In this document: one piece after another, positions 1-48,408 of the stretch
How positions within the stretch are numbered: the stretch's first letter is position 1
How the letters are laid out: each line of letters begins with the position of its first letter
DNA from: Candidatus Woesearchaeota archaeon
GTDB taxonomy: Archaea; Nanobdellota; Nanobdellia; Woesearchaeales; GW2011-AR9
Assembly: GCA_018303045.1 (NCBI GenBank)
Contig: JAGVYX010000013.1
Coordinates: 1-48,408 of the forward strand
Reading direction: 5' to 3'
Length of the DNA stretch: 48,408 bases
Program-made: the position numbers and the translations under genes
The notes under the pieces: generated by a model
Databases searched by the model: none
The model's input: only the letters and a program-made list of their open reading frames with translations
What the model was told of the DNA's origin: nothing

Positions 1-383
1 CCTAAAGCAAACGGTTTAAGGCATTTAATAATATCTTCCTCAATTCCTCCGGCAGAAGTTACCAAAACTTGCGCTTTTTTATGTTTGGCTAAATAAGCAA
101 TAGCTTCCCTAACTCCTGAACTGATCATATTTGAGGTGAAAGATAAGAAAATTGTTGCTTTCTCTCTTTGCATAATTTTAGTTATTTCAATGCCTTCGGC
201 TAAATTGGTGGCTTGAAAACCGGTTGTGGAATAAGCCTGCAGGAATTCTTTTAAATTGAATCCTTCTTTTTGCGCTTTTTCAAAATCAAAGCCTTTAATT
301 TTTGGCGAACTTTCTAAAGTCATTAATTGTTTTACTGATTTGTACTGATGATGCTGTTCTTTAATGTTCTGTGGTTGTTTCAT
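1..383 (-). CDS. dys: deoxyhypusine synthase, N-terminal part (gene runs off the window start)
   Basis: My own minus-strand translation from the ATG at 383..381 gives MKQPQNIKEQHHQYKSVKQLMTLESSPKIKGFDFEKAQKEGFNLKEFLQAYSTTGFQATNLAEGIEITKIMQREKATIFLSFTSNMISSGVREAIAYLAKHKKAQVLVTSAGGIEEDIIKCL. The TGFQATNL, TSNMISSG and TSAGGIEEDIIKC blocks match the conserved DHS core. It is absent from the ORF track because it is truncated. Confidence 0.8.
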   Translation of the reverse strand, partial: MKQPQNIKEQHHQYKSVKQLMTLESSPKIKGFDFEKAQKEGFNLKEFLQAYSTTGFQATNLAEGIEITKIMQREKATIFLSFTSNMISSGVREAIAYLAKHKKAQVLVTSAGGIEEDIIKCLKPFAL

Positions 384-428
384 TTGTTTCTGATACCTCG
401 CCGCTTGCGGTGGTAGGGATTTTTATTG
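384..428. promoter_or_regulatory. conserved hairpin box (cttg loop) abutting the dys start codon; copy 1 of 2
   Basis: ttgtttctgatacctcgccgcttgcggtggtagggatttttattga is nearly collinear with 22032-22077. The flanks are identical and the stem sequence differs while pairing is kept. Confidence 0.45.
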
Positions 429-671
429 ATTTTGTTTTTAGGATGTAATTTTTTGAATTTAAACTGGTCTCTAAACCGGCAGCTTGCCAACTATTATAAA
501 CTAAGAAAAAGCGCTTCAACTTCCTGATTTGCGGACTGAATCCATATTTGTCTTAAATTAGAGATTACTTTTAAATGTTGCTCTCCATTTCTTAATTATG
601 AATAATTTCTTCATTCTGAATAAAAACCACTTTTCAGATACTTTTTTAAATTTTAGAATTATGCTGGATCT

Positions 672-2810
672 ATGAGAAAAAAGTGGTTTCTGCCGGCTTT
701 AGCCTTGGTTGCCTTAGCCATTGTTACTGTAATGGTTGTTTTAGGCATTAAGCTTTCAACACTCTCATCAGCCGTAACCGGAGCCGTTGTCGGCGCGGAA
801 GCTGCTGCGCTTCCGGTGAACTCTGAACGTATCTGGAAACTTGTTTTCAATGATTCTTTTGACCGCAACGACAGCAATCAGCTGGGCTATGGTTGGCTGG
901 AATTAGATGGCGCTGCTGCTGATGAAGATGAAGAAGAAGGTGATGAAGAAGGTGATGAAGAAGGTGATGAAGAAGATGATGATAAAGAGAATGACAATAA
1001 AAGTAAAGACGATAATGAAGGAAATGAGAACGATTCCAGCGCTGAGGATCTGGATGATCGGAGTATTGAACCAGTAATTATAGGCAATTCCAAATCTAAT
1101 TCCCAGTCCAATGCCAAAATCAAAAATCGTCGTCTAGTTTTTGATACTGATCGGGCTCGAAACAGGCCGTTAATCAGCCAGGCCCTTACACCACGCAGTT
1201 ATGGAGTTTTAAATTGGACTTTTACTTTTAATTTTAAGCAAACCAAGAAGGCTAAGGATTATGAATTGTGGCTGCAGTTGGGAGAAAATTCTACCCTGGC
1301 CTCGCCAGCCGACAGTGATTCCCATGGGGTAGCGGTTAACTTAAAATGGGGGGGGACGAAAAATGGCTTTGCTCATGAAGAAGGCTTTGGTTATGCTCAA
1401 GGAAATTCCACGGCTGAAATAGCCGTAATTAGCGGGGGAAACGCCTCCATTCAGGTTTTGATGTCATTAGATCATTCTATGTTTAATGTTAGCGTTAATG
1501 GCGCTCTGCTGGCTTCCAATGTTCCTTTTAACCAGAATACAGCTATTGATGCTTTAAGGATTTATGCTGATAAAATTAAGCAGGATAAATTCGCTCTGCG
1601 GGAAATAGACGATATAACGATCTACTATACTGAAGCTGTCCCTCCCCGGGCTGCTATTTTAACTGCGGCGGCTAGCCCTTTAAATGTTAGTTCAACCTTA
1701 GATTTAATAGTCAATGCCACCGATGATTCCGGCTTAGATTCAGTGTTAGCGTTAATTAACTACCCGAATCAGACGCAGATGTCTTTACCCTTGATCTTTT
1801 CTGGTTTATATTATAATGCTTCTTTAACCATTCCTAATCTGCAGGGTTTTTATAATATTTCTATTACAGCCAATGATCTGTTTAATAATATTAATAATAC
1901 TGCAAGGATTTCTTTCTTAGTCAATTCTACCGATGCTGATGCCGATGGAATTCCCGACGAGATAGACATGCTTCGCGGCAATTGGCAAGATATCAACAGC
2001 AGCGGGGTAACCAGCTTAAATGCGACGATTGATGGACAAAATGCCACCGGCAGTTTTAGCGGGGTTAAAGAAGTCCAGCTGCGCGACGGCCGGAATTTGC
2101 TGGTTAATTTCAGCTATAATTTTTCTCTAGGCCCATTGGATTTTAAAAAAATAAGCCTCCTCGCGGCTGCCGATTCGCTAATTATTAATTTAGGGCCGCA
2201 ATTTTCCGGCAGCAAAACTCTGCACTTGCCAGACAATAATTTTATCGGCTTATGCGTTAAAGATGTTGAAATTAGTTCTATCTCGGAAATAAGCTCTTTA
2301 TGCCAGGAAGCCCAGGAAATGGATTTTACTGGTTGCATAGGCAATTCTAGCGGAATTACTGTGCAAAATTATTCCTGCTTTGATGAAGGTTCTGTTTTTA
2401 AAATCACCGGCCTTAGGCATTCCGGCGTGAAGGGGTTAATCAGCGCAGAGGCACCGCCCAGTTCTTTCGGCGATGCCGGAGGCTCATCCGGATATGGGGC
2501 GCCTAATTCAGAAACTAGTTCAGAAGAAACGGCGGCTGTTGAATCGCCTTCAGAAACTACTCCTGCGCCAGGGCTAACCAACCTGCTGCCGCCATCTGAG
2601 AATGAGGTTTTGCCTGTTGTGGATGATAAGCCTGCTTTCAGCGCTCTTCCAACGGGAGCTATTGTTAACCCATTTCCCTCCAGAACGTTAACTGCTTACA
2701 TTCTGGATGCAGTGATGATTATTTCGATTTTGATAATCGTTTTTGTAGTAGTTTATTTCGCTAAATCTTCTAAAAAAAATCGAAAGACCAAAAAGGCCAG
2801 AAAACTTTAA
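672..2810 (+). CDS. membrane-anchored surface (S-layer-like) glycoprotein candidate
   Basis: 712 aa with an N-terminal TM/signal (FLPALALVALAIVTVMVVLGI). It has an acidic DEDEEEGDEEGDEEGDEEDDD tract and about 20 N-x-S/T sequons. The C-terminus is a TM (AYILDAVMIISILIIVFVVVYF) followed by a basic KKNRKTKKARKL tail. Confidence 0.6.
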   Translation: MRKKWFLPALALVALAIVTVMVVLGIKLSTLSSAVTGAVVGAEAAALPVNSERIWKLVFNDSFDRNDSNQLGYGWLELDGAAADEDEEEGDEEGDEEGDEEDDDKENDNKSKDDNEGNENDSSAEDLDDRSIEPVIIGNSKSNSQSNAKIKNRRLVFDTDRARNRPLISQALTPRSYGVLNWTFTFNFKQTKKAKDYELWLQLGENSTLASPADSDSHGVAVNLKWGGTKNGFAHEEGFGYAQGNSTAEIAVISGGNASIQVLMSLDHSMFNVSVNGALLASNVPFNQNTAIDALRIYADKIKQDKFALREIDDITIYYTEAVPPRAAILTAAASPLNVSSTLDLIVNATDDSGLDSVLALINYPNQTQMSLPLIFSGLYYNASLTIPNLQGFYNISITANDLFNNINNTARISFLVNSTDADADGIPDEIDMLRGNWQDINSSGVTSLNATIDGQNATGSFSGVKEVQLRDGRNLLVNFSYNFSLGPLDFKKISLLAAADSLIINLGPQFSGSKTLHLPDNNFIGLCVKDVEISSISEISSLCQEAQEMDFTGCIGNSSGITVQNYSCFDEGSVFKITGLRHSGVKGLISAEAPPSSFGDAGGSSGYGAPNSETSSEETAAVESPSETTPAPGLTNLLPPSENEVLPVVDDKPAFSALPTGAIVNPFPSRTLTAYILDAVMIISILIIVFVVVYFAKSSKKNRKTKKARKL
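933..980 (+). repeat. in-frame 12-nt tandem repeat (gaagaaggtgat x3 plus one degenerate unit) encoding (EEGD)n
   Basis: Direct reading of 933-980 shows three perfect units and one gaagaagatgat unit. Confidence 0.9.
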
Positions 2811-2835
2811 ATCATCTGGCGGTAAAACTATTAAA

Positions 2836-3642
2836 ATGAATCTTGTTGACGTTCATTGCCATTTGAACCATAACTTATTCAAGCCCGATTTAGATCAAGT
2901 TCTGGAACGAGCTAAAAAGGCCGGCTTGAAAGCTATCCTCTGTTCCGGCGTCAATCCAGCGGCTAATAAAGAAGTCCTGGCCCTAGCCGAAACAGATCCT
3001 TTAATCAAAGTTAGTTTAGGCATTTATCCCATTGACGCCTTGGGTTTAGCCGAAGCTGAAATCGGCTTGCCCCGGCAGGTGGTTCCTATTAATCTAGCAC
3101 AGGAATTTAAGTTTATGGAGAAGCATAAAGCCCAAGTTATAGCAATTGGCGAAGTAGGCATGGATTTTCACTGGGCGGATAAGGGAAAGACTTATCAGCA
3201 GCAAGCCGATAATTTTAGGCGGATCATTAAGTTTGCCCTCAAGTTAAAGAAGCCAATGGTGATTCATTCCCGCAAAGCGGAGAAAGAATGCCTGGAAATT
3301 TTGGAGCAGGAAATTAAAGATAAAGAAATACCCGTTGTTAATCATTGCTTTTCCGGCAAGAAAAACTTAATTAAGAAAGCCGCGGAACTGGGGCATTATT
3401 TTTCCATTCCGCCGAATATCTTACGATCTCACAGCTTCCAAACTTTAGTGAGAATGGTGGACTTAAAACAATTGTTAACGGAAACTGATGCGCCTTACCT
3501 CAGCCCTTTCCCCGAGCAAAGAAACGAACCGGCCTTTGTGGTGGAAACAATTAAGAAAATTGCGGAGATTAAGGAATTATCTGAGAAGGAAGTGGCTGAA
3601 CAGATTTGGCTGAATTATGAGAAGGTGTTTGTAAATCATTAA
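2836..3642 (+). CDS. tatD: TatD-family metal-dependent hydrolase/DNase
   Basis: The N-terminal VDVHCHLNH motif, GEVGMDFHW, VIHSR and ETDAPYL blocks are typical of the TatD family. Confidence 0.85.
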   Translation: MNLVDVHCHLNHNLFKPDLDQVLERAKKAGLKAILCSGVNPAANKEVLALAETDPLIKVSLGIYPIDALGLAEAEIGLPRQVVPINLAQEFKFMEKHKAQVIAIGEVGMDFHWADKGKTYQQQADNFRRIIKFALKLKKPMVIHSRKAEKECLEILEQEIKDKEIPVVNHCFSGKKNLIKKAAELGHYFSIPPNILRSHSFQTLVRMVDLKQLLTETDAPYLSPFPEQRNEPAFVVETIKKIAEIKELSEKEVAEQIWLNYEKVFVNH

Positions 3643-3651
3643 GGATAATTG

Positions 3652-3691
3652 TAGTATAGATAATTCTGATAATTAGAGCATATTTTTGCGG
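3652..3691 (+). promoter_or_regulatory. conserved ~38-nt box just after the tatD stop codon; copy 1 of 2
   Basis: tagtatagataattctgataattagagcatattttt matches 34435-34473 (tagtatagataattctgttaattagagcacatttt) at about 34 of 36 positions. Both boxes start 6-10 nt after a plus-strand stop codon and precede 200-270 nt of non-coding sequence. Confidence 0.5.
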
Positions 3692-3879
3692 TTGAATATA
3701 TCATCACTGAAAAAGCGGATAATGAAGGGAACGTAACTGTTACCCAAACAATCCGAAAGACCTATTCTCAAAACAGGGGTTAAACCTCTCTTCCGTGTAG
3801 AAAGCCAAGAGGGTGTGTATAAAGTAAGCCAAAATTAGGACTTTTTACACAAAGCCTATGAACAGCCAAAATAATTGTT

Positions 3880-5010
3880 TTGAAGGCATATCTTTTTATA
3901 TTTCCTCATCTAAAACTCCAGCTGATGGCCTCTTTTGCAGATTATTTAACGCAAGGATCGAAAGTTTTTCTCAGCAGTTTTAAGACCAGAATCAGCCCTA
4001 AAAAATATGAAGGGACTGCGGAACAAATCTGTGAACAAATAGTCCGGGATTGCTGGAACGGCCGCTATTTCCAGACGTCCAGGCAAAACTTTCCGGGATT
4101 CTGGACCAGAGATTTTGGCTGGTGCGCGCAGGCCTTATTGAAACATGATTATAAAACAGAGATAGACCAAACCCTGCGCTATGCTCTTAACCGGTTTAAG
4201 GAATCCGGAAAAATCACTGCCACGATTTCTCCAGAAGGCAAACCCTTTGATTTTCCTGCCGAGGCGGCAGATTCCTTGCCCTGGCTGATTCATGCCATTA
4301 AAATTTCCAAGTTTCATTATCTTCCGTATCAGCAATTCTTGAATAAGGAAATCCGGCGATTTTTCAAAGAGATTATCGAGGAGCAAACCGGGCTGGTTAC
4401 GCCCAAAAAACAGTTCTCTTCTATGAAGGATTTTGCGGTAAGAAAAAGTTCTTGCTATGATAATTCGATGGCGGGATTGCTGGCTAAAGACTTGGCGGGG
4501 ATGAAATTAATCAACCCTTTGGCTGAATTTAACTATTCGGATTTGTTAAAGCGCCATTTTTGGAGCGGCGAATTTTTCTTTGACGATCTGCGGAAGAAAA
4601 ATTATGTTGCCGGCGATGCCAATTTATTTCCGTTTATCTTAGGTTTAATTAAAGATAAGGAAATGATGGAATCAGCCATCAGGAAAATTCAGGAGAATGA
4701 ATTAGACCTGCCTTTCCCTTTGAAATACACTAAAACTGCCGATGGCGTTAAATTCATCTGGCAGGAAAAATTAGCGATGAAAGATTATGAAAGCAATGCC
4801 GTTTGGACGCACATGGGGCCCTTTTTTATTAAGCTGGTAAAGCATTTTGACAAGGAAAAAGCTAAGGAATATAAACAAGCTTATACGGAAATGATCGAGA
4901 AATACCAAGGTTATCCGGAAGTGCTTAACAGCAGCGGAAAACCGTTTCAAACATGGTTTTATTATTGCGATCGTTCCATGCTCTGGGCGGTTAATTATTT
5001 GGATATTTAG
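3880..5010 (+). CDS. putative six-hairpin (alpha/alpha)6 glycosidase-like protein
   Basis: The assignment rests on weak motif similarity only (FPGFWTRDFGW, an aromatic-rich C-terminus). The TTG start at 3880 is doubtful, and the ATG at 3925 (MASFADYL) is a likelier start. Confidence 0.4.
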   Translation: MKAYLFIFPHLKLQLMASFADYLTQGSKVFLSSFKTRISPKKYEGTAEQICEQIVRDCWNGRYFQTSRQNFPGFWTRDFGWCAQALLKHDYKTEIDQTLRYALNRFKESGKITATISPEGKPFDFPAEAADSLPWLIHAIKISKFHYLPYQQFLNKEIRRFFKEIIEEQTGLVTPKKQFSSMKDFAVRKSSCYDNSMAGLLAKDLAGMKLINPLAEFNYSDLLKRHFWSGEFFFDDLRKKNYVAGDANLFPFILGLIKDKEMMESAIRKIQENELDLPFPLKYTKTADGVKFIWQEKLAMKDYESNAVWTHMGPFFIKLVKHFDKEKAKEYKQAYTEMIEKYQGYPEVLNSSGKPFQTWFYYCDRSMLWAVNYLDI

Positions 5011-5083
5011 TTAGGTTAAACCAGTTATGTAATATGTTCATTCCAATATACAAATCCTTTAATATTATCTTTACTCAACTGGG

Positions 5084-5782
5084 GTGGTGGTTCCAAGAAT
5101 TTCTGTTATTATCCCCGCGCATAATGAAGAGAATTATCTTAGGTCAACCCTGCACGGCCTAAAACAACAAACCTTTCAGAACTTTGAGGCGATTGTAGTT
5201 GCCAACGGCTGTACGGATAAAACCGAAGAGATTGTTGGCAAGCGCATTAATGACCGGCTGCAGCTGTTAAAGATGCCTAAAGCTAATGTAAGTAGAGCCA
5301 GAAATCATGGAGCCAGCAAAGCTCAGGGGGAAATTCTGGTTTTTTTAGATGCAGATACGATTTTAGACGAAGATGCTTTACAAAAAATAAATTCGGTGTT
5401 TAACGAGAACTGTTCTGTCGCTACGACTAAAGTAAAGCCTGAGCCATCAAGCCCAGCGTTTAAATTACACAGCTTCATTAAAAATATCGCCAATAAAACC
5501 AAATTATACCAGGGCTGGGTCGGCGGGGTGCTAATTTGCCGAAAGAGGCATTTTGATGCCGTTAACGGCTATGACCATCAGCGAGAAATCCGTGAACAGA
5601 AAAATTTAATTTTAAAATTATTGCCTTATGGCAGGTATGCGCTGATAGATACTTATGCCACTACTTCCATGCGCCGGTTTCAGCAGTGGGGATTAGTTAG
5701 AAGCGCCGGGTTTTGGCTGAAGCAATTAGTTCTGGATCATTTCGGCGATATTACTAAAAGCAAATATGAAAAAGTAAGGTAA
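5084..5782 (+). CDS. family 2 glycosyltransferase
   Basis: ISVIIPAHNEENYL, the ARNHGA block and the FLDADT (DxD) motif are present. The start codon is GTG. Confidence 0.8.
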   Translation: MVVPRISVIIPAHNEENYLRSTLHGLKQQTFQNFEAIVVANGCTDKTEEIVGKRINDRLQLLKMPKANVSRARNHGASKAQGEILVFLDADTILDEDALQKINSVFNENCSVATTKVKPEPSSPAFKLHSFIKNIANKTKLYQGWVGGVLICRKRHFDAVNGYDHQREIREQKNLILKLLPYGRYALIDTYATTSMRRFQQWGLVRSAGFWLKQLVLDHFGDITKSKYEKVR

Positions 5783-5930
5783 GTTGAGGACATAAGATTG
5801 ATTTTTATAGTTTATCCAACAAATAACCACTAGCTTCGGGAATAAAATTACTCCAGAAAAACATTTAAATCAGAAAGCTAATTCCTTCCTATTTAAATAT
5901 TAAAGACCGCAAAAATTAAATGCTTTAAAT

Positions 5931-6308
5931 ATGATTACAGAAAAAAAATTCAAAACCTACAATTTCTTTGAACAAATAGATAAATTTGTTGAGTATACAA
6001 AAGAACTTAAAAATATTTCTGCAGACCTTCTAAATAAAGCCACGGCATTCTTTAATTTAATTAAAAAGGCCGACTTAAAACAATATCGCAAAATTGATGC
6101 AGATAAATCTTTCATTTTCATAAATGAAACAGATTTTGGATTAGAATTATTTTTATTTAACCAGCCTGAAAACAGAATTGTTTTTCATTTCGATAACAAT
6201 GAAACGACATTACTTTTCTATGAACAAAAAAAAATTCAAGATGGTTTGTTTGGACAAGGAGTGGCAGACAGTTGCGATTATTTATTAAAACATTTACAGA
6301 GTGTATAA
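5931..6308 (+). CDS. hypothetical protein
   Basis: 125-aa ORF with no motif I recognise. Confidence 0.45.
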   Translation: MITEKKFKTYNFFEQIDKFVEYTKELKNISADLLNKATAFFNLIKKADLKQYRKIDADKSFIFINETDFGLELFLFNQPENRIVFHFDNNETTLLFYEQKKIQDGLFGQGVADSCDYLLKHLQSV

Positions 6309-6348
6309 TACTTTTCATTGCAACACTGAACTGGAACACTCAAATTCA

Positions 6349-7029
6349 TTAGCAGCTTAAAGCAACTTCTCCGTCTTCCAAACAAACCAGCCGATTGTTG
6401 GAAATTTCGTAAGAATTAATATTAGGATTATCCACCCTGGCTTTGCAGCAAACGCTTCGGGCTAAGTTAAACGCAAATTCATCAAGGTCCTCTTTTAAAT
6501 CAGTTAATTTTTGTTCCGCTTCAGCAATTTTTTTATCTTTCTCTGCCAATTGCCGATTTACTGCTTCTGCAGCTGTAGTTTGCTGCTGCCGGCACTCCAC
6601 TAATTCCAGTTCTGCTTCATGTTTGACCGTTTCAATCTCCAGAGTTAAACCTTCTTTTTCAGATAAACAACTAGTAAGATCCCCCGTGGTGGTTTTTACT
6701 TCAGTCCAAACTTTATCATATACTTCCGAATATAATGACAAGTTGGCTTTAGTGGAAGCTAATTCCGTTCTTAACTCCTGCAGTGTTGCTCCCAATTCCG
6801 AAACGCTGATATTAGCGTTATCCACTTGCCTGACCACGCTATAGCCAATTAAGGCTGGCCTGATTACAAAAGCGCTGATTAAAACCAGAGCTAATAACAC
6901 TGAAATAATAATTACCCCCCGGCCAGCAGTATTTTTTCTTAGTAGGTTTCCCTGGTCCAGATTTTCAACTTTATCTTTAGCTGCCTCTTCTTTTTCCAAG
7001 CGCCTTCCTGGCGGAGTATCCCAGTCCAT
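6349..7029 (-). CDS. single-pass membrane protein with coiled-coil ectodomain and Cys-rich C-terminus
   Basis: It has a TM segment (VIIISVLLALVLISAFVI), heptad-like E/K/L-rich stretches, and a C-terminal CCKARVD...VCLEDGEVALSC. Confidence 0.55.
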   Translation of the reverse strand: MDWDTPPGRRLEKEEAAKDKVENLDQGNLLRKNTAGRGVIIISVLLALVLISAFVIRPALIGYSVVRQVDNANISVSELGATLQELRTELASTKANLSLYSEVYDKVWTEVKTTTGDLTSCLSEKEGLTLEIETVKHEAELELVECRQQQTTAAEAVNRQLAEKDKKIAEAEQKLTDLKEDLDEFAFNLARSVCCKARVDNPNINSYEISNNRLVCLEDGEVALSC

Positions 7030-7136
7030 GGTTTCCAGAAGATGCGCATCCTTTTAAAGTTGTTTTACCACTCTAGAAGTACAAATTGCTGATTTAATAA
7101 CTTTTATTAATTATTGCTTTCTAATTAAACTAATTA

Positions 7137-7703
7137 ATGATTGTTACAATTTCTGGCGACCCCGGCAGCGGCAAAAGCACTGTTGCGGAAATCTTAGCTA
7201 ACAAGTTTGAGGCTGAAAGAGTGTATGCCGGCGGCATTTTTAGGGAGATGGCTAAAGAAAAAGGAATGGCATTGGAAGAATTCCTTAAATATACTGAAAA
7301 CCATCCGGAGATTCACCGCCAAGTTGACGAAAGAATAAGAGAAAAAGCTCTGGAGATAGATCAAGAAGGACTAACAGCCATTGTTGAAGGCCGCGTTCAT
7401 TTTCATTTCCTGCCGAAATCCTTCAAAATTTTCCTAAAGGTTTCCCTTGATGAAGCCGCCAGAAGAATTTGGAAAGATCTAAATAATAAGGAAGCTTCTC
7501 TTTCCAGAAATGAGGAAGCCGTTAGTTCTCTCCAAGAACTGAAGAAAAAGATTAAACAGCGCATTAAAACCGACCAGGAGAGGTACAAGGAATTATACCA
7601 TATCGATATTCTGGATGAATCTCAATTTGATTTAGTTATTGACACCACCAATTTAACCCCAGATCGAGTTATACAGGAGATTCTGGATAATTTTCCATTA
7701 TGA
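7137..7703 (+). CDS. cmk: archaeal-type cytidylate (CMP) kinase
   Basis: A P-loop sits at the extreme N-terminus (MIVTISGDPGSGKST). The length of about 188 aa and the RE.SE..RYK-like block (DQERYKELYHIDI) match archaeal Cmk. Confidence 0.7.
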   Translation: MIVTISGDPGSGKSTVAEILANKFEAERVYAGGIFREMAKEKGMALEEFLKYTENHPEIHRQVDERIREKALEIDQEGLTAIVEGRVHFHFLPKSFKIFLKVSLDEAARRIWKDLNNKEASLSRNEEAVSSLQELKKKIKQRIKTDQERYKELYHIDILDESQFDLVIDTTNLTPDRVIQEILDNFPL

Positions 7704-8077
7704 AAGAATCGGTCCAAGAAACGCCAGCATTATATTCAGTCTCAGTCAAGGACAGATTTTGCATCAAGGCCGTTCGAGTGTGGAAGAACCCGGCCCATGC
7801 CCGACTGGAAATTAAGCCGATAAGAAAATCATCCCGTTATTCCTTGGAAAGACTAATTCTGGAAGGAGGGTATGCTAAATCGGTTTATCGAAAAGTTGGA
7901 AAATCCGGCAATTACAGTATAACGCCCCTGGACGATTTAGACAGTTTATTGAAAGAGTTAAAATATTTCGGCAAGAAATTTAAGGGCATTTTTGCAATAA
8001 ACCAGCAGCTTAATGAAGTTTATTTGAAAGATTATTTTTCGGATTTAAGCTATTACTGGAACAGAAAAATAATTTAG
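7700..8077 (+). CDS. hypothetical protein, translationally coupled to cmk (ATGA overlap)
   Basis: 125-aa ORF. Its last 22 codons plus the TAG stop are tandemly duplicated downstream. Confidence 0.5.
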   Translation: MKESVQETPALYSVSVKDRFCIKAVRVWKNPAHARLEIKPIRKSSRYSLERLILEGGYAKSVYRKVGKSGNYSITPLDDLDSLLKELKYFGKKFKGIFAINQQLNEVYLKDYFSDLSYYWNRKII

Positions 8078-8148
8078 GATAATGAAGTTTATTTGAAAGA
8101 TTATTTTTCGGATTTAGGCTATTGCTGGAAAAGAAAAATAATTTAGGA
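8011..8148 (+). repeat. 69-bp x2 tandem duplication spanning the gene 3' end and stop codon
   Basis: Copy 1 is 8011-8079 and copy 2 is 8080-8148, with 3 mismatches. The period is 23 codons, so copy 2 is in frame and ends in its own TAG at 8144-8146. Confidence 0.9.
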
Positions 8149-8241
8149 TCATCGTTCGTATATTGCGGCGGCGGGGGTAGTTGGAAATTTTATTTAACAC
8201 AACAAAAAAGCTTATAAATCATGCTCTAAACAAGTTGAATT

Positions 8242-8931
8242 ATGTCTGAGACTATCGAAAAACATGATTTTATTGAACTGAATTATACCGGCCGGTTAAC
8301 TGACGGCACGGTCTTTGACACTACCGAAAAGACGGTCGCTGAACAGAATAATCTGCCTACCCAGGGAATGATCTTTGCTTCGCAGATTATTTGTATTGGG
8401 GAAAACCAGGTTTTGCCCGGGCTGGATAAAGAATTGGTTGGCAAAGAAGTGGGCCAGGAATATGAAATTACCCTCTCGGCTGAACAGGCTTTTGGCAAAC
8501 GCGATATCAAGAAAATGAAAATCGTGCCGATGAGCACCTTTATTGAGCATAAAGTCCAGCCGCAGCCGGGGCTGCAAATTGATGTGGATGGCGAGCGGGG
8601 CATTGTCGCCCGTGTTTCAGGAGGAAGAATCATTGTTAATTTCAATCATCCGCTGGCTGGCCGAGAAGTAATGTATTCTTTTAAAATAGTCAGGAAAATT
8701 ACTGATGCCAGTGAAAAAGTTAAATCTTACCTTGGTAATGTGTTAAGAATTCCTCGGGAAAAAGTGGAAGTGAAGGTTGCTGATAATCAAGTTGAAATTA
8801 CTTTGCCAGTAGATTTTCCCGCAGTTTTAACTGATTTGCTAACCAAAAAACTGCTGGAAGTAACGGGCGTTAAGGAAGTTCTGTTTAAGAAAAAGGAAGT
8901 AAAAGCGGAAGAGAAGCCGGCTGGTAAATAA
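8242..8931 (+). CDS. FKBP-type peptidyl-prolyl cis-trans isomerase (long archaeal type)
   Basis: The N-terminal FIELNYTGRLTDGTVFDTT, the LPGLDKELVGKEVG block, and NHPLAGREVMYSF are characteristic of FKBP/SlyD-like PPIases. Confidence 0.8.
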   Translation: MSETIEKHDFIELNYTGRLTDGTVFDTTEKTVAEQNNLPTQGMIFASQIICIGENQVLPGLDKELVGKEVGQEYEITLSAEQAFGKRDIKKMKIVPMSTFIEHKVQPQPGLQIDVDGERGIVARVSGGRIIVNFNHPLAGREVMYSFKIVRKITDASEKVKSYLGNVLRIPREKVEVKVADNQVEITLPVDFPAVLTDLLTKKLLEVTGVKEVLFKKKEVKAEEKPAGK

Positions 8932-9011
8932 TTATTAAACCTTATTTTTAATCATAATAATCTTTATATATCTTCAAGATGCCTCCCTTCCAGAGAAAGG
9001 GGGGGTAAGAT

Positions 9012-10127
9012 ATGGCTGAGAAACTTAATTATACTGATCAGGTGGATTCTTTTTCCAAAATTTCTTATCAAAAGGCTACTCTGGATATTGACGCGGAACT
9101 GGAGCAATTGATTTCTAAGCAGAAAACTAGAATTAGAGTTATCGGCTGCGGCGGCGGCGGTAATAACACCGTTAACAGAATTTCCGAAGTGGGCATTAAA
9201 GGAATTGTTACGATTGCCATAAATACCGATGCGCAGGACTTGCTGTACACTACGGCTGACCAGAAACTGCTGATCGGCAGAGAACTGACGAAAGGCTTAG
9301 GGGCTGGCTCTAATCCTAAAATCGGGGAAGATTCCGCTCGGGAGAATGAGCATGATTTAAAAAAACTAATTGAGGGCTCGGATATGCTGTTTATTACCTG
9401 CGGCTTAGGCGGAGGAACTGGCACGGGCAGCGCGCCATTTGTGGCCCAGTTAGCCAAAAAAATGGGCATCATGAGCGTTGGCGTGGTAACTATTCCTTTT
9501 ACCATGGAAGGCTCGCATCGCTTTGAAAATGCCCTGATCGGGTTGGAAAAACTGGAGCAGTCAGTTAACACTTTAATTGTTATTCCCAATGAAAAATTAT
9601 TGGAATTAGCTCCCCACCTGCCGCTGCAGACAGCTTTTAAGGTCGCGGATGAAATTCTCACTAATGCGGTAAAAGGCATCGCTGAATTAGTTACCAAAAC
9701 CGGATTGGTCAATCTGGATTTTGCCGACGTGAAAGCCATCATGAGCGAAGGGGGAGTAGCTATGATCGGCGTAGGCGAATCCGATTCGGAAGACCGGGCC
9801 ATTGAAGCGGTTACTAAAGCTCTGGAGAATCCGCTGATTGATGTAGATGTTTCCAGCGCTACTGGCGCTTTAATTAACATTTCCGGCGGAGAAAACCTTA
9901 CTTTGGATGAGTCCAGGAAAATCGTGGAAACGGTAGCTGAACGATTAGATGCCAAAGCTAAAATTATCTGGGGAGCGCAAATTTACAAGGATTTGGAAAG
10001 AACTATTCGAACCATGCTGATTATTACCGGAGTTAAATCCCCGCAGATTTATGGCGAAGACCACCGCCATTTTGAGAAAGGAAAGAATGAAATAGAGTCA
10101 GAGTTAGGCATTGACATGGTTAATTAA
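9012..10127 (+). CDS. ftsZ: cell division protein FtsZ
   Basis: GCGGGGNNTVNR, the tubulin signature GLGGGTGTGSAP, and NLDFADVK are all present. Confidence 0.95.
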   Translation: MAEKLNYTDQVDSFSKISYQKATLDIDAELEQLISKQKTRIRVIGCGGGGNNTVNRISEVGIKGIVTIAINTDAQDLLYTTADQKLLIGRELTKGLGAGSNPKIGEDSARENEHDLKKLIEGSDMLFITCGLGGGTGTGSAPFVAQLAKKMGIMSVGVVTIPFTMEGSHRFENALIGLEKLEQSVNTLIVIPNEKLLELAPHLPLQTAFKVADEILTNAVKGIAELVTKTGLVNLDFADVKAIMSEGGVAMIGVGESDSEDRAIEAVTKALENPLIDVDVSSATGALINISGGENLTLDESRKIVETVAERLDAKAKIIWGAQIYKDLERTIRTMLIITGVKSPQIYGEDHRHFEKGKNEIESELGIDMVN

Positions 10128-10129
10128 CG

Positions 10130-10837
10130 ATGGCATTTAAATTAGGCGATCCGCGAATTTCAGCTGAGATTCAGAAAGAAGCATTTAGAAATTATGATTT
10201 AGTTTACGGGCCTAGAGGCTGGTTATTAATTGATGGTTCATTGGCGGTAGAAAAGCCCTTGCCGCCGGCTGATCTTTATTTTTGCACCGGCAATCCTGGA
10301 AAGGTAACTTCAGCCCAGCGCTCTCTGGGAGATAAATTTAAAATTTCTTCATTAGAACTGCAAATTTCCGAAGACGATCATTCCATTGAAAAAATTTCCG
10401 AGCATAAAGTCCGCGTAGCTTATGCGGTCGTTTGCTGTCCTGTTATCGCTGATGATTCGGCCTTTGTAATCCCCTCGCGGGAGGGTTATCCTGGAGTTAA
10501 AGTCGGTCGGGAATTAAAAGATAAAGGACTGCCTTATTTTCTGGAAATTGCTCGAGCTGACCGGCGCGGCTATGTGGAAGCTTCTTTTGTCATGGCTCTG
10601 GCTTATTTTGACGGGAATTTAGAGCGCCCAGCGCATTTTGTTTCCACGGTCTCAGGCCGCCTGATTAGCGAAGAGAGGGGAGAATATCCGCAGCCCCATA
10701 CTAAATCCGAGTTGTCCACAGCTTTCATCATTAACGGCTGCGCTAAAACTATTGCGGAAATGACCAGGGAAGAATATGACCAATATGCCAGAACTGACCG
10801 CTGGAAATTATTAAAGGAATTTCTGGAAAAAAGATAG
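10130..10837 (+). CDS. HAM1/RdgB-like non-canonical NTP pyrophosphatase with N-terminal extension
   Basis: FCTGNPGKVTSAQ resembles the TgN.gK motif of the ITPase family, and there is a DDSAF block. This is motif-level evidence only. Confidence 0.5.
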   Translation: MAFKLGDPRISAEIQKEAFRNYDLVYGPRGWLLIDGSLAVEKPLPPADLYFCTGNPGKVTSAQRSLGDKFKISSLELQISEDDHSIEKISEHKVRVAYAVVCCPVIADDSAFVIPSREGYPGVKVGRELKDKGLPYFLEIARADRRGYVEASFVMALAYFDGNLERPAHFVSTVSGRLISEERGEYPQPHTKSELSTAFIINGCAKTIAEMTREEYDQYARTDRWKLLKEFLEKR

Positions 10838-10844
10838 TTGGCGA

Positions 10845-11039
10845 TTATTTCCTGGAAGTTTTTTCCATGTATCCGCATTTGCCGCAGACTACCCGGTCAT
10901 TGTGCTGGGCTAGAAATACTCCCGGTCCGCACTTGAGGCAGAACTTATTTTTACGAGTAATGGAACTTCCAGAAATGGTATACAATTGAGCTAATTTTTT
11001 GCCTTCTTTCTTAGCTTTGGTTCCTTTTTTGTCCGCCAT
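10845..11039 (-). CDS. rps27ae: ribosomal protein S27ae (eS31)
   Basis: It has a zinc ribbon (CLKCGPGVFLAQHNDRVVCGKCGY) and a basic N-terminus. Confidence 0.9.
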   Translation of the reverse strand: MADKKGTKAKKEGKKLAQLYTISGSSITRKNKFCLKCGPGVFLAQHNDRVVCGKCGYMEKTSRK

Positions 11040-11055
11040 AATTTTGTCTCCCCAA

Positions 11056-11364
11056 TTAAGCTGAAGCCGCTTCAGCGGTTTTTTTGGCTTCCTCAGCTTG
11101 TTTGCGCTGGTGCTTAGTTTGCTGTTCTACATCATTTTTATCCTTCAGAGAATCATAAATAACTGCGCTGAAGGTAGCTTTAGCTCTGCCATAGCTGGTT
11201 TTAATTTTTTTAATTACCACCAAGCTGGCATCTTTTCCCCGGCCCAATTCTAACGTTAAATCGTTGTTGCTGGGCGTAGCGCCGCCTTCTAATTCGATAG
11301 CGCCGGTTAATTCGCTTCGATTTAACAATACATTGTGTTGATTTTTAGTGATGGTAACTTTCAT
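11056..11364 (-). CDS. rps24e: ribosomal protein S24e (eS24)
   Basis: The N-terminus NVLLNRSELTGAIELEGGATPS and the position next to S27ae and Spt4 are the canonical archaeal arrangement. Confidence 0.9.
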   Translation of the reverse strand: MKVTITKNQHNVLLNRSELTGAIELEGGATPSNNDLTLELGRGKDASLVVIKKIKTSYGRAKATFSAVIYDSLKDKNDVEQQTKHQRKQAEEAKKTAEAASA

Positions 11365-11395
11365 TTTGAATCCTTAATTGCGGTGAAATTTAGGT

Positions 11396-11584
11396 TTATC
11401 TAAGTTTAATAGCATATTCTCCTTTCAGTTTATAGCCTACTTTCTGGGCAATCAGCGATCTTTCCGGGTCAGTAATATATACCCTTCCCTGCCAATTGTT
11501 GCTGAACGAACTGGTTTTACATTGCGGGCAGGTGTCGCCTTCTACCCCGAGCTTACAGCGTTTGCAAAATTTTTTCTTGCTCAT
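11396..11584 (-). CDS. spt4: transcription elongation factor Spt4 (RpoE'')
   Basis: A CxxC...CxxC zinc ribbon (CKRCKLGVEGDTCPQCK) is followed by NWQGRVYITDPERSLIAQ. Confidence 0.85.
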   Translation of the reverse strand: MSKKKFCKRCKLGVEGDTCPQCKTSSFSNNWQGRVYITDPERSLIAQKVGYKLKGEYAIKLR

Positions 11585-11916
11585 TTTTTGGTATTAAGCT
11601 CCTGTATTATTGATTGGATGTAAGATCTTTTCTCTTCTTCTGTAAACGGTTTCTCTCTCATTTTTTGGTTCTGTTCTATGCCCAGATCAACTTTACTGCT
11701 TACATCCTTATACCTTAGATAAGTTGCCAGAGCAAGACCAGCGCTCACTCCAGCCATGGCAATTCCCCCCACATACTGCCCTTCCATTAATAATTCTGCT
11801 GCTCTGAGTGATCCAGTTGTAGTTAGAACTGAATAAGCTATAATGCTTCCGGTATTGTTCTCTAACGGCCTTTTCCGTAGATCAATAAACTCTTTCAGTT
11901 TTGTATCTAAACTCAT
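11581..11916 (-). CDS. small hypothetical protein with a Gly/Ala-rich hydrophobic segment, wedged between rpoE' and spt4
   Basis: 111-aa ORF whose ends overlap both neighbours by 4 nt. The segment GGIAMAGVSAGLALATYL looks like a TM. Confidence 0.5.
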   Translation of the reverse strand: MSLDTKLKEFIDLRKRPLENNTGSIIAYSVLTTTGSLRAAELLMEGQYVGGIAMAGVSAGLALATYLRYKDVSSKVDLGIEQNQKMREKPFTEEEKRSYIQSIIQELNTKK

Positions 11917-12467
11917 GTTGCTGCCTCCTTCTTAATTTCCTGATGGTCAATTAATTCCATCTTGCCTAAACCTTCCTGCCTCATGGTCAAGCCGATTTTA
12001 GGATTGCTTAAATCTTTGTAACTGACGGCAATAATCCTAGCTTTGCACCTGTCTCCAACTTTAATGGTTTGTCCTGTTTTTTTGCCCTGCAATACTTTGT
12101 CTTTGCTAAAAGATACAAAGTCATCCATGCTCTGCGAAATATGCACCATGCCTTCCACTCCGCCAATATCCATGAAAGCTCCAAAATCGGTAATATCGCG
12201 GATTTTGCCAAAGACTAATTCATTTAACTCCGGCTTGAAGGTTAATAACTCAAATTCCGTTTCATAAAATCCCGCGCCATCGCCGGGAACGATAACTCCT
12301 TCCTTAATGACTCCTACATCCACCACATTCAGGACAAAACCCAGTTCTTTAGAAATATAATTGTCATAGCTTAACCTGATATTAGCCAATACCGCTTCTT
12401 TTTTAGTTAAGTTAAACATCCGCGGCGGCACTCTGATATGGTCTTTAATTTTGATGCGGTAGAACAT
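11913..12467 (-). CDS. rpoE: DNA-directed RNA polymerase subunit E' (Rpo7) with S1 domain
   Basis: The N-terminus MFYRIKIKDHIRVPP and the S1-like GKIRDITDFGAFMDIGGVEGMVHISQ are present. Confidence 0.9.
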   Translation of the reverse strand: MFYRIKIKDHIRVPPRMFNLTKKEAVLANIRLSYDNYISKELGFVLNVVDVGVIKEGVIVPGDGAGFYETEFELLTFKPELNELVFGKIRDITDFGAFMDIGGVEGMVHISQSMDDFVSFSKDKVLQGKKTGQTIKVGDRCKARIIAVSYKDLSNPKIGLTMRQEGLGKMELIDHQEIKKEAAT

Positions 12468-12563
12468 TTTAGATGTGTTTTAATTGACAGTTTATAAAGA
12501 TTTGGGTTTTGTTTAGCCGGCAGCGAGCATAGTTTTATAAAAGAAAATAACTAAAAAACAGTT

Positions 12564-13154
12564 ATGTCACTGCGCGAGCTTAAAAAAGAGATTGAATCCT
12601 TGCCCAGCCTCGGAAAAACTGTAGCGGACTTTAAAAAACATTGGCTTAAGCCGATTAGAGCCAATACTAATCAGCACCTGCCTTTCTTGCAGCAATTAAC
12701 TGCGGAGCAGAAAGAACAGCTTAACACTTTAATTCTTAAAGCTAAAGGGGTCATGGGCAATCTGGAAGAAGCCCAATTGCTGCAAAATAAATTACGATCG
12801 TATATACATTATCTGATTGAATTAAAATTAACTGCTTTAAATAATAATAAATCCAAGGCCCAGTTGATTACCAATCATCTGCTTAATGATGAATTTCTTA
12901 ATTTAAAAAATACTATTGCCGACATCAAATCCTTTGAAGAAAACGTTAAAACTCTGGAAGCCCACCATCACGAGGTAACGGAATATCTTGAAAAACAAAT
13001 CACTCTGGAGCAGGCCCTAATTTTTATGGAACTGCCTCACTGGCGCTATTTGCAGAATTTATTGCAGGTAACTCAGGATCACAAGCGGATTGTCCGGGAT
13101 TTAGGCCGGCATTTTGTTTCTTTGGCGAAAACAAGTAATCAGAATGAAGACTAG
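12564..13154 (+). CDS. hypothetical helical protein
   Basis: 196-aa ORF with no motif I recognise. Confidence 0.45.
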   Translation: MSLRELKKEIESLPSLGKTVADFKKHWLKPIRANTNQHLPFLQQLTAEQKEQLNTLILKAKGVMGNLEEAQLLQNKLRSYIHYLIELKLTALNNNKSKAQLITNHLLNDEFLNLKNTIADIKSFEENVKTLEAHHHEVTEYLEKQITLEQALIFMELPHWRYLQNLLQVTQDHKRIVRDLGRHFVSLAKTSNQNED

Positions 13155-13198
13155 GATGATTTTAGGATAATTATTAGGATGGTTATTAGGTGGGTTAT
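13152..13198 (+). repeat. ~12-nt degenerate tandem repeat (taggatRRttat x4) starting on the stop codon
   Basis: Units start at 13152, 13163, 13175 and 13187, and each begins with tag. Confidence 0.8.
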
Positions 13199-13232
13199 TT
13201 TATTCCGAGCGGTGTTTATGCATTTTTAGGAT

Positions 13233-13928
13233 TTACAAACTAAATTTAAATAACTGTTGAGCAAGAAATCCCCACCATTTATGGTTGGGGAGGAGGTCAA
13301 TTTTACCTCTTAAACCATAATTGCAATATCTTTTAATCGCGCATTCATCGCATTTCGGCTTAATTGGGCTGCAGATAGTTTGCCCGTGCCCTACCAACAG
13401 CTTATTGGCATTTATCCATTCCTCTCTGGGAACGGTTCTCTGCAGCTCTTGTTCGGTCTCTTCAGGAGTTTTAGTGTCAATCCATCCTAGTCGGTTAGCG
13501 ATACGATGAACATGAATGTCCACAGCAATCGTGGATTTATTAAAAGCATAATTTAAAATACAGTTAGCAGTCTTCCTGCCAATGCCCGGCAGCAAGATCA
13601 GTTCTTCAAACGTCTCGGGAACTTTTCCCTGATACTTTGTTTGAATTATCCTGCTTAATTGCTTTAAATGTTTAGCTTTTACCCGATGAAAGCCAACACG
13701 ATAAATCAGCTGCTCGATTTTCTCTACTGGCAAGTTAACATAATCTTTCGGATGCGGATAGTTCTTAAACATTTCTTTAACAATGGGAATCGTTGTAGTA
13801 TCCTTAGTTCTGGCGCTCAGCATGGTCATTACCAGCAGTTGAAATGGAGTATAATTATTAAGCAGCTCCAGCATCGTTGGCTGGTGAGTTTGCTCTAGTA
13901 TTCTGAAAACTGGTTTTACTGGATTCAT
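13233..13928 (-). CDS. nth: endonuclease III (HhH-GPD base-excision glycosylase)
   Basis: The HhH motif LLPGIGRKTANCIL, the catalytic VDIHVHR region, and a C-terminal 4-Cys cluster (CSPIKPKCDECAIKRYC) are present. Confidence 0.9.
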   Translation of the reverse strand: MNPVKPVFRILEQTHQPTMLELLNNYTPFQLLVMTMLSARTKDTTTIPIVKEMFKNYPHPKDYVNLPVEKIEQLIYRVGFHRVKAKHLKQLSRIIQTKYQGKVPETFEELILLPGIGRKTANCILNYAFNKSTIAVDIHVHRIANRLGWIDTKTPEETEQELQRTVPREEWINANKLLVGHGQTICSPIKPKCDECAIKRYCNYGLRGKIDLLPNHKWWGFLAQQLFKFSL

Positions 13929-14094
13929 AGATGAACAAAAATAGATCCTACATTAAAATTGATCTATAGCGCAGGACATAATTATTTGATCATTTACCTG
14001 TGCTATATTCCGAAAGATACAACTATTTTAATTAATTATTTGTGTCTTTCGCTATACATTTGCTATACCTATTAAAGTATTACTAACAATATTT

Positions 14095-14200
14095 GCCGTG
14101 TTACATAAATAAAATCTAAAATAGTCAATGATTAAATATAGTTGTTCTCGATTAAACAAATTTAGCAACTTTTGATTAAAAATGAATTATGCAACACAGC
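14095..14200. mobile_element. MITE-like 106-bp element with 12-bp imperfect TIRs and an 11-bp target-site duplication
   Basis: The left TIR is gccgtgttacat. The reverse complement of the right end is gctgtgttgcat, matching at 10 of 12 positions. Identical flanking direct repeats taacaatattt lie at 14084-14094 and 14201-14211. The interior is AT-rich and non-coding. Confidence 0.6.
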
Positions 14201-14242
14201 TAACAATATTTTGTCATTTTTAGGGTAAACTTAATACCTGCT

Positions 14243-15397
14243 CTATATAAATAACAACAAAAACCCAACGATCAGCATAATTGAACTAACTGCAAACCTC
14301 AACACTTTCTGCGTGTGATCCCGCCATTTCTCGGCTTTAGGATCATTGTAGGGCTCTTTATCGACCGCATGTTTATCCAGTTTTTCAGCTGCCTGATACA
14401 GAATAACCACCATCAGCGCCGGCATGATGATTATAATTAAAGAATGATAAAATAAATAACTGAATAATTTGAAATTATAAACCCCATCCAAGGTCAGAGT
14501 TCTTAATAAATTTAATAATTCGCTAATCCTGCCGGTAGACAGAACTGCCATCAGAAAACCAACGATCATAAATCCCAACGGCGTAAATAAATAACGGAGA
14601 TAGTCCATGATTTCTTGTTCGGCAGTTTCAGAAATGCCTTCAAAGACAATTTTCCAGGTGCCAAAAAACCCTCTAATCCGGATAATGCTGGCAAAAATAG
14701 CTAGAGCGCCTACAACCTTAGTTGTCCAAACTGGTGCTTGAAATAATAACCCCAAGCCAAATAATAACGAAGCTATAAATAAGGCTGCTACGGCCAGTAT
14801 TCCTCTCTGCTGGACATTTTCTTTTTTTCTTAAAGAGGACAGCATTAATAAGAAGACTAATAAAAAAGCGATAATCCCCGGCCTAAAAGCATCTCTGAAA
14901 GCGGCTTTAGTAACTAAGCTTAAAGTTAAGGTGTTCAGCACGTCAGGGGGTTCTTTTTCTCCCACCAGGCCCAGGGCTTTCTCTCCCTCTACGGTGGAGC
15001 AGGCGCTGTTTTGGTTATCTAAAATCCGGCTTTCCAGTAAATCAATCATCGTTGAAGAGCCGACAAAATAACTTCCGGGCATGAATAATACTGGCAGGCC
15101 CTGCGAAGCTTCAGGAATTCTGTAAGATTGAAAATACTTTTCCAAGGTCCGGGTATTAGCCCGGTTATAATAAACCTCCAGTTCTTTAATCTCCAGTTGC
15201 GGATACTTTGTTTTAAGATAATTGAGATGCGCTTTAGCTTTAGCGCATTCAGCGCAGTTGGTTCCATAGAAATAGACTAGGCAGTCATCCTCCTCGGCAG
15301 CTGCCAAAGGAATTAAACTACTAAGAATAATAACCAGCAACAATAATCGCTTACCTATCACCATATTGCTTAGAAGATGATTTAATTTTATAAACAT
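14243..15397 (-). CDS. polytopic membrane protein with an extracytoplasmic thioredoxin-fold (CxxC) domain
   Basis: An N-terminal TM is followed by YFYGTNCAECAKAKAHL (CxxC) and then at least 6 hydrophobic segments. Confidence 0.6.
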   Translation of the reverse strand: MFIKLNHLLSNMVIGKRLLLLVIILSSLIPLAAAEEDDCLVYFYGTNCAECAKAKAHLNYLKTKYPQLEIKELEVYYNRANTRTLEKYFQSYRIPEASQGLPVLFMPGSYFVGSSTMIDLLESRILDNQNSACSTVEGEKALGLVGEKEPPDVLNTLTLSLVTKAAFRDAFRPGIIAFLLVFLLMLSSLRKKENVQQRGILAVAALFIASLLFGLGLLFQAPVWTTKVVGALAIFASIIRIRGFFGTWKIVFEGISETAEQEIMDYLRYLFTPLGFMIVGFLMAVLSTGRISELLNLLRTLTLDGVYNFKLFSYLFYHSLIIIIMPALMVVILYQAAEKLDKHAVDKEPYNDPKAEKWRDHTQKVLRFAVSSIMLIVGFLLLFI

Positions 15398-15528
15398 TTC
15401 CTAATTATTTAGATCTTTCCAAAATATTCTTAAAAACACGAAAATCACTCACTTTTCGAACGATGCCTTCTGTTTCATTTTTAATGCTTAAAGCAAAAAT
15501 TTATTAACTTTAGCTTTAAGAGGAAATT

Positions 15529-15852
15529 ATGGCAACGGAATTAACGGATCAAACCTTTAAACCAGAGACTAATGAAAAACTGCCGATAATTGTTGACTTC
15601 TGGGCTTCCTGGTGCGGGCCCTGCCGGATGTTAGCTCCGATATTTGAAGAAGTAAGCCAGGAATACACCGGAAAATTAAAATTCGCCAAACTTTCCACGG
15701 AAGAATATCCTGAACTGGCTCAGGAACATGACGTGCAGGGAATTCCTTGTTTGATTGTCTTTAATAAGGGAAAAGAAGTTGGCCGGATCATCGGCTTCAA
15801 GCCCAAAGAAGCTTTAAAACAAGAGATTAATGGGATTTTAGCGGAGATTTAA
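15529..15852 (+). CDS. trxA: thioredoxin
   Basis: The WCGPC active site is present, the protein is 107 aa, and it carries GIPCLIVF. Confidence 0.9.
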
Positions 15853-15869
15853 AGGGTGGGCGAGGTAAA

Positions 15870-16454
15870 ATGAACAATAAAAGGGATGAAAATATAATTA
15901 AAAAAATTGGAAATCTGGGGCTTTACTTGATTCAAGGCGATATTACTCAAATTCCAACTGATGCTATTATGGCGGCAATAAATTCTAATGGCTTGTGGTT
16001 TGGTAAAATTGATGGAGCAATTCAAAGAGTTGCCGGGAATCAATATCATTTACAAGCTGTCGCAGCTATGCCGTTATCTAATCTGCAGGCTGTTGTTGCC
16101 AGAGGCAGCGCCGCAAATCACGGCGGAAAATTCAATGATGTTGTTTTTATTGTTGATGATTTGCAATCTTCATTAGATAAAGTTGTTTATTCTGGTTTAG
16201 AAGCTGCGCATGAAGAAGGATATAATCAAGTACTGATTCCGGCAATAAGAATGAGAGTCATGGCTGGCGCAGTGGAAGAATCGCCCCAAGAAACCATTGC
16301 TAATCTGGGAAGGGGAATAGAAGAATTTATGCGCAACTATGGGCAGCAAACCCGTTTGGAAAAATTAACTGTTGTAGTCCATAGAGACCAGAACGCTGTC
16401 AGGCAATCAGCTGCGGACTGGCCAGCTTATAACTTGCTGGGTCAGAAAATTTAA
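15870..16454 (+). CDS. macro domain (ADP-ribose binding/processing) protein
   Basis: LIQGDITQIPTDAIMAAINSNG matches the macro-domain N-terminal motif. Confidence 0.7.
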   Translation: MNNKRDENIIKKIGNLGLYLIQGDITQIPTDAIMAAINSNGLWFGKIDGAIQRVAGNQYHLQAVAAMPLSNLQAVVARGSAANHGGKFNDVVFIVDDLQSSLDKVVYSGLEAAHEEGYNQVLIPAIRMRVMAGAVEESPQETIANLGRGIEEFMRNYGQQTRLEKLTVVVHRDQNAVRQSAADWPAYNLLGQKI

Positions 16455-16514
16455 TATAAGAGGTTCGCCATTAACTTGCTGGGCCAGAAAATTTAATATA
16501 AGAGGTTCGCCATT
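16431..16514 (+). repeat. 42-bp x2 tandem duplication spanning the gene 3' end and stop codon
   Basis: Copy 1 is 16431-16472 and copy 2 is 16473-16514, with 1 mismatch. The period is 14 codons, so the second TAA (16494-16496) is in frame. Confidence 0.9.
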
Positions 16515-16593
16515 TTACTATTCTTTAATATCCCCCTCTCTTCTTAGTCTGCTAATTCTTAAATTATTTATACTACTTCCCTCTAAATCAGTT

Positions 16594-17490
16594 ATGCGCA
16601 ATCTGCAGCCGATAATTGTTTTCTTGTATGACTGCGATTTAACTCTTATTCCTGAATATATGCAGAACCCCATGCTGAGAAGCGCGGGCATTACTCCGGA
16701 AGATTTCTGGGCCGAAACCTGGGTCTGGAAAGACGAGCAGGCTAAGTTAGGCGTTAATCTGGATCCGGAAAATGCCTATCTGAACTTATTTTTTAAGTAT
16801 ATCCAGAACGGAAGATTTCCAGCCTTATCCAATGCTCAGCTGAGAGAATTTGGCAAATTAATCGTTCCTTTCCCGGGCCTGCCGGAATTTTTTAAAAAAC
16901 TGAAATTTCATATCGAACAAAAATATAAAGCCCAGGGATTGGTTCTGGAGAATTACATCATTAGCACCGGATTAAAAGAGATGATTGCCGGTTCACCGCT
17001 GGATGATCCAGATGGGCTTACCGATATCTATGCTTCAGAGTTCTTTGAAGAAAACGGCATAATTGCGGGCATTGCCAGAGCAGTAGGGCATATGAAAAAA
17101 ACGGAATTTATTCATCTGATTAACAAGGGAGGAAATGTTAATCCTGAGATCGATGTCAATGGCAAAATTGCCTATGAATACCGCCGGGTTCCCTTTGAGA
17201 ACATGGTCTATATCGGCGATGGCCCCACCGATGTGCCTTGTTTTGCCACAATTAACAAGCGCGGCGGGAAATGTTTAGCCGTATATAACCCGGAATCCGA
17301 GAAAGCTTTCAGGCAGGCCTGCCAATTGCAGCATGAGGGAAGAGTTTTCACAATTGGTCCCGCAGATTTCCGGGAAGGAAGCCAGATGCATCGGGTTTTA
17401 TTTCATTTAGCTGAACAAATCGCGGATAGAATTGTGAAAGACCGGGCGGAAGAGTTAAGAAGCAAAACAGGGCCGGCGTTGAAGTATTAA
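16594..17490 (+). CDS. HAD-superfamily hydrolase-like protein
   Basis: YDCDLTL fits HAD motif I (DxDxT) and IGDGPTDVPCF fits motif IV. Confidence 0.6.
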   Translation: MRNLQPIIVFLYDCDLTLIPEYMQNPMLRSAGITPEDFWAETWVWKDEQAKLGVNLDPENAYLNLFFKYIQNGRFPALSNAQLREFGKLIVPFPGLPEFFKKLKFHIEQKYKAQGLVLENYIISTGLKEMIAGSPLDDPDGLTDIYASEFFEENGIIAGIARAVGHMKKTEFIHLINKGGNVNPEIDVNGKIAYEYRRVPFENMVYIGDGPTDVPCFATINKRGGKCLAVYNPESEKAFRQACQLQHEGRVFTIGPADFREGSQMHRVLFHLAEQIADRIVKDRAEELRSKTGPALKY

Positions 17491-17712
17491 AAAATTTATC
17501 CATTATTGGAAAATATACCTTGATGTAAAATAAAAAGAGTACAATACAATAACAACGCCTTTAATTTTATCACTATTCCAATTCTGATTCAGAAAGGCCA
17601 TAGGTTTGTTACTAACTTAATTAAGAGCTTATCCCAGTAGGCGATTTTGGCCAGGCCATCCTCGACGGAGTAATGGCGAACCCTACGTCCTATCGAGATA
17701 GGTTCTAAGTCT

Positions 17713-17925
17713 TTATTTTTCTAATACTTGCTCAATGCTTTCAAGCGTACGTCCTAAGGACTTCAGATCGCTGCTAATGTCCTGCGTCTCTTTCATCGGA
17801 TCGACCTGTGACACGGCTGGTTTTAATGGTTGGATCGGTTGCTTGTTGAATGAGTCTACAGTAGCAGACTGCTTAGCGCAGCCAACAAGAACCAACAGAA
17901 GAACAAGAAAAAGATAAAATTTCAT
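17713..17925 (-). CDS. small lipoprotein candidate
   Basis: It has a signal peptide with a lipobox-like LVGC. Confidence 0.5.
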   Translation of the reverse strand: MKFYLFLVLLLVLVGCAKQSATVDSFNKQPIQPLKPAVSQVDPMKETQDISSDLKSLGRTLESIEQVLEK

Positions 17926-17930
17926 GAAAA

Positions 17931-18851
17931 TTACCTTGAATGACTGATCTTGGTCCTGATTTCTCTAAGTGTATCCTTAATCTCCTTTATTTTGTCATTC
18001 AGATAACTGCGGGTTTCCGGATTAAGATTTGAAACAGCAGCTATGCGCTCTTTCATTTTTTTAACTGTAATATGAAGCCCGGAAAAATCAGCGCCAATTT
18101 CTCTCCAAAGCTGCTCCTTTTTTGATTCATCATGAGAAGAATAATACGTTGCAATTGCCTCGGATTTTTCAGAGAGGCTTTTGAAAGTAATGCTAAGACT
18201 CTCCAGCGCAACCTCCAGCACTACAAGTTGGGTATCATCATCATCTGATATATCTTCCTCTGCTGGTTGTGATGAACTTCCATCTTCTGGCGTTCCGGAC
18301 TGAACTGGGGGTATAGGCTCCTCTTCTTCTCCTTCCTCGGATGCTGGCGTGTCAAACGGATTCTGGCTTGGTGTATTAACTTTTTGAAATGAAATACCGC
18401 CCCCTCCGCATTCTAACTTAAGCGTGCGATCTCGATAACGACAAATCCCTTCATCACTGCCAGTGTCAATATAGGTAATATGCTTTCCTTGAACAGTATC
18501 TTCATATCTACGGTCTTCTTTGTATAGGACAAAATAAACATGTTCATTATTTGGAATATATGCGGAATGAATTATGGCATAATCAGCATAATCTTTAGCT
18601 GAATACAGCAGTGTGTTATCGCGCGCCCGATACATCTCTAGTAAGAAGTTTTCTTTACCGGGGTCAGTATATGCAGGATAAAAGCTAAGAATGAGGGGGT
18701 AGTCCTCTTGGTAATCAGGATACTCATTGTAAAAAATCTGAGAAGCTGGATCTGAGTTATCATATACTCTAGACAAGTAATAGAAAATAAACTGGCTCCT
18801 GGACTGGAATATCTTCCTGTTTAAAGCTGGCGAAACCATTTTCATCAACAT
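17931..18851 (-). CDS. hypothetical protein; possibly the frameshifted continuation of the upstream gene
   Basis: The 5' 83 nt overlap ORF 18769..19623 in another frame. It has an internal MYRARDNTLL...VYFVLYK module and an acidic linker. Confidence 0.45.
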   Translation of the reverse strand: MLMKMVSPALNRKIFQSRSQFIFYYLSRVYDNSDPASQIFYNEYPDYQEDYPLILSFYPAYTDPGKENFLLEMYRARDNTLLYSAKDYADYAIIHSAYIPNNEHVYFVLYKEDRRYEDTVQGKHITYIDTGSDEGICRYRDRTLKLECGGGGISFQKVNTPSQNPFDTPASEEGEEEEPIPPVQSGTPEDGSSSQPAEEDISDDDDTQLVVLEVALESLSITFKSLSEKSEAIATYYSSHDESKKEQLWREIGADFSGLHITVKKMKERIAAVSNLNPETRSYLNDKIKEIKDTLREIRTKISHSR

Positions 18852-19623
18852 AAAGCGATTTCAAGAGTTGTCCATCCATTGCGCGATACATTTTAACTTT
18901 AAGATCCTTTACTACTTCTTTGCTCCAACCTCCACTTGAAACTAAGACAATACCTCCACTAGATTCTGGGGGAGGTGCTGCATTGGCCGGTGGTGGGACA
19001 GGTGTTGGTGTTGGAGAAACCGGTGTTGAGGGGATGCTATCAGCAACATACTCTATAATCAGTTCTGGTCTTTTTTGGACTCCTGCAATCGGATAATCTG
19101 CTGTTGCAAATAAACCGCTTCCTTCGGACCCTTCATTCTGTTTTTTAATTAAAAAGCCATAGTCGGCAACATTACCGTTAAGTCGCGGAAGGACCATGTC
19201 TGTAACATCAAATTCATAAAAGCCATACGCTTTTGATGCGCCAACAATAGAAACTGGATCATATAATGGCTGGTTATTCCAGGTAACGCTGTCCGTGCTC
19301 CAATCCTGAGCGACTGCATTTAAAACATAGGGTTCATTATTGTCCCAAGTATTACTTACACGCTGGATGCGCAGGATAACTTTGGTAATATTCTCCTTTA
19401 CAGAGATGCCTTGAAGGTCAAACCTAATCAGATAGCGGTTAAGATCATTATAGTACTGTGCTCTTCCAATATCCGCATAAACACCGCTATTTAGGACATT
19501 GTTTGCGTTCAAGAGACTGACTTGGTTATCATGAAGTGAAGATACCGTCTTGCTGGCATTAGCTGAAGTAATCATTAATAAAGAAAATAGGATCACTAAA
19601 AGTAGTTTAGATCTCATCTTCAA
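18769..19623 (-). CDS. secreted DNRLRE-domain protein
   Basis: A signal peptide is followed by RYLIRFDLQGI...WSTDSVTWNNQP, the DNRLRE-type motif. A Pro/Thr linker (PSTPVSPTPTPVPPP) follows. Confidence 0.6.
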   Translation of the reverse strand: MKMRSKLLLVILFSLLMITSANASKTVSSLHDNQVSLLNANNVLNSGVYADIGRAQYYNDLNRYLIRFDLQGISVKENITKVILRIQRVSNTWDNNEPYVLNAVAQDWSTDSVTWNNQPLYDPVSIVGASKAYGFYEFDVTDMVLPRLNGNVADYGFLIKKQNEGSEGSGLFATADYPIAGVQKRPELIIEYVADSIPSTPVSPTPTPVPPPANAAPPPESSGGIVLVSSGGWSKEVVKDLKVKMYRAMDGQLLKSLYVDENGFASFKQEDIPVQEPVYFLLLV

Positions 19624-19789
19624 AACTCTGTTTCGTATAAAGGACGATGTTTTAACATTATAGTGGTTAAAATTAAGTTTACTTTATTAATACTTCTGTT
19701 AATAATTTTAATAATCTGGTATTGGTGAAATTTTTATTCAATCAATTCTAACCAATAACTTTTTATAACTTCCTGCTTTTTTACTGGTT

Positions 19790-20392
19790 ATGGACCAAAT
19801 CGCTCAAGGCGCGGAAGCTGTATTGTGGCTGGACAAGCAGAGAATCTTAAAAGAACGGGTAACCAAGGGATACCGTTATCCGGAATTAGACCAGAAAATA
19901 AGGAAATTCAGAACCAGAAGGGAAGCCAAAATTCTGCAGCGGCTGGAAGAAATAGATTTTCCTGCCCCGCGGCTGCAGGAGTTTTCCGATCAGCGCATGT
20001 CGTTAACTCTGGATTTTATCTCGGGTCCTAAACTGAAGGATGTTTTAAAGCAAAGCAACGCCAAAATCTTAGCTAAAGCCATGGGCGAAAATATTGCCAA
20101 GCTGCATAATCATAATATTATCCATGGCGATTTAACTACCTCTAACATGATCCTGGACAAGGAAAAAATTAATTTCATTGATTTTGGCTTGTCGCAGTTT
20201 TCAGAAAAGATTGAAGACAAGGCCGTAGACTTATTTTTACTTGACCGGGCTTTAGCCAGCGCTCACGGGGAAATTTATCCTGAAGTCTTTGAAACAGCTT
20301 TAGAAATGTATAAGAAATATAATCAAGATGCCGGAAAAGTCTTGGAACAATTGCAAAAAGTTAAGGCCAGGGGAAGGAATAAGAATAAATAA
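19790..20392 (+). CDS. bud32: Kae1-associated kinase Bud32 (KEOPS subunit)
   Basis: GAEAVL, RTRREAKIL, IIHGDLTTSNMIL and IDFGLS are present, and the protein is 200 aa. Confidence 0.85.
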   Translation: MDQIAQGAEAVLWLDKQRILKERVTKGYRYPELDQKIRKFRTRREAKILQRLEEIDFPAPRLQEFSDQRMSLTLDFISGPKLKDVLKQSNAKILAKAMGENIAKLHNHNIIHGDLTTSNMILDKEKINFIDFGLSQFSEKIEDKAVDLFLLDRALASAHGEIYPEVFETALEMYKKYNQDAGKVLEQLQKVKARGRNKNK

Positions 20393-20397
20393 TAATA

Positions 20398-20604
20398 TTA
20401 AAACACTACCTTATACTCTCCTGCCGCTTCAATCTCTTTTTTAATTTGCTTTAAATCCAGTTTGCCTTCATGTTCTATTACTGCTTTTCCCGTCTTAAAA
20501 TCAACTGCGCAGGATTTAACTCCATTAATCTCAGAGCAAATGTCTTCAATTAACATTTTACAGGAATTACAATGCGTTCCTTTCACAATAAATTCTGTTC
20601 TCAT
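20398..20604 (-). CDS. copZ: HMA-domain copper chaperone (CopZ-like)
   Basis: 68 aa with GTHCNSCKM (a CxxC in the HMA fold). Confidence 0.8.
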   Translation of the reverse strand: MRTEFIVKGTHCNSCKMLIEDICSEINGVKSCAVDFKTGKAVIEHEGKLDLKQIKKEIEAAGEYKVVF

Positions 20605-20672
20605 GCTATAATCTCAGCTATATTTATTTATCTCTTTTATTCCAATAATAGATTTACTCTATTAACATATAA

Positions 20673-22031
20673 TTAGACTACCTTAAACACTCCCGGCCCG
20701 GCCATGCCCATGCCGCAGGTGAAAGTTATTTTTCCCGCTTCCGTAGGCGTAAAGACAATGGTCTTAATCTGGTCTCGGGGCAATTTCTCAGTAATTCCTA
20801 ATTTAGGCACGCTAATGATCTGGCCGCAGCCCCTGGCCTTGCTGCCGTCAATCCGCCATTCCACGGGAACATTTTTTTTCAAAGTAAATTGGTCTGGATA
20901 ATATTCTAAGCCCTCAACTTTCAAGCTGATGATTTGCTTTCCATCTACGATATTAAACTGGCTGTCGCCAACAACGTTATTTGTGTCGGGCATTCCAATG
21001 GTGGCGCCGACTAAATTAAATCCGGGAGTTAAATTAAATATCCCTAAAGCGATCACCAGCAAAGCAGAAAAAATAGTAAAATACTTTTGAACCGTTCCTT
21101 TAGCAAAACTGGTAAATGCTCCTATAGAAATTAAGGCGGGCAAAGTTCCTAATGAAAAGGCCAGCATAGTTAATGCGCCGGTAATAAAGCTGCCTGTGCC
21201 TAACACATATAACTGCAATGCCTGTGTGAAACCGCAAGGCAGAAAGAAAGTGGCTGCGCCAAACAAAAAAGCATTCTTCTTGCTAAATTCTTTCTGTTCG
21301 CCGGCTCCGTAAATTTTATGCGCAATAAATTTAGGCATTTTAACCTGAATTTTATTCAGCCAGGGGAAGACATTCAATAATTGCAGGCCAATAATAATCA
21401 TTAAAATGCTGGCAATAATCGTGATCATTCCGGTTACTGTTGACGAAAGAGTTAATACTGAACCTAACGCGCCAATGGCTCCGCCTAATACAGCGTAGGA
21501 TATTATTCTTCCAGCATTGAAATATAAGTGCGGCTTAAATTTCTGCGCGCGGCTTAGGCCAGCATTAAGCTGATTATACTTATTTACCACAGCCAACAGC
21601 AATCCGCCGGCTACCGCTAAACAAGTAGATATCGCTGCTACTAAGCCAATTAAAAACACTAAGCCGTAACTCATGTTTTCAGTTACTCCTAAATTTGGAG
21701 GCAATACGTCTAATTGGCTTAACAAAATGTAGGCGCCAATCATGATTACCAGAACTGAACCGATTTCTTTCCAGCGTGATCCATCTGCGGCAATCAGTTT
21801 TGCGGATAATCTGGATGAATCATCAACAACGTTTAATGTATATCCTTTATCTTTCACTGCTTCCTGTAATTGGGCCAGCTGAACTTCGTCAGAACATTTA
21901 ACTTCCACCTGATCCTTAGCTTTACTGGCTTTGGCCTTTTCAACTCCAGAAACTTGCCGCAGTTTTCGTTCTATTAACACTTCACAGCTGGCGCAGGTCA
22001 TTCCGGCTACATTAAAAGTTAATTTTTTCAT
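20673..22031 (-). CDS. HMA domain / DsbD-TauE-like polytopic membrane domain / C-terminal cupredoxin-like domain fusion
   Basis: The N-terminal GMTCASCE is followed by about 6 TM segments. The C-terminus reads EWRIDGSKARGCGQ...ITFTCGMGMAGPG. Confidence 0.7.
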   Translation of the reverse strand: MKKLTFNVAGMTCASCEVLIERKLRQVSGVEKAKASKAKDQVEVKCSDEVQLAQLQEAVKDKGYTLNVVDDSSRLSAKLIAADGSRWKEIGSVLVIMIGAYILLSQLDVLPPNLGVTENMSYGLVFLIGLVAAISTCLAVAGGLLLAVVNKYNQLNAGLSRAQKFKPHLYFNAGRIISYAVLGGAIGALGSVLTLSSTVTGMITIIASILMIIIGLQLLNVFPWLNKIQVKMPKFIAHKIYGAGEQKEFSKKNAFLFGAATFFLPCGFTQALQLYVLGTGSFITGALTMLAFSLGTLPALISIGAFTSFAKGTVQKYFTIFSALLVIALGIFNLTPGFNLVGATIGMPDTNNVVGDSQFNIVDGKQIISLKVEGLEYYPDQFTLKKNVPVEWRIDGSKARGCGQIISVPKLGITEKLPRDQIKTIVFTPTEAGKITFTCGMGMAGPGVFKVV

Positions 22032-22077
22032 TTGTTTTTGATGCCCGTCCCTTGGGGCGGTTGGGATTTTTATTTCA
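22032..22077. promoter_or_regulatory. conserved hairpin box abutting the start codon; copy 2 of 2
   Basis: ttgtttttgatgcccgtcccttggggcggttgggatttttatttca; see 384-428. Confidence 0.45.
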
Positions 22078-22278
22078 TCATCGCCTTTTTCCTGATTTGG
22101 AATTGGTTTTATCGCATTTTTGCGTATCCATCCAGAGTTTCTTAATAAGCAGAGCTAAGACTATTACGATGCCAATTAAGATAAGATAATACAACAGCAT
22201 CATTAATCCTCCCCCGCCAAAACCGCCATAGCCCATCATACCAGATCCCCAGCACATGTTATTCACCTTTATCTCCAT
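22078..22278 (-). CDS. small Gly/Met-rich membrane peptide
   Basis: 66 aa: MCWGSGMMGYGGFGGGGLMM followed by a TM (LLYYLILIGIVIVLALLI). It lies between copA and the HMA-membrane gene. Confidence 0.5.
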   Translation of the reverse strand: MEIKVNNMCWGSGMMGYGGFGGGGLMMLLYYLILIGIVIVLALLIKKLWMDTQKCDKTNSKSGKRR

Positions 22279-22361
22279 TTTTCTATATAATTGTTTTTTA
22301 ACTTTATTAATTTAACTTTATTAATATTTGGTTCATTTTTTTTTGGTTATCTTTTTCAGGT

Positions 22362-24563
22362 TCATAGCTTTTTACCCCGCAATAATAATGTATTTATAAC
22401 CACGCTTACTGAACTTAGGGCCATGGCTCCTCCGGCAATTATCGGATTCAATAACCAGCCGGTAACAGGATATAAAACCCCTGCAGCTATGGGGATGCCT
22501 AGGACATTATAAACCAAAGCCCAGAACATATTCTGCCGGATTTTAGACATGGTCATTTTACTTAATTTTATAGCTCTAGCCACATCAACTAAAGAATTGC
22601 GCATTAGTACAATATTGCCTGTTTCCATAGCTACATCTGTGCCGGATCCCATGCTGATGCCAATATCCGCCTGAGCAATGGCCGGAGCATCATTGATCCC
22701 GTCGCCGACCATGGCTACGGCCCCTTTTTTTTGCAGGGTTTTTACATGATTAACTTTATCTTCTGGCAGCACCTCAGCAAAAAAATGTTCAATGCCCGCT
22801 TGTTTAGCAATAGCTGCTGCTGTACGCTGATTATCTCCAGTAATCATATATGGAACAACGCCCATTCGCTTTAAAATGCCCATGGCTTGAGGCGAATCTT
22901 CTTTAATCTGGTCAGCGACGGCAATTAAGCCCAGAATCTGTTTTCCTTCTGCCGCGACCATTACTGTTTTGCCCTCATTTTCTAATTGCTGCAACTCGTT
23001 TTGAATTGTAGAGAAGTCAATTTTATTCCTGTCCATCAGTTTTATATTGCCGATAGCATAATTCCTGCCGCTAATTTTAGCTTCTACGCCATGGCCGATT
23101 ACTGCTTTAAAACCGGTTACTTTTAATAATTTTAAATTTTTCTCTTTAGCCTTATTAACAATAGCTTCAGCTAAAGGATGTTCGGATTTATTTTCAATAC
23201 TGGCGGAAATTTGCAGCAAAGCTTGTTCAGAAACTTTACTTTTAGAAACAATTTCTGTTACTTCCGGCTTTCCTTTAGTGATCGTTCCAGTTTTATCTAA
23301 AATTACATATTTTATTTTGTGGGCGGCTTCCAAAGCATCCCCGCCTTTAATTAAAATCCCCCTTAAAGCTCCCTTGCCGGTTCCCACCATGATTGCTGTC
23401 GGTGTAGCTAAGCCCAAGGCGCAAGGACAAGCAATCACCAGCACCGCAACAGCAGCAATTATGGAAAAGCTCAATTCGGCATTAAATATTGAAAACCAAG
23501 TTATGAAAGTAACTACAGCAATTAAAATTACCGCCGGCACAAAATAAGCGGAAATTTGATCAGCAAATCTCTGGATGGGCGCCTTCTTCATTTGCGCTTC
23601 TTCGATCAGCTTAACAATTTTAGCCAGAGTGGTTTCTTTGCCGACTTTAGTTGCCTTAAAAATAAAGCTGCCCTGCTTATTGATGGTCGAGCCGATAACG
23701 TGGTCGCCTTTCTTTTTTTCTGCCGGAATGCTTTCTCCGGTGACTAAACTTTCATCTATTGCCGAGTATCCTTCTGCGATAACGCCATCAACGGGAATTT
23801 TTTCTCCCGGCTTTACGATAATTAGATCATTAACCTGCACCGCTTCTACGGGGATTTTAATTTCTTTTTTATTTCTAATCACCGTAGCCATCTTGGCGGA
23901 AACTTTCATTAATTTGCTGATCGCTTGGCTGGTTTTGCCTTTAGCTACTGCTTCTAAATATTTTCCCAGCAAAACTAGAGTTATTAATACTGCTGATACT
24001 TCAAAATATTGAAAGCCTTCGCTAAAGAAAATAACATATACAGAATAAAAATAGGCGGCGCTGGTGCCGATAGCAATCAGGCTGTCCATGTTCGCTGTTT
24101 TATCCTTCAAAGCCGACCAAGTGCCTTGATAGAATGTTTTTCCGATGTAAAATTGCACCGGAGTAGTAAGCAGGAATAACAGATATTTAGCTCCAGGCAA
24201 TTCATAGCCCAGGAAAAAGGGGCTTTCCATCATGAACAGCATGCCGATGATTAAAGCCGGCAGGGATAATAAAGCGCTTAAAATAACTTTATGGCGTAAT
24301 TTTTTAATTTCCCTTTCCCGGAACGTGTGTTCCTTTTTGGTATCTTCCGAGGTAAAGATTTCTGCGCCATAGCCTTTACTTTTGACCGCTTTAATTAATT
24401 GTTCTTCGTTAGTCTTTTGCTCATTAAATTCTACCAACCCTTTTTCAGTAGAATAATTTATTGACGCCGACTTAACTCCTTCCACCCTAGTCAAGGCTCT
24501 AGTTAAAATATTGACACAGCTGGCGCAGGTCATTCCGGTAATTTTTAAAGTAGTTTTTTTCAT
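22362..24563 (-). CDS. copA: copper-translocating P1B-type ATPase
   Basis: GMTCASC (HMA), TGES, the CPC motif (IACPCALG), DKTGTIT and GDGINDAP are all present. Confidence 0.95.
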   Translation of the reverse strand: MKKTTLKITGMTCASCVNILTRALTRVEGVKSASINYSTEKGLVEFNEQKTNEEQLIKAVKSKGYGAEIFTSEDTKKEHTFREREIKKLRHKVILSALLSLPALIIGMLFMMESPFFLGYELPGAKYLLFLLTTPVQFYIGKTFYQGTWSALKDKTANMDSLIAIGTSAAYFYSVYVIFFSEGFQYFEVSAVLITLVLLGKYLEAVAKGKTSQAISKLMKVSAKMATVIRNKKEIKIPVEAVQVNDLIIVKPGEKIPVDGVIAEGYSAIDESLVTGESIPAEKKKGDHVIGSTINKQGSFIFKATKVGKETTLAKIVKLIEEAQMKKAPIQRFADQISAYFVPAVILIAVVTFITWFSIFNAELSFSIIAAVAVLVIACPCALGLATPTAIMVGTGKGALRGILIKGGDALEAAHKIKYVILDKTGTITKGKPEVTEIVSKSKVSEQALLQISASIENKSEHPLAEAIVNKAKEKNLKLLKVTGFKAVIGHGVEAKISGRNYAIGNIKLMDRNKIDFSTIQNELQQLENEGKTVMVAAEGKQILGLIAVADQIKEDSPQAMGILKRMGVVPYMITGDNQRTAAAIAKQAGIEHFFAEVLPEDKVNHVKTLQKKGAVAMVGDGINDAPAIAQADIGISMGSGTDVAMETGNIVLMRNSLVDVARAIKLSKMTMSKIRQNMFWALVYNVLGIPIAAGVLYPVTGWLLNPIIAGGAMALSSVSVVINTLLLRGKKL

Positions 24564-24630
24564 TCTGTTTCTCCATTATTAATGCAGTTCTATTTATCCT
24601 CATTCTCCCTAATTTTGAGTTATGCTTTTT

Positions 24631-24721
24631 TAACTTCCTTATTATACTGAAAGTTAACTTCTTTTATACTGAAAGTTAACTTCTTTATTATACTGAAAGT
24701 TAACTTCTTTTATACTGAAAG
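24631..24721. repeat. tandem repeat of alternating 24/22-nt units (taacttcYtt[at]tatactgaaagt x4)
   Basis: Units are at 24631-24654, 24655-24676, 24677-24700 and 24701-24721. The array lies between the small Cys-ORF stop and the copA promoter region. Confidence 0.9.
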
Positions 24722-24850
24722 CTGGATTATTTCTAAATTACAGCTGTGATGAGCTTTGCACCATTGCTCGCATTTTTGGGCAGTTTTTTGGTCATTATAC
24801 CACAGGTTGCATTCTTCACATTCAAATAAATTCTTAATCCTTTTCACCAT
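24710..24850 (-). CDS. unannotated 46-aa Cys-rich (zinc-ribbon-like) protein coupled to the ArsR gene
   Basis: My own translation is MVKRIKNLFECEECNLWYNDQKTAQKCEQWCKAHHSCNLEIIQLSV. Its ATG overlaps the ArsR TAA (TAATG). It has a CxxC...CxxxC...C pattern and is too short for the ORF track. Confidence 0.5.
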   Translation of the reverse strand: MVKRIKNLFECEECNLWYNDQKTAQKCEQWCKAHHSCNLEIIQLSV

Positions 24851-25167
24851 TATCTTTCTCCCCGCGCGATTTTGCAGCAATACTCTCCCATATGGTCCTC
24901 AATTAACTGCAGCAACGGCTGAATGGTTTTTTTATTCAGTTGAAAGTAAGAAAATTTGCCATTTTTTTCCCGGAAAATCATGCCATGATATTCCAGTTCC
25001 TTAAGGTGATGAGAAACCAGGCTTTGCTCCAATTTTGCAGCTGCGCAGATTTCGGTTACATTTTTCTTTCCGTTTCTTAGCGCATTTAGTATCTCTAATC
25101 TGCTCTGGTTTCCTAAAGTGCTGAAAAATAACCGATAGGCCTGCTTGTTGCATGAATCCATTTTCAT
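24850..25167 (-). CDS. ArsR/SmtB-family metal-responsive transcriptional regulator
   Basis: The wHTH region reads LGNQSRLEILNALRNGKKNVTEICAAAKLEQSLVSHHLKELE. Confidence 0.85.
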   Translation of the reverse strand: MKMDSCNKQAYRLFFSTLGNQSRLEILNALRNGKKNVTEICAAAKLEQSLVSHHLKELEYHGMIFREKNGKFSYFQLNKKTIQPLLQLIEDHMGEYCCKIARGER

Positions 25168-25225
25168 ATGAAAAATAGTTCATCTATTTAAAGATTGCGG
25201 TGTTTTTGACCATTTAATCGGTAAT

Positions 25226-25882
25226 TCAAACCCACTTCCTAGCTATCGTCCCCGGCCCTCTTCTGCCGACAATCGGCCCATCATCATAAACTAATCCTGC
25301 CGCCGCCATATTTTCCCGAGCCATTCGCGCGCAGGTATACGTAGCTAAAACCCCGGAATCTTTCATCACTCGATACATTTCGATAAATAATTCCCTAGTC
25401 CACATCTCCGGAGAAGTCTTAGGCGAGAAGGGATCATAAAAAATAGCATCAAATTCTTGATTTTTTAATTCTTTCACTTTATCTTTAACATCACCCAATA
25501 AAACTTTAACTATAACTTTGCCTTGTCTTAATTCCAAATGATTTTTATTTAACTGTTTATAATACTGAAAAAAAGCAATGGGTGGATTGACTTCCTGGAT
25601 TTTAGCCAGGATTTCCGGATCTTTCTCAATGCCGATAACTTCAATTTGGCAATTCGGATTGCTTTCCAAAGCCACTTGAATGGCCATGGCTGAATTATAT
25701 CCTAAGCCAAAAAACATATCTAGAATTTTTATCGAGCCGGTTTTAGCCCGTTCCTTGATCTGGCAGGGTTCCGCATATTTTTTTAACGCTTCTTCCACTG
25801 CTCCAGTTTGCGAATGATATGTTTCATTCACCTCTAAATTAAGAAAAGATTCAGTATTGTCGGCAGTGATAATTTTTTTCAT
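25226..25882 (-). CDS. MnmC-like SAM-dependent methyltransferase (COG4121/DUF752 type)
   Basis: ETYHSQTGAVEE, FGLGYNS, and DAIFYDPFSPKTSPEMW...ATYT are present. Confidence 0.7.
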   Translation of the reverse strand: MKKIITADNTESFLNLEVNETYHSQTGAVEEALKKYAEPCQIKERAKTGSIKILDMFFGLGYNSAMAIQVALESNPNCQIEVIGIEKDPEILAKIQEVNPPIAFFQYYKQLNKNHLELRQGKVIVKVLLGDVKDKVKELKNQEFDAIFYDPFSPKTSPEMWTRELFIEMYRVMKDSGVLATYTCARMARENMAAAGLVYDDGPIVGRRGPGTIARKWV

Positions 25883-25978
25883 ATTAAACTAATCATTCCA
25901 CCGGTGTTTTCACCAGTGGTTCAACACCAGTTCCATTCGCGCAAACTCACGATGTTCGTAGCTTGCTTGTCAGCAAGA

Positions 25979-26109
25979 GTCAAAATGTTCAGCTCCCGCC
26001 ATCAGCGGGCGATCCGAGGCGAAGCTGAGCATGCCGCCGGTCGTTTCCAAAGGAAACTCACGAACGTTAGTGACTGGATGTGGCCAGTGATGATCGCGAA
26101 CATTTTGAC
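25979..26109 (+). ncRNA. structured RNA candidate of unknown family (131 nt, multi-helix junction closed by a 12-bp helix)
   Basis: The closing helix pairs gtcaaaatgttc (25979-25990) with gaacattttgac (26098-26109). Four hairpins lie inside: 25995-26009, 26010-26043 (12 bp), 26043-26057 and 26065-26096 (13 pairs). G-U wobbles are tolerated only on the plus strand. GC content is far above the surroundings, a T8 run follows, and the overlapping ORFs look non-protein. Confidence 0.45.
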
Positions 26110-26116
26110 AAATAAT

Positions 26117-26128
26117 TTTATTTTTTTT
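26117..26128 (+). terminator. oligo-T tract (tttatttttttt) following the RNA candidate
   Basis: Archaeal transcription terminates at oligo-T, and this tract starts 8 nt after the closing helix. Confidence 0.35.
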
Positions 26129-26157
26129 CTTGTCACATTTTGAATTTGAAAAAAAAT

Positions 26158-26262
26158 GTGGGGCGGCGTCTCCTGTTAAACTCCCTGAGCGATAGCGAAA
26201 GTGCAACGTGGTGCGAACCGCAGTGAGCAAGTTTTTGCGTTGCTGAGACTTTAGGAGCTAAC
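26158..26262. ncRNA. second GC-rich non-coding patch (possible small RNA or RNA remnant)
   Basis: It is GC-rich (ggggcggcgtctcc...gtgcgaaccgcagtgagc) and has a 6-bp gcaacg/cgttgc helix. T runs flank it on both strands. The fold is less convincing than for 25979-26109. Confidence 0.25.
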
Positions 26263-26338
26263 ATAGTTTTTTATTGCTTTAATTCTGATCAATCTCTGTG
26301 TAGCAGACTAGATTTGAGTCGTTAGGGGGGAGTTCCGT

Positions 26339-26875
26339 TTAGAGTCTTCCGTTATGCGTCGCCGTTGATACTATGGAGAAAATGTCTTTTTCCTCTTTTA
26401 ATGCTTGAAGTACATTCTTGAACATGAATGCTCCCTCAAATCCGGTTTTTTCTTCAATGCTTAGAAGCTCAATAATGTGACCAATGAATTCCACTGAATG
26501 TTCTCCGTATTTGTTTAGCGGATCATATCTTTTCAATTTTTCAGGGCTGGTAAACTTCAACTCACATTTTTGCTGTTCCGCTTTATTTTTGAACGGTTGA
26601 ATTTTATCATACATAGAGAATAAGTAATTTATGAATTCCAGAGTTAGTTCTCGGTCATGCTCTTTCTTAATGAGTAAGTCTATTACCCAATGGATATGTT
26701 TTGGCGTTCTAACTACTCTTTTGGTAAACTTATCTTTGTATTTGACAACAATGTCTAAGTCTGGATTTTTTCCTTTAGAACCCTGAAACACGCCAATAAC
26801 TGCTCCATCTTGTAGGTGAAATTCTTTGAAAGCTTGGACTTTATCTTTCTTTTTGGGTTTCCATTCCAGAACCAT
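26339..26875 (-). CDS. putative Type II restriction endonuclease (by position only)
   Basis: 178-aa ORF divergent from the RHH-methyltransferase operon. A possible D...ELK (PD-(D/E)xK-like) motif sits at YD...CELK. I recognise no family. Confidence 0.35.
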   Translation of the reverse strand: MVLEWKPKKKDKVQAFKEFHLQDGAVIGVFQGSKGKNPDLDIVVKYKDKFTKRVVRTPKHIHWVIDLLIKKEHDRELTLEFINYLFSMYDKIQPFKNKAEQQKCELKFTSPEKLKRYDPLNKYGEHSVEFIGHIIELLSIEEKTGFEGAFMFKNVLQALKEEKDIFSIVSTATHNGRL

Positions 26876-26960
26876 AAGAGCAGGAATCAGAAAACTTTAT
26901 AAAAGAGTTATGCATATTACTATTTATTAATAAATATTAGTAATGGGGAGGGGGGGTAAA

Positions 26961-27101
26961 ATGGGGAAAGTTCCACTGAATATCACTGTTGACAAAGAAG
27001 TTCTGGATAAATTTAAAGATTTCTGTGAAAATAATGATATGAAGGTTTCTACAAAGATAAATACTCTTATGAAAGAGTCGGTTGAAGGTAATGGGAAATG
27101 A
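26961..27101 (+). CDS. unannotated 46-aa ribbon-helix-helix (CopG-like) protein, probable controller of the R-M operon
   Basis: My own translation is MGKVPLNITVDKEVLDKFKDFCENNDMKVSTKINTLMKESVEGNGK. It has a beta-strand then helix-helix pattern and a gggagggggg SD upstream. Its TGA overlaps the methyltransferase ATG (ATGA). Confidence 0.6.
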   Translation: MGKVPLNITVDKEVLDKFKDFCENNDMKVSTKINTLMKESVEGNGK

Positions 27102-27898
27102 AAACAACTCATAAAATTATTATTGGAGACGCTTTAGAAAAGCTAAAAGAGATTCCCGATGAAAGTGTAGATTTAGTTTTTGCTGATCCGCCTTATAATA
27201 TGTCTAAGAAAAAAGGGCTGGGGTGGAAATACAGCAAGCATGTTACCATGCAGGAAGGATGGGATATTTTTACTAAAGATGAATTTTTTCAATTTAATGT
27301 AAAGTGGATTAAAGAGTGTATGAGGGTGTTAAGGCACGGCGGTAGCTTGTGGGTTTGTGGTTCTTTTCATAATATTTATCAACTGGGGCATATCATCCAG
27401 AATTTCACAGATCTGAAAGTAAATAATCATATAGTTTGGTTTAAGCCAAATGCCCAACCAAATATTACTTGTCGTTTTTTTACTGAAAGTGCTGAACATC
27501 TTATTTGGGCTTCTAAAAATGGAAATGGGATGAGATGGACATTTAATTATGAAGATACTAAAAATCAGATTTATGATGATATAAACCCAAAAGGAAAGCA
27601 AACAAGAAATGTCTGGAGCATTCCATTAACGCCCAAAAAAGAAAAATGGGCTGGAGAACATCCAACGCAGAAGCCAGAAGAATTACTAAGAAGGATAATA
27701 TTGGCTTGTACTAAGCCAGGAGAAACAGTTTTGGATCCATTTGTTGGCTCTGGAACTACCTCTGCGGTTGCTTTGACTATGAGAAGAAATTCTGTGGGGA
27801 TAGAAAAAGAAGAGAAATATCTTAAAGTAATTGAAAAAAGATTAAAACCGGCGCAGAAAACATTAAATGAAGAAGTAAATATACAAATATTCAATTAA
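27098..27898 (+). CDS. beta-class DNA amino-methyltransferase (N6-adenine or N4-cytosine)
   Basis: The N-terminal motif IV is FADPPYN and the C-terminal motif I is DPFVGSGTT. This order is characteristic of the beta class. Confidence 0.9.
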   Translation: MKTTHKIIIGDALEKLKEIPDESVDLVFADPPYNMSKKKGLGWKYSKHVTMQEGWDIFTKDEFFQFNVKWIKECMRVLRHGGSLWVCGSFHNIYQLGHIIQNFTDLKVNNHIVWFKPNAQPNITCRFFTESAEHLIWASKNGNGMRWTFNYEDTKNQIYDDINPKGKQTRNVWSIPLTPKKEKWAGEHPTQKPEELLRRIILACTKPGETVLDPFVGSGTTSAVALTMRRNSVGIEKEEKYLKVIEKRLKPAQKTLNEEVNIQIFN

Positions 27899-28104
27899 TT
27901 TTTCTCGGTTAAAGCCAACACGATCAATATACCAGCTAAGATTAAAATTCCGGTTGTTGCGAAATTTTCAACCTGCTTTCTTCTTACTTCACAAGGGGTT
28001 TCCTCTATCCATCTCTGGGTCTTACTGATCAACTGTTTAGTATTGATATATACTCCACTATCACCGAGCGGAACAATATTTTTTTCTATAATTTCTGATT
28101 TCAG
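27895..28104 (-). CDS. possible 69-aa tail-anchored protein with AbrB/MazE-like N-terminus (non-ATG start)
   Basis: The ORF reads (L)KSEIIEKNIVPLGDSGVYINTKQLISKTQ...TTGILILAGILIVLALTEKN. A strong GGAGGT lies 5 nt upstream of the CTG at 28104. An in-frame TAA lies just upstream, so only CTG, ATT or ATA could initiate. Confidence 0.3.
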   Translation of the reverse strand: MKSEIIEKNIVPLGDSGVYINTKQLISKTQRWIEETPCEVRRKQVENFATTGILILAGILIVLALTEKN

Positions 28105-28114
28105 GTTTTACCTC

Positions 28115-28309
28115 CTACTTTCTATTTAGTTCTTTTAGTAACAACCATGCACCAATACCAACTATTGCACCTAAAGTAAACTTTTCTAAATCTGTTAATT
28201 GTTTATTCTTAATTTCTAGGGGTAATTTATTTATCCCTTCCATTGCCAGTTTTTTTCTGGCTTCTACGATCATATTGTACTCTTCATCCGAAACTTTTAT
28301 TGTTGGCAT
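28115..28309 (-). CDS. small protein with RHH-like N-terminus and hydrophobic C-terminal tail
   Basis: 64 aa: TIKVSDEEYNMIVEARKKLA fits a strand-helix pattern, followed by FTLGAIVGIGAWLLL. Confidence 0.45.
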   Translation of the reverse strand: MPTIKVSDEEYNMIVEARKKLAMEGINKLPLEIKNKQLTDLEKFTLGAIVGIGAWLLLKELNRK

Positions 28310-28537
28310 TTTTAGGTATTTTGGTAACCTCGGTGGTTAAAAGTTACCCTGGTATTTGAATCTTGTGGTAAAAATAGATTAAAAATTCCAAGTTGTTATC
28401 TTTACGTCTCGTTTTTTAGTTTTTTGTTTAGTTAAATTTATGAATTCCCCCCGTTAAAGTAATAAAAAATTTTGTTTAGCATACGTTAGATTCAGTTTCT
28501 TATCACAGATAATCTTAAATAAGTTGCGCTAAAAATA

Positions 28538-28903
28538 TTGCTTATGGGGGTTATACAGCCAATTGATGCAATTATCTTTGATGCTGATGGCACCGGCATT
28601 AGAAAACCCAGTCCGGCGGCGATAGCTTACTCCTTAGCGCAACTAAAAGTAACCGGCAACAGAACTATGCATGTTGCTGATACAAGGGGAGATTTAATTG
28701 CATCCAGAGACGTTATCGTTCCAGGAAAGGAGTTTGAAGGCGGCCAGAATCTGTTGATGGTTGGCGCTGCCTGGGGCTATGAAGGCCGGGAATTGTTAGA
28801 GAAAGGCGGGGAACTGCCTGATGGCGCTAAAGTAGAATTTGATTACATCATTGACCAGCCGGAAGAACTGGTGGCTATTGTTCAAAAACATTGGCGAGCT
28901 TAA
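28538..28903 (+). CDS. cap-less/truncated HAD-like protein (possible gene remnant)
   Basis: AIIFDADGTG (motif I) runs almost directly into KPSPAAIAYSL (a motif III-like Lys). The motif IV region is degenerate (HVADTRGDL). The ATG at 28544 is the likely start. Confidence 0.45.
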   Translation: MLMGVIQPIDAIIFDADGTGIRKPSPAAIAYSLAQLKVTGNRTMHVADTRGDLIASRDVIVPGKEFEGGQNLLMVGAAWGYEGRELLEKGGELPDGAKVEFDYIIDQPEELVAIVQKHWRA

Positions 28904-29541
28904 ACCTTCTCCGCCCTTTTTTTCCTCACCAGCAGTTCAGCAACTTCAGGAAACATTTCCGTTTCTTCGCCAATATCATAGGGGCCGTATACTTTAAGGT
29001 CCTTCCAGACAAAGCTGGGTGTGGGATGAATAAAGCGGATCTTGGTTTTTTCCGCAGTTGCTGGCTTGTTTTCTTCGATCTTTTCTGTAACGACCATTTT
29101 TTTGGGCGCAGGATAATCAGCCATTCCCGGCAATTCTCCCTTAAATAAAGGGAATAATATCTGCTGGCGAGCGTGGTTAAACCGATCCAAAATGTTCTCA
29201 TAGAACTCTTTTTCTTCACGAAGCATGGCTCCGGTGTCGATTAATTCTGATCTGGTTTTGCTTTTGTTAAGGGCTATATCGATAATTTTATTTTCCCGCA
29301 ATTCATAAATTTCTTTTAATATTCGCCTGATGCTGCGCAGTTCATACTCTAATTTATCCTTCTCTCCGGCAGCGAAAATATTGGAGCTTTTTTCCTTCTC
29401 CTGCAATAAGGCTTGCTTTTCCCGGACATAAGAAACCACATCAATAAAGAAAGTGTTTTCTAAATTCTGCAGTTCGCCGCGTTTTTTTTCATTTCTTAAG
29501 ATGTCATACAACGTTTCCAGCGTAATTTTTATCGAGTCCAT
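28900..29541 (-). CDS. GINS complex subunit (Gins51-type)
   Basis: The N-terminus LYDILRNEKKRGELQNLENTFFIDVVSYV, a helical A-domain, and a C-terminal B-domain-like KVYGPYDIGEETEMFPEVAELLV are present. Confidence 0.7.
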   Translation of the reverse strand: MDSIKITLETLYDILRNEKKRGELQNLENTFFIDVVSYVREKQALLQEKEKSSNIFAAGEKDKLEYELRSIRRILKEIYELRENKIIDIALNKSKTRSELIDTGAMLREEKEFYENILDRFNHARQQILFPLFKGELPGMADYPAPKKMVVTEKIEENKPATAEKTKIRFIHPTPSFVWKDLKVYGPYDIGEETEMFPEVAELLVRKKRAEKV

Positions 29542-29601
29542 TGGCTATTGATAAACATCCACCCCCGCAACTTTTAATAACTAACTCGCTTATAAAGATA
29601 T

Positions 29602-29838
29602 ATGAATATTACTAATTATATCAAAAATAACAAACTTTCTTTAAGAGTAATTCCTCATTCTTCTCAATTAAAGCTAGTAAAAGAAAATAGCCAATTGAAG
29701 ATATATCTTACCGCAGTGGCTGATGATAATAAAGCTAATCTGCAATTAATTAAATTTTTTAAGAAAGAATACGGATTAAAAGTTAGGATCGTTTCTGGAA
29801 TGAAAAGTAGAGATAAGGTAATTGAAATAGTACAATAA
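29602..29838 (+). CDS. DUF167 (YggU) family protein
   Basis: LRVIPHSS...AVADDNKANLQLIKFFKKEYG...VSGMKSRDKVIEI matches the YggU pattern. Confidence 0.7.
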   Translation: MNITNYIKNNKLSLRVIPHSSQLKLVKENSQLKIYLTAVADDNKANLQLIKFFKKEYGLKVRIVSGMKSRDKVIEIVQ

Positions 29839-29871
29839 AGATTAAAAAGAACTAAGACTAGAATTAAAACC

Positions 29872-30456
29872 ATGGAATTTGTTGATGATAGAACTATTAA
29901 ATTAAATAAACCATTAAGTGATTTAGATTTGTTGGTCTTGCGTTTCATCAGAATTATTGAAAAATACGTTGAATACGTTATAATTAGCGGTTACGTTGCA
30001 ATTTTATTCGGAAGATCTCGAGGAACTGAAGATGTTGATCTGTTCATTAGGCCTATAACCGAGGACAAATTTATTCAATTATATCATCATTTAAAAGCGG
30101 ATGGTTTTTGGTGTCTTAATGCCGAAAGTGATAATGGGGTTTATGATTATGTTAAAGAATGGATAGCTCTAAGATTCGCTTTAAAAAACCAAACTATACC
30201 TAATTTTGAGGTTAAAGTCGCTAGAAAAAAATTGGATTTGCAAGTTTTCAATGATTTCATCACTGTGAAAACTGTTTCTGGCAAATTAAATATCTCTTCT
30301 TTAGAACGGCAAATTGCTTTTAAGAAATATTACTTAAAATCCGATAAAGATTTAGAAGATGCCCGGCATGTTGAGAATATATTTAAAGAGCATTTAAATA
30401 AGGAAAAAATTAAAAAGTACAAACATGATATAGGACAAGAATATGGAATTTCTTAA
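29872..30456 (+). CDS. putative minimal nucleotidyltransferase-fold protein
   Basis: SGYVAILFGRSRGTEDVDLFI fits the G[SG]-x(9-13)-DxD pattern. The evidence is weak. Confidence 0.4.
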   Translation: MEFVDDRTIKLNKPLSDLDLLVLRFIRIIEKYVEYVIISGYVAILFGRSRGTEDVDLFIRPITEDKFIQLYHHLKADGFWCLNAESDNGVYDYVKEWIALRFALKNQTIPNFEVKVARKKLDLQVFNDFITVKTVSGKLNISSLERQIAFKKYYLKSDKDLEDARHVENIFKEHLNKEKIKKYKHDIGQEYGIS

Positions 30457-30661
30457 ATCCTCGCCAGATAATCGGCAAGCCCGGCTGCTGTTTGTAGATT
30501 ACTGGGCTGATTTTATTAGAACGCATCCTGATGAAGAATGGGGCAGGCAGCATACTAATTTTATTAATAGCCTGATGCAAAATGCTAAACATTATCCACT
30601 TACCGCCAAACAATACTTGGAAATTAAGGAAGAAGTTAAGAAAGAAAATCTGCATCCTTAA
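30443..30661 (+). CDS. hypothetical small protein (overlaps the upstream gene by 14 nt)
   Basis: 72-aa ORF with no motif I recognise. Confidence 0.4.
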   Translation: MEFLKSSPDNRQARLLFVDYWADFIRTHPDEEWGRQHTNFINSLMQNAKHYPLTAKQYLEIKEEVKKENLHP

Positions 30662-30665
30662 TTAT

Positions 30666-31670
30666 TTATAAAGATATTATCTCAATCCTAGCTTGTCTCA
30701 GCAATTTCTTGCCGTCATCGTCAGGATAATTCATTTTACTGATTACTTTTTTTATTCCGGCATTAATAATCATTTTGGCGCAAACCACGCAAGGGGTAAA
30801 TGTCATATACATAATTGAATCCTTGGTAGAAACGCCGTTATAAGCCGCCAGGGCAATAGCATTTTCTTCGGAATGGCAGCAGATGCACGGTTCCTGGTAA
30901 ACGCCAGATTTCATTTTTCCCAAATGGCGGGAAGTGCAGCGCTGGCAACCGCCATCAATACAATGCTTAATTCCTCTGGGCGAGCCATTGTAGCCGGTAG
31001 ACAAAATCATTTTATCCCTTACCAGAAGGGCCCCTTTTTTTGCTGATAAACAAGTAGACCTCAATTTAACCTGCTCGGCAATATTCATAAAATAAGTATC
31101 CCAATCCGGCCTTGCTGATTGCAATTGATATAAATGATCCTGGACTAGTCTTTCAACTTTGGTTTTTAGCTGTTCTTTGCTGGCATCATTGGCCAGAACT
31201 ACTTTAGCCATCTTGGTTACTTTATGCAATTGCTGATTGTTAGCTTCATCGCTGGACTCAATCCTTTCTTTTTCTTTCAGCTCGGTTATCGTTTTTGGGT
31301 CTTCTTCGCGGTTTCGTTGGATAATCCGCTCCAATCTTGTTTTATCGGGGGCAACGACATTAACCAGCAAGAAATCCTTTCGTTGTTGCAGTAACGAAAC
31401 TTCAGAAGAATTTCTAATCGAGGTAAAAACGTAATTTTCTCCATCCTGCGCTGTTTCTAAAGCTTTTCTAGCTAGGATATCCGCGCCAAAGGCGGTTCTT
31501 AATTCATTGCCCGCTTTTATGAGGATATCTCTGGTAATTTTTTCTCTTCTTGTTTTGACTTCTGCCCGAATTAAATCAGAAAAAGAAACATGATAAAAAT
31601 TCATCTCTTTAAGTATCTCAGCTACACTATCCTTTCCGGAACAAAATAAGCCAGTAACACCAATAATCAT
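30666..31670 (-). CDS. P-loop kinase-like domain fused to dCMP deaminase
   Basis: The N-terminal P-loop is GVTGLFCSGKDS. The C-terminal CDA zinc motifs are CHSEENAI and PCVVCAKMI. Confidence 0.8.
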   Translation of the reverse strand: MIIGVTGLFCSGKDSVAEILKEMNFYHVSFSDLIRAEVKTRREKITRDILIKAGNELRTAFGADILARKALETAQDGENYVFTSIRNSSEVSLLQQRKDFLLVNVVAPDKTRLERIIQRNREEDPKTITELKEKERIESSDEANNQQLHKVTKMAKVVLANDASKEQLKTKVERLVQDHLYQLQSARPDWDTYFMNIAEQVKLRSTCLSAKKGALLVRDKMILSTGYNGSPRGIKHCIDGGCQRCTSRHLGKMKSGVYQEPCICCHSEENAIALAAYNGVSTKDSIMYMTFTPCVVCAKMIINAGIKKVISKMNYPDDDGKKLLRQARIEIISL

Positions 31671-31679
31671 GAAAGCGCC

Positions 31680-31715
31680 AACTTCAATAGAACCACCAGC
31701 TTTAATAGAGCCACC
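31680..31715. repeat. 18-nt x2 tandem repeat immediately upstream of the deaminase start
   Basis: aacttcaatagaaccacc and agctttaatagagccacc match at 15 of 18 positions. Confidence 0.8.
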
Positions 31716-31944
31716 GTCAATTTACGAGCGATTAATTGCTTACAGAAGAGCATGTGGAAGGGGATGTTCCTTACGGGAAGGAGCCACATTCCATAATAAC
31801 TTCTATTGAGCAAGTTTGACGTGGTTCTTTCTCTCCAAAAATTAATCATCAACTACTTCGGAATAGAGTTGCTTAAAAATATTTTGATGGCCTAAAAGTA
31901 ATTCTGCAAGAGAGAAAGAGATTTAAATTAAGGCCATTATCATT

Positions 31945-33033
31945 TTGGAGATGGAGCAATATCATGTTCTTCTAAAACGGTTGCTGGCTGTCGGCGACAG
32001 ACAATATAATGAAAGAACCGGCCACTTGATGCTTGGCAAGGCCGGACACCAATCGGTTTATGACTTAAGAGCAGGCTTTCCGGCTACCACAACCAAGCCC
32101 TTGTTTTTTAGAGGGGTGGTAGAAGAATTATTTTGGATGGCTCGCGGGGAAAGAAATGTTAAAGGATTAATTGACCGGGGGATACATATCTGGGACGGCA
32201 ATGCTTTTGATCATTATGTAAAGAGAAACAAGCTTGGCATTAAGAAACACACTCCAGAATGGAACAGCCGTATGGCTGAATATATCCAAAAAATTGAAGA
32301 AGATCCGGAATTCGCCGCGAAGGAAGGAGATTTAGGCCCCATTTATGGCCATCAGTGGAGAAACTGGACTGGATCTGATGGCAAGAAAGTTGATCAATTA
32401 AAAGATAACGTTATTGGGGGATTAAAAAACTTGCCGGGAACAAGGTATGCGCTCTTAAACGCCTATAAAGTCGATGAACTGGAACAGATGTCCTTGCCAG
32501 CCTGTCATGCTTTGGCCCAATTTAATATTTTTGAAAATAAGTATTTGGATGTTCAAATGTTCCAAAGGTCTTGCGATGTATTCTTAGGCGTTCCATTTAA
32601 TACGGCCAGCTATCCTGTGTTAGCAACGTTAATCGCGCAAGAACTGGGTTTAGAAGCTAGAGAATTTTATCACTCCTTTGGCAATGTCCATATTTATACC
32701 GGAGTGGCTCCGCGTTCCAACTTTTTGAGGGACGATGATCATTTTAGGGCATTTCAAAAGAAAGTTGCCAGTGTATCTGATAGAAATGATTTCATGGAAA
32801 TTAGAGAATGGTACCTTAAACATGCGCCTGCTGAAGGCGAGGGTCAGGAAAGAAAGGACCATATTCCATTCATTTTACAGCAGCTGGGGTTTGAACCAAA
32901 AAAACTTCCCGTGTTAGAGGTTTTAGCTAAGGATTCTTTTTTTGAATTAATCAAGAAGCCAGCTAAAGAAGCAGTAAGATTAAGAGATTATAACCCCCAG
33001 CAATGGGATTCCAAAGCAGAAATGGCGGCTTAA
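31945..33033 (+). CDS. thyA: thymidylate synthase ThyA with two large insertions
   Basis: DLGPIYGHQWRNW, the catalytic PACHALAQF, and QRSCDVFLGVPFNTASY are present. The ATG at 31951 is an alternative start. Confidence 0.9.
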   Translation: MEMEQYHVLLKRLLAVGDRQYNERTGHLMLGKAGHQSVYDLRAGFPATTTKPLFFRGVVEELFWMARGERNVKGLIDRGIHIWDGNAFDHYVKRNKLGIKKHTPEWNSRMAEYIQKIEEDPEFAAKEGDLGPIYGHQWRNWTGSDGKKVDQLKDNVIGGLKNLPGTRYALLNAYKVDELEQMSLPACHALAQFNIFENKYLDVQMFQRSCDVFLGVPFNTASYPVLATLIAQELGLEAREFYHSFGNVHIYTGVAPRSNFLRDDDHFRAFQKKVASVSDRNDFMEIREWYLKHAPAEGEGQERKDHIPFILQQLGFEPKKLPVLEVLAKDSFFELIKKPAKEAVRLRDYNPQQWDSKAEMAA

Positions 33034-33057
33034 TGAAAAAATGAATTAACAGAGGAA

Positions 33058-33582
33058 ATGAAGATGATTGAATTAGCAATAATTGCCGCAGTAGCCAAAG
33101 ACGGATATATTGGTTTGACTAAAGATGGTAAAGTCGGTTTTCCCTGGCCCAGATTAGAGGGCGATTTGCCGCGTTTTAAGGCCATTACCACTGGACATCC
33201 GATCATTATGGGCAGAAAAACTTATGAATCATTTCCTGTCCGGCCTTTGCCTGACCGATTAAATGTTATTTTATCTAACACTGCTGAATATTCCGACCCT
33301 GGCGTTATCGTAGTTAAATCGTTAGATGCAGCAATAGAAATTCTGGAGCACGGCTCTTTTAAAGGCGTTGATGCCAGCAAGGCTGTGATTATCGGCGGCT
33401 ACCAGCCATTTAATGAAGCTCTGGTTTCCAACCGCCTGCAGCGAATTTATTTAACTGAAGTGCATGGATGTTATGGCGGGGATACTTTCTTTCCCTATTT
33501 TGACCGAAGCCAGTGGCAGGAAGTGAAACGGGAAAAACATCCTCGGGGCACGCATAGTTATGTTGATTTAATTAAAAAATAG
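33058..33582 (+). CDS. folA: dihydrofolate reductase
   Basis: IIAAVAKDGYIG, LPRFKAIT, and IIMGRKTYESFP are present. Confidence 0.85.
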   Translation: MKMIELAIIAAVAKDGYIGLTKDGKVGFPWPRLEGDLPRFKAITTGHPIIMGRKTYESFPVRPLPDRLNVILSNTAEYSDPGVIVVKSLDAAIEILEHGSFKGVDASKAVIIGGYQPFNEALVSNRLQRIYLTEVHGCYGGDTFFPYFDRSQWQEVKREKHPRGTHSYVDLIKK

Positions 33583-33738
33583 TTTTGTCTAGATAGTTTT
33601 ATCTGGACAGCCTGGAAAACAAAAGGAAACAATATAGAGAAATGCGTTAATTGGTGTAAAATAATAACTCATTCCTAATATATCCTTTTGCTAAATTAAT
33701 ACACTAAAATACACTAAATAACACAAAGGTCTATAATA

Positions 33739-34428
33739 ATGGAAAAAGGCAAATTTATCGTAATTGATGGCGGAGATGGATCTGGTAAAAAGACCCAGTT
33801 GGATTTATTAGCAACGCGTTTGTGTACCGAGGGCCGTAACGTAGAAACTTTTGATTTTCCTCAATATGGCGATTGGTCCGCGCAATTTGTTGAAAAATAT
33901 CTTCGTGGAGAGTTTGGCGGAGTTAATGAAGTTAGCGCTAAAAAAGCATCCCTATTCTATGCTCTGGATCGTTTCGAAGCCGCTCCAAGAATTACTGACG
34001 GGTTAAATCAAGGAGCAGTTGTTTTATCAAATAGATATGTTTCGGCAAATAAAGGCCACCAATTGGGAAAAATTAATAATGAAAAAGAGATGCGGGAATT
34101 TCTTGGTTGGTTAAATGAACTAGAGTATGGAATACTAGGTATTCCCGTGCCAGATTTAACTTTATTTTTGCATATGACTCCAGAAATAGGGCAGGCGTTA
34201 GTTGATTCCAAGGGTGACAGAGCTTATCTCCAAGGAAAAAAAAGAGATATTCATGAGGCTGATATTAATCATTTAAAGAATGCTGAACGCGCTTATTTAT
34301 TTTGCTTGGAAAATGATAGCGCAGAAAACTGGAAAAGAATACTTTGTTTCTCCGGTGAACAGCCTAGGACCAGAGAAGCCGTTCATCAGGACATTTATAC
34401 TATTGTTACTGAGTTAATAAAAAAATAA
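33739..34428 (+). CDS. tmk: thymidylate kinase
   Basis: FIVIDGGDGSGKKTQ (P-loop), the DRF-like LDRFEA, and a lid region are present. Confidence 0.9.
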   Translation: MEKGKFIVIDGGDGSGKKTQLDLLATRLCTEGRNVETFDFPQYGDWSAQFVEKYLRGEFGGVNEVSAKKASLFYALDRFEAAPRITDGLNQGAVVLSNRYVSANKGHQLGKINNEKEMREFLGWLNELEYGILGIPVPDLTLFLHMTPEIGQALVDSKGDRAYLQGKKRDIHEADINHLKNAERAYLFCLENDSAENWKRILCFSGEQPRTREAVHQDIYTIVTELIKK

Positions 34429-34434
34429 TTAAAT

Positions 34435-34473
34435 TAGTATAGATAATTCTGTTAATTAGAGCACATTTTCGTG
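34435..34473 (+). promoter_or_regulatory. conserved ~38-nt box just after the tmk stop codon; copy 2 of 2
   Basis: See 3652-3691. Confidence 0.5.
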
Positions 34474-34552
34474 AAAACTATCTGACGATAACTCATTAAA
34501 TTTATGTATCCCAATCAAGGGAATTATCTATATAACTCCGTGAACAAGCATA

Positions 34553-34574
34553 TGCTGTGTTGTGCAACACGGCA
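34553..34574. repeat. 22-bp palindrome made of two MITE-type TIRs joined head to head
   Basis: In tgctgtgttg-tg-caacacggca the arms are 9 of 10 complementary. They match the TIR consensus gcYgtgttRca seen at 14095, 14190 and 39494. Confidence 0.7.
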
Positions 34575-34706
34575 GTATTTAATACTATACAGTTCTACTA
34601 TGATGGTGAGGTTCATCCTAATGTTTGACTAGAAAGGTTCCTGCTGGTGAAAGAAAAATAAAAAAATAGTTAACTTAATATATTTTGATTAAAACTAATA
34701 TTAGCC

Positions 34707-35477
34707 ATGCTTAAATTGTACCTTCGATCTTTCCGCTGGCACCAGGATTTATGGAAGCCATTTCTCATTGAGATGGTTGCTTTGCCAATTATTATTTTCA
34801 TCTGGCTAGGGTTAAGCCAACTGTTAACTAAAATTGCTTATTCTTTAAGCCAGGGGCGGCCTGTTGACCAATTAAAAGCGGCTTTGTTATCTTCTCCGGA
34901 AACAGCGCAGGCATTCGTCGCCTCAACCAAGTATTTCATTGCAGCCTTTATTGGCGGAACTTTATCAGCAATAATATTAACCATTTTCCTTTTTTCCCTG
35001 TCGCAGTCATTGATCTGGTCGGTAAAATCATCTAAATTGAAATTGCTGAAATGGGTTAATCTTCACCTGGCATTAATAGGAATTCTAATTTTATACGCTT
35101 TTCTTTATCTGGGATTTAATTTGTTATTTAACATTATCACCGCCTCTTCCATTGCTAAAAGCCTGCTCAATGGCTTGTTGCTGATAGTTTTTTTATTTTT
35201 TTTGTTTACTGCTTACCATTCTTTTTCCAGAATTCTGAAAGTAGGCGAATCTATAACCTATACTTTTAAAATAATCAAACAGAAGTTTAAACGCTACCTG
35301 TTTGCTTTTTTAATGGTTTTTGTAACGGGAGTTATTCTTTCATTAATCGTATCGGTTTTAAAAAAACAATTCTACTGGCAGATTATCGGCTGGCCTAAAT
35401 GGCTTTCGCTTTCCTTAGGATTAGCTCTTTTTCTGGCCTACCTTGCCTGGATGAGATTTTACGTCAGCAGAATTTAG
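34707..35477 (+). CDS. polytopic membrane protein, unknown function
   Basis: 256 aa with about 6 hydrophobic segments. Confidence 0.55.
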   Translation: MLKLYLRSFRWHQDLWKPFLIEMVALPIIIFIWLGLSQLLTKIAYSLSQGRPVDQLKAALLSSPETAQAFVASTKYFIAAFIGGTLSAIILTIFLFSLSQSLIWSVKSSKLKLLKWVNLHLALIGILILYAFLYLGFNLLFNIITASSIAKSLLNGLLLIVFLFFLFTAYHSFSRILKVGESITYTFKIIKQKFKRYLFAFLMVFVTGVILSLIVSVLKKQFYWQIIGWPKWLSLSLGLALFLAYLAWMRFYVSRI

Positions 35478-35493
35478 TCCTCTCCGCTAAGAA

Positions 35494-35526
35494 ATAAAGA
35501 GAATTTTGAATAATTCATTTTTTATC
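35494..35526 (+). terminator. shared terminator-like box (small palindrome tgaat-a-attca plus T run); copy 1 of 2
   Basis: ataaagagaattttgaataattcattttttatc compares with 47493-47526 (ataaagaactttgaataattcatatttttctttc). Both lie in convergent intergenic gaps. Confidence 0.4.
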
Positions 35527-35571
35527 AAAAAATCAGCAAAATCTCTATTTTTCAAAGTTCTCTAAAGAAAT

Positions 35572-35769
35572 TTATCCTTTCTTAAACTCAGCCGCCGCAT
35601 CAATCAAGTCCACATGGCCCTGAAATAAAGCCCGGCAACAATAGCGTTCTAAACCTACGGCATCCAGGGCTTTTTTTCCGGACTCGCCGCGTTCCAATCT
35701 CTCTAAATATTCCTGATGCAGATGTCCAACTGGTTTTCCGCAACTAAAACAACGAATGGGTATTAGCAT
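35572..35769 (-). CDS. rpoN: RNA polymerase subunit N (Rpo10)
   Basis: MLIPIRCFSCGKPVG...RYCCR. Confidence 0.9.
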   Translation of the reverse strand: MLIPIRCFSCGKPVGHLHQEYLERLERGESGKKALDAVGLERYCCRALFQGHVDLIDAAAEFKKG

Positions 35770-35793
35770 TTTATTTTACCTCGATGATCTTCT

Positions 35794-36183
35794 CTACCTA
35801 TAAGATTTTTGCCGCTTGTCTCTGGGCTTGGAATCGTTGGGCTTGCAGGCTTCGTTCTGCCGCACGTCGGCGACCAGCAATAAACGGTCATATTCATCAA
35901 ATACTTTTTTAAGTTTTTTGTCATGCTGCACTAAAGCTCTGGCAATAGCCAGCCTGATGGCGTCAGCCTGCCCATTTTCTCCGCCGCCGCGGCAGGTTAT
36001 AGTTAGATTAACATCATTATTTCCGGCAATGATCAAGGGCTCGCTGACTCTTAACCGCAAACTTTCATTGCTGTAGTTTCTAAGCAATTGCCCGTTGATA
36101 GTAATAGTTCCATTGCCTGGATAAAGGGCAACTCGGGCAATGGCTTGTTTCCGCTTACCTTTAGTAATGATTGGTTTTTTCAT
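35794..36183 (-). CDS. rps9: ribosomal protein S9 (uS9)
   Basis: GKRKQAIARV, GGGENGQADAIRLAIARAL, and a C-terminal KSYR are present. Confidence 0.95.
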   Translation of the reverse strand: MKKPIITKGKRKQAIARVALYPGNGTITINGQLLRNYSNESLRLRVSEPLIIAGNNDVNLTITCRGGGENGQADAIRLAIARALVQHDKKLKKVFDEYDRLLLVADVRQNEACKPNDSKPRDKRQKSYR

Positions 36184-36653
36184 GGTTTTTTGTTGTTCAT
36201 AAAGTATGAACCAAGGAAAATTGTTTCATTTTTCTCATTCCAGCCGATAGCTTTGCAGATTTCTCTAACCGTGATATATTTTAAGGTAGGCAGCTTTTTA
36301 ACCGAAGCTGTCTCCAAATTAATAAACTCTTTTCCCTGGAATTCTTCTGGGATTCCCCGGTAGCACATTACTCTCTTGAACGCTTCTTTTCCCCGGGTAA
36401 ATTTCCAGGGCAGCATGCCTCTTACCGTTCTGCGCACGTAGCGTTCCGGCAGGCGCGAATGCTTGGCGCTTTTTAAGGGATAGCCTTTCCGGTCCCTTCG
36501 GGCTTTAGCTAGCTGAAAAGTATTGCTTTTTTTCCCACTGACGATGGCTTTGTCGCAGTTAACAATGCGCACTTCTTCTCCCAGCAAGGCTGCCTTAGCC
36601 GCTGCTGAAGCCAGCCGCCCGAGAATTACTTCGTCGCCGTTATATATTTTCAT
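36180..36653 (-). CDS. rpl13: ribosomal protein L13 (uL13)
   Basis: GRLASAAAKAALLGEEVRIVNCDKAIVSG and VRGMLP are present. Confidence 0.9.
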   Translation of the reverse strand: MKIYNGDEVILGRLASAAAKAALLGEEVRIVNCDKAIVSGKKSNTFQLAKARRDRKGYPLKSAKHSRLPERYVRRTVRGMLPWKFTRGKEAFKRVMCYRGIPEEFQGKEFINLETASVKKLPTLKYITVREICKAIGWNEKNETIFLGSYFMNNKKP

Positions 36654-37006
36654 CCTAAGATCCTCACGTTTTTTCCATCGGGATTTTGCTGAATTAATTC
36701 TGGAATAGTCAGCGTTTTTCCTTCAGCCTGCTCTATCTTTTGCCGCGCTTCGCTGGAAAAATCAAAAGCCGCCACTTGAACTTTCTTGCTGATTTCTCCA
36801 ACACTAAGCACTTTTCCAGGAACTAAAACGGTCTCCCCGTCTTTAGCGTATTTATTGATCTTGTAAACATTAACTGCTCTTCGCTGGCGCGAAGGCTTTT
36901 TTAAATCCAGCCATACCCGCTTCCAAAACTTGTTTCCCATGGCCTTATTTTCTAATTCTAACAATAACTGCTGCAATTGAAAATTGGTCGGGCCAGATCG
37001 AATCAT
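36650..37006 (-). CDS. rpl18e: ribosomal protein L18e (eL18)
   Basis: I set the start at the internal ATG 37006 (MIRSGPTN), which has a GGAGG 10 nt upstream. The track ORF extends to 37045. Confidence 0.8.
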   Translation of the reverse strand: MIRSGPTNFQLQQLLLELENKAMGNKFWKRVWLDLKKPSRQRRAVNVYKINKYAKDGETVLVPGKVLSVGEISKKVQVAAFDFSSEARQKIEQAEGKTLTIPELIQQNPDGKNVRILG

Positions 37007-37058
37007 GCTTAAAAATCCTCCAGATTTCCAGCAGATACAGAACATTTAATTTTTGTTA

Positions 37059-37841
37059 TCATAATAATTTCTCCATTGCTTCGATTTTTTCGGCTAGAAT
37101 CTGAGCCGTTTGCTGCAAAATTTCCCTGCAGGACAACTGCCCCCAACTTTCCATGGTGAAAATTATATTGTCGGTATAACTTAACTGGACTCCTTTGTCC
37201 AGTTCGCTGTACAGCTCCAACAGATTGCTTTCATACAATTTTTCCTGATTAACTTTGACTTTGCTGCCGGAAATTTCCAATACCCCGTCGGAGCATTTTT
37301 TAGCCAACAATTCTGGATTTTGCGCTTTGCTGATAGTTAATACCGGCTCTTTTTTGTAAAAAGCTGCTCCTGGAGACCATTTGGCATGTTCCTTTCCTTG
37401 TCCTAGAACCGCTTTCATGACCACATCCACTTTCTGCTTGGCGATTAATTTCACAATAGGCGTTTCCGGATAAACAAAAACGCACTTGGGATCAGAACTA
37501 GCCGCTTCAGAAGCGAAAACCATTCCTTTCTTGCCAGCTTTCAGAGTCAAGATTAGTTCGCACTGGGCGCAGCCTTCTCCCTGGCATTTGCACTGCTGTT
37601 TTAGGTTGTAACTTTTTAAGTCGGTTTTGAGGGGCATCAAGGCTAGCCTTAAGCCCAGCATTTCATCATACAGGGCGGAGTTGTTGTCTTTAATTTCTAA
37701 ATCTTCCACAGCTAAGGTAGGAACTTCTTCGATGATTAACCTTCTAATCGTATTAGCCAGCGCTTCATCGGCCCCTTTAATTAAGAAAGATAATTTTCCT
37801 TTCTTTTTTTCTTCTTTTAACTTTTCTAATTTGATGGCCAT
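37059..37841 (-). CDS. rpoD: RNA polymerase subunit D (Rpo3)
   Basis: ANTIRRLIIEEVPTLAVEDLEI and the Cys cluster CKCQGEGCAQC are present, and the operon position fits. Confidence 0.9.
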   Translation of the reverse strand: MAIKLEKLKEEKKKGKLSFLIKGADEALANTIRRLIIEEVPTLAVEDLEIKDNNSALYDEMLGLRLALMPLKTDLKSYNLKQQCKCQGEGCAQCELILTLKAGKKGMVFASEAASSDPKCVFVYPETPIVKLIAKQKVDVVMKAVLGQGKEHAKWSPGAAFYKKEPVLTISKAQNPELLAKKCSDGVLEISGSKVKVNQEKLYESNLLELYSELDKGVQLSYTDNIIFTMESWGQLSCREILQQTAQILAEKIEAMEKLL

Positions 37842-37843
37842 TT

Positions 37844-38284
37844 TTAAACCCGTCTTCCTCTCCGACCGCCTTTAGCCCGGCAGCCATTGTGCGGCTCAGG
37901 CGTTACTTCTTCGATTTTGCCGATTCTAATTCCTGCCCTGGATAAAGCGCGGATAGCTGCCTGAGCTCCCGAGCCTGGAGTTTTCGGACCGTTATGCCCG
38001 CCCTTTGATCTTACTTTGATGTATAACCCACTGATGCCTTTTTCCCGGCAGATCTCCGCGGCTTTTTTAGCTAAAGCCATCGCGGCGGTGGGCGAGCTTT
38101 CCAGACGGTCTTGTTTAACCATTTGCCCGCCGCTGGTTCGGGCTAAAGTTTCCGTTCCCGTGATATCGGTAACGGTTAAGATAGTATTATTATAACTGGA
38201 ATAAAGATGAGCGATGCCCCAGCGAATTTTTCTTGCATCAACGGAAGCTGCCGGGGATTCATGATAGTTGGTTTTAGGCCTCAT
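37844..38284 (-). CDS. rps11: ribosomal protein S11 (uS11)
   Basis: [18 protein letters not shown] and [11 protein letters not shown] are present. Confidence 0.95.
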
Positions 38285-38868
38285 GATTCTAACTCCCCGC
38301 TAGTTTTAGCCTCCATGCTGGTTTGCTGCGCTGCCTGCTCAACCGATTCTACAGGTTTTCTGACCCGTTCGGGATGATCTTCTGAAGCCAATGTTGATTT
38401 CGGCTTAAACCGAATTTGGCTTTCCTCTTCTAAGGAAACCAGGTAGGATGGCGAAGTTCGTTCCATTTCGCCAATAACAATATGCCGGTGAATGATGAAT
38501 TGTCTGGCCTGATTCATGCTTCTAGCTAAGCCTTTCCGGCAAACCATGCTTTGCAGTCTTCTTTCTAAAACATTTTTAATTTCTAAGGTTAAAATCTGGT
38601 ATAATTCTGAGCTGACAGGCAATAATCCTAATCGGGCTAATTTGCCCAGCACTTGGGCTTTTTCCTTTTCCTTCTGTGCGGTTTTATGCGCTGTCAACTG
38701 TTTAGAGATAGTTTTGTATTTTTTTAAAAATGAGCTGGCAATAAGAATTTCTTTAGTATTCTTCAACCCGTATTCCTGTTTTAATTTTTTCCCGGTTTCA
38801 ATAGCCTGCTTATTCCAAGGGTGCGCCTGCGTCCAATAATTCTTTTTTAATTTTTTAGGATCTCCCAT
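38281..38868 (-). CDS. rps4: ribosomal protein S4 (uS4)
   Basis: An S4 domain ([27 protein letters not shown]) is present and the operon position fits. Confidence 0.9.
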
Positions 38869-38897
38869 TGTTTAATTGCCTATTTTCTAGCCCCCCC

Positions 38898-39392
38898 CTA
38901 TTTCTTCTCCTTCGTCTTTTCTTTCGCGGCTGGCGCTGCCGCTTTCTTTTTAACACCGACGACTTTTCCTTTATTTCTTCTAAAGTTAGACCTGGTCCTT
39001 TGGCCTCTTACCGTCAGGCCTTTGATATGCCGGACTCCGCGGTATGATTTTATTTTCTTTAATCGTTTAAGATCATTATCTTTAAAAAAGGCTAATGCTC
39101 CAGTAATAATGTGCATATCCTGTCCGGTTTCATAATCCTTCTTTCGATTAAACATCCAGGAGGGAATAGTTTTGTTGTTGTTAATACTGTCAATGGCCTG
39201 GTTAATTCTAGAAATTTCCTGATCAGATAATTCTCCGGTCCGGGCATGTTTGTTTACTCCGGAAACCGCGCAAATAACGTCAGCTAAATTTACGCCAATC
39301 CCCTTGATTCTTTGCATAGCAAACCTGATAACTTTATCGCCAGGCAAATCAATATTGGCAATCCTAACAATGTGTTTGTATTCCTGATTCAT
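38898..39392 (-). CDS. rps13: ribosomal protein S13 (uS13)
   Basis: IVRIANIDLPGDK, IKGIG, and YRGVRHIKGLTVRGQRT are present. Confidence 0.95.
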   Translation of the reverse strand: MNQEYKHIVRIANIDLPGDKVIRFAMQRIKGIGVNLADVICAVSGVNKHARTGELSDQEISRINQAIDSINNNKTIPSWMFNRKKDYETGQDMHIITGALAFFKDNDLKRLKKIKSYRGVRHIKGLTVRGQRTRSNFRRNKGKVVGVKKKAAAPAAKEKTKEKK

Positions 39393-39401
39393 GTTTAAAG
39401 A

Positions 39402-39438
39402 GAGAATTCACACCAGTAAGCCCTTAAGCGCGTGAACT
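39402..39438 (-). promoter_or_regulatory. 5'-leader hairpin of the S13 operon
   Basis: In minus-strand RNA, gagttcacgc pairs with gtgtgaattctc (about 12 bp, one bulge, one G-U). The hairpin ends 9 nt before the S13 ATG. Confidence 0.4.
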
Positions 39439-39493
39439 CGGACTGAATATTGGCTTAATTAGGCAGTTATTTATAAAGGTTTTGCTGGGGTTT

Positions 39494-39591
39494 GCTGTGT
39501 TGCATAAATACGAAATAAACAATCAATAATTACAGAAAGTCAGAGTTTGATTAAAATATTTTAGCGATTTTTGATTAAAAGTTGAATTATG
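39494..39591. mobile_element. degenerate second copy of the MITE-like element (right TIR lost)
   Basis: It is collinear with 14095-14191 at roughly 70% identity by eye. Shared blocks are gctgtgttgcataaata, tcaatRatta, gattaaa, and atttagcRaYttttgattaaaa..gaattatg. Confidence 0.5.
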
Positions 39592-39628
39592 TTAGATAAG
39601 AATTCTAGTCCAATTAACCTTCATCCGC

Positions 39629-40792
39629 TTAAATAAACTCCACTTCAATTTCCAGCTGGTCGGCTGTAGGCGTTTCCTGCACCAGAGCTGCCTGCAATCC
39701 CAATTTAGTTAACTCTTTCCTGAACCGGCGGGCATTAGAAGTAGAAAGTAAAATTCGCAGCTTATCGCTATCTACTATTAATTCCTCTTCCTTAAGATTA
39801 AGTTTCTGTTTTATTTTCCCGGCGAGCGGATTTAACCTCTCCAGAAATTTTTCTTTATTGGCTTGCTTTAGCCTCTGCCGGTAACTGATCCCAGGAGATA
39901 AATCCGGAAGGTATAAAGCGCCTCTAATTAACAGGCCTTCAGAATTAACCTGATCAAATGGCCGCTTCATTTGCTGCGATTCTAATTTCAGGCGGTTGCG
40001 CAATTGAACCTTTTCTTTTAATTTAGCTGTGCATAAATGGACAGTATAAGAATACTTTTGCTCGCGGACATAAGCCATTATTTCTTTGCCGGCATCCACC
40101 GATCCCCGTACAGCATAACTGAACTGATGAATAGTTTTCATTCCTTTCAGATCCAGCTGAGAACGGCGGTTATCGGCCCGTTCCAGCTCGTTTAGATTAA
40201 AAAAATCAACCTGGCCCTGAATAAAATCAGCCACTCGTTTCATTTCTGCAATCTTAGTGGGGATGCAGGGAATTTCCACGCCAATCTTCCACGGAAATTT
40301 TCCAGCCAGAATTAAATTTTTCCAGAACTGCTGGTCTTCTAAGTCTAAATGAAACCTGATTTCGTCTAATCCAGCTTCAGCTAGTTCTTTCAATGCAGGT
40401 TCGGTGGCCAAATTAAGCGAAGTGTACAAGTGAAGATGAAATGACGAGCCAAAGGTTTTCTTCAGCTCTTGAATATACCTTACTGTCCGCTTCCGGCTCA
40501 TCAGCGGATCCCCGCCAGTAATCCCAGCGCCTTTAGCCTGCATCAGGCGCGCTTCCTTAATCACTGGTTCTGGAGACAAATCCGGAGACAAAATTTCCCG
40601 CTCATTGGCATAGGCTGCATCATGGCCGTATTTCTGGTCGGAAATAGGGCAGAAGTAACAATCCCTCGGGCAAAGCCCGGTTGCAAACAGAACCAGCTTT
40701 TCTCCGCGGACGCAGTACTGGCAGCCTTCCGGCAGAGAGCCAGAATTATAAGAAAAATACTTGTTCTCTGGAAATAGATTGGATTTAACCAT
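39629..40792 (-). CDS. radical SAM protein (COG2108-like)
   Basis: The CPRDCYFCP motif fits CxxxCxxC, and a GGDPL block is present. Confidence 0.75.
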   Translation of the reverse strand: MVKSNLFPENKYFSYNSGSLPEGCQYCVRGEKLVLFATGLCPRDCYFCPISDQKYGHDAAYANEREILSPDLSPEPVIKEARLMQAKGAGITGGDPLMSRKRTVRYIQELKKTFGSSFHLHLYTSLNLATEPALKELAEAGLDEIRFHLDLEDQQFWKNLILAGKFPWKIGVEIPCIPTKIAEMKRVADFIQGQVDFFNLNELERADNRRSQLDLKGMKTIHQFSYAVRGSVDAGKEIMAYVREQKYSYTVHLCTAKLKEKVQLRNRLKLESQQMKRPFDQVNSEGLLIRGALYLPDLSPGISYRQRLKQANKEKFLERLNPLAGKIKQKLNLKEEELIVDSDKLRILLSTSNARRFRKELTKLGLQAALVQETPTADQLEIEVEFI

Positions 40793-40917
40793 TTTTTAAG
40801 AAGAATTCAGCCTGATTTTTAAAACTGTTTAATGAAAAAATAAATTTTGTTTTTTCCCTGTAAGGAAATCTTCAGGATATACTAAATATTTTTAAATCAC
40901 TGCTGTTTATTCTGATT

Positions 40918-41508
40918 ATGATTAATGTTTATTTGTTTGATCTGGATGACACGCTTATTGACTCCAGAATTTATGCTAAATTATATCAGCCGGTTCTTCA
41001 AGTAGTGAAAGACAAAACTGGATTAACAGGAGAAAAATTGGATAAACAAGCCAGATTATTAGGGTTAGCCAAAAATAAATACGGAAGGTGGGATACCGGC
41101 GACCTTTGCAGAGAATTAGGGCTTCTGGAGGAATATTATAAAGAATTAAACAAGTTAATAGCTATTGTTCCAGTTTTGCATGACGCTGTTGAAAAAGTAT
41201 TCCGGAAACTAAAAAATAAAGGAGGAAGAATAGGCATAGTTTCTAATTCTCAGTCTAGAACCATCAACACCTATGTTTTAAAATACAATTTAGGGGATTA
41301 TGTTGATTTTATCTTCTCGCCAGATGATGCCGGATGCAGGAAAGATGATGATAATTATTGGAAAATATTAATTAAAAAAGAAAAATTAAATCCAGAAACC
41401 TGCCTCATTATTGGAGATAATGAACAAGAGGATATAAAAATTCCGCAGAAGTTTGGATTTAAAACAGTTCATCTGAAAACTCCCACGGATTTAGGCACAG
41501 TTCAATAA
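40918..41508 (+). CDS. HAD-superfamily hydrolase
   Basis: YLFDLDDTLI (motif I), VSNS (motif II) and IGDNEQED (motif IV) are present. Confidence 0.8.
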   Translation: MINVYLFDLDDTLIDSRIYAKLYQPVLQVVKDKTGLTGEKLDKQARLLGLAKNKYGRWDTGDLCRELGLLEEYYKELNKLIAIVPVLHDAVEKVFRKLKNKGGRIGIVSNSQSRTINTYVLKYNLGDYVDFIFSPDDAGCRKDDDNYWKILIKKEKLNPETCLIIGDNEQEDIKIPQKFGFKTVHLKTPTDLGTVQ

Positions 41509-41536
41509 GCGTTAAATAAAGATAATATATGGGGCT

Positions 41537-42013
41537 CTATTTTTCCAGTAGGAGTCTGATGTTTTTAATGAAAGTCATAGCATTCTGTATTGATTGTTCT
41601 GCTGGTTCTTTATTTGCTTGAGGAATAGTTTGATAGGTAAAATGCCCTCGCTTCCATTTTTCATCTCTGAATATCTGCAAGAGTCCATCTGCTCTGACTA
41701 TCATCTTTTGATAAATCTTAAGGAGCTCCATATCCAAGATTCCAGTTTTAACAAAATGCTCTTCAAATGCTTCATACGTCTTTTTATGAACATCAGGCAT
41801 CTCCGTTTTAATGCCTTTAGTAAGAAGAATCGCTTTTGCTCCATAAAAGATACCATAATAGGAATGAGAAATAACCGAGCTAAAGAAAGTCGTCTCTTCG
41901 TCTATTTGAAATTCCTGCTTTTTCTTCAGGTCATTTGAGACCGCGAATAACAATTTTGCCGCGCTGATTTCATTAAGCGCTCTTTGCAAATAAATTTTAG
42001 CCGTTGAATCCAT
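41537..42013 (-). CDS. HEPN domain protein
   Basis: A..YLQRALNEISAAKLLF and SHSYYGIFYGAKAILLTKGI are typical HEPN helices. It overlaps the MNT gene by 17 nt. Confidence 0.7.
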   Translation of the reverse strand: MDSTAKIYLQRALNEISAAKLLFAVSNDLKKKQEFQIDEETTFFSSVISHSYYGIFYGAKAILLTKGIKTEMPDVHKKTYEAFEEHFVKTGILDMELLKIYQKMIVRADGLLQIFRDEKWKRGHFTYQTIPQANKEPAEQSIQNAMTFIKNIRLLLEK

Positions 42014-42635
42014 GGTTAATCGCTTCCAGCAGTATTGAATAATAAGCTTTTCCTCCAGTTATTATTAAATTATTCCTAGCAATCTCTTTCCCATAATTTT
42101 CTTCTTTGGTTATAAGCATTTGATAAAATTGCTCTTGCGTGAATAGATAAGGGTGAACTTCCGGGATCGTTAATTCCGATTCTAATTTTATTTGAGAGAG
42201 AATCGCATTAGGCTCTTGTTTGTTATCACAAATAATGACAATATCCAGATCAGAAGTTTCTTTTTGCTTGGCTTTGGCATAGCTTCCTGTAACAACAAAA
42301 ATATAGAAAACAGTTTTAAGTTTGTTAATTAGTTTTTGAATACTTTTATGAGGGATATGCTTAGCAGTATTCGCTCTGTGCTCAGCTATAAAACCAACGG
42401 TGTTCAATGCCGATATATTCATCGCTAAGGAATATACAAGATTGTTGCCTATTTTTTGCTCCTGGAGAACTTCTAAAGCCACAAAGCGCTTTAGGACAGT
42501 ATGGACATAGTTGTCTGATTTATTACAGGAGAGTTTCTTAATTTCTTTAAATGTAAACTTCTTCCACGCTTCTTTTGCAAATGGTTCCAATATGGTATAT
42601 TTTTTGGTTAACATTTTATTCCGGCTATTTTCCAA
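41997..42635 (-). CDS. minimal nucleotidyltransferase (MNT) with N-terminal wHTH-like region
   Basis: GSYAKAKQKETSDLDIVI fits the GSx(n)SDxD motif. Confidence 0.75.
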   Translation of the reverse strand: MENSRNKMLTKKYTILEPFAKEAWKKFTFKEIKKLSCNKSDNYVHTVLKRFVALEVLQEQKIGNNLVYSLAMNISALNTVGFIAEHRANTAKHIPHKSIQKLINKLKTVFYIFVVTGSYAKAKQKETSDLDIVIICDNKQEPNAILSQIKLESELTIPEVHPYLFTQEQFYQMLITKEENYGKEIARNNLIITGGKAYYSILLEAINHGFNG

Positions 42636-42755
42636 TTTTTAGGAATGATTGTTCCAATTTAATGGAATTATATAAATGTTTCTAATTTTAATGACAATCA
42701 ATAAGCGGTAAGAAGGAATTCTCTTCAACAGTCCTCCTTCATTAAAAACCAATTC

Positions 42756-43298
42756 TCACTTCACTGCCACATAAAACCTCTGCGCATTGCCATAATTTTC
42801 TCCAGACGGCAAAACTACTCTTGCCTTAAAGAAATATTGCCCGGAAGGCGCATCTTTTGGGATTTTTATTAAAATGGATTCCTTAACATTCTCGCCTTCC
42901 AACAGAGTTAATTCCTGGGAATTATACCGCGCCCATTCGGCAGGATTAACTGTTAAGGCTGCCTCATTTCCCTGAGCATCAATCAACTTATCAAATTCTA
43001 CCTGCAACTTGAAACTCGTTCCCACTTCGCCGGTATTCAAAATGCCTATGCCAAAAATATGCCTCTCGCCCCGTTGCACCGCTGCTGTATGGAAAGGCAA
43101 AGCCACCTGCTGCCCCTGTCCAACCAGCAAGTCATTTAATCTCTGCTCTGTTCTCTGATCTAATTGCTCTTTAATCTCTTCGGCTCCGCCAATTAAATTG
43201 TTTAGCAGAACTATGCCGCCGGCAAGAATGACTAAGGAAATGATGATTATAACAATCATATTCAGAGATAAGTCAATTGTAGCTCTAGGATTCATCAT
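42756..43298 (-). CDS. archaeal type IV pilin-like protein (class III signal peptide)
   Basis: A short polar N-terminus is followed by IDLSLNMIVIIIISLVILAGG. It is paralogous to 44394..44927. Confidence 0.6.
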   Translation of the reverse strand: MMNPRATIDLSLNMIVIIIISLVILAGGIVLLNNLIGGAEEIKEQLDQRTEQRLNDLLVGQGQQVALPFHTAAVQRGERHIFGIGILNTGEVGTSFKLQVEFDKLIDAQGNEAALTVNPAEWARYNSQELTLLEGENVKESILIKIPKDAPSGQYFFKARVVLPSGENYGNAQRFYVAVK

Positions 43299-43362
43299 AC
43301 TAATTCTAATTCACGAAAGTATATAAAATTGACGCTGGACTAAAATCTATTAATGAGGTGAG

Positions 43363-44121
43363 ATGTTTATGAAAAAAAGTGGAATGTGGACCGCAGCGCT
43401 GGCTGCTGCAACCCTATCTTGCATGGGGAAACCGGAGATTTTAGATGTAAATGTAGAAGTAACTAATGAGCAGGGAATCGCTAACCTTAGCCAGCCCGTA
43501 CGGGTGCGCGATGAAGTAAAAAATCTGGCGGGAGCATTAGTTTATCAAGTTGAGGGCGCCAATAATTCTTACTTAACGCTGGGACTGGAGTTGAATGAAA
43601 AACCCTTGCCGGAGCGGCATGAAATGTTAAATGGGCTAGATAACTTTAATGGGCCCGGCAGCCATAGATCTGCCTTGGTTGGAGAATTGGTTCTGGTTCT
43701 GCAAACTGCCCGCGCTCTGAATTATGCTCATAAGGATGCGCAAAAACAACGGCGGCAGCTTATGGGCGAGACCAGAAACGTCCATAAATATTGTGTTACT
43801 ATGGAACAAATGACTGATTCTTACATCCGCGTGCCAATGGGAATTGTCGGGATAGCTTCAGATGAAATTAAAATTAGAACCAGCGCTTCTTTGGAACGAT
43901 TGTTTGAACGGTATGTAGTTAGAAAATTCGGCCGGCAGGAAGGGTATGAAGTCTGGATGCCGAAGACCGCCATCAATTTATGCGGAGAAGATTTCCAGGG
44001 CTCAGTTTGCCCCATTGACCGGGAAATGTTATCTGAAAAATTGTGGATGCACGCCAATATGCCGGTTTGGGAAATTAAAGGATCCTGCGACCCTTACGAT
44101 AGACGATCCTGGCAGCGTTAA
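43363..44121 (+). CDS. hypothetical secreted/lipoprotein candidate
   Basis: A signal with AAATLSC is present, along with several Cys. I recognise no domain. It is on the opposite strand inside the pilin locus. Confidence 0.45.
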   Translation: MFMKKSGMWTAALAAATLSCMGKPEILDVNVEVTNEQGIANLSQPVRVRDEVKNLAGALVYQVEGANNSYLTLGLELNEKPLPERHEMLNGLDNFNGPGSHRSALVGELVLVLQTARALNYAHKDAQKQRRQLMGETRNVHKYCVTMEQMTDSYIRVPMGIVGIASDEIKIRTSASLERLFERYVVRKFGRQEGYEVWMPKTAINLCGEDFQGSVCPIDREMLSEKLWMHANMPVWEIKGSCDPYDRRSWQR

Positions 44122-44166
44122 AGTTTAAACTGGGAGAATTATTTTTCAATCTTCTCGTTATTTCAT

Positions 44167-44388
44167 TTAAGCTACAATCTCATACTCTTTAACGATAATG
44201 ATTACAAATAACAGCAACAGTATTGCTCCAGCGATCATATACCAGATTCCTGCCAAAAAACTAGCCTGCGACAGGGACTGATACATCCCCCAGCCCATAA
44301 CAATAAATCCCAGCCAGAGAAACTTGTCTAACACCAGCTTCATGATCTCAAATTCCTGCTGGAGAGTTAATCGTTTCTTTTTATTCAT
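44167..44388 (-). CDS. small two-TM membrane protein
   Basis: 73 aa with two hydrophobic segments. Confidence 0.5.
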   Translation of the reverse strand: MNKKKRLTLQQEFEIMKLVLDKFLWLGFIVMGWGMYQSLSQASFLAGIWYMIAGAILLLLFVIIIVKEYEIVA

Positions 44389-44393
44389 TTAAA

Positions 44394-44927
44394 TCACCCT
44401 ACCTCTATAAAGGATAATTTGGTATCATATTTTGGCTGCACTGGATCAGGAGTCGCGCATTGGTCATCGGTAAATTGCAGAACATCAGCCCTTAAGGCAA
44501 AAGTTCCAGGAATATTTGGTGCCTTAATACTGATTCCATAGACATTTGCCTGAGCCGGCAATAACGTTAGACAGCCCTGATCATATCTTAAATTAAAGCC
44601 ATCCAATCCTGGATCACTATTGGATACATCAAATTGGAAATTCAGTTTGAAATATAAAGCTCGAGAACCTACATTTTGCACGCCTAAAGTAACAAGATCC
44701 CTTTTGCCCCGGTTCAAATTAACTTCCCTGGCAAATGAAGTTTGATCTCCAGTTGTTCTTAACTGCCCCAAAATTTGTTCCTGCACCTGCTGTTGAACTT
44801 TTGTGCTGGTGCTTCCAATAATATCAAATTGATTTCTCACAAATCCTAACCCTAATCCCAACAAAGTCATGCCCAGAACAACAATGATAATTGCTTGAAT
44901 GGAAATATCCAGAGATCCTTTTTTCAT
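44394..44927 (-). CDS. archaeal type IV pilin-like protein (class III signal peptide)
   Basis: The N-terminus is MKKGSLDISIQAIIIVVLGMTLLGLGLG. RGKRDLVTLGVQNVGSRALYFKLNFQFD aligns with RGERHIFGIGILNTGEVGTSFKLQVEFD of the paralog. Confidence 0.6.
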   Translation of the reverse strand: MKKGSLDISIQAIIIVVLGMTLLGLGLGFVRNQFDIIGSTSTKVQQQVQEQILGQLRTTGDQTSFAREVNLNRGKRDLVTLGVQNVGSRALYFKLNFQFDVSNSDPGLDGFNLRYDQGCLTLLPAQANVYGISIKAPNIPGTFALRADVLQFTDDQCATPDPVQPKYDTKLSFIEVG

Positions 44928-45049
44928 GTTTACGCCTCTTTTAATCTATTAGCAATCCTTTTTGATTTATATAGTTTTCTAAATGTTAGATTAAAACCGA
45001 GCTATTCAGCTACAAAAAACCCAATACTCTTTTAATGAAAAAGAATTCT

Positions 45050-45898
45050 TTAAAAAATCAGCCCTAACAGTTGAAAAATATGCCTTTCAAAAAAAATAAC
45101 CAAAATATAGGAATACAAAAATGCCGGAATAAACGGAATGCCCTCTTTAATCAGCACAGTATTGATTTTTCTTTTTTTCTTTAAATTAGAAAGTATGAAT
45201 AAATCTTTCTTGGTCAAAGTTTTCTTGAACAATACGGTTTTATGGTCAACTGCTACATTTTCTGCCAGCCAGTCTCCTTCTGTTAATTCTTCCGGCAATT
45301 TTCTGGTATAAAAACAGCTTTTTTCCACGGAATTGACGAACATAAACAGATAAAAGACAGGAAGAGGAAATAGCAAAAACGGCCAAAATAAGGGATAGAA
45401 AAACACCAGAGCTATAGTGGCTAAAGTAAACAAGGCTAAAATTCCATGGAGAATTTTATAAGAAGACAAAGAATGCCTAAATCGCGCGGCAAATAAATGT
45501 TTCTTTTTAATGGCTACGCCGGCCATCCACGCTAATCCCCAGATCATTCCCAAAAATAATAGGCTGATAATGAACCAGACTAAAGTAAAACTCTCTTTGC
45601 TAATCGGCAAGGATACGCCGATAATCGCGCCCATAGCCATCAATAATTTGCTGTCTCCCCCGCCCCACTGGTTGGAATAATATAAAGATAGAGCAATTAC
45701 AAAACAAACAGCTAACCCGATTAAGCCGGAAAACAGGATCGGCCATCCGCCGGCTGCAGCAGCAATGCTCCGAATTCCTAATGCTGCGGCAATTAACGAA
45801 AAATTCAGCCAATCCGGAATTTCTCTGGTCTTTATATCTAAATAAGAAGCAATTAATAAAGCGGTTAAGGCAACAATTAGTAATAAAACATCTAACAT
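45050..45898 (-). CDS. prepilin/preflagellin peptidase (A24 family, PibD/FlaK-like)
   Basis: The two catalytic Asp contexts, DIKTREIPD and GGGDSKLLMAMG, are present in a polytopic protein. Confidence 0.85.
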   Translation of the reverse strand: MLDVLLLIVALTALLIASYLDIKTREIPDWLNFSLIAAALGIRSIAAAAGGWPILFSGLIGLAVCFVIALSLYYSNQWGGGDSKLLMAMGAIIGVSLPISKESFTLVWFIISLLFLGMIWGLAWMAGVAIKKKHLFAARFRHSLSSYKILHGILALFTLATIALVFFYPLFWPFLLFPLPVFYLFMFVNSVEKSCFYTRKLPEELTEGDWLAENVAVDHKTVLFKKTLTKKDLFILSNLKKKRKINTVLIKEGIPFIPAFLYSYILVIFFERHIFQLLGLIF

Positions 45899-46018
45899 AG
45901 CTTAAAGTAAGGAATCGGATTTTATTAAAGTGTTGGTTGGAGATAAGTAAATTTAATTTCTAAATCCGATCTATAGCGAAGGCATTAAATTTTCGTGCCT
46001 TCTTCTGCCTGAGCTATA

Positions 46019-46104
46019 TATAAAAGCAGAAATATGAAGTTATATAAAGTTATAAAAGCAGAAATATGAAGTTATATAAAGTTATAAAAGCAGAAATATG
46101 AAGT
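46019..46104. repeat. 32-bp tandem repeat x2.7 (tataaaagcagaaatatgaagttatataaagt)
   Basis: Two perfect copies lie at 46019-46050 and 46051-46082, with a partial copy at 46083-46104. Confidence 0.9.
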
Positions 46105-46123
46105 GCGAATATTTAGTGCTTTA

Positions 46124-46151
46124 AGTATAAGTGAAAAAGTATAAGTGAAAA
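46124..46151. repeat. 14-bp x2 tandem repeat (agtataagtgaaaa)
   Basis: Direct reading of the sequence. Confidence 0.85.
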
Positions 46152-46170
46152 ATTATTTCGAGTTTAAGTT

Positions 46171-46194
46171 TTACAGATTACTTTACAGATTACT
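46171..46194. repeat. 12-bp x2 tandem repeat (ttacagattact)
   Basis: Direct reading of the sequence. Confidence 0.85.
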
Positions 46195-46256
46195 AAAGGA
46201 CCAATTAAGCCCACCATAAGCTTTATATACAAAGTTAGACTTTCTGATATTAACAG

Positions 46257-46745
46257 GTGGTTATTATGAATGAGCCTAATCAGTTGCTCTCCGGATTAAA
46301 AGAGGATGTGGATTCCTTAAAAAGAAAGCTGGCTAAGCCCGATGCGAAAGCCGAAGAATTAATTTTAGAAATAGAAAGTTTAAAGGAATCAATACATGAA
46401 TTAACGGCTATTTTCCAAAAAGCCGTAGAGTTAACTACAGAAGAAGATTTAAGCAAAACCATTAAAGACCGTTTAGATGCCGTGATCAGGCAGAATGAAA
46501 CTATTGCCCGGGGCATGGTGGCTGTCTCGGATAAAGTAGATGAATTTGTAACCAGAAAAACCGCTACGCTTCAATTATCCACGCCGCCGCTGTCTGCTCC
46601 TCCGCCGGTCAGGCATGTCTTAGGCCAGCCGCCAATGATGAGCCGGATGGCGCCCATGCCTACAGCTCACACCGGTATGGATGATCTGCAATTGCCGCCT
46701 CCCCCGCCGCCAGCTAATGGAAGAAAACGACAAGGATTATTTTAG
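46257..46745 (+). CDS. coiled-coil protein with Pro-rich C-terminus
   Basis: 162 aa, ending ...DDLQLPPPPPPANGRKRQGLF. The start is GTG at 46257 or ATG at 46266. Confidence 0.5.
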   Translation: MVIMNEPNQLLSGLKEDVDSLKRKLAKPDAKAEELILEIESLKESIHELTAIFQKAVELTTEEDLSKTIKDRLDAVIRQNETIARGMVAVSDKVDEFVTRKTATLQLSTPPLSAPPPVRHVLGQPPMMSRMAPMPTAHTGMDDLQLPPPPPPANGRKRQGLF

Positions 46746-46750
46746 CCAGC

Positions 46751-47485
46751 ATGGTTTCTTTAACCACTACAGTATTGCTGATTAGAGCCGCCAGAGAATA
46801 CGTTGGCGAGAGAAAAGGGTTTTCTAAAGAAGAAATAGTTAAGCGCATTAATGAAATTAAATACCTTTCCGGCCAAAAAAAGGTGCCTAAGCTGACTTTA
46901 AGAAAAGAGATTATCCATCTAGAGCATCAATTGCAAAACATTTTTGAATTAGAAAAAAAATTATTAGGCCAAGAAAAAAAAGAATCAGCTAAAATTGCCC
47001 TGTTGAAACAGGAGATAGCTCTGCTTAAACAAAGAATTGCCACTTCAGAAGATAAGGATTTGCAGAAGAAAGTAGATTCCTTATCTCATCTGTTAGGCGA
47101 ATCTCTAGCCAGGCAGGCGATTATTGAAGAGGTAGCTTTAACTAAAAAAGTCTCCGCAGAGCATAAAAAAGCCTGGCAGCAGGACCAGCAGCGAAAAGAA
47201 TTAATCGCTAATCTGCTAGAACGGCTGCAGATCATTAAACGAGAGCTGGAGAATACAGACGCCGATGAATCTATCATCCTAAAAATCCTCGAGAAAATCA
47301 ACAGTTTGGAACAAAAACTAGGTTTCCAATTATCAGGAAAGGAACCGGAAGCTCCGGTGGAAAGAGAAGAAAGGCCCAGGCATAAATTAATTTTTGCCGC
47401 TCCTAAACTCCTGCCGGTAGAGATTGATGAAGCAGCTATTGAACGAGAACTTCCCCTGCCTCCCCCTCCCCGAATCACGGAATAA
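46751..47485 (+). CDS. coiled-coil protein with Pro-rich C-terminus
   Basis: 244 aa with long heptad-like regions, ending ...ERELPLPPPPRITE. Confidence 0.5.
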   Translation: MVSLTTTVLLIRAAREYVGERKGFSKEEIVKRINEIKYLSGQKKVPKLTLRKEIIHLEHQLQNIFELEKKLLGQEKKESAKIALLKQEIALLKQRIATSEDKDLQKKVDSLSHLLGESLARQAIIEEVALTKKVSAEHKKAWQQDQQRKELIANLLERLQIIKRELENTDADESIILKILEKINSLEQKLGFQLSGKEPEAPVEREERPRHKLIFAAPKLLPVEIDEAAIERELPLPPPPRITE

Positions 47486-47492
47486 TGAAATT

Positions 47493-47526
47493 ATAAAGAA
47501 CTTTGAATAATTCATATTTTTCTTTC
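47493..47526 (+). terminator. shared terminator-like box; copy 2 of 2
   Basis: See 35494-35526. Confidence 0.4.
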
Positions 47527-47634
47527 AGTGCAGAATCCGTGAGTGTATGCATTACTCTCACCTCAAAGAAAAAGATTAAGTAGGATCACTTTAAAGGTTT
47601 TATACGACTAATAATTTTACAAACTTCTAAGAAG

Positions 47635-48087
47635 TTAGTTCTGTTCGTACTTGATTAAAATTGGTTTCAGCAATAAAATAATGGTGATTAACAGTGTTCC
47701 TGAAACAGCCAAGGCAAACATCCCTGCGCCTACAGCCACGCCGATAGCAGCCGAAGTCCACATGCAGGCAGCGGTAGTTAAGCCCGTCAGTTCAAATTTG
47801 GTTTTCCAAATAACTCCAGCTCCCAAAAAACCGACTCCGGTGACAATCTGGGCTACAATTCTGGCTTGGTCCGCAGAGGGCGTATTGCCGGGGAAACCGA
47901 TTACTGAAATAATCGTAAAAATGGTCGCTCCCAGCGTAACTAAAGAAAAAGTTCTCATGCCGGCATTGCTGGACCTTCTATTCCAGCCAATAACAAATCC
48001 TAAGAGGGTTGAAAGGATAATCTTAAAAATTATCACCAACTGCCCAGGCTGAATAAAGCTTTGCACAAATAAGTCTAAGACACTCAT
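47635..48087 (-). CDS. mgtC: MgtC/SapB-family membrane protein
   Basis: GMRTFSLVTLGA and QIVTGVGFLGAGVIWK are present. Confidence 0.85.
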   Translation of the reverse strand: MSVLDLFVQSFIQPGQLVIIFKIILSTLLGFVIGWNRRSSNAGMRTFSLVTLGATIFTIISVIGFPGNTPSADQARIVAQIVTGVGFLGAGVIWKTKFELTGLTTAACMWTSAAIGVAVGAGMFALAVSGTLLITIILLLKPILIKYEQN

Positions 48088-48312
48088 TATTTACCTCTTT
48101 TTATTTAGAAAGAAGTTGCTGGATAAATACTTTTTGGAAATAAGGGAACACACGAATTAGGTTCTTCTGGTTTTATTTAATTAGAAAAAACTTAAAACAA
48201 ACGGCGTTATTGAAAAGTTCCTCGCCCTAGGCTCGATAGCCATCGGCTCGGCTGCGTTAAATTATGACGAAAGCAAAAATTCCTCTTGCAATCCCCTTTT
48301 TGCTAGATGATT

Positions 48313-48407
48313 TATACCAAAAGACTCAAAATTCCGAACAGAATTTTGTGCCTTTTGTATATACCAAAGGGCTTAAATTTTTACGAAAATTTATGTCCTT
48401 TGGTATA
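48313..48407. repeat. two tandem ~48-nt extended hairpins sharing the basal stem tataccaaaRg
   Basis: Hairpin 1 pairs 48313-48323 with 48352-48361 and has an upper stem caaaattc/gaattttg. Hairpin 2 pairs 48360-48370 with 48397-48407 and has an upper stem taaatttt/aaaattta. The array reaches the window edge. Confidence 0.75.
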
Positions 48408-48408
48408 A

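Follow-up and report, generated by a model that had tools for sequence, protein, structure and literature searches.

The locus and its miniature element

The window analysed here is the whole stretch of 48,408 nucleotides, contig C53 of the source MAG (G000), a 1.0-Mb, 74-contig, 84%-complete assembly. C numbers denote contigs of G000, L numbers denote contigs from other samples or public loci, and the other G numbers are genomes of relatives. Contigs near-identical to the window come from groundwater and aquifer metagenomes. The region of interest is a 314-bp spacer (13929-14242) between the start of the gene for a 231-aa HhH-GPD glycosylase (13928) and the stop of a 384-aa minus-strand ORF (14243), in which an ORF scan found no frame of at least 40 aa. 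Here, the initial annotation had described a 106-bp non-coding element with 12-bp imperfect terminal inverted repeats (TIRs), laid out as TAACAATATTT (14084-14094), GCCGTGTTACAT (from 14095) to ATGCAACACAGC (up to 14200) and again TAACAATATTT (14201-14211). The element is present exactly there, and its TIRs match at 10/12 positions, or at 11/13 when the outer base is counted, as the boundaries established below imply. The features of the window that matter are the following:

14085-14093, no strand: target-site duplication (TSD), left copy, AACAATATT, 9 bp (the 11-bp repeat first described is 14084-14094)
14094-14201, plus strand: MITE of subfamily 1, 108 bp, non-coding
14094-14106, plus strand: left TIR (13 bp), T-GCCGTGTTACAT; family consensus TGCNGTGTTGCAT
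14189-14201, minus strand: right TIR (13 bp), ATGCAACACAGC-T; outermost base T, against A in all other copies examined
14202-14210, no strand: TSD, right copy, AACAATATT, 9 bp
34553-34574, no strand: TIR-TIR relic in which the outermost 9-11 nt of the two TIRs adjoin; no TSD
39493-39591, plus strand: MITE of subfamily 2, lacking 12 nt at the right end; no TSD of its own

The MITE sits upstream of the glycosylase gene, 42 nt past the stop codon of the 384-aa one, with the end running on into ..GCATAAAT (“End A”-like) on the left and the one running on into ..GCATAATT (“End B”-like) on the right. It is a genuine miniature non-coding transposon, far beyond what chance would produce: the TIR pattern GCNGTGTTRCAT is seen three times in the window, where 0.02 occurrences are expected, and none of 100 shuffles gave three or more, while the 11-mer TAACAATATTT is found exactly twice (0.12 expected). 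That an inverted repeat arose here by chance, along with a local duplication having nothing to do with transposition, is hardly credible. This reading has the AT-rich spacer in its favour and nothing else; the shuffle controls, the 29 termini found in the genome against none in the control and the independent TSDs at other loci, both described below, all speak against it. We consider it very probable (roughly 90%) that 14094-14201 is a MITE that has kept only the two ends of a ~1.18-kb IS of the IS5 family, similar to IS903.

The spacer holds a second, unrelated MITE-like repeat of ~91 bp (13966-14056), located between the MITE studied here and the glycosylase start codon, with TIRs TATAGCGCAGGACA / TGTCTTTCGCTATA. 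It has further copies in G000 (C41:4353-4446, 97% identical; C30:3369-3468; C21:7396-7494; C11:9698-9785) and, at 78-88% identity, in other genera (ca. 8 copies in G005, ca. 10 in G006, and also G023). Together the two MITEs make up ca. 200 of the 314 bases, which mostly accounts for the unusual length of this spacer.

Target-site duplications

Perfect 9-bp TSDs, all different, were found at six unrelated MITE loci of G000:

C53:14094, AACAATATT
C12:7527, GGTTAATGA
C37:15597 (51-bp mini element), GACATCACC
C58:9312, CAGAAAAAG
C64:2505, TTCTCGGTG
C73:14777, TTCGGAGAT

In oriented elements, every copy has a T just outside the left GC, and all of them except the window copy (T) have an A just outside the right GC. 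If the duplications are read as 11-mers, mismatches fall at positions 1 and 11 only and never inside, so the element must be read as T-GC...GC-A and the TSD as 9 bp. This family-wide TSD, plus one extra base at each end, gives 14094-14201 as the best boundaries. Thus, the identical flanks that had been noticed around the element do exist, but 11 bp is not the length of the TSD: that model is ruled out by the confinement of mismatches to the outer positions together with the constant T and A at the element ends, and the window copy reaches 11/11 through a 9-bp TSD plus two coincident T's. Two complete copies lack a clean 9-bp duplication (C57 has none and C6 has 6 bp). A local duplication does not explain the flanking repeat either, given the independent TSDs at six loci, and an origin of the copies by segmental duplication was discarded because the flanks beyond the TSD are unrelated. 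A search of 101 flanks for an IS903-like motif (WTTYA-N9-TRAAW) returned a weak T-rich/A-rich symmetry inside the TSD and nothing more general.

A repeat family with two subfamilies

The 12-mer terminus occurs 37 times in G000 when one mismatch is allowed. The check for more genome copies suggested by the initial annotation gave 29 occurrences of the 15-mer terminus TGCNGTGTTGCATAA against none in a reversed control. Among 40 relatives its distribution is patchy, with 13 occurrences in G023, seven in G005, three in G019, one in G002 and none in the remaining 36. The proposal of a non-autonomous element family was borne out, with >20 copies or fragments in G000 and six complete copies at unrelated loci, each within its own perfect TSD. 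The complete short copies fall into two MITE subfamilies of ~107 bp, the copy at 14095 belonging to the first and that at 39494 to the second:

Subfamily 1: C53:14095; C57:10009-10133; C64:2506-2740 (with a nested 129-bp insert); C63
Subfamily 1, further members: C37:15598-15648 (51-bp mini element); one-ended copies on C29 and C7
Subfamily 2, close members (mutually 98-100% identical): C12:7528-7634; C73:14778-14884; C53:39494; C38:1-97
Subfamily 2, distant members: copies on C58 and C6; fragments on C68, C50 and C69

Both subfamilies have the same pair of ends, one running on into ...GCATAAAT and the other into ...GCATAATT. Identity is 86-96% inside subfamily 1: the window MITE shows 96% to C57:10009-10133, apart from a 19-nt insert, and 86-88% to the copies on C64 and C63. 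It reaches 98-100% in the core of subfamily 2, a sign of recent amplification. A GC-richer hairpin segment of ~129 bp (…GGGTATCATACCC…GGAGCTCTGCTCC…) is nested in subfamily-1 copies (C64:2600-2728 and C63:17081-17144) and may possibly be a third small mobile element.

We also considered whether the element could be a functional RNA or regulatory module (a small RNA, the terminator of the 384-aa gene or a promoter module) that happens to resemble a MITE. Its minus strand folds better than shuffled sequences (-24.5 kcal/mol, z = -3.9), it is placed 42 nt past one gene and upstream of another, and a right-hand segment of ~45 nt (..TTTAGCRAYTTTTGATTAAAAR..GAATTATGCAACAC) is common to both subfamilies. 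However, the fold amounts in essence to the TIR stem, z is only -1.5 for the plus strand and a search of Rfam gave no match, so the structured-RNA reading was set aside. Besides, the two subfamilies have different interiors, which accommodate tandem duplications, a nested insertion and shrinkage to 51 bp, copies are found in both orientations relative to the neighbouring genes, and the TSDs, together with termini identical to those of an IS, account for the spread without any function. A role of this kind seems improbable.

The copy at 39494 and the TIR-TIR relics

The collinear copy that had been pointed out at 39494 is real, but it represents a sister subfamily (75% identity to the 14095 copy and 98-100% to the copies on C38, C12 and C73), and its supposedly degenerate right end turned out to be a deletion specific to this assembly. 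The 12 nt missing at 39591/39592 (CAACACCGCAGT, plus strand) comprise 9 nt of the right TIR, the terminal A and two flank bases, and the right TIR is intact in ten other assemblies of the locus (among L098-L108); the deletion is either a true strain variant or an assembly error. The 9-mer GTTTAGATA is the B-end flank of this copy and the A-end flank of the 100%-identical copy at C38:1-97, i.e., one ancestral TSD split over two copies, as expected after recombination between MITEs. Both flanks (39592-39609 and C38:98-125) carry an 18-20-nt ACTAGAATTCTTATCTAA(AC), and this suggests that the recombination between MITE copies took place at a site with a former 20-nt tandem repeat. Upstream of the ribosomal protein S13 operon, whose TATA box is TTTATAAA, the A-like end of the 39493 copy lies at a distance of 6 bp + 9 bp from that box.

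The fusion of the two TIRs described at 34553-34574 was also found as such. The stretch reads T-GCTGTGTTG-T-GCAACACGGC-A, a 20-bp relic between T and A, and a second, 18-bp relic of the same kind is present at C16:5215-5232 (GCGGTGTTGCAACACAGC). The latter would fit a deletion between the self-complementary TGCA of both TIRs, which would not account for the absent TSDs. Next to the relic at 34553, and next to the element end at C25:16667, there is a repeat of ~49-nt units (TATAGATAATTCT...TTATCTGAC), found at 34430-34520 of the window, C35:1-100 (in tandem) and C25:16590-16660.

The autonomous partner

No transposase had been seen in the window, and this holds for the partner IS family, a Pfam DDE_Tnp_1 search of C53 being empty as well. 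Two longer repeat ends, located at 13 places in G000, bear the same termini, and contigs stop there ~98 nt into the repeat, a length that equals the assembler k-mer overlap. “End A” (GCTGTGTTGCATAAATAGTCA..., eight copies) holds the stop codon of an ORF with a DUF2080 domain (Pfam E = 4e-13), and “End B” (GCTGTGTTGCATAATTCAGGC..., five copies) holds the last 21 codons of a transposase. The End B variants of C3 and C12 differ by six synonymous third-position changes in the outward-reading frame, from which it follows that End B terminates a real gene. A protein search with the DUF2080 sequence recovered 76 homologues, many of them on 1.2-kb contigs, and the complete element was found on contigs encoding one of these (P0003, 94% identical). 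The IS with the same TIRs that had been sought is therefore a ~1.18-kb element, assigned to the IS5 family (see below), which shares the ends of the MITEs, has a 9-bp TSD and is absent from the window. Intact copies occur in related groundwater Nanoarchaeia:

L031:2992-4174, intact IS, 1183 bp, TSD CGTTTAAAC, termini TGCTGTGTTGCATAA on both sides
L040, intact IS at a second insertion site, 1182 bp, TSD CATTAAATT

Copies at L081, L085 and L088 also have 9-bp TSDs, and the lengths range from 1182 to 1189 bp. The IS in L031 codes for a 306-aa transposase reading to End B and, divergently, for a 52-aa DUF2080 protein reading to End A; its transposase ends in ...QEAKMKFWAYQKMKRYGQA, and that of G000 in ...QEAKIKFWGYQKMKRYGEA. 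Of the named genomes, the closest ones that have this IS are MAGs labelled “Candidatus Nanoarchaeia” and “Candidatus Woesearchaeota”.

In G000 itself, the IS bodies have collapsed into assembly gaps. No intact partner transposase is assembled there, and tblastn detected only 21-aa C-terminal stubs at four contig ends, none of them on C53. One metagenome contig, L071, joins an exact G000-type End A to an exact G000-type End B followed by the flank of C37; it is the only G000-type contig that joins both ends, and its transposase is internally deleted and repeat-scrambled. Three pairs of contig ends (C11/C49, C13/C3 and C43/C32) present an End A and an End B with reverse-complementary 9-mers, i.e., the two halves of a TSD, an independent confirmation of both the pairing of the ends and the 9-bp TSD. 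At the IS ends of C13 (6105-6485), C3 (6402-6670) and C11 (10595-10721), unrelated genes begin after 75-176 nt of IS sequence. These ends have matching TSDs though they lie on different contigs, and they are IS-associated rearrangement breakpoints. C13 has kept End A and an intact DUF2080 ORF adjoining three copies of a 39-bp tandem repeat, and L041, from another sample, has a different flank beyond End A (Polysacc_synt). In practical terms, the parent IS explains at least nine contig breaks in G000, and the TSD-matched pairs provide scaffolding links (C43-IS-C32, C11 and C49, C13 and C3) and also reveal IS-associated rearrangements.

Another transposase gene fragment adjoins End B on C3 and was examined as a candidate partner, but it belongs to a different IS and lies on the opposite strand. 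It is the C-terminal part of a different DDE_Tnp_1 transposase (C3:6402-6596, minus strand, Pfam E = 2e-11) that abuts the End B relic. A full 336-aa DDE_Tnp_1 ORF is found at C65:1246-1800, and both observations indicate a second IS family in G000.

With the parent element at hand, the composition of the MITEs can be read: they have ~25 nt in common with End A and ~19 nt with End B, the remaining ~65 nt being unrelated AT-rich filler. This bears on another explanation, that the short copies are independent internal-deletion relics of the full-length IS that were never mobilised as MITEs. Deletion derivatives certainly exist: besides the 51-bp mini element (C37:15598) and the TIR-TIR relics of 18 and 20 bp, G019 has one of 620 bp and C13 carries a relic with DUF2080 only. 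However, the same non-IS interior recurs in MITE copies at separate loci, which independent deletions would not recreate, and the 98-100% identity within subfamily 2 and the TSD that each copy has of its own point the same way. This explanation appears largely refuted by the shared interiors, and we regard it as very improbable.

Family assignment and known relatives

The partner transposase is assigned to the DDE transposases by matches to profiles that span the whole domain: NCBIfam NF033579 “IS5 family transposase” (161.9 bits, cut-off 140), PF13737 (42.1, cut-off 28.1) and PF01609 (38.5, cut-off 23). For the small ORF of End A, PF09853 and NF033496 both score above cut-off. The best annotated relatives of the transposase are an IS5-family protein of Sulfolobus islandicus pYN01 (33% amino acid identity) and thousands of IS903B copies; the IS903B transposase is ca. 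25% identical to that of the partner, with 94% of the length aligned. By these matches and its termini, the partner is classified as an IS5-family, IS903-like insertion sequence.

The IS903B TIR, GGCTTTGTTGAATAAATC (plasmid NZ_CP070925.1), is identical to the family terminus TGCTGTGTTGCATAAATA at 14/18 positions, and the terminal repeats of the partner are accordingly of the GGC/TGC...TTG type, similar to IS903. Both have a transposase of ca. 306-307 aa and a 9-bp TSD, as published for IS903 (PMC2577343, Table 1), and both have a weakly palindromic, T-rich/A-rich target, given for IS903 as the motif WTTYA-N9-TRAAW (PMC2577343). The differences are that IS903 is bacterial (enterobacterial plasmids) and has a single ORF in 1057 bp, the length that we read from the IS903B record, while the partner is 1182-1189 bp long and has a second, divergent ORF; the IS903B stretch examined has no DUF2080 partner in its annotation. 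The partner is thus a variant architecture rather than a textbook IS903 (~1.05 kb, one ORF).

Among archaea, the S. islandicus IS5 element is also 1057 bp long, with termini TGCTTTGTGG.../...CAACAAAGCA (TGCTTTGT...) and the 9-bp TSD CACACGACC. By comparison, the partner is 1183 bp long and has the divergent DUF2080 gene in addition; we do not equate the pYN01 element with ISC1058. The Sulfolobus MITE SM3A depends on ISC1058 and is, like the family described here, an archaeal MITE dependent on an IS5-family transposase (PMC3718332), but it is crenarchaeal and 164 bp long, whereas the G000 MITEs are of ~107 bp and reside in a DPANN archaeon. The partner also resembles the archaeal insertion sequences associated with DUF2080 (NF033496, “DUF2080 family transposase-associated protein”), an annotation class alone, in which any function of the protein is putative. 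DUF2080, the IS5-family transposase and the same TIR are found together in MAGs of Nanoarchaeia, Micrarchaeota, Iainarchaeum and Thermoplasmata. In the literature, DUF2080 was met in antitoxin-like and CalpT contexts only: one report treats it as a domain of antitoxin type (PMC10440598), another as the C-terminal domain of CalpT (bioRxiv 10.1101/2024.05.08.593097). A sequence-based search gave no solved structure.

Relatives of the IS confirmed by tblastn, with the same 15-bp terminus and 9-bp TSDs, extend to MAGs of Nanoarchaeia/Woesearchaeota, Micrarchaeota, Iainarchaeum, Thermoplasmata and Methanosarcinales, the DUF2080 gene being present in some and missing in others. Since this terminus is almost invariant across such lineages, the MITEs of this clade could be cross-mobilised. 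A census of prokaryotic MITEs placed DPANN among the MITE-densest archaea, with “a Woesearchaea genome” at 105 MITEs/Mb (PMC11602168); its families come without links to a parent IS, TSDs or target geometry. What appears to be new here is one archaeal MITE family with its partner, the MITE/IS5-IS903 kind and the MITE-dense lineage being already known.

Mobility and occupancy of the sites

The family combines shared termini, many independent 9-bp TSDs (on MITEs and full-length ISs), a multi-copy structure with subfamilies and a common IS architecture. Mobilisation would probably take place in trans: the 306-aa transposase, supplied by the partner, would bind the 13-15-bp termini (TGCNGTGTTGCATAA), excise the MITE and reinsert it with a 9-bp staggered cut, and the duplication AACAATATT at the window copy would be the product of such an insertion. 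Current activity, and any role of DUF2080 in the process, are likewise putative. Since no intact transposase is assembled in G000 and the one in L071 is deleted and scrambled, present-day mobility in this organism is hypothetical.

Empty-site alleles, which the initial annotation had hoped for, did not appear. The predicted 33-mer of the empty site is absent from the metagenome contigs, and all five contigs from other samples that span the 14095 locus are filled; over 600 nt L042 shows 100% identity, the 314-bp spacing recurs in L054-L057, and the MITE with its TSD is seen in L054. More generally, both window copies are filled in all the contigs from other samples that encode the flanking proteins. 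The window insertion is fixed in every spanning assembly examined. The same-genus genomes G001 and G002 have no synteny at the window locus, and the site orthologous to that of the L031 IS is absent from G000. As no empty site occurs among the assemblies examined, transposition is deduced from the many independent TSD-flanked copies, the usual line of reasoning and in this case a strong one. The contigs L044 and L045 break exactly at the MITE edges and could have been taken for an insertion polymorphism, but their terminal 68 nt match the C57 copy exactly, and this repeat identity makes them ordinary repeat-induced assembly breaks. An IS insertion polymorphism does exist elsewhere, near window position 12560: in L043 (a contig of JGI 3300009296), the 196-aa ORF adjacent to the glycosylase gene has downstream of it a gene for a 318-aa DDE_Tnp_1 transposase (1671-2309) instead of the Rpb7-like gene.

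Spacing to TATA boxes

We searched for TTTWWAW outward from 43 element ends in G000, over 54 offsets. The motif starts at offset 15, i.e., 6 nt beyond the 9-bp TSD, at 6/43 ends (seven by eye), against two ends at offset 16 and a mean of 0.33 over all offsets (binomial P ~1e-6, or ~6e-5 corrected for 54 offsets). The seven sites are:

C37:15649, TSD side GACATCACC, spacer actaac, box TTTATAAA
C53:39493, TSD side AACCCCAGC, spacer aaaacc, box TTTATAAA
C58:9420, TSD side CAGAAAAAG, spacer aaaagt, box TTTATAAA
C64:2505, TSD side CACCGAGAA, spacer gaaaca, box TTTATATA
C29:5133, spacer tagttg, box TTTATAAT
C17:22324, spacer ccctaa, box TTTTTAAA
C25:16667, spacer ttaatt, box TTTTATAT

Their flanks are unrelated, and the TATA box is faced by either end of the element. 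At least three of the boxes are followed by an outward ORF of at least 70 aa, which starts 32 (C37), 55 (C64) or 85 nt (the S13 operon) past the beginning of the TATA box; what look like short ORFs come after those of C58 and C29. The MITE at 14094 is not an exact case, the nearest TATA-like sequence, TTTAATA, being at offset 17. The pattern is absent from the 13 ends of full-length ISs in G000 and was seen at one or two at most of ~68 IS ends in relatives and public loci. Being confined to MITE-type ends, it may be explained by the survivorship of small insertions at promoter edges.

Six base pairs is the length of the BRE, the element bound by TFB. It is tempting, but at present rather doubtful, to propose that the MITE family inserts non-randomly, with the 9-bp target ending exactly one BRE length upstream of an archaeal TATA box. 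The MITE and its IS are otherwise routine mobile-DNA annotation, and this promoter-edge spacing is the sole feature of possible wider interest. If targeting rather than survivorship were behind it, the transposase, perhaps together with DUF2080, would read the BRE/TATA sequence or the DNA bent by TBP-TFB. If true, DNA transposons in very compact archaeal genomes would have a “safe haven” strategy at the edges of promoters.

Follow-up and report, generated by a model that had tools for sequence, protein, structure and literature searches.

The 456-nt spacer at 25883-26338 of a Candidatus Woesearchaeota contig (48,408 nt, analyzed as a whole and here called the window) raises the question of whether a strongly folded, GC-rich stretch of intergenic DNA is an RNA gene and, if so, of which kind. 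The spacer lies between two minus-strand ORFs, one flank being a gene for an MnmC-family (Methyltransf_30) methyltransferase (25226-25882, minus strand) and the other a 178-aa gene without a Pfam family (26339-26875, minus strand). A Gins51 gene (28900-29541) was taken as the mark of an archaeal context, the contigs identical to the window come from Rifle aquifer metagenomes, and Woesearchaeota gave the best genome matches. An earlier note on this DNA had described 25898-26109 as a highly structured element that could be either a divergent 5S rRNA or an undescribed RNA.

Composition, coding potential and fold of the element

The GC content was about 0.54 (0.54-0.55) at 25900-26100, compared to a window mean of 0.39 and to 0.22-0.33 in the spacers of the window. 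The description of a GC-rich spacer in a low-GC genome was thus borne out (approximately 54% at 25898-26109 and 39% in the window). The translations of its ORFs, 79 aa on the plus strand and 86 aa on the minus strand, had been judged implausible as proteins, and they were indeed without real homologues: neither had a match in Pfam or NCBIfam, the sole match of the 86-aa minus-frame ORF among 5.8 billion proteins was its own copy (P0121), and a search of this ORF against 1.8 billion representatives returned repeat-inflated junk only. When the element was compared, as protein, with the homologous copy described below, 7 nucleotide differences led to 4 amino acid changes in 31 codons, and neither codon periodicity nor a third-position bias was found among the differences between the two copies. 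A protein-coding gene or pseudogene was rejected for want of homologous proteins and of synonymous-biased substitution; a remnant of a MazG-like gene (tblastn) and a duplicate of the MnmC-like gene were likewise rejected, as the searches gave no match. The element at 25898-26109 is non-coding.

Several sequence features reported earlier were found as described. A T8 run (26121-26128, plus strand) lies 3' of the fold, AAACTCACGA occurs twice as a direct repeat (at 25943 and 26054), and ATGTTCG at 25952-25958 is complementary to 26097-26103 and offers an alternative partner for the 3' strand of the closing helix. Another T8 run, on the minus strand (26150-26157), is preceded by the GC-rich GGAGACGCCGCCCC and is the probable terminator of the transcript of the 178-aa gene, judging from its sequence; similar GC-rich motifs followed by a T-run form a family elsewhere in the window (CGNCNCTTGSGGYGGTWGGGATTTTTATT; 399-427, 8166-8194 and 22046-22074), members of which may be terminators or small structured elements.

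The minimum free energy (MFE) fold of 25979-26109 consists of a closing helix around four hairpins (-50.4 kcal/mol, RNAfold). Its z score was -3.24, none of 200 shuffled sequences was as stable, and its MFE was the lowest of 1,488 segments of 131 nt scanned on both strands over 48 kb. The 12-bp closing helix is a perfect inverted repeat (25979-25990 with 26098-26109), as had been stated. However, z scores of -3 or lower were found in 20 of the 1,488 scanned segments (1.3%), and the window holds 8 perfect inverted repeats of at least 11 bp with a spacing of 40-160 nt, versus 1.7 in shuffled sequences, so that the fold is unusual but not unique. The strongest z score of the scan (-6.1 with 20 shuffles, -4.5 with 200) belonged to an AT-rich spacer at 13924-14054 (plus strand), which lies between two minus-strand genes and contains three perfect hairpins.

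The claim that the wobble pairs work on the plus strand only did not hold for the window copy. On the minus strand the fold is equally good (-50.0 kcal/mol, z = -3.07), and the core in the window contains a single G.U pair in 44 pairs, compared to a mean of 4.8 in shuffled sequences. The hairpin proposed at 25898-25919 is present but pairs better on the minus than on the plus strand, since its C.A mismatch on the plus strand is a U.G pair on the minus strand, and the extended region 25883-26149 as a whole also folds better on the minus strand (z = -4.87) than on the plus strand (z = -2.28).

Repeats occur elsewhere in the window as well. A 35-nt repeat, TAGTATAGATAATTCTGWTAATTAGAGCAYATTTT, is found directly after two stop codons (3652-3686 and 34435-34469); its copy at 34435-34469 also forms an arm of an inverted repeat of 29 nt (34438-34532), and the core TATAGATAATTC forms an inverted repeat also in a contig binned as Patescibacteria (L021, 5124-5189). 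Tandem repeats of 32-69 nt occur in spacers at 24630-24721, 8011-8148, 16430-16513 and 46019-46114, and the ArsR/copper-ATPase spacer that holds the repeat at 24630-24721 varies in length among population contigs (L001-L004). Most start codons are preceded, at a distance of 25-35 nt, by a CTTTAWAWA-like motif, and this implies that the mRNAs are for the most part leaderless. The MnmC-like gene (25226-25882) is without this motif.

A single homologue and its conserved pairing

The sole homologue was found in contigs L113 and L114 of another Woesearchaeote from the same aquifer (Rifle groundwater). In L114 the element sits in a 495-nt spacer, with a cupin gene on one side and ZPR1 on the other; its flanks are unrelated to those in the window, and nothing but the element is shared; the core is thus conserved between two genomes without synteny. 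Two blocks of the window, 25889-25913 and 26014-26108, form a contiguous 120 nt in L114, with 92% identity and 10 differences in 120 aligned nt, all ten of which are transitions. The first of the two blocks, block A (CTAATCATTCCACCGGTGTTTTCAC, 25889-25913, plus strand), is the 5' part of the shared element and aligns with L114 4119-4095 with 3 transitions. The GC content of the shared core was 51-54%, versus 37-39% in both hosts. Eight population copies of the window locus had identical spacers, with an overall divergence of approximately 0.07%, too low to be informative.

The 100 nt between the two blocks (25914-26013, plus strand) are found in the window copy only, being missing from L113 and L114 and from 10 population copies of that locus. 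This segment supplies the AGTGG partner of CCAC in the hairpin at 25898-25919, the hairpin at 25962-25977, the 5' strand of the closing helix (25979-25990) and hairpin 1 (25995-26009); the window copy alone can therefore form the five-way junction. Two of the earlier proposals accordingly stand for the window copy and fail for the homologue: the five-way junction is the MFE fold of the former but is not conserved in the latter, and the two upstream hairpins are present in the window, whereas the homologue is without the segment that supplies them. The 3' strand of the closing helix (26098-26109, plus strand) pairs perfectly with 25979-25990 in the window and, less strongly, with block A in both homologues. 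The reverse complement of the 100-nt segment showed a weak collinear alignment to the core (P about 0.01-0.02). The L114 element alone folded no better than shuffled sequences (z = -0.04). We redefined the conserved unit as 25889-25913 plus 26014-26108 and built a two-sequence covariance model (R2) from it.

Pairing within the redefined unit was assessed helix by helix. Hairpin 2 (CCGAGGCGAAGCYGAGCAUGCCRCCGG, 26014-26040, plus strand) has 9 pairs, including one G.U, and differs from L114 by two substitutions, both at unpaired positions (one in the loop, one in a bulge). Hairpin 3 (GUUUCC-AAA-GGAAAC, 26043-26057, plus strand) is identical in both homologues. The irregular hairpin 4 (GUUARUGACUGG-AUGUGG-CCRGUGRUGRUC, 26066-26095, plus strand) carries four substitutions, three from U-A to U.G and one from G.U to A-U, and plus-strand pairing was kept in all four. 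A helix between the 5' and 3' ends was predicted by RNAalifold for both homologues (GGTGTTT at 25903-25909 with GAACATT at 26098-26104); in the helix count it comprises 9 pairs, of which every cell is paired and 2 show one-sided changes. In the four-helix model as a whole, 66 of 66 cells were paired and 6 pairs varied one-sidedly yet stayed paired, the other 4 substitutions being located at unpaired positions. With the same helices on the minus strand, pairing fell to 87.5%, and each of four hairpin 4 pairs is disrupted in one of the two sequences.

As a random transition at a paired site leaves pairing intact on a given strand in about half of the cases, the retention of pairing in 6 of 6 cases corresponds roughly to P = 0.02, a value that comes from two distinct sequences, with a shuffle control without power and helices that were partly picked with both sequences in view. 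The search for homologous spacers in relatives, which had been put forward as a test of covariation, thus yielded one homologue but no double-sided compensatory change between the two sequences. On the plus strand each copy is followed by a T-run, a T8 in the window and, about 20 nt after the L114 element, a T5; on sequence grounds the T8 run at 26121-26128 is a candidate archaeal oligo-T terminator of a plus-strand transcript. Taken together, the one homologue lends modest support to a plus-strand structure.

Genomic setting and searches for further copies

In L089, which holds the closest relative of the MnmC-like gene (83% protein identity), the order is dCMP deaminase, Gins51, MazG-like gene and MnmC, with MnmC located 13 nt after the MazG-like gene and with no spacer ahead of it. 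Other MnmC relatives have a DUF4258 toxin pair or other genes at the same position, and the approximately 3 kb from Gins51 to the MnmC-like gene in the window (25883-28899) were common to none of the compared relatives. By comparison with L089, L092, L094 and L097, this site is a variable hot spot in Woesearchaeota, its contents being a MazG-like gene, a DUF4258 toxin with a zinc-ribbon partner, other small genes or a restriction-modification cassette; in the window it also holds a truncated HAD-like ORF (28538-28903).

The cassette in the window (26171-27888), recognized by Pfam and homology, consists of two genes, encoding the 178-aa protein (minus strand) and an N4/N6 DNA methylase (plus strand), and a 168-nt non-coding tail. 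It was found with 87-89% nucleotide identity in three other Woesearchaeota MAGs (L009-L011); homology ends exactly at 26171 in L010 and L011 and starts at 26326 in L009, and the exact end marks 26171-27888 as a mobile restriction-modification cassette. The tail (26171-26338; L010 1979-2140 and 2237-2283; L011 1725-1892) travels with the cassette at 91-93% identity, is GC rich and folds, and a partial inverted copy is located about 100 nt past the cassette end in L010; it may be a structured 3' element or a recombination end of the cassette. Past the cassette, elements bounded by inverted repeats were seen in L011 (1893-2023; 17-nt arms, 131 nt overall) and L010 (2412-2527; 11-nt arms, 116 nt overall). 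These were rejected as relatives, because their sequences are not similar to that of the window element and repeats of this kind are frequent in these genomes.

The element itself lies between the cassette and the start codon of the MnmC-like gene. It was absent from 80 loci around homologues of the 178-aa gene and from 9 loci around MnmC homologues, and likewise from the corresponding, syntenic position in the closest relatives of each host; the L114 site upstream of ZPR1 was also variable among relatives. Absence from syntenic sites is compatible with an RNA gene and, equally, with mobile or relic DNA.

Searches of larger collections gave no further copy. A minus-frame peptide scan of JGI metagenomes found L113/L114 and a plus-frame peptide-pattern scan gave no match, and in 241 million JGI metagenome records the element was present nowhere beyond L113/L114. 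It was not found in IMG/VR by DNA-pattern or peptide-pattern scans, and the 15 matches of the viral pattern GTTAGTGA..GTGATGATCG were all attributed to chance. BLAST against phages returned chance-level 32-nt matches (E = 1) and BLAST against plasmids returned none. The single-sequence model R1 and the two-sequence model R2 recovered no further members in approximately 650 kb of DPANN loci; neither the window nor the compared loci contained the element a second time, and the protein database had no other copy with the ORF. One weak similarity concerned L042, where the 5' portion of a 16S rRNA gene of Woesearchaeota (7571-8480) contains a 93-nt insertion at model position 637 (about 8193-8285, z = -3.6). 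This insertion shares 25 nt with the antisense strand of the element (E = 0.096) and a hairpin with a swapped pair, and it was rejected as a homologue because the similarity was not significant and the structure model did not recover it.

Candidate families, competing readings and known systems

The Rfam scan that the earlier note had named as the check on novelty gave no confident match to a known family. Rfam 15 matched nothing in the whole window at gathering thresholds, and at an E value of 10 or lower, in 25700-26450, in the 166-nt slice 25960-26125 and in the L114 spacer, only chance-level matches (S774, ceN113 and ZFAT-AS1_3) were obtained and RF00001 was not among them. The absence of RF00001 from both homologues bears directly on the proposal of a divergent 5S rRNA, which has in its favor the size of about 120-130 nt, the pairing of the 5' and 3' ends, the fact that rRNA genes are often unlinked in DPANN genomes, and short strings with a local resemblance to 5S loops C and E. 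The last of these resemblances was lost in the homologue: GUGAUGA in the window is GUGGUGG there, its A residues being replaced by G, as in an ordinary helix in which U-A becomes U.G, and this change removes the C-box, k-turn and loop E readings alike. In architecture, four hairpins within the closing helix of the window copy (three in the core) give a five- or four-way junction, as opposed to the three-way junction of 5S rRNA; in distribution, the element is confined to two lineages, absent from relatives and rare in metagenomes, as opposed to a universal presence of about one per genome. The Rfam model finds 5S rRNA in >200 of 208 complete Nanobdellota genomes, including 123 Woesearchaeales (bioRxiv 10.64898/2026.05.13.725050). 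As RF00001 thus routinely detects Woesearchaeales 5S rRNA, a real 5S gene should have been detected here, and we consider this identity negligible in probability.

Other families were tried and rejected. ARAGORN found 0 tRNA or tmRNA genes in the whole window, and the loop of hairpin 3 is only 3 nt. For a C/D box sRNA or k-turn RNA the only match was a 16.7-bit chance match to a nematode snoRNA; the GA dinucleotides are GG in the homologue, and no D' box is located 12 nt downstream. For an H/ACA sRNA, the ACA overlaps a helix end (26108-26110), the interior is a multihairpin junction and not a pocket, the 5' strand of the lower stem is missing in the homologue, and Rfam gave no match. Signal recognition particle RNA, RNase P RNA, riboswitches, ribozymes and group II intron domains were likewise without an Rfam match. 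Inspection by eye revealed no convincing bulge-helix-bulge motif that would make the 100-nt insert an intron. Convergent 43-aa ORFs are present at both loci, but a type I toxin-antitoxin system was rejected as the peptides are unrelated.

We tentatively favor, as the likeliest of the readings considered, a small stand-alone accessory RNA gene of an undescribed family on the plus strand. Transcription would start at about 25870-25910, in AT-rich DNA overlapping the 5' end of the MnmC-like gene, although no CTTTAWAWA promoter consensus was found ahead of the element on this strand, and RNA polymerase would stop at the T8 run at 26121-26128. The RNA would fold as three hairpins (26014-26040, 26043-26057 and 26066-26095), with pairing of the 5' and 3' ends closing the junction. 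In the window copy, the 100-nt insert would give the 3' strand a new partner, with which it pairs perfectly over 12 bp, and would contribute three further hairpins, which makes this copy look like a large five-way junction. The element would be part of the accessory genes that aquifer Woesearchaeota exchange horizontally and not of the translation apparatus, and we assume a role as a trans-acting or protein-binding small RNA. Of the earlier suggestion of an undescribed RNA, then, the RNA itself is possible and has modest plus-strand support, but the architecture described for it needs a 100-nt segment that the homologue lacks.

The main alternative, which we consider somewhat less likely, is that a mobile or relic DNA fragment without RNA function was dropped into the two genomes by horizontal transfer, be it a non-autonomous transposable element, the terminus of an integrated element or a site of single-stranded DNA recombination or replication; its hairpins would then act as DNA or not at all, and the window copy would be a nested insertion or a partial inverted duplication. 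Consistent with this, the DNA around both copies is lineage specific and the sites are variable (the window copy being beside the restriction-modification cassette), the copies are 92% identical despite their unrelated flanks, the stems are almost purely Watson-Crick (1 G.U in 44 pairs) and fold equally on both strands, and the copies differ by a 100-nt indel of which the reverse complement resembles the core. However, terminal inverted repeats, a target-site duplication and canonical attC core sites are all missing from the shared ends, there is one copy in the window and no second ORF-bearing one in the protein database, and Pfam scans of the neighbors showed no transposase or integrase beside either copy. 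The 6 of 6 substitutions at paired sites that suit the plus strand only, and the T-run after both copies, also speak against this reading; strand-specific wobble tolerance would, at the same time, fit a single-stranded DNA structure.

The same substitutions bear on two further readings. That the element has no function, being a chance GC-rich palindromic stretch shared through very recent descent of a DNA fragment, would agree with z scores of about -3 in 1.3% of scanned segments, with the abundance of inverted repeats of at least 11 bp in this genome, with a fold of the homologue that is no better than random, and with ten transitions in 120 nt, which could be neutral drift. We consider it improbable, given a GC content that exceeds that of both host genomes by 12-15 points, an MFE below that of every other scanned segment of the window, the absence of pair-breaking changes from hairpins 2 and 3, and the retention of pairing on one strand in all 6 changes at paired sites. 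Less probable again is a minus-strand 5' leader of the MnmC-like mRNA, regulatory or not, left when the operon promoter was lost after an upstream insertion. It would account for the MnmC-like gene having no CTTTAWAWA within 70 nt of its ATG, unlike most genes of the window, and is in line with the position of MnmC 13 nt after the MazG-like gene in the closest relative, with the z score of -4.87 for the minus strand of 25883-26149 and with a minus strand free of T-runs from 26109 to 25883. In L114, however, the element has no gene after it on that strand, substitutions disrupt four hairpin 4 pairs on the minus strand, no riboswitch or leader family was matched, and the relatives of the gene are without such a leader.

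An extended form of the RNA gene reading, which we regard as rather unlikely in full, is a new family of about 120 nt with a four-way junction that moves horizontally and in which a 100-nt insertion rebuilt a stronger closing helix. If true, this would be an RNA gene behaving like a mobile element in DPANN archaea, a group with tiny genomes in which non-coding RNAs are almost unstudied, and a non-core structured RNA exchanged beside defense cassettes would point to a new accessory function to be sought in these symbionts. If real, the RNA would be a new small-RNA family of limited distribution and not a new kind of system. The practical gain of the analysis is that the 5S idea was removed and the conserved unit redefined, and that R2 can be used on Woesearchaeota assemblies and Rifle metatranscriptomes.

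Among known systems, integron attC sites, including those reported in archaea, are strand-specific folded sites of 57-141 nt that follow a small cassette gene. The element resembles them in following a small gene (cupin in L114) amid variable gene content, but its orientation to the preceding gene differs between the copies and no integrase was seen. In a pattern scan, the RYYYAAC/GTTRRRY core sites were not at the ends of the element (the only nearby GTTRRRY is at 26175, outside the element, and RYYYAAC is at 25919), and an attC site was rejected. With MITEs and IS200/IS605-derived elements it shares a size of 120-230 nt, richness in hairpins, unrelated sites in two genomes and a nested 100-nt indel; it differs in the lack of terminal inverted repeats at the shared ends, of a target duplication and of a nearby transposase and in its single copy in the window, and a MITE was rejected because the 12-bp inverted repeat lies within the shared element, and L114 has only one of its two arms. 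The likeness to a DPANN rRNA gene insertion (the 16S gene in L042) consists of the 25-nt similarity, which is antisense and not significant.

Closer in appearance to a gene for a small RNA, 5S rRNA is matched in a core of about 120 nt with pairable ends, in being stand-alone and GC rich, in the T-run that follows and in the strings like loops C and E; the differences lie in the absence of a covariance match, the four- or five-way junction, the unconserved loop E-like purines and the occurrence in two lineages at accessory loci. The Hgc RNAs of Methanocaldococcus are orphan archaeal small RNAs encoded in GC-rich islands of AT-rich genomes; they come from hyperthermophiles and are conserved within the genus. 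The element is like them in being an intergenic GC-rich island with a stable fold, a candidate oligo-T terminator and no assigned family, and unlike them in belonging to a groundwater DPANN archaeon and in being non-syntenic and, in appearance, horizontally distributed.
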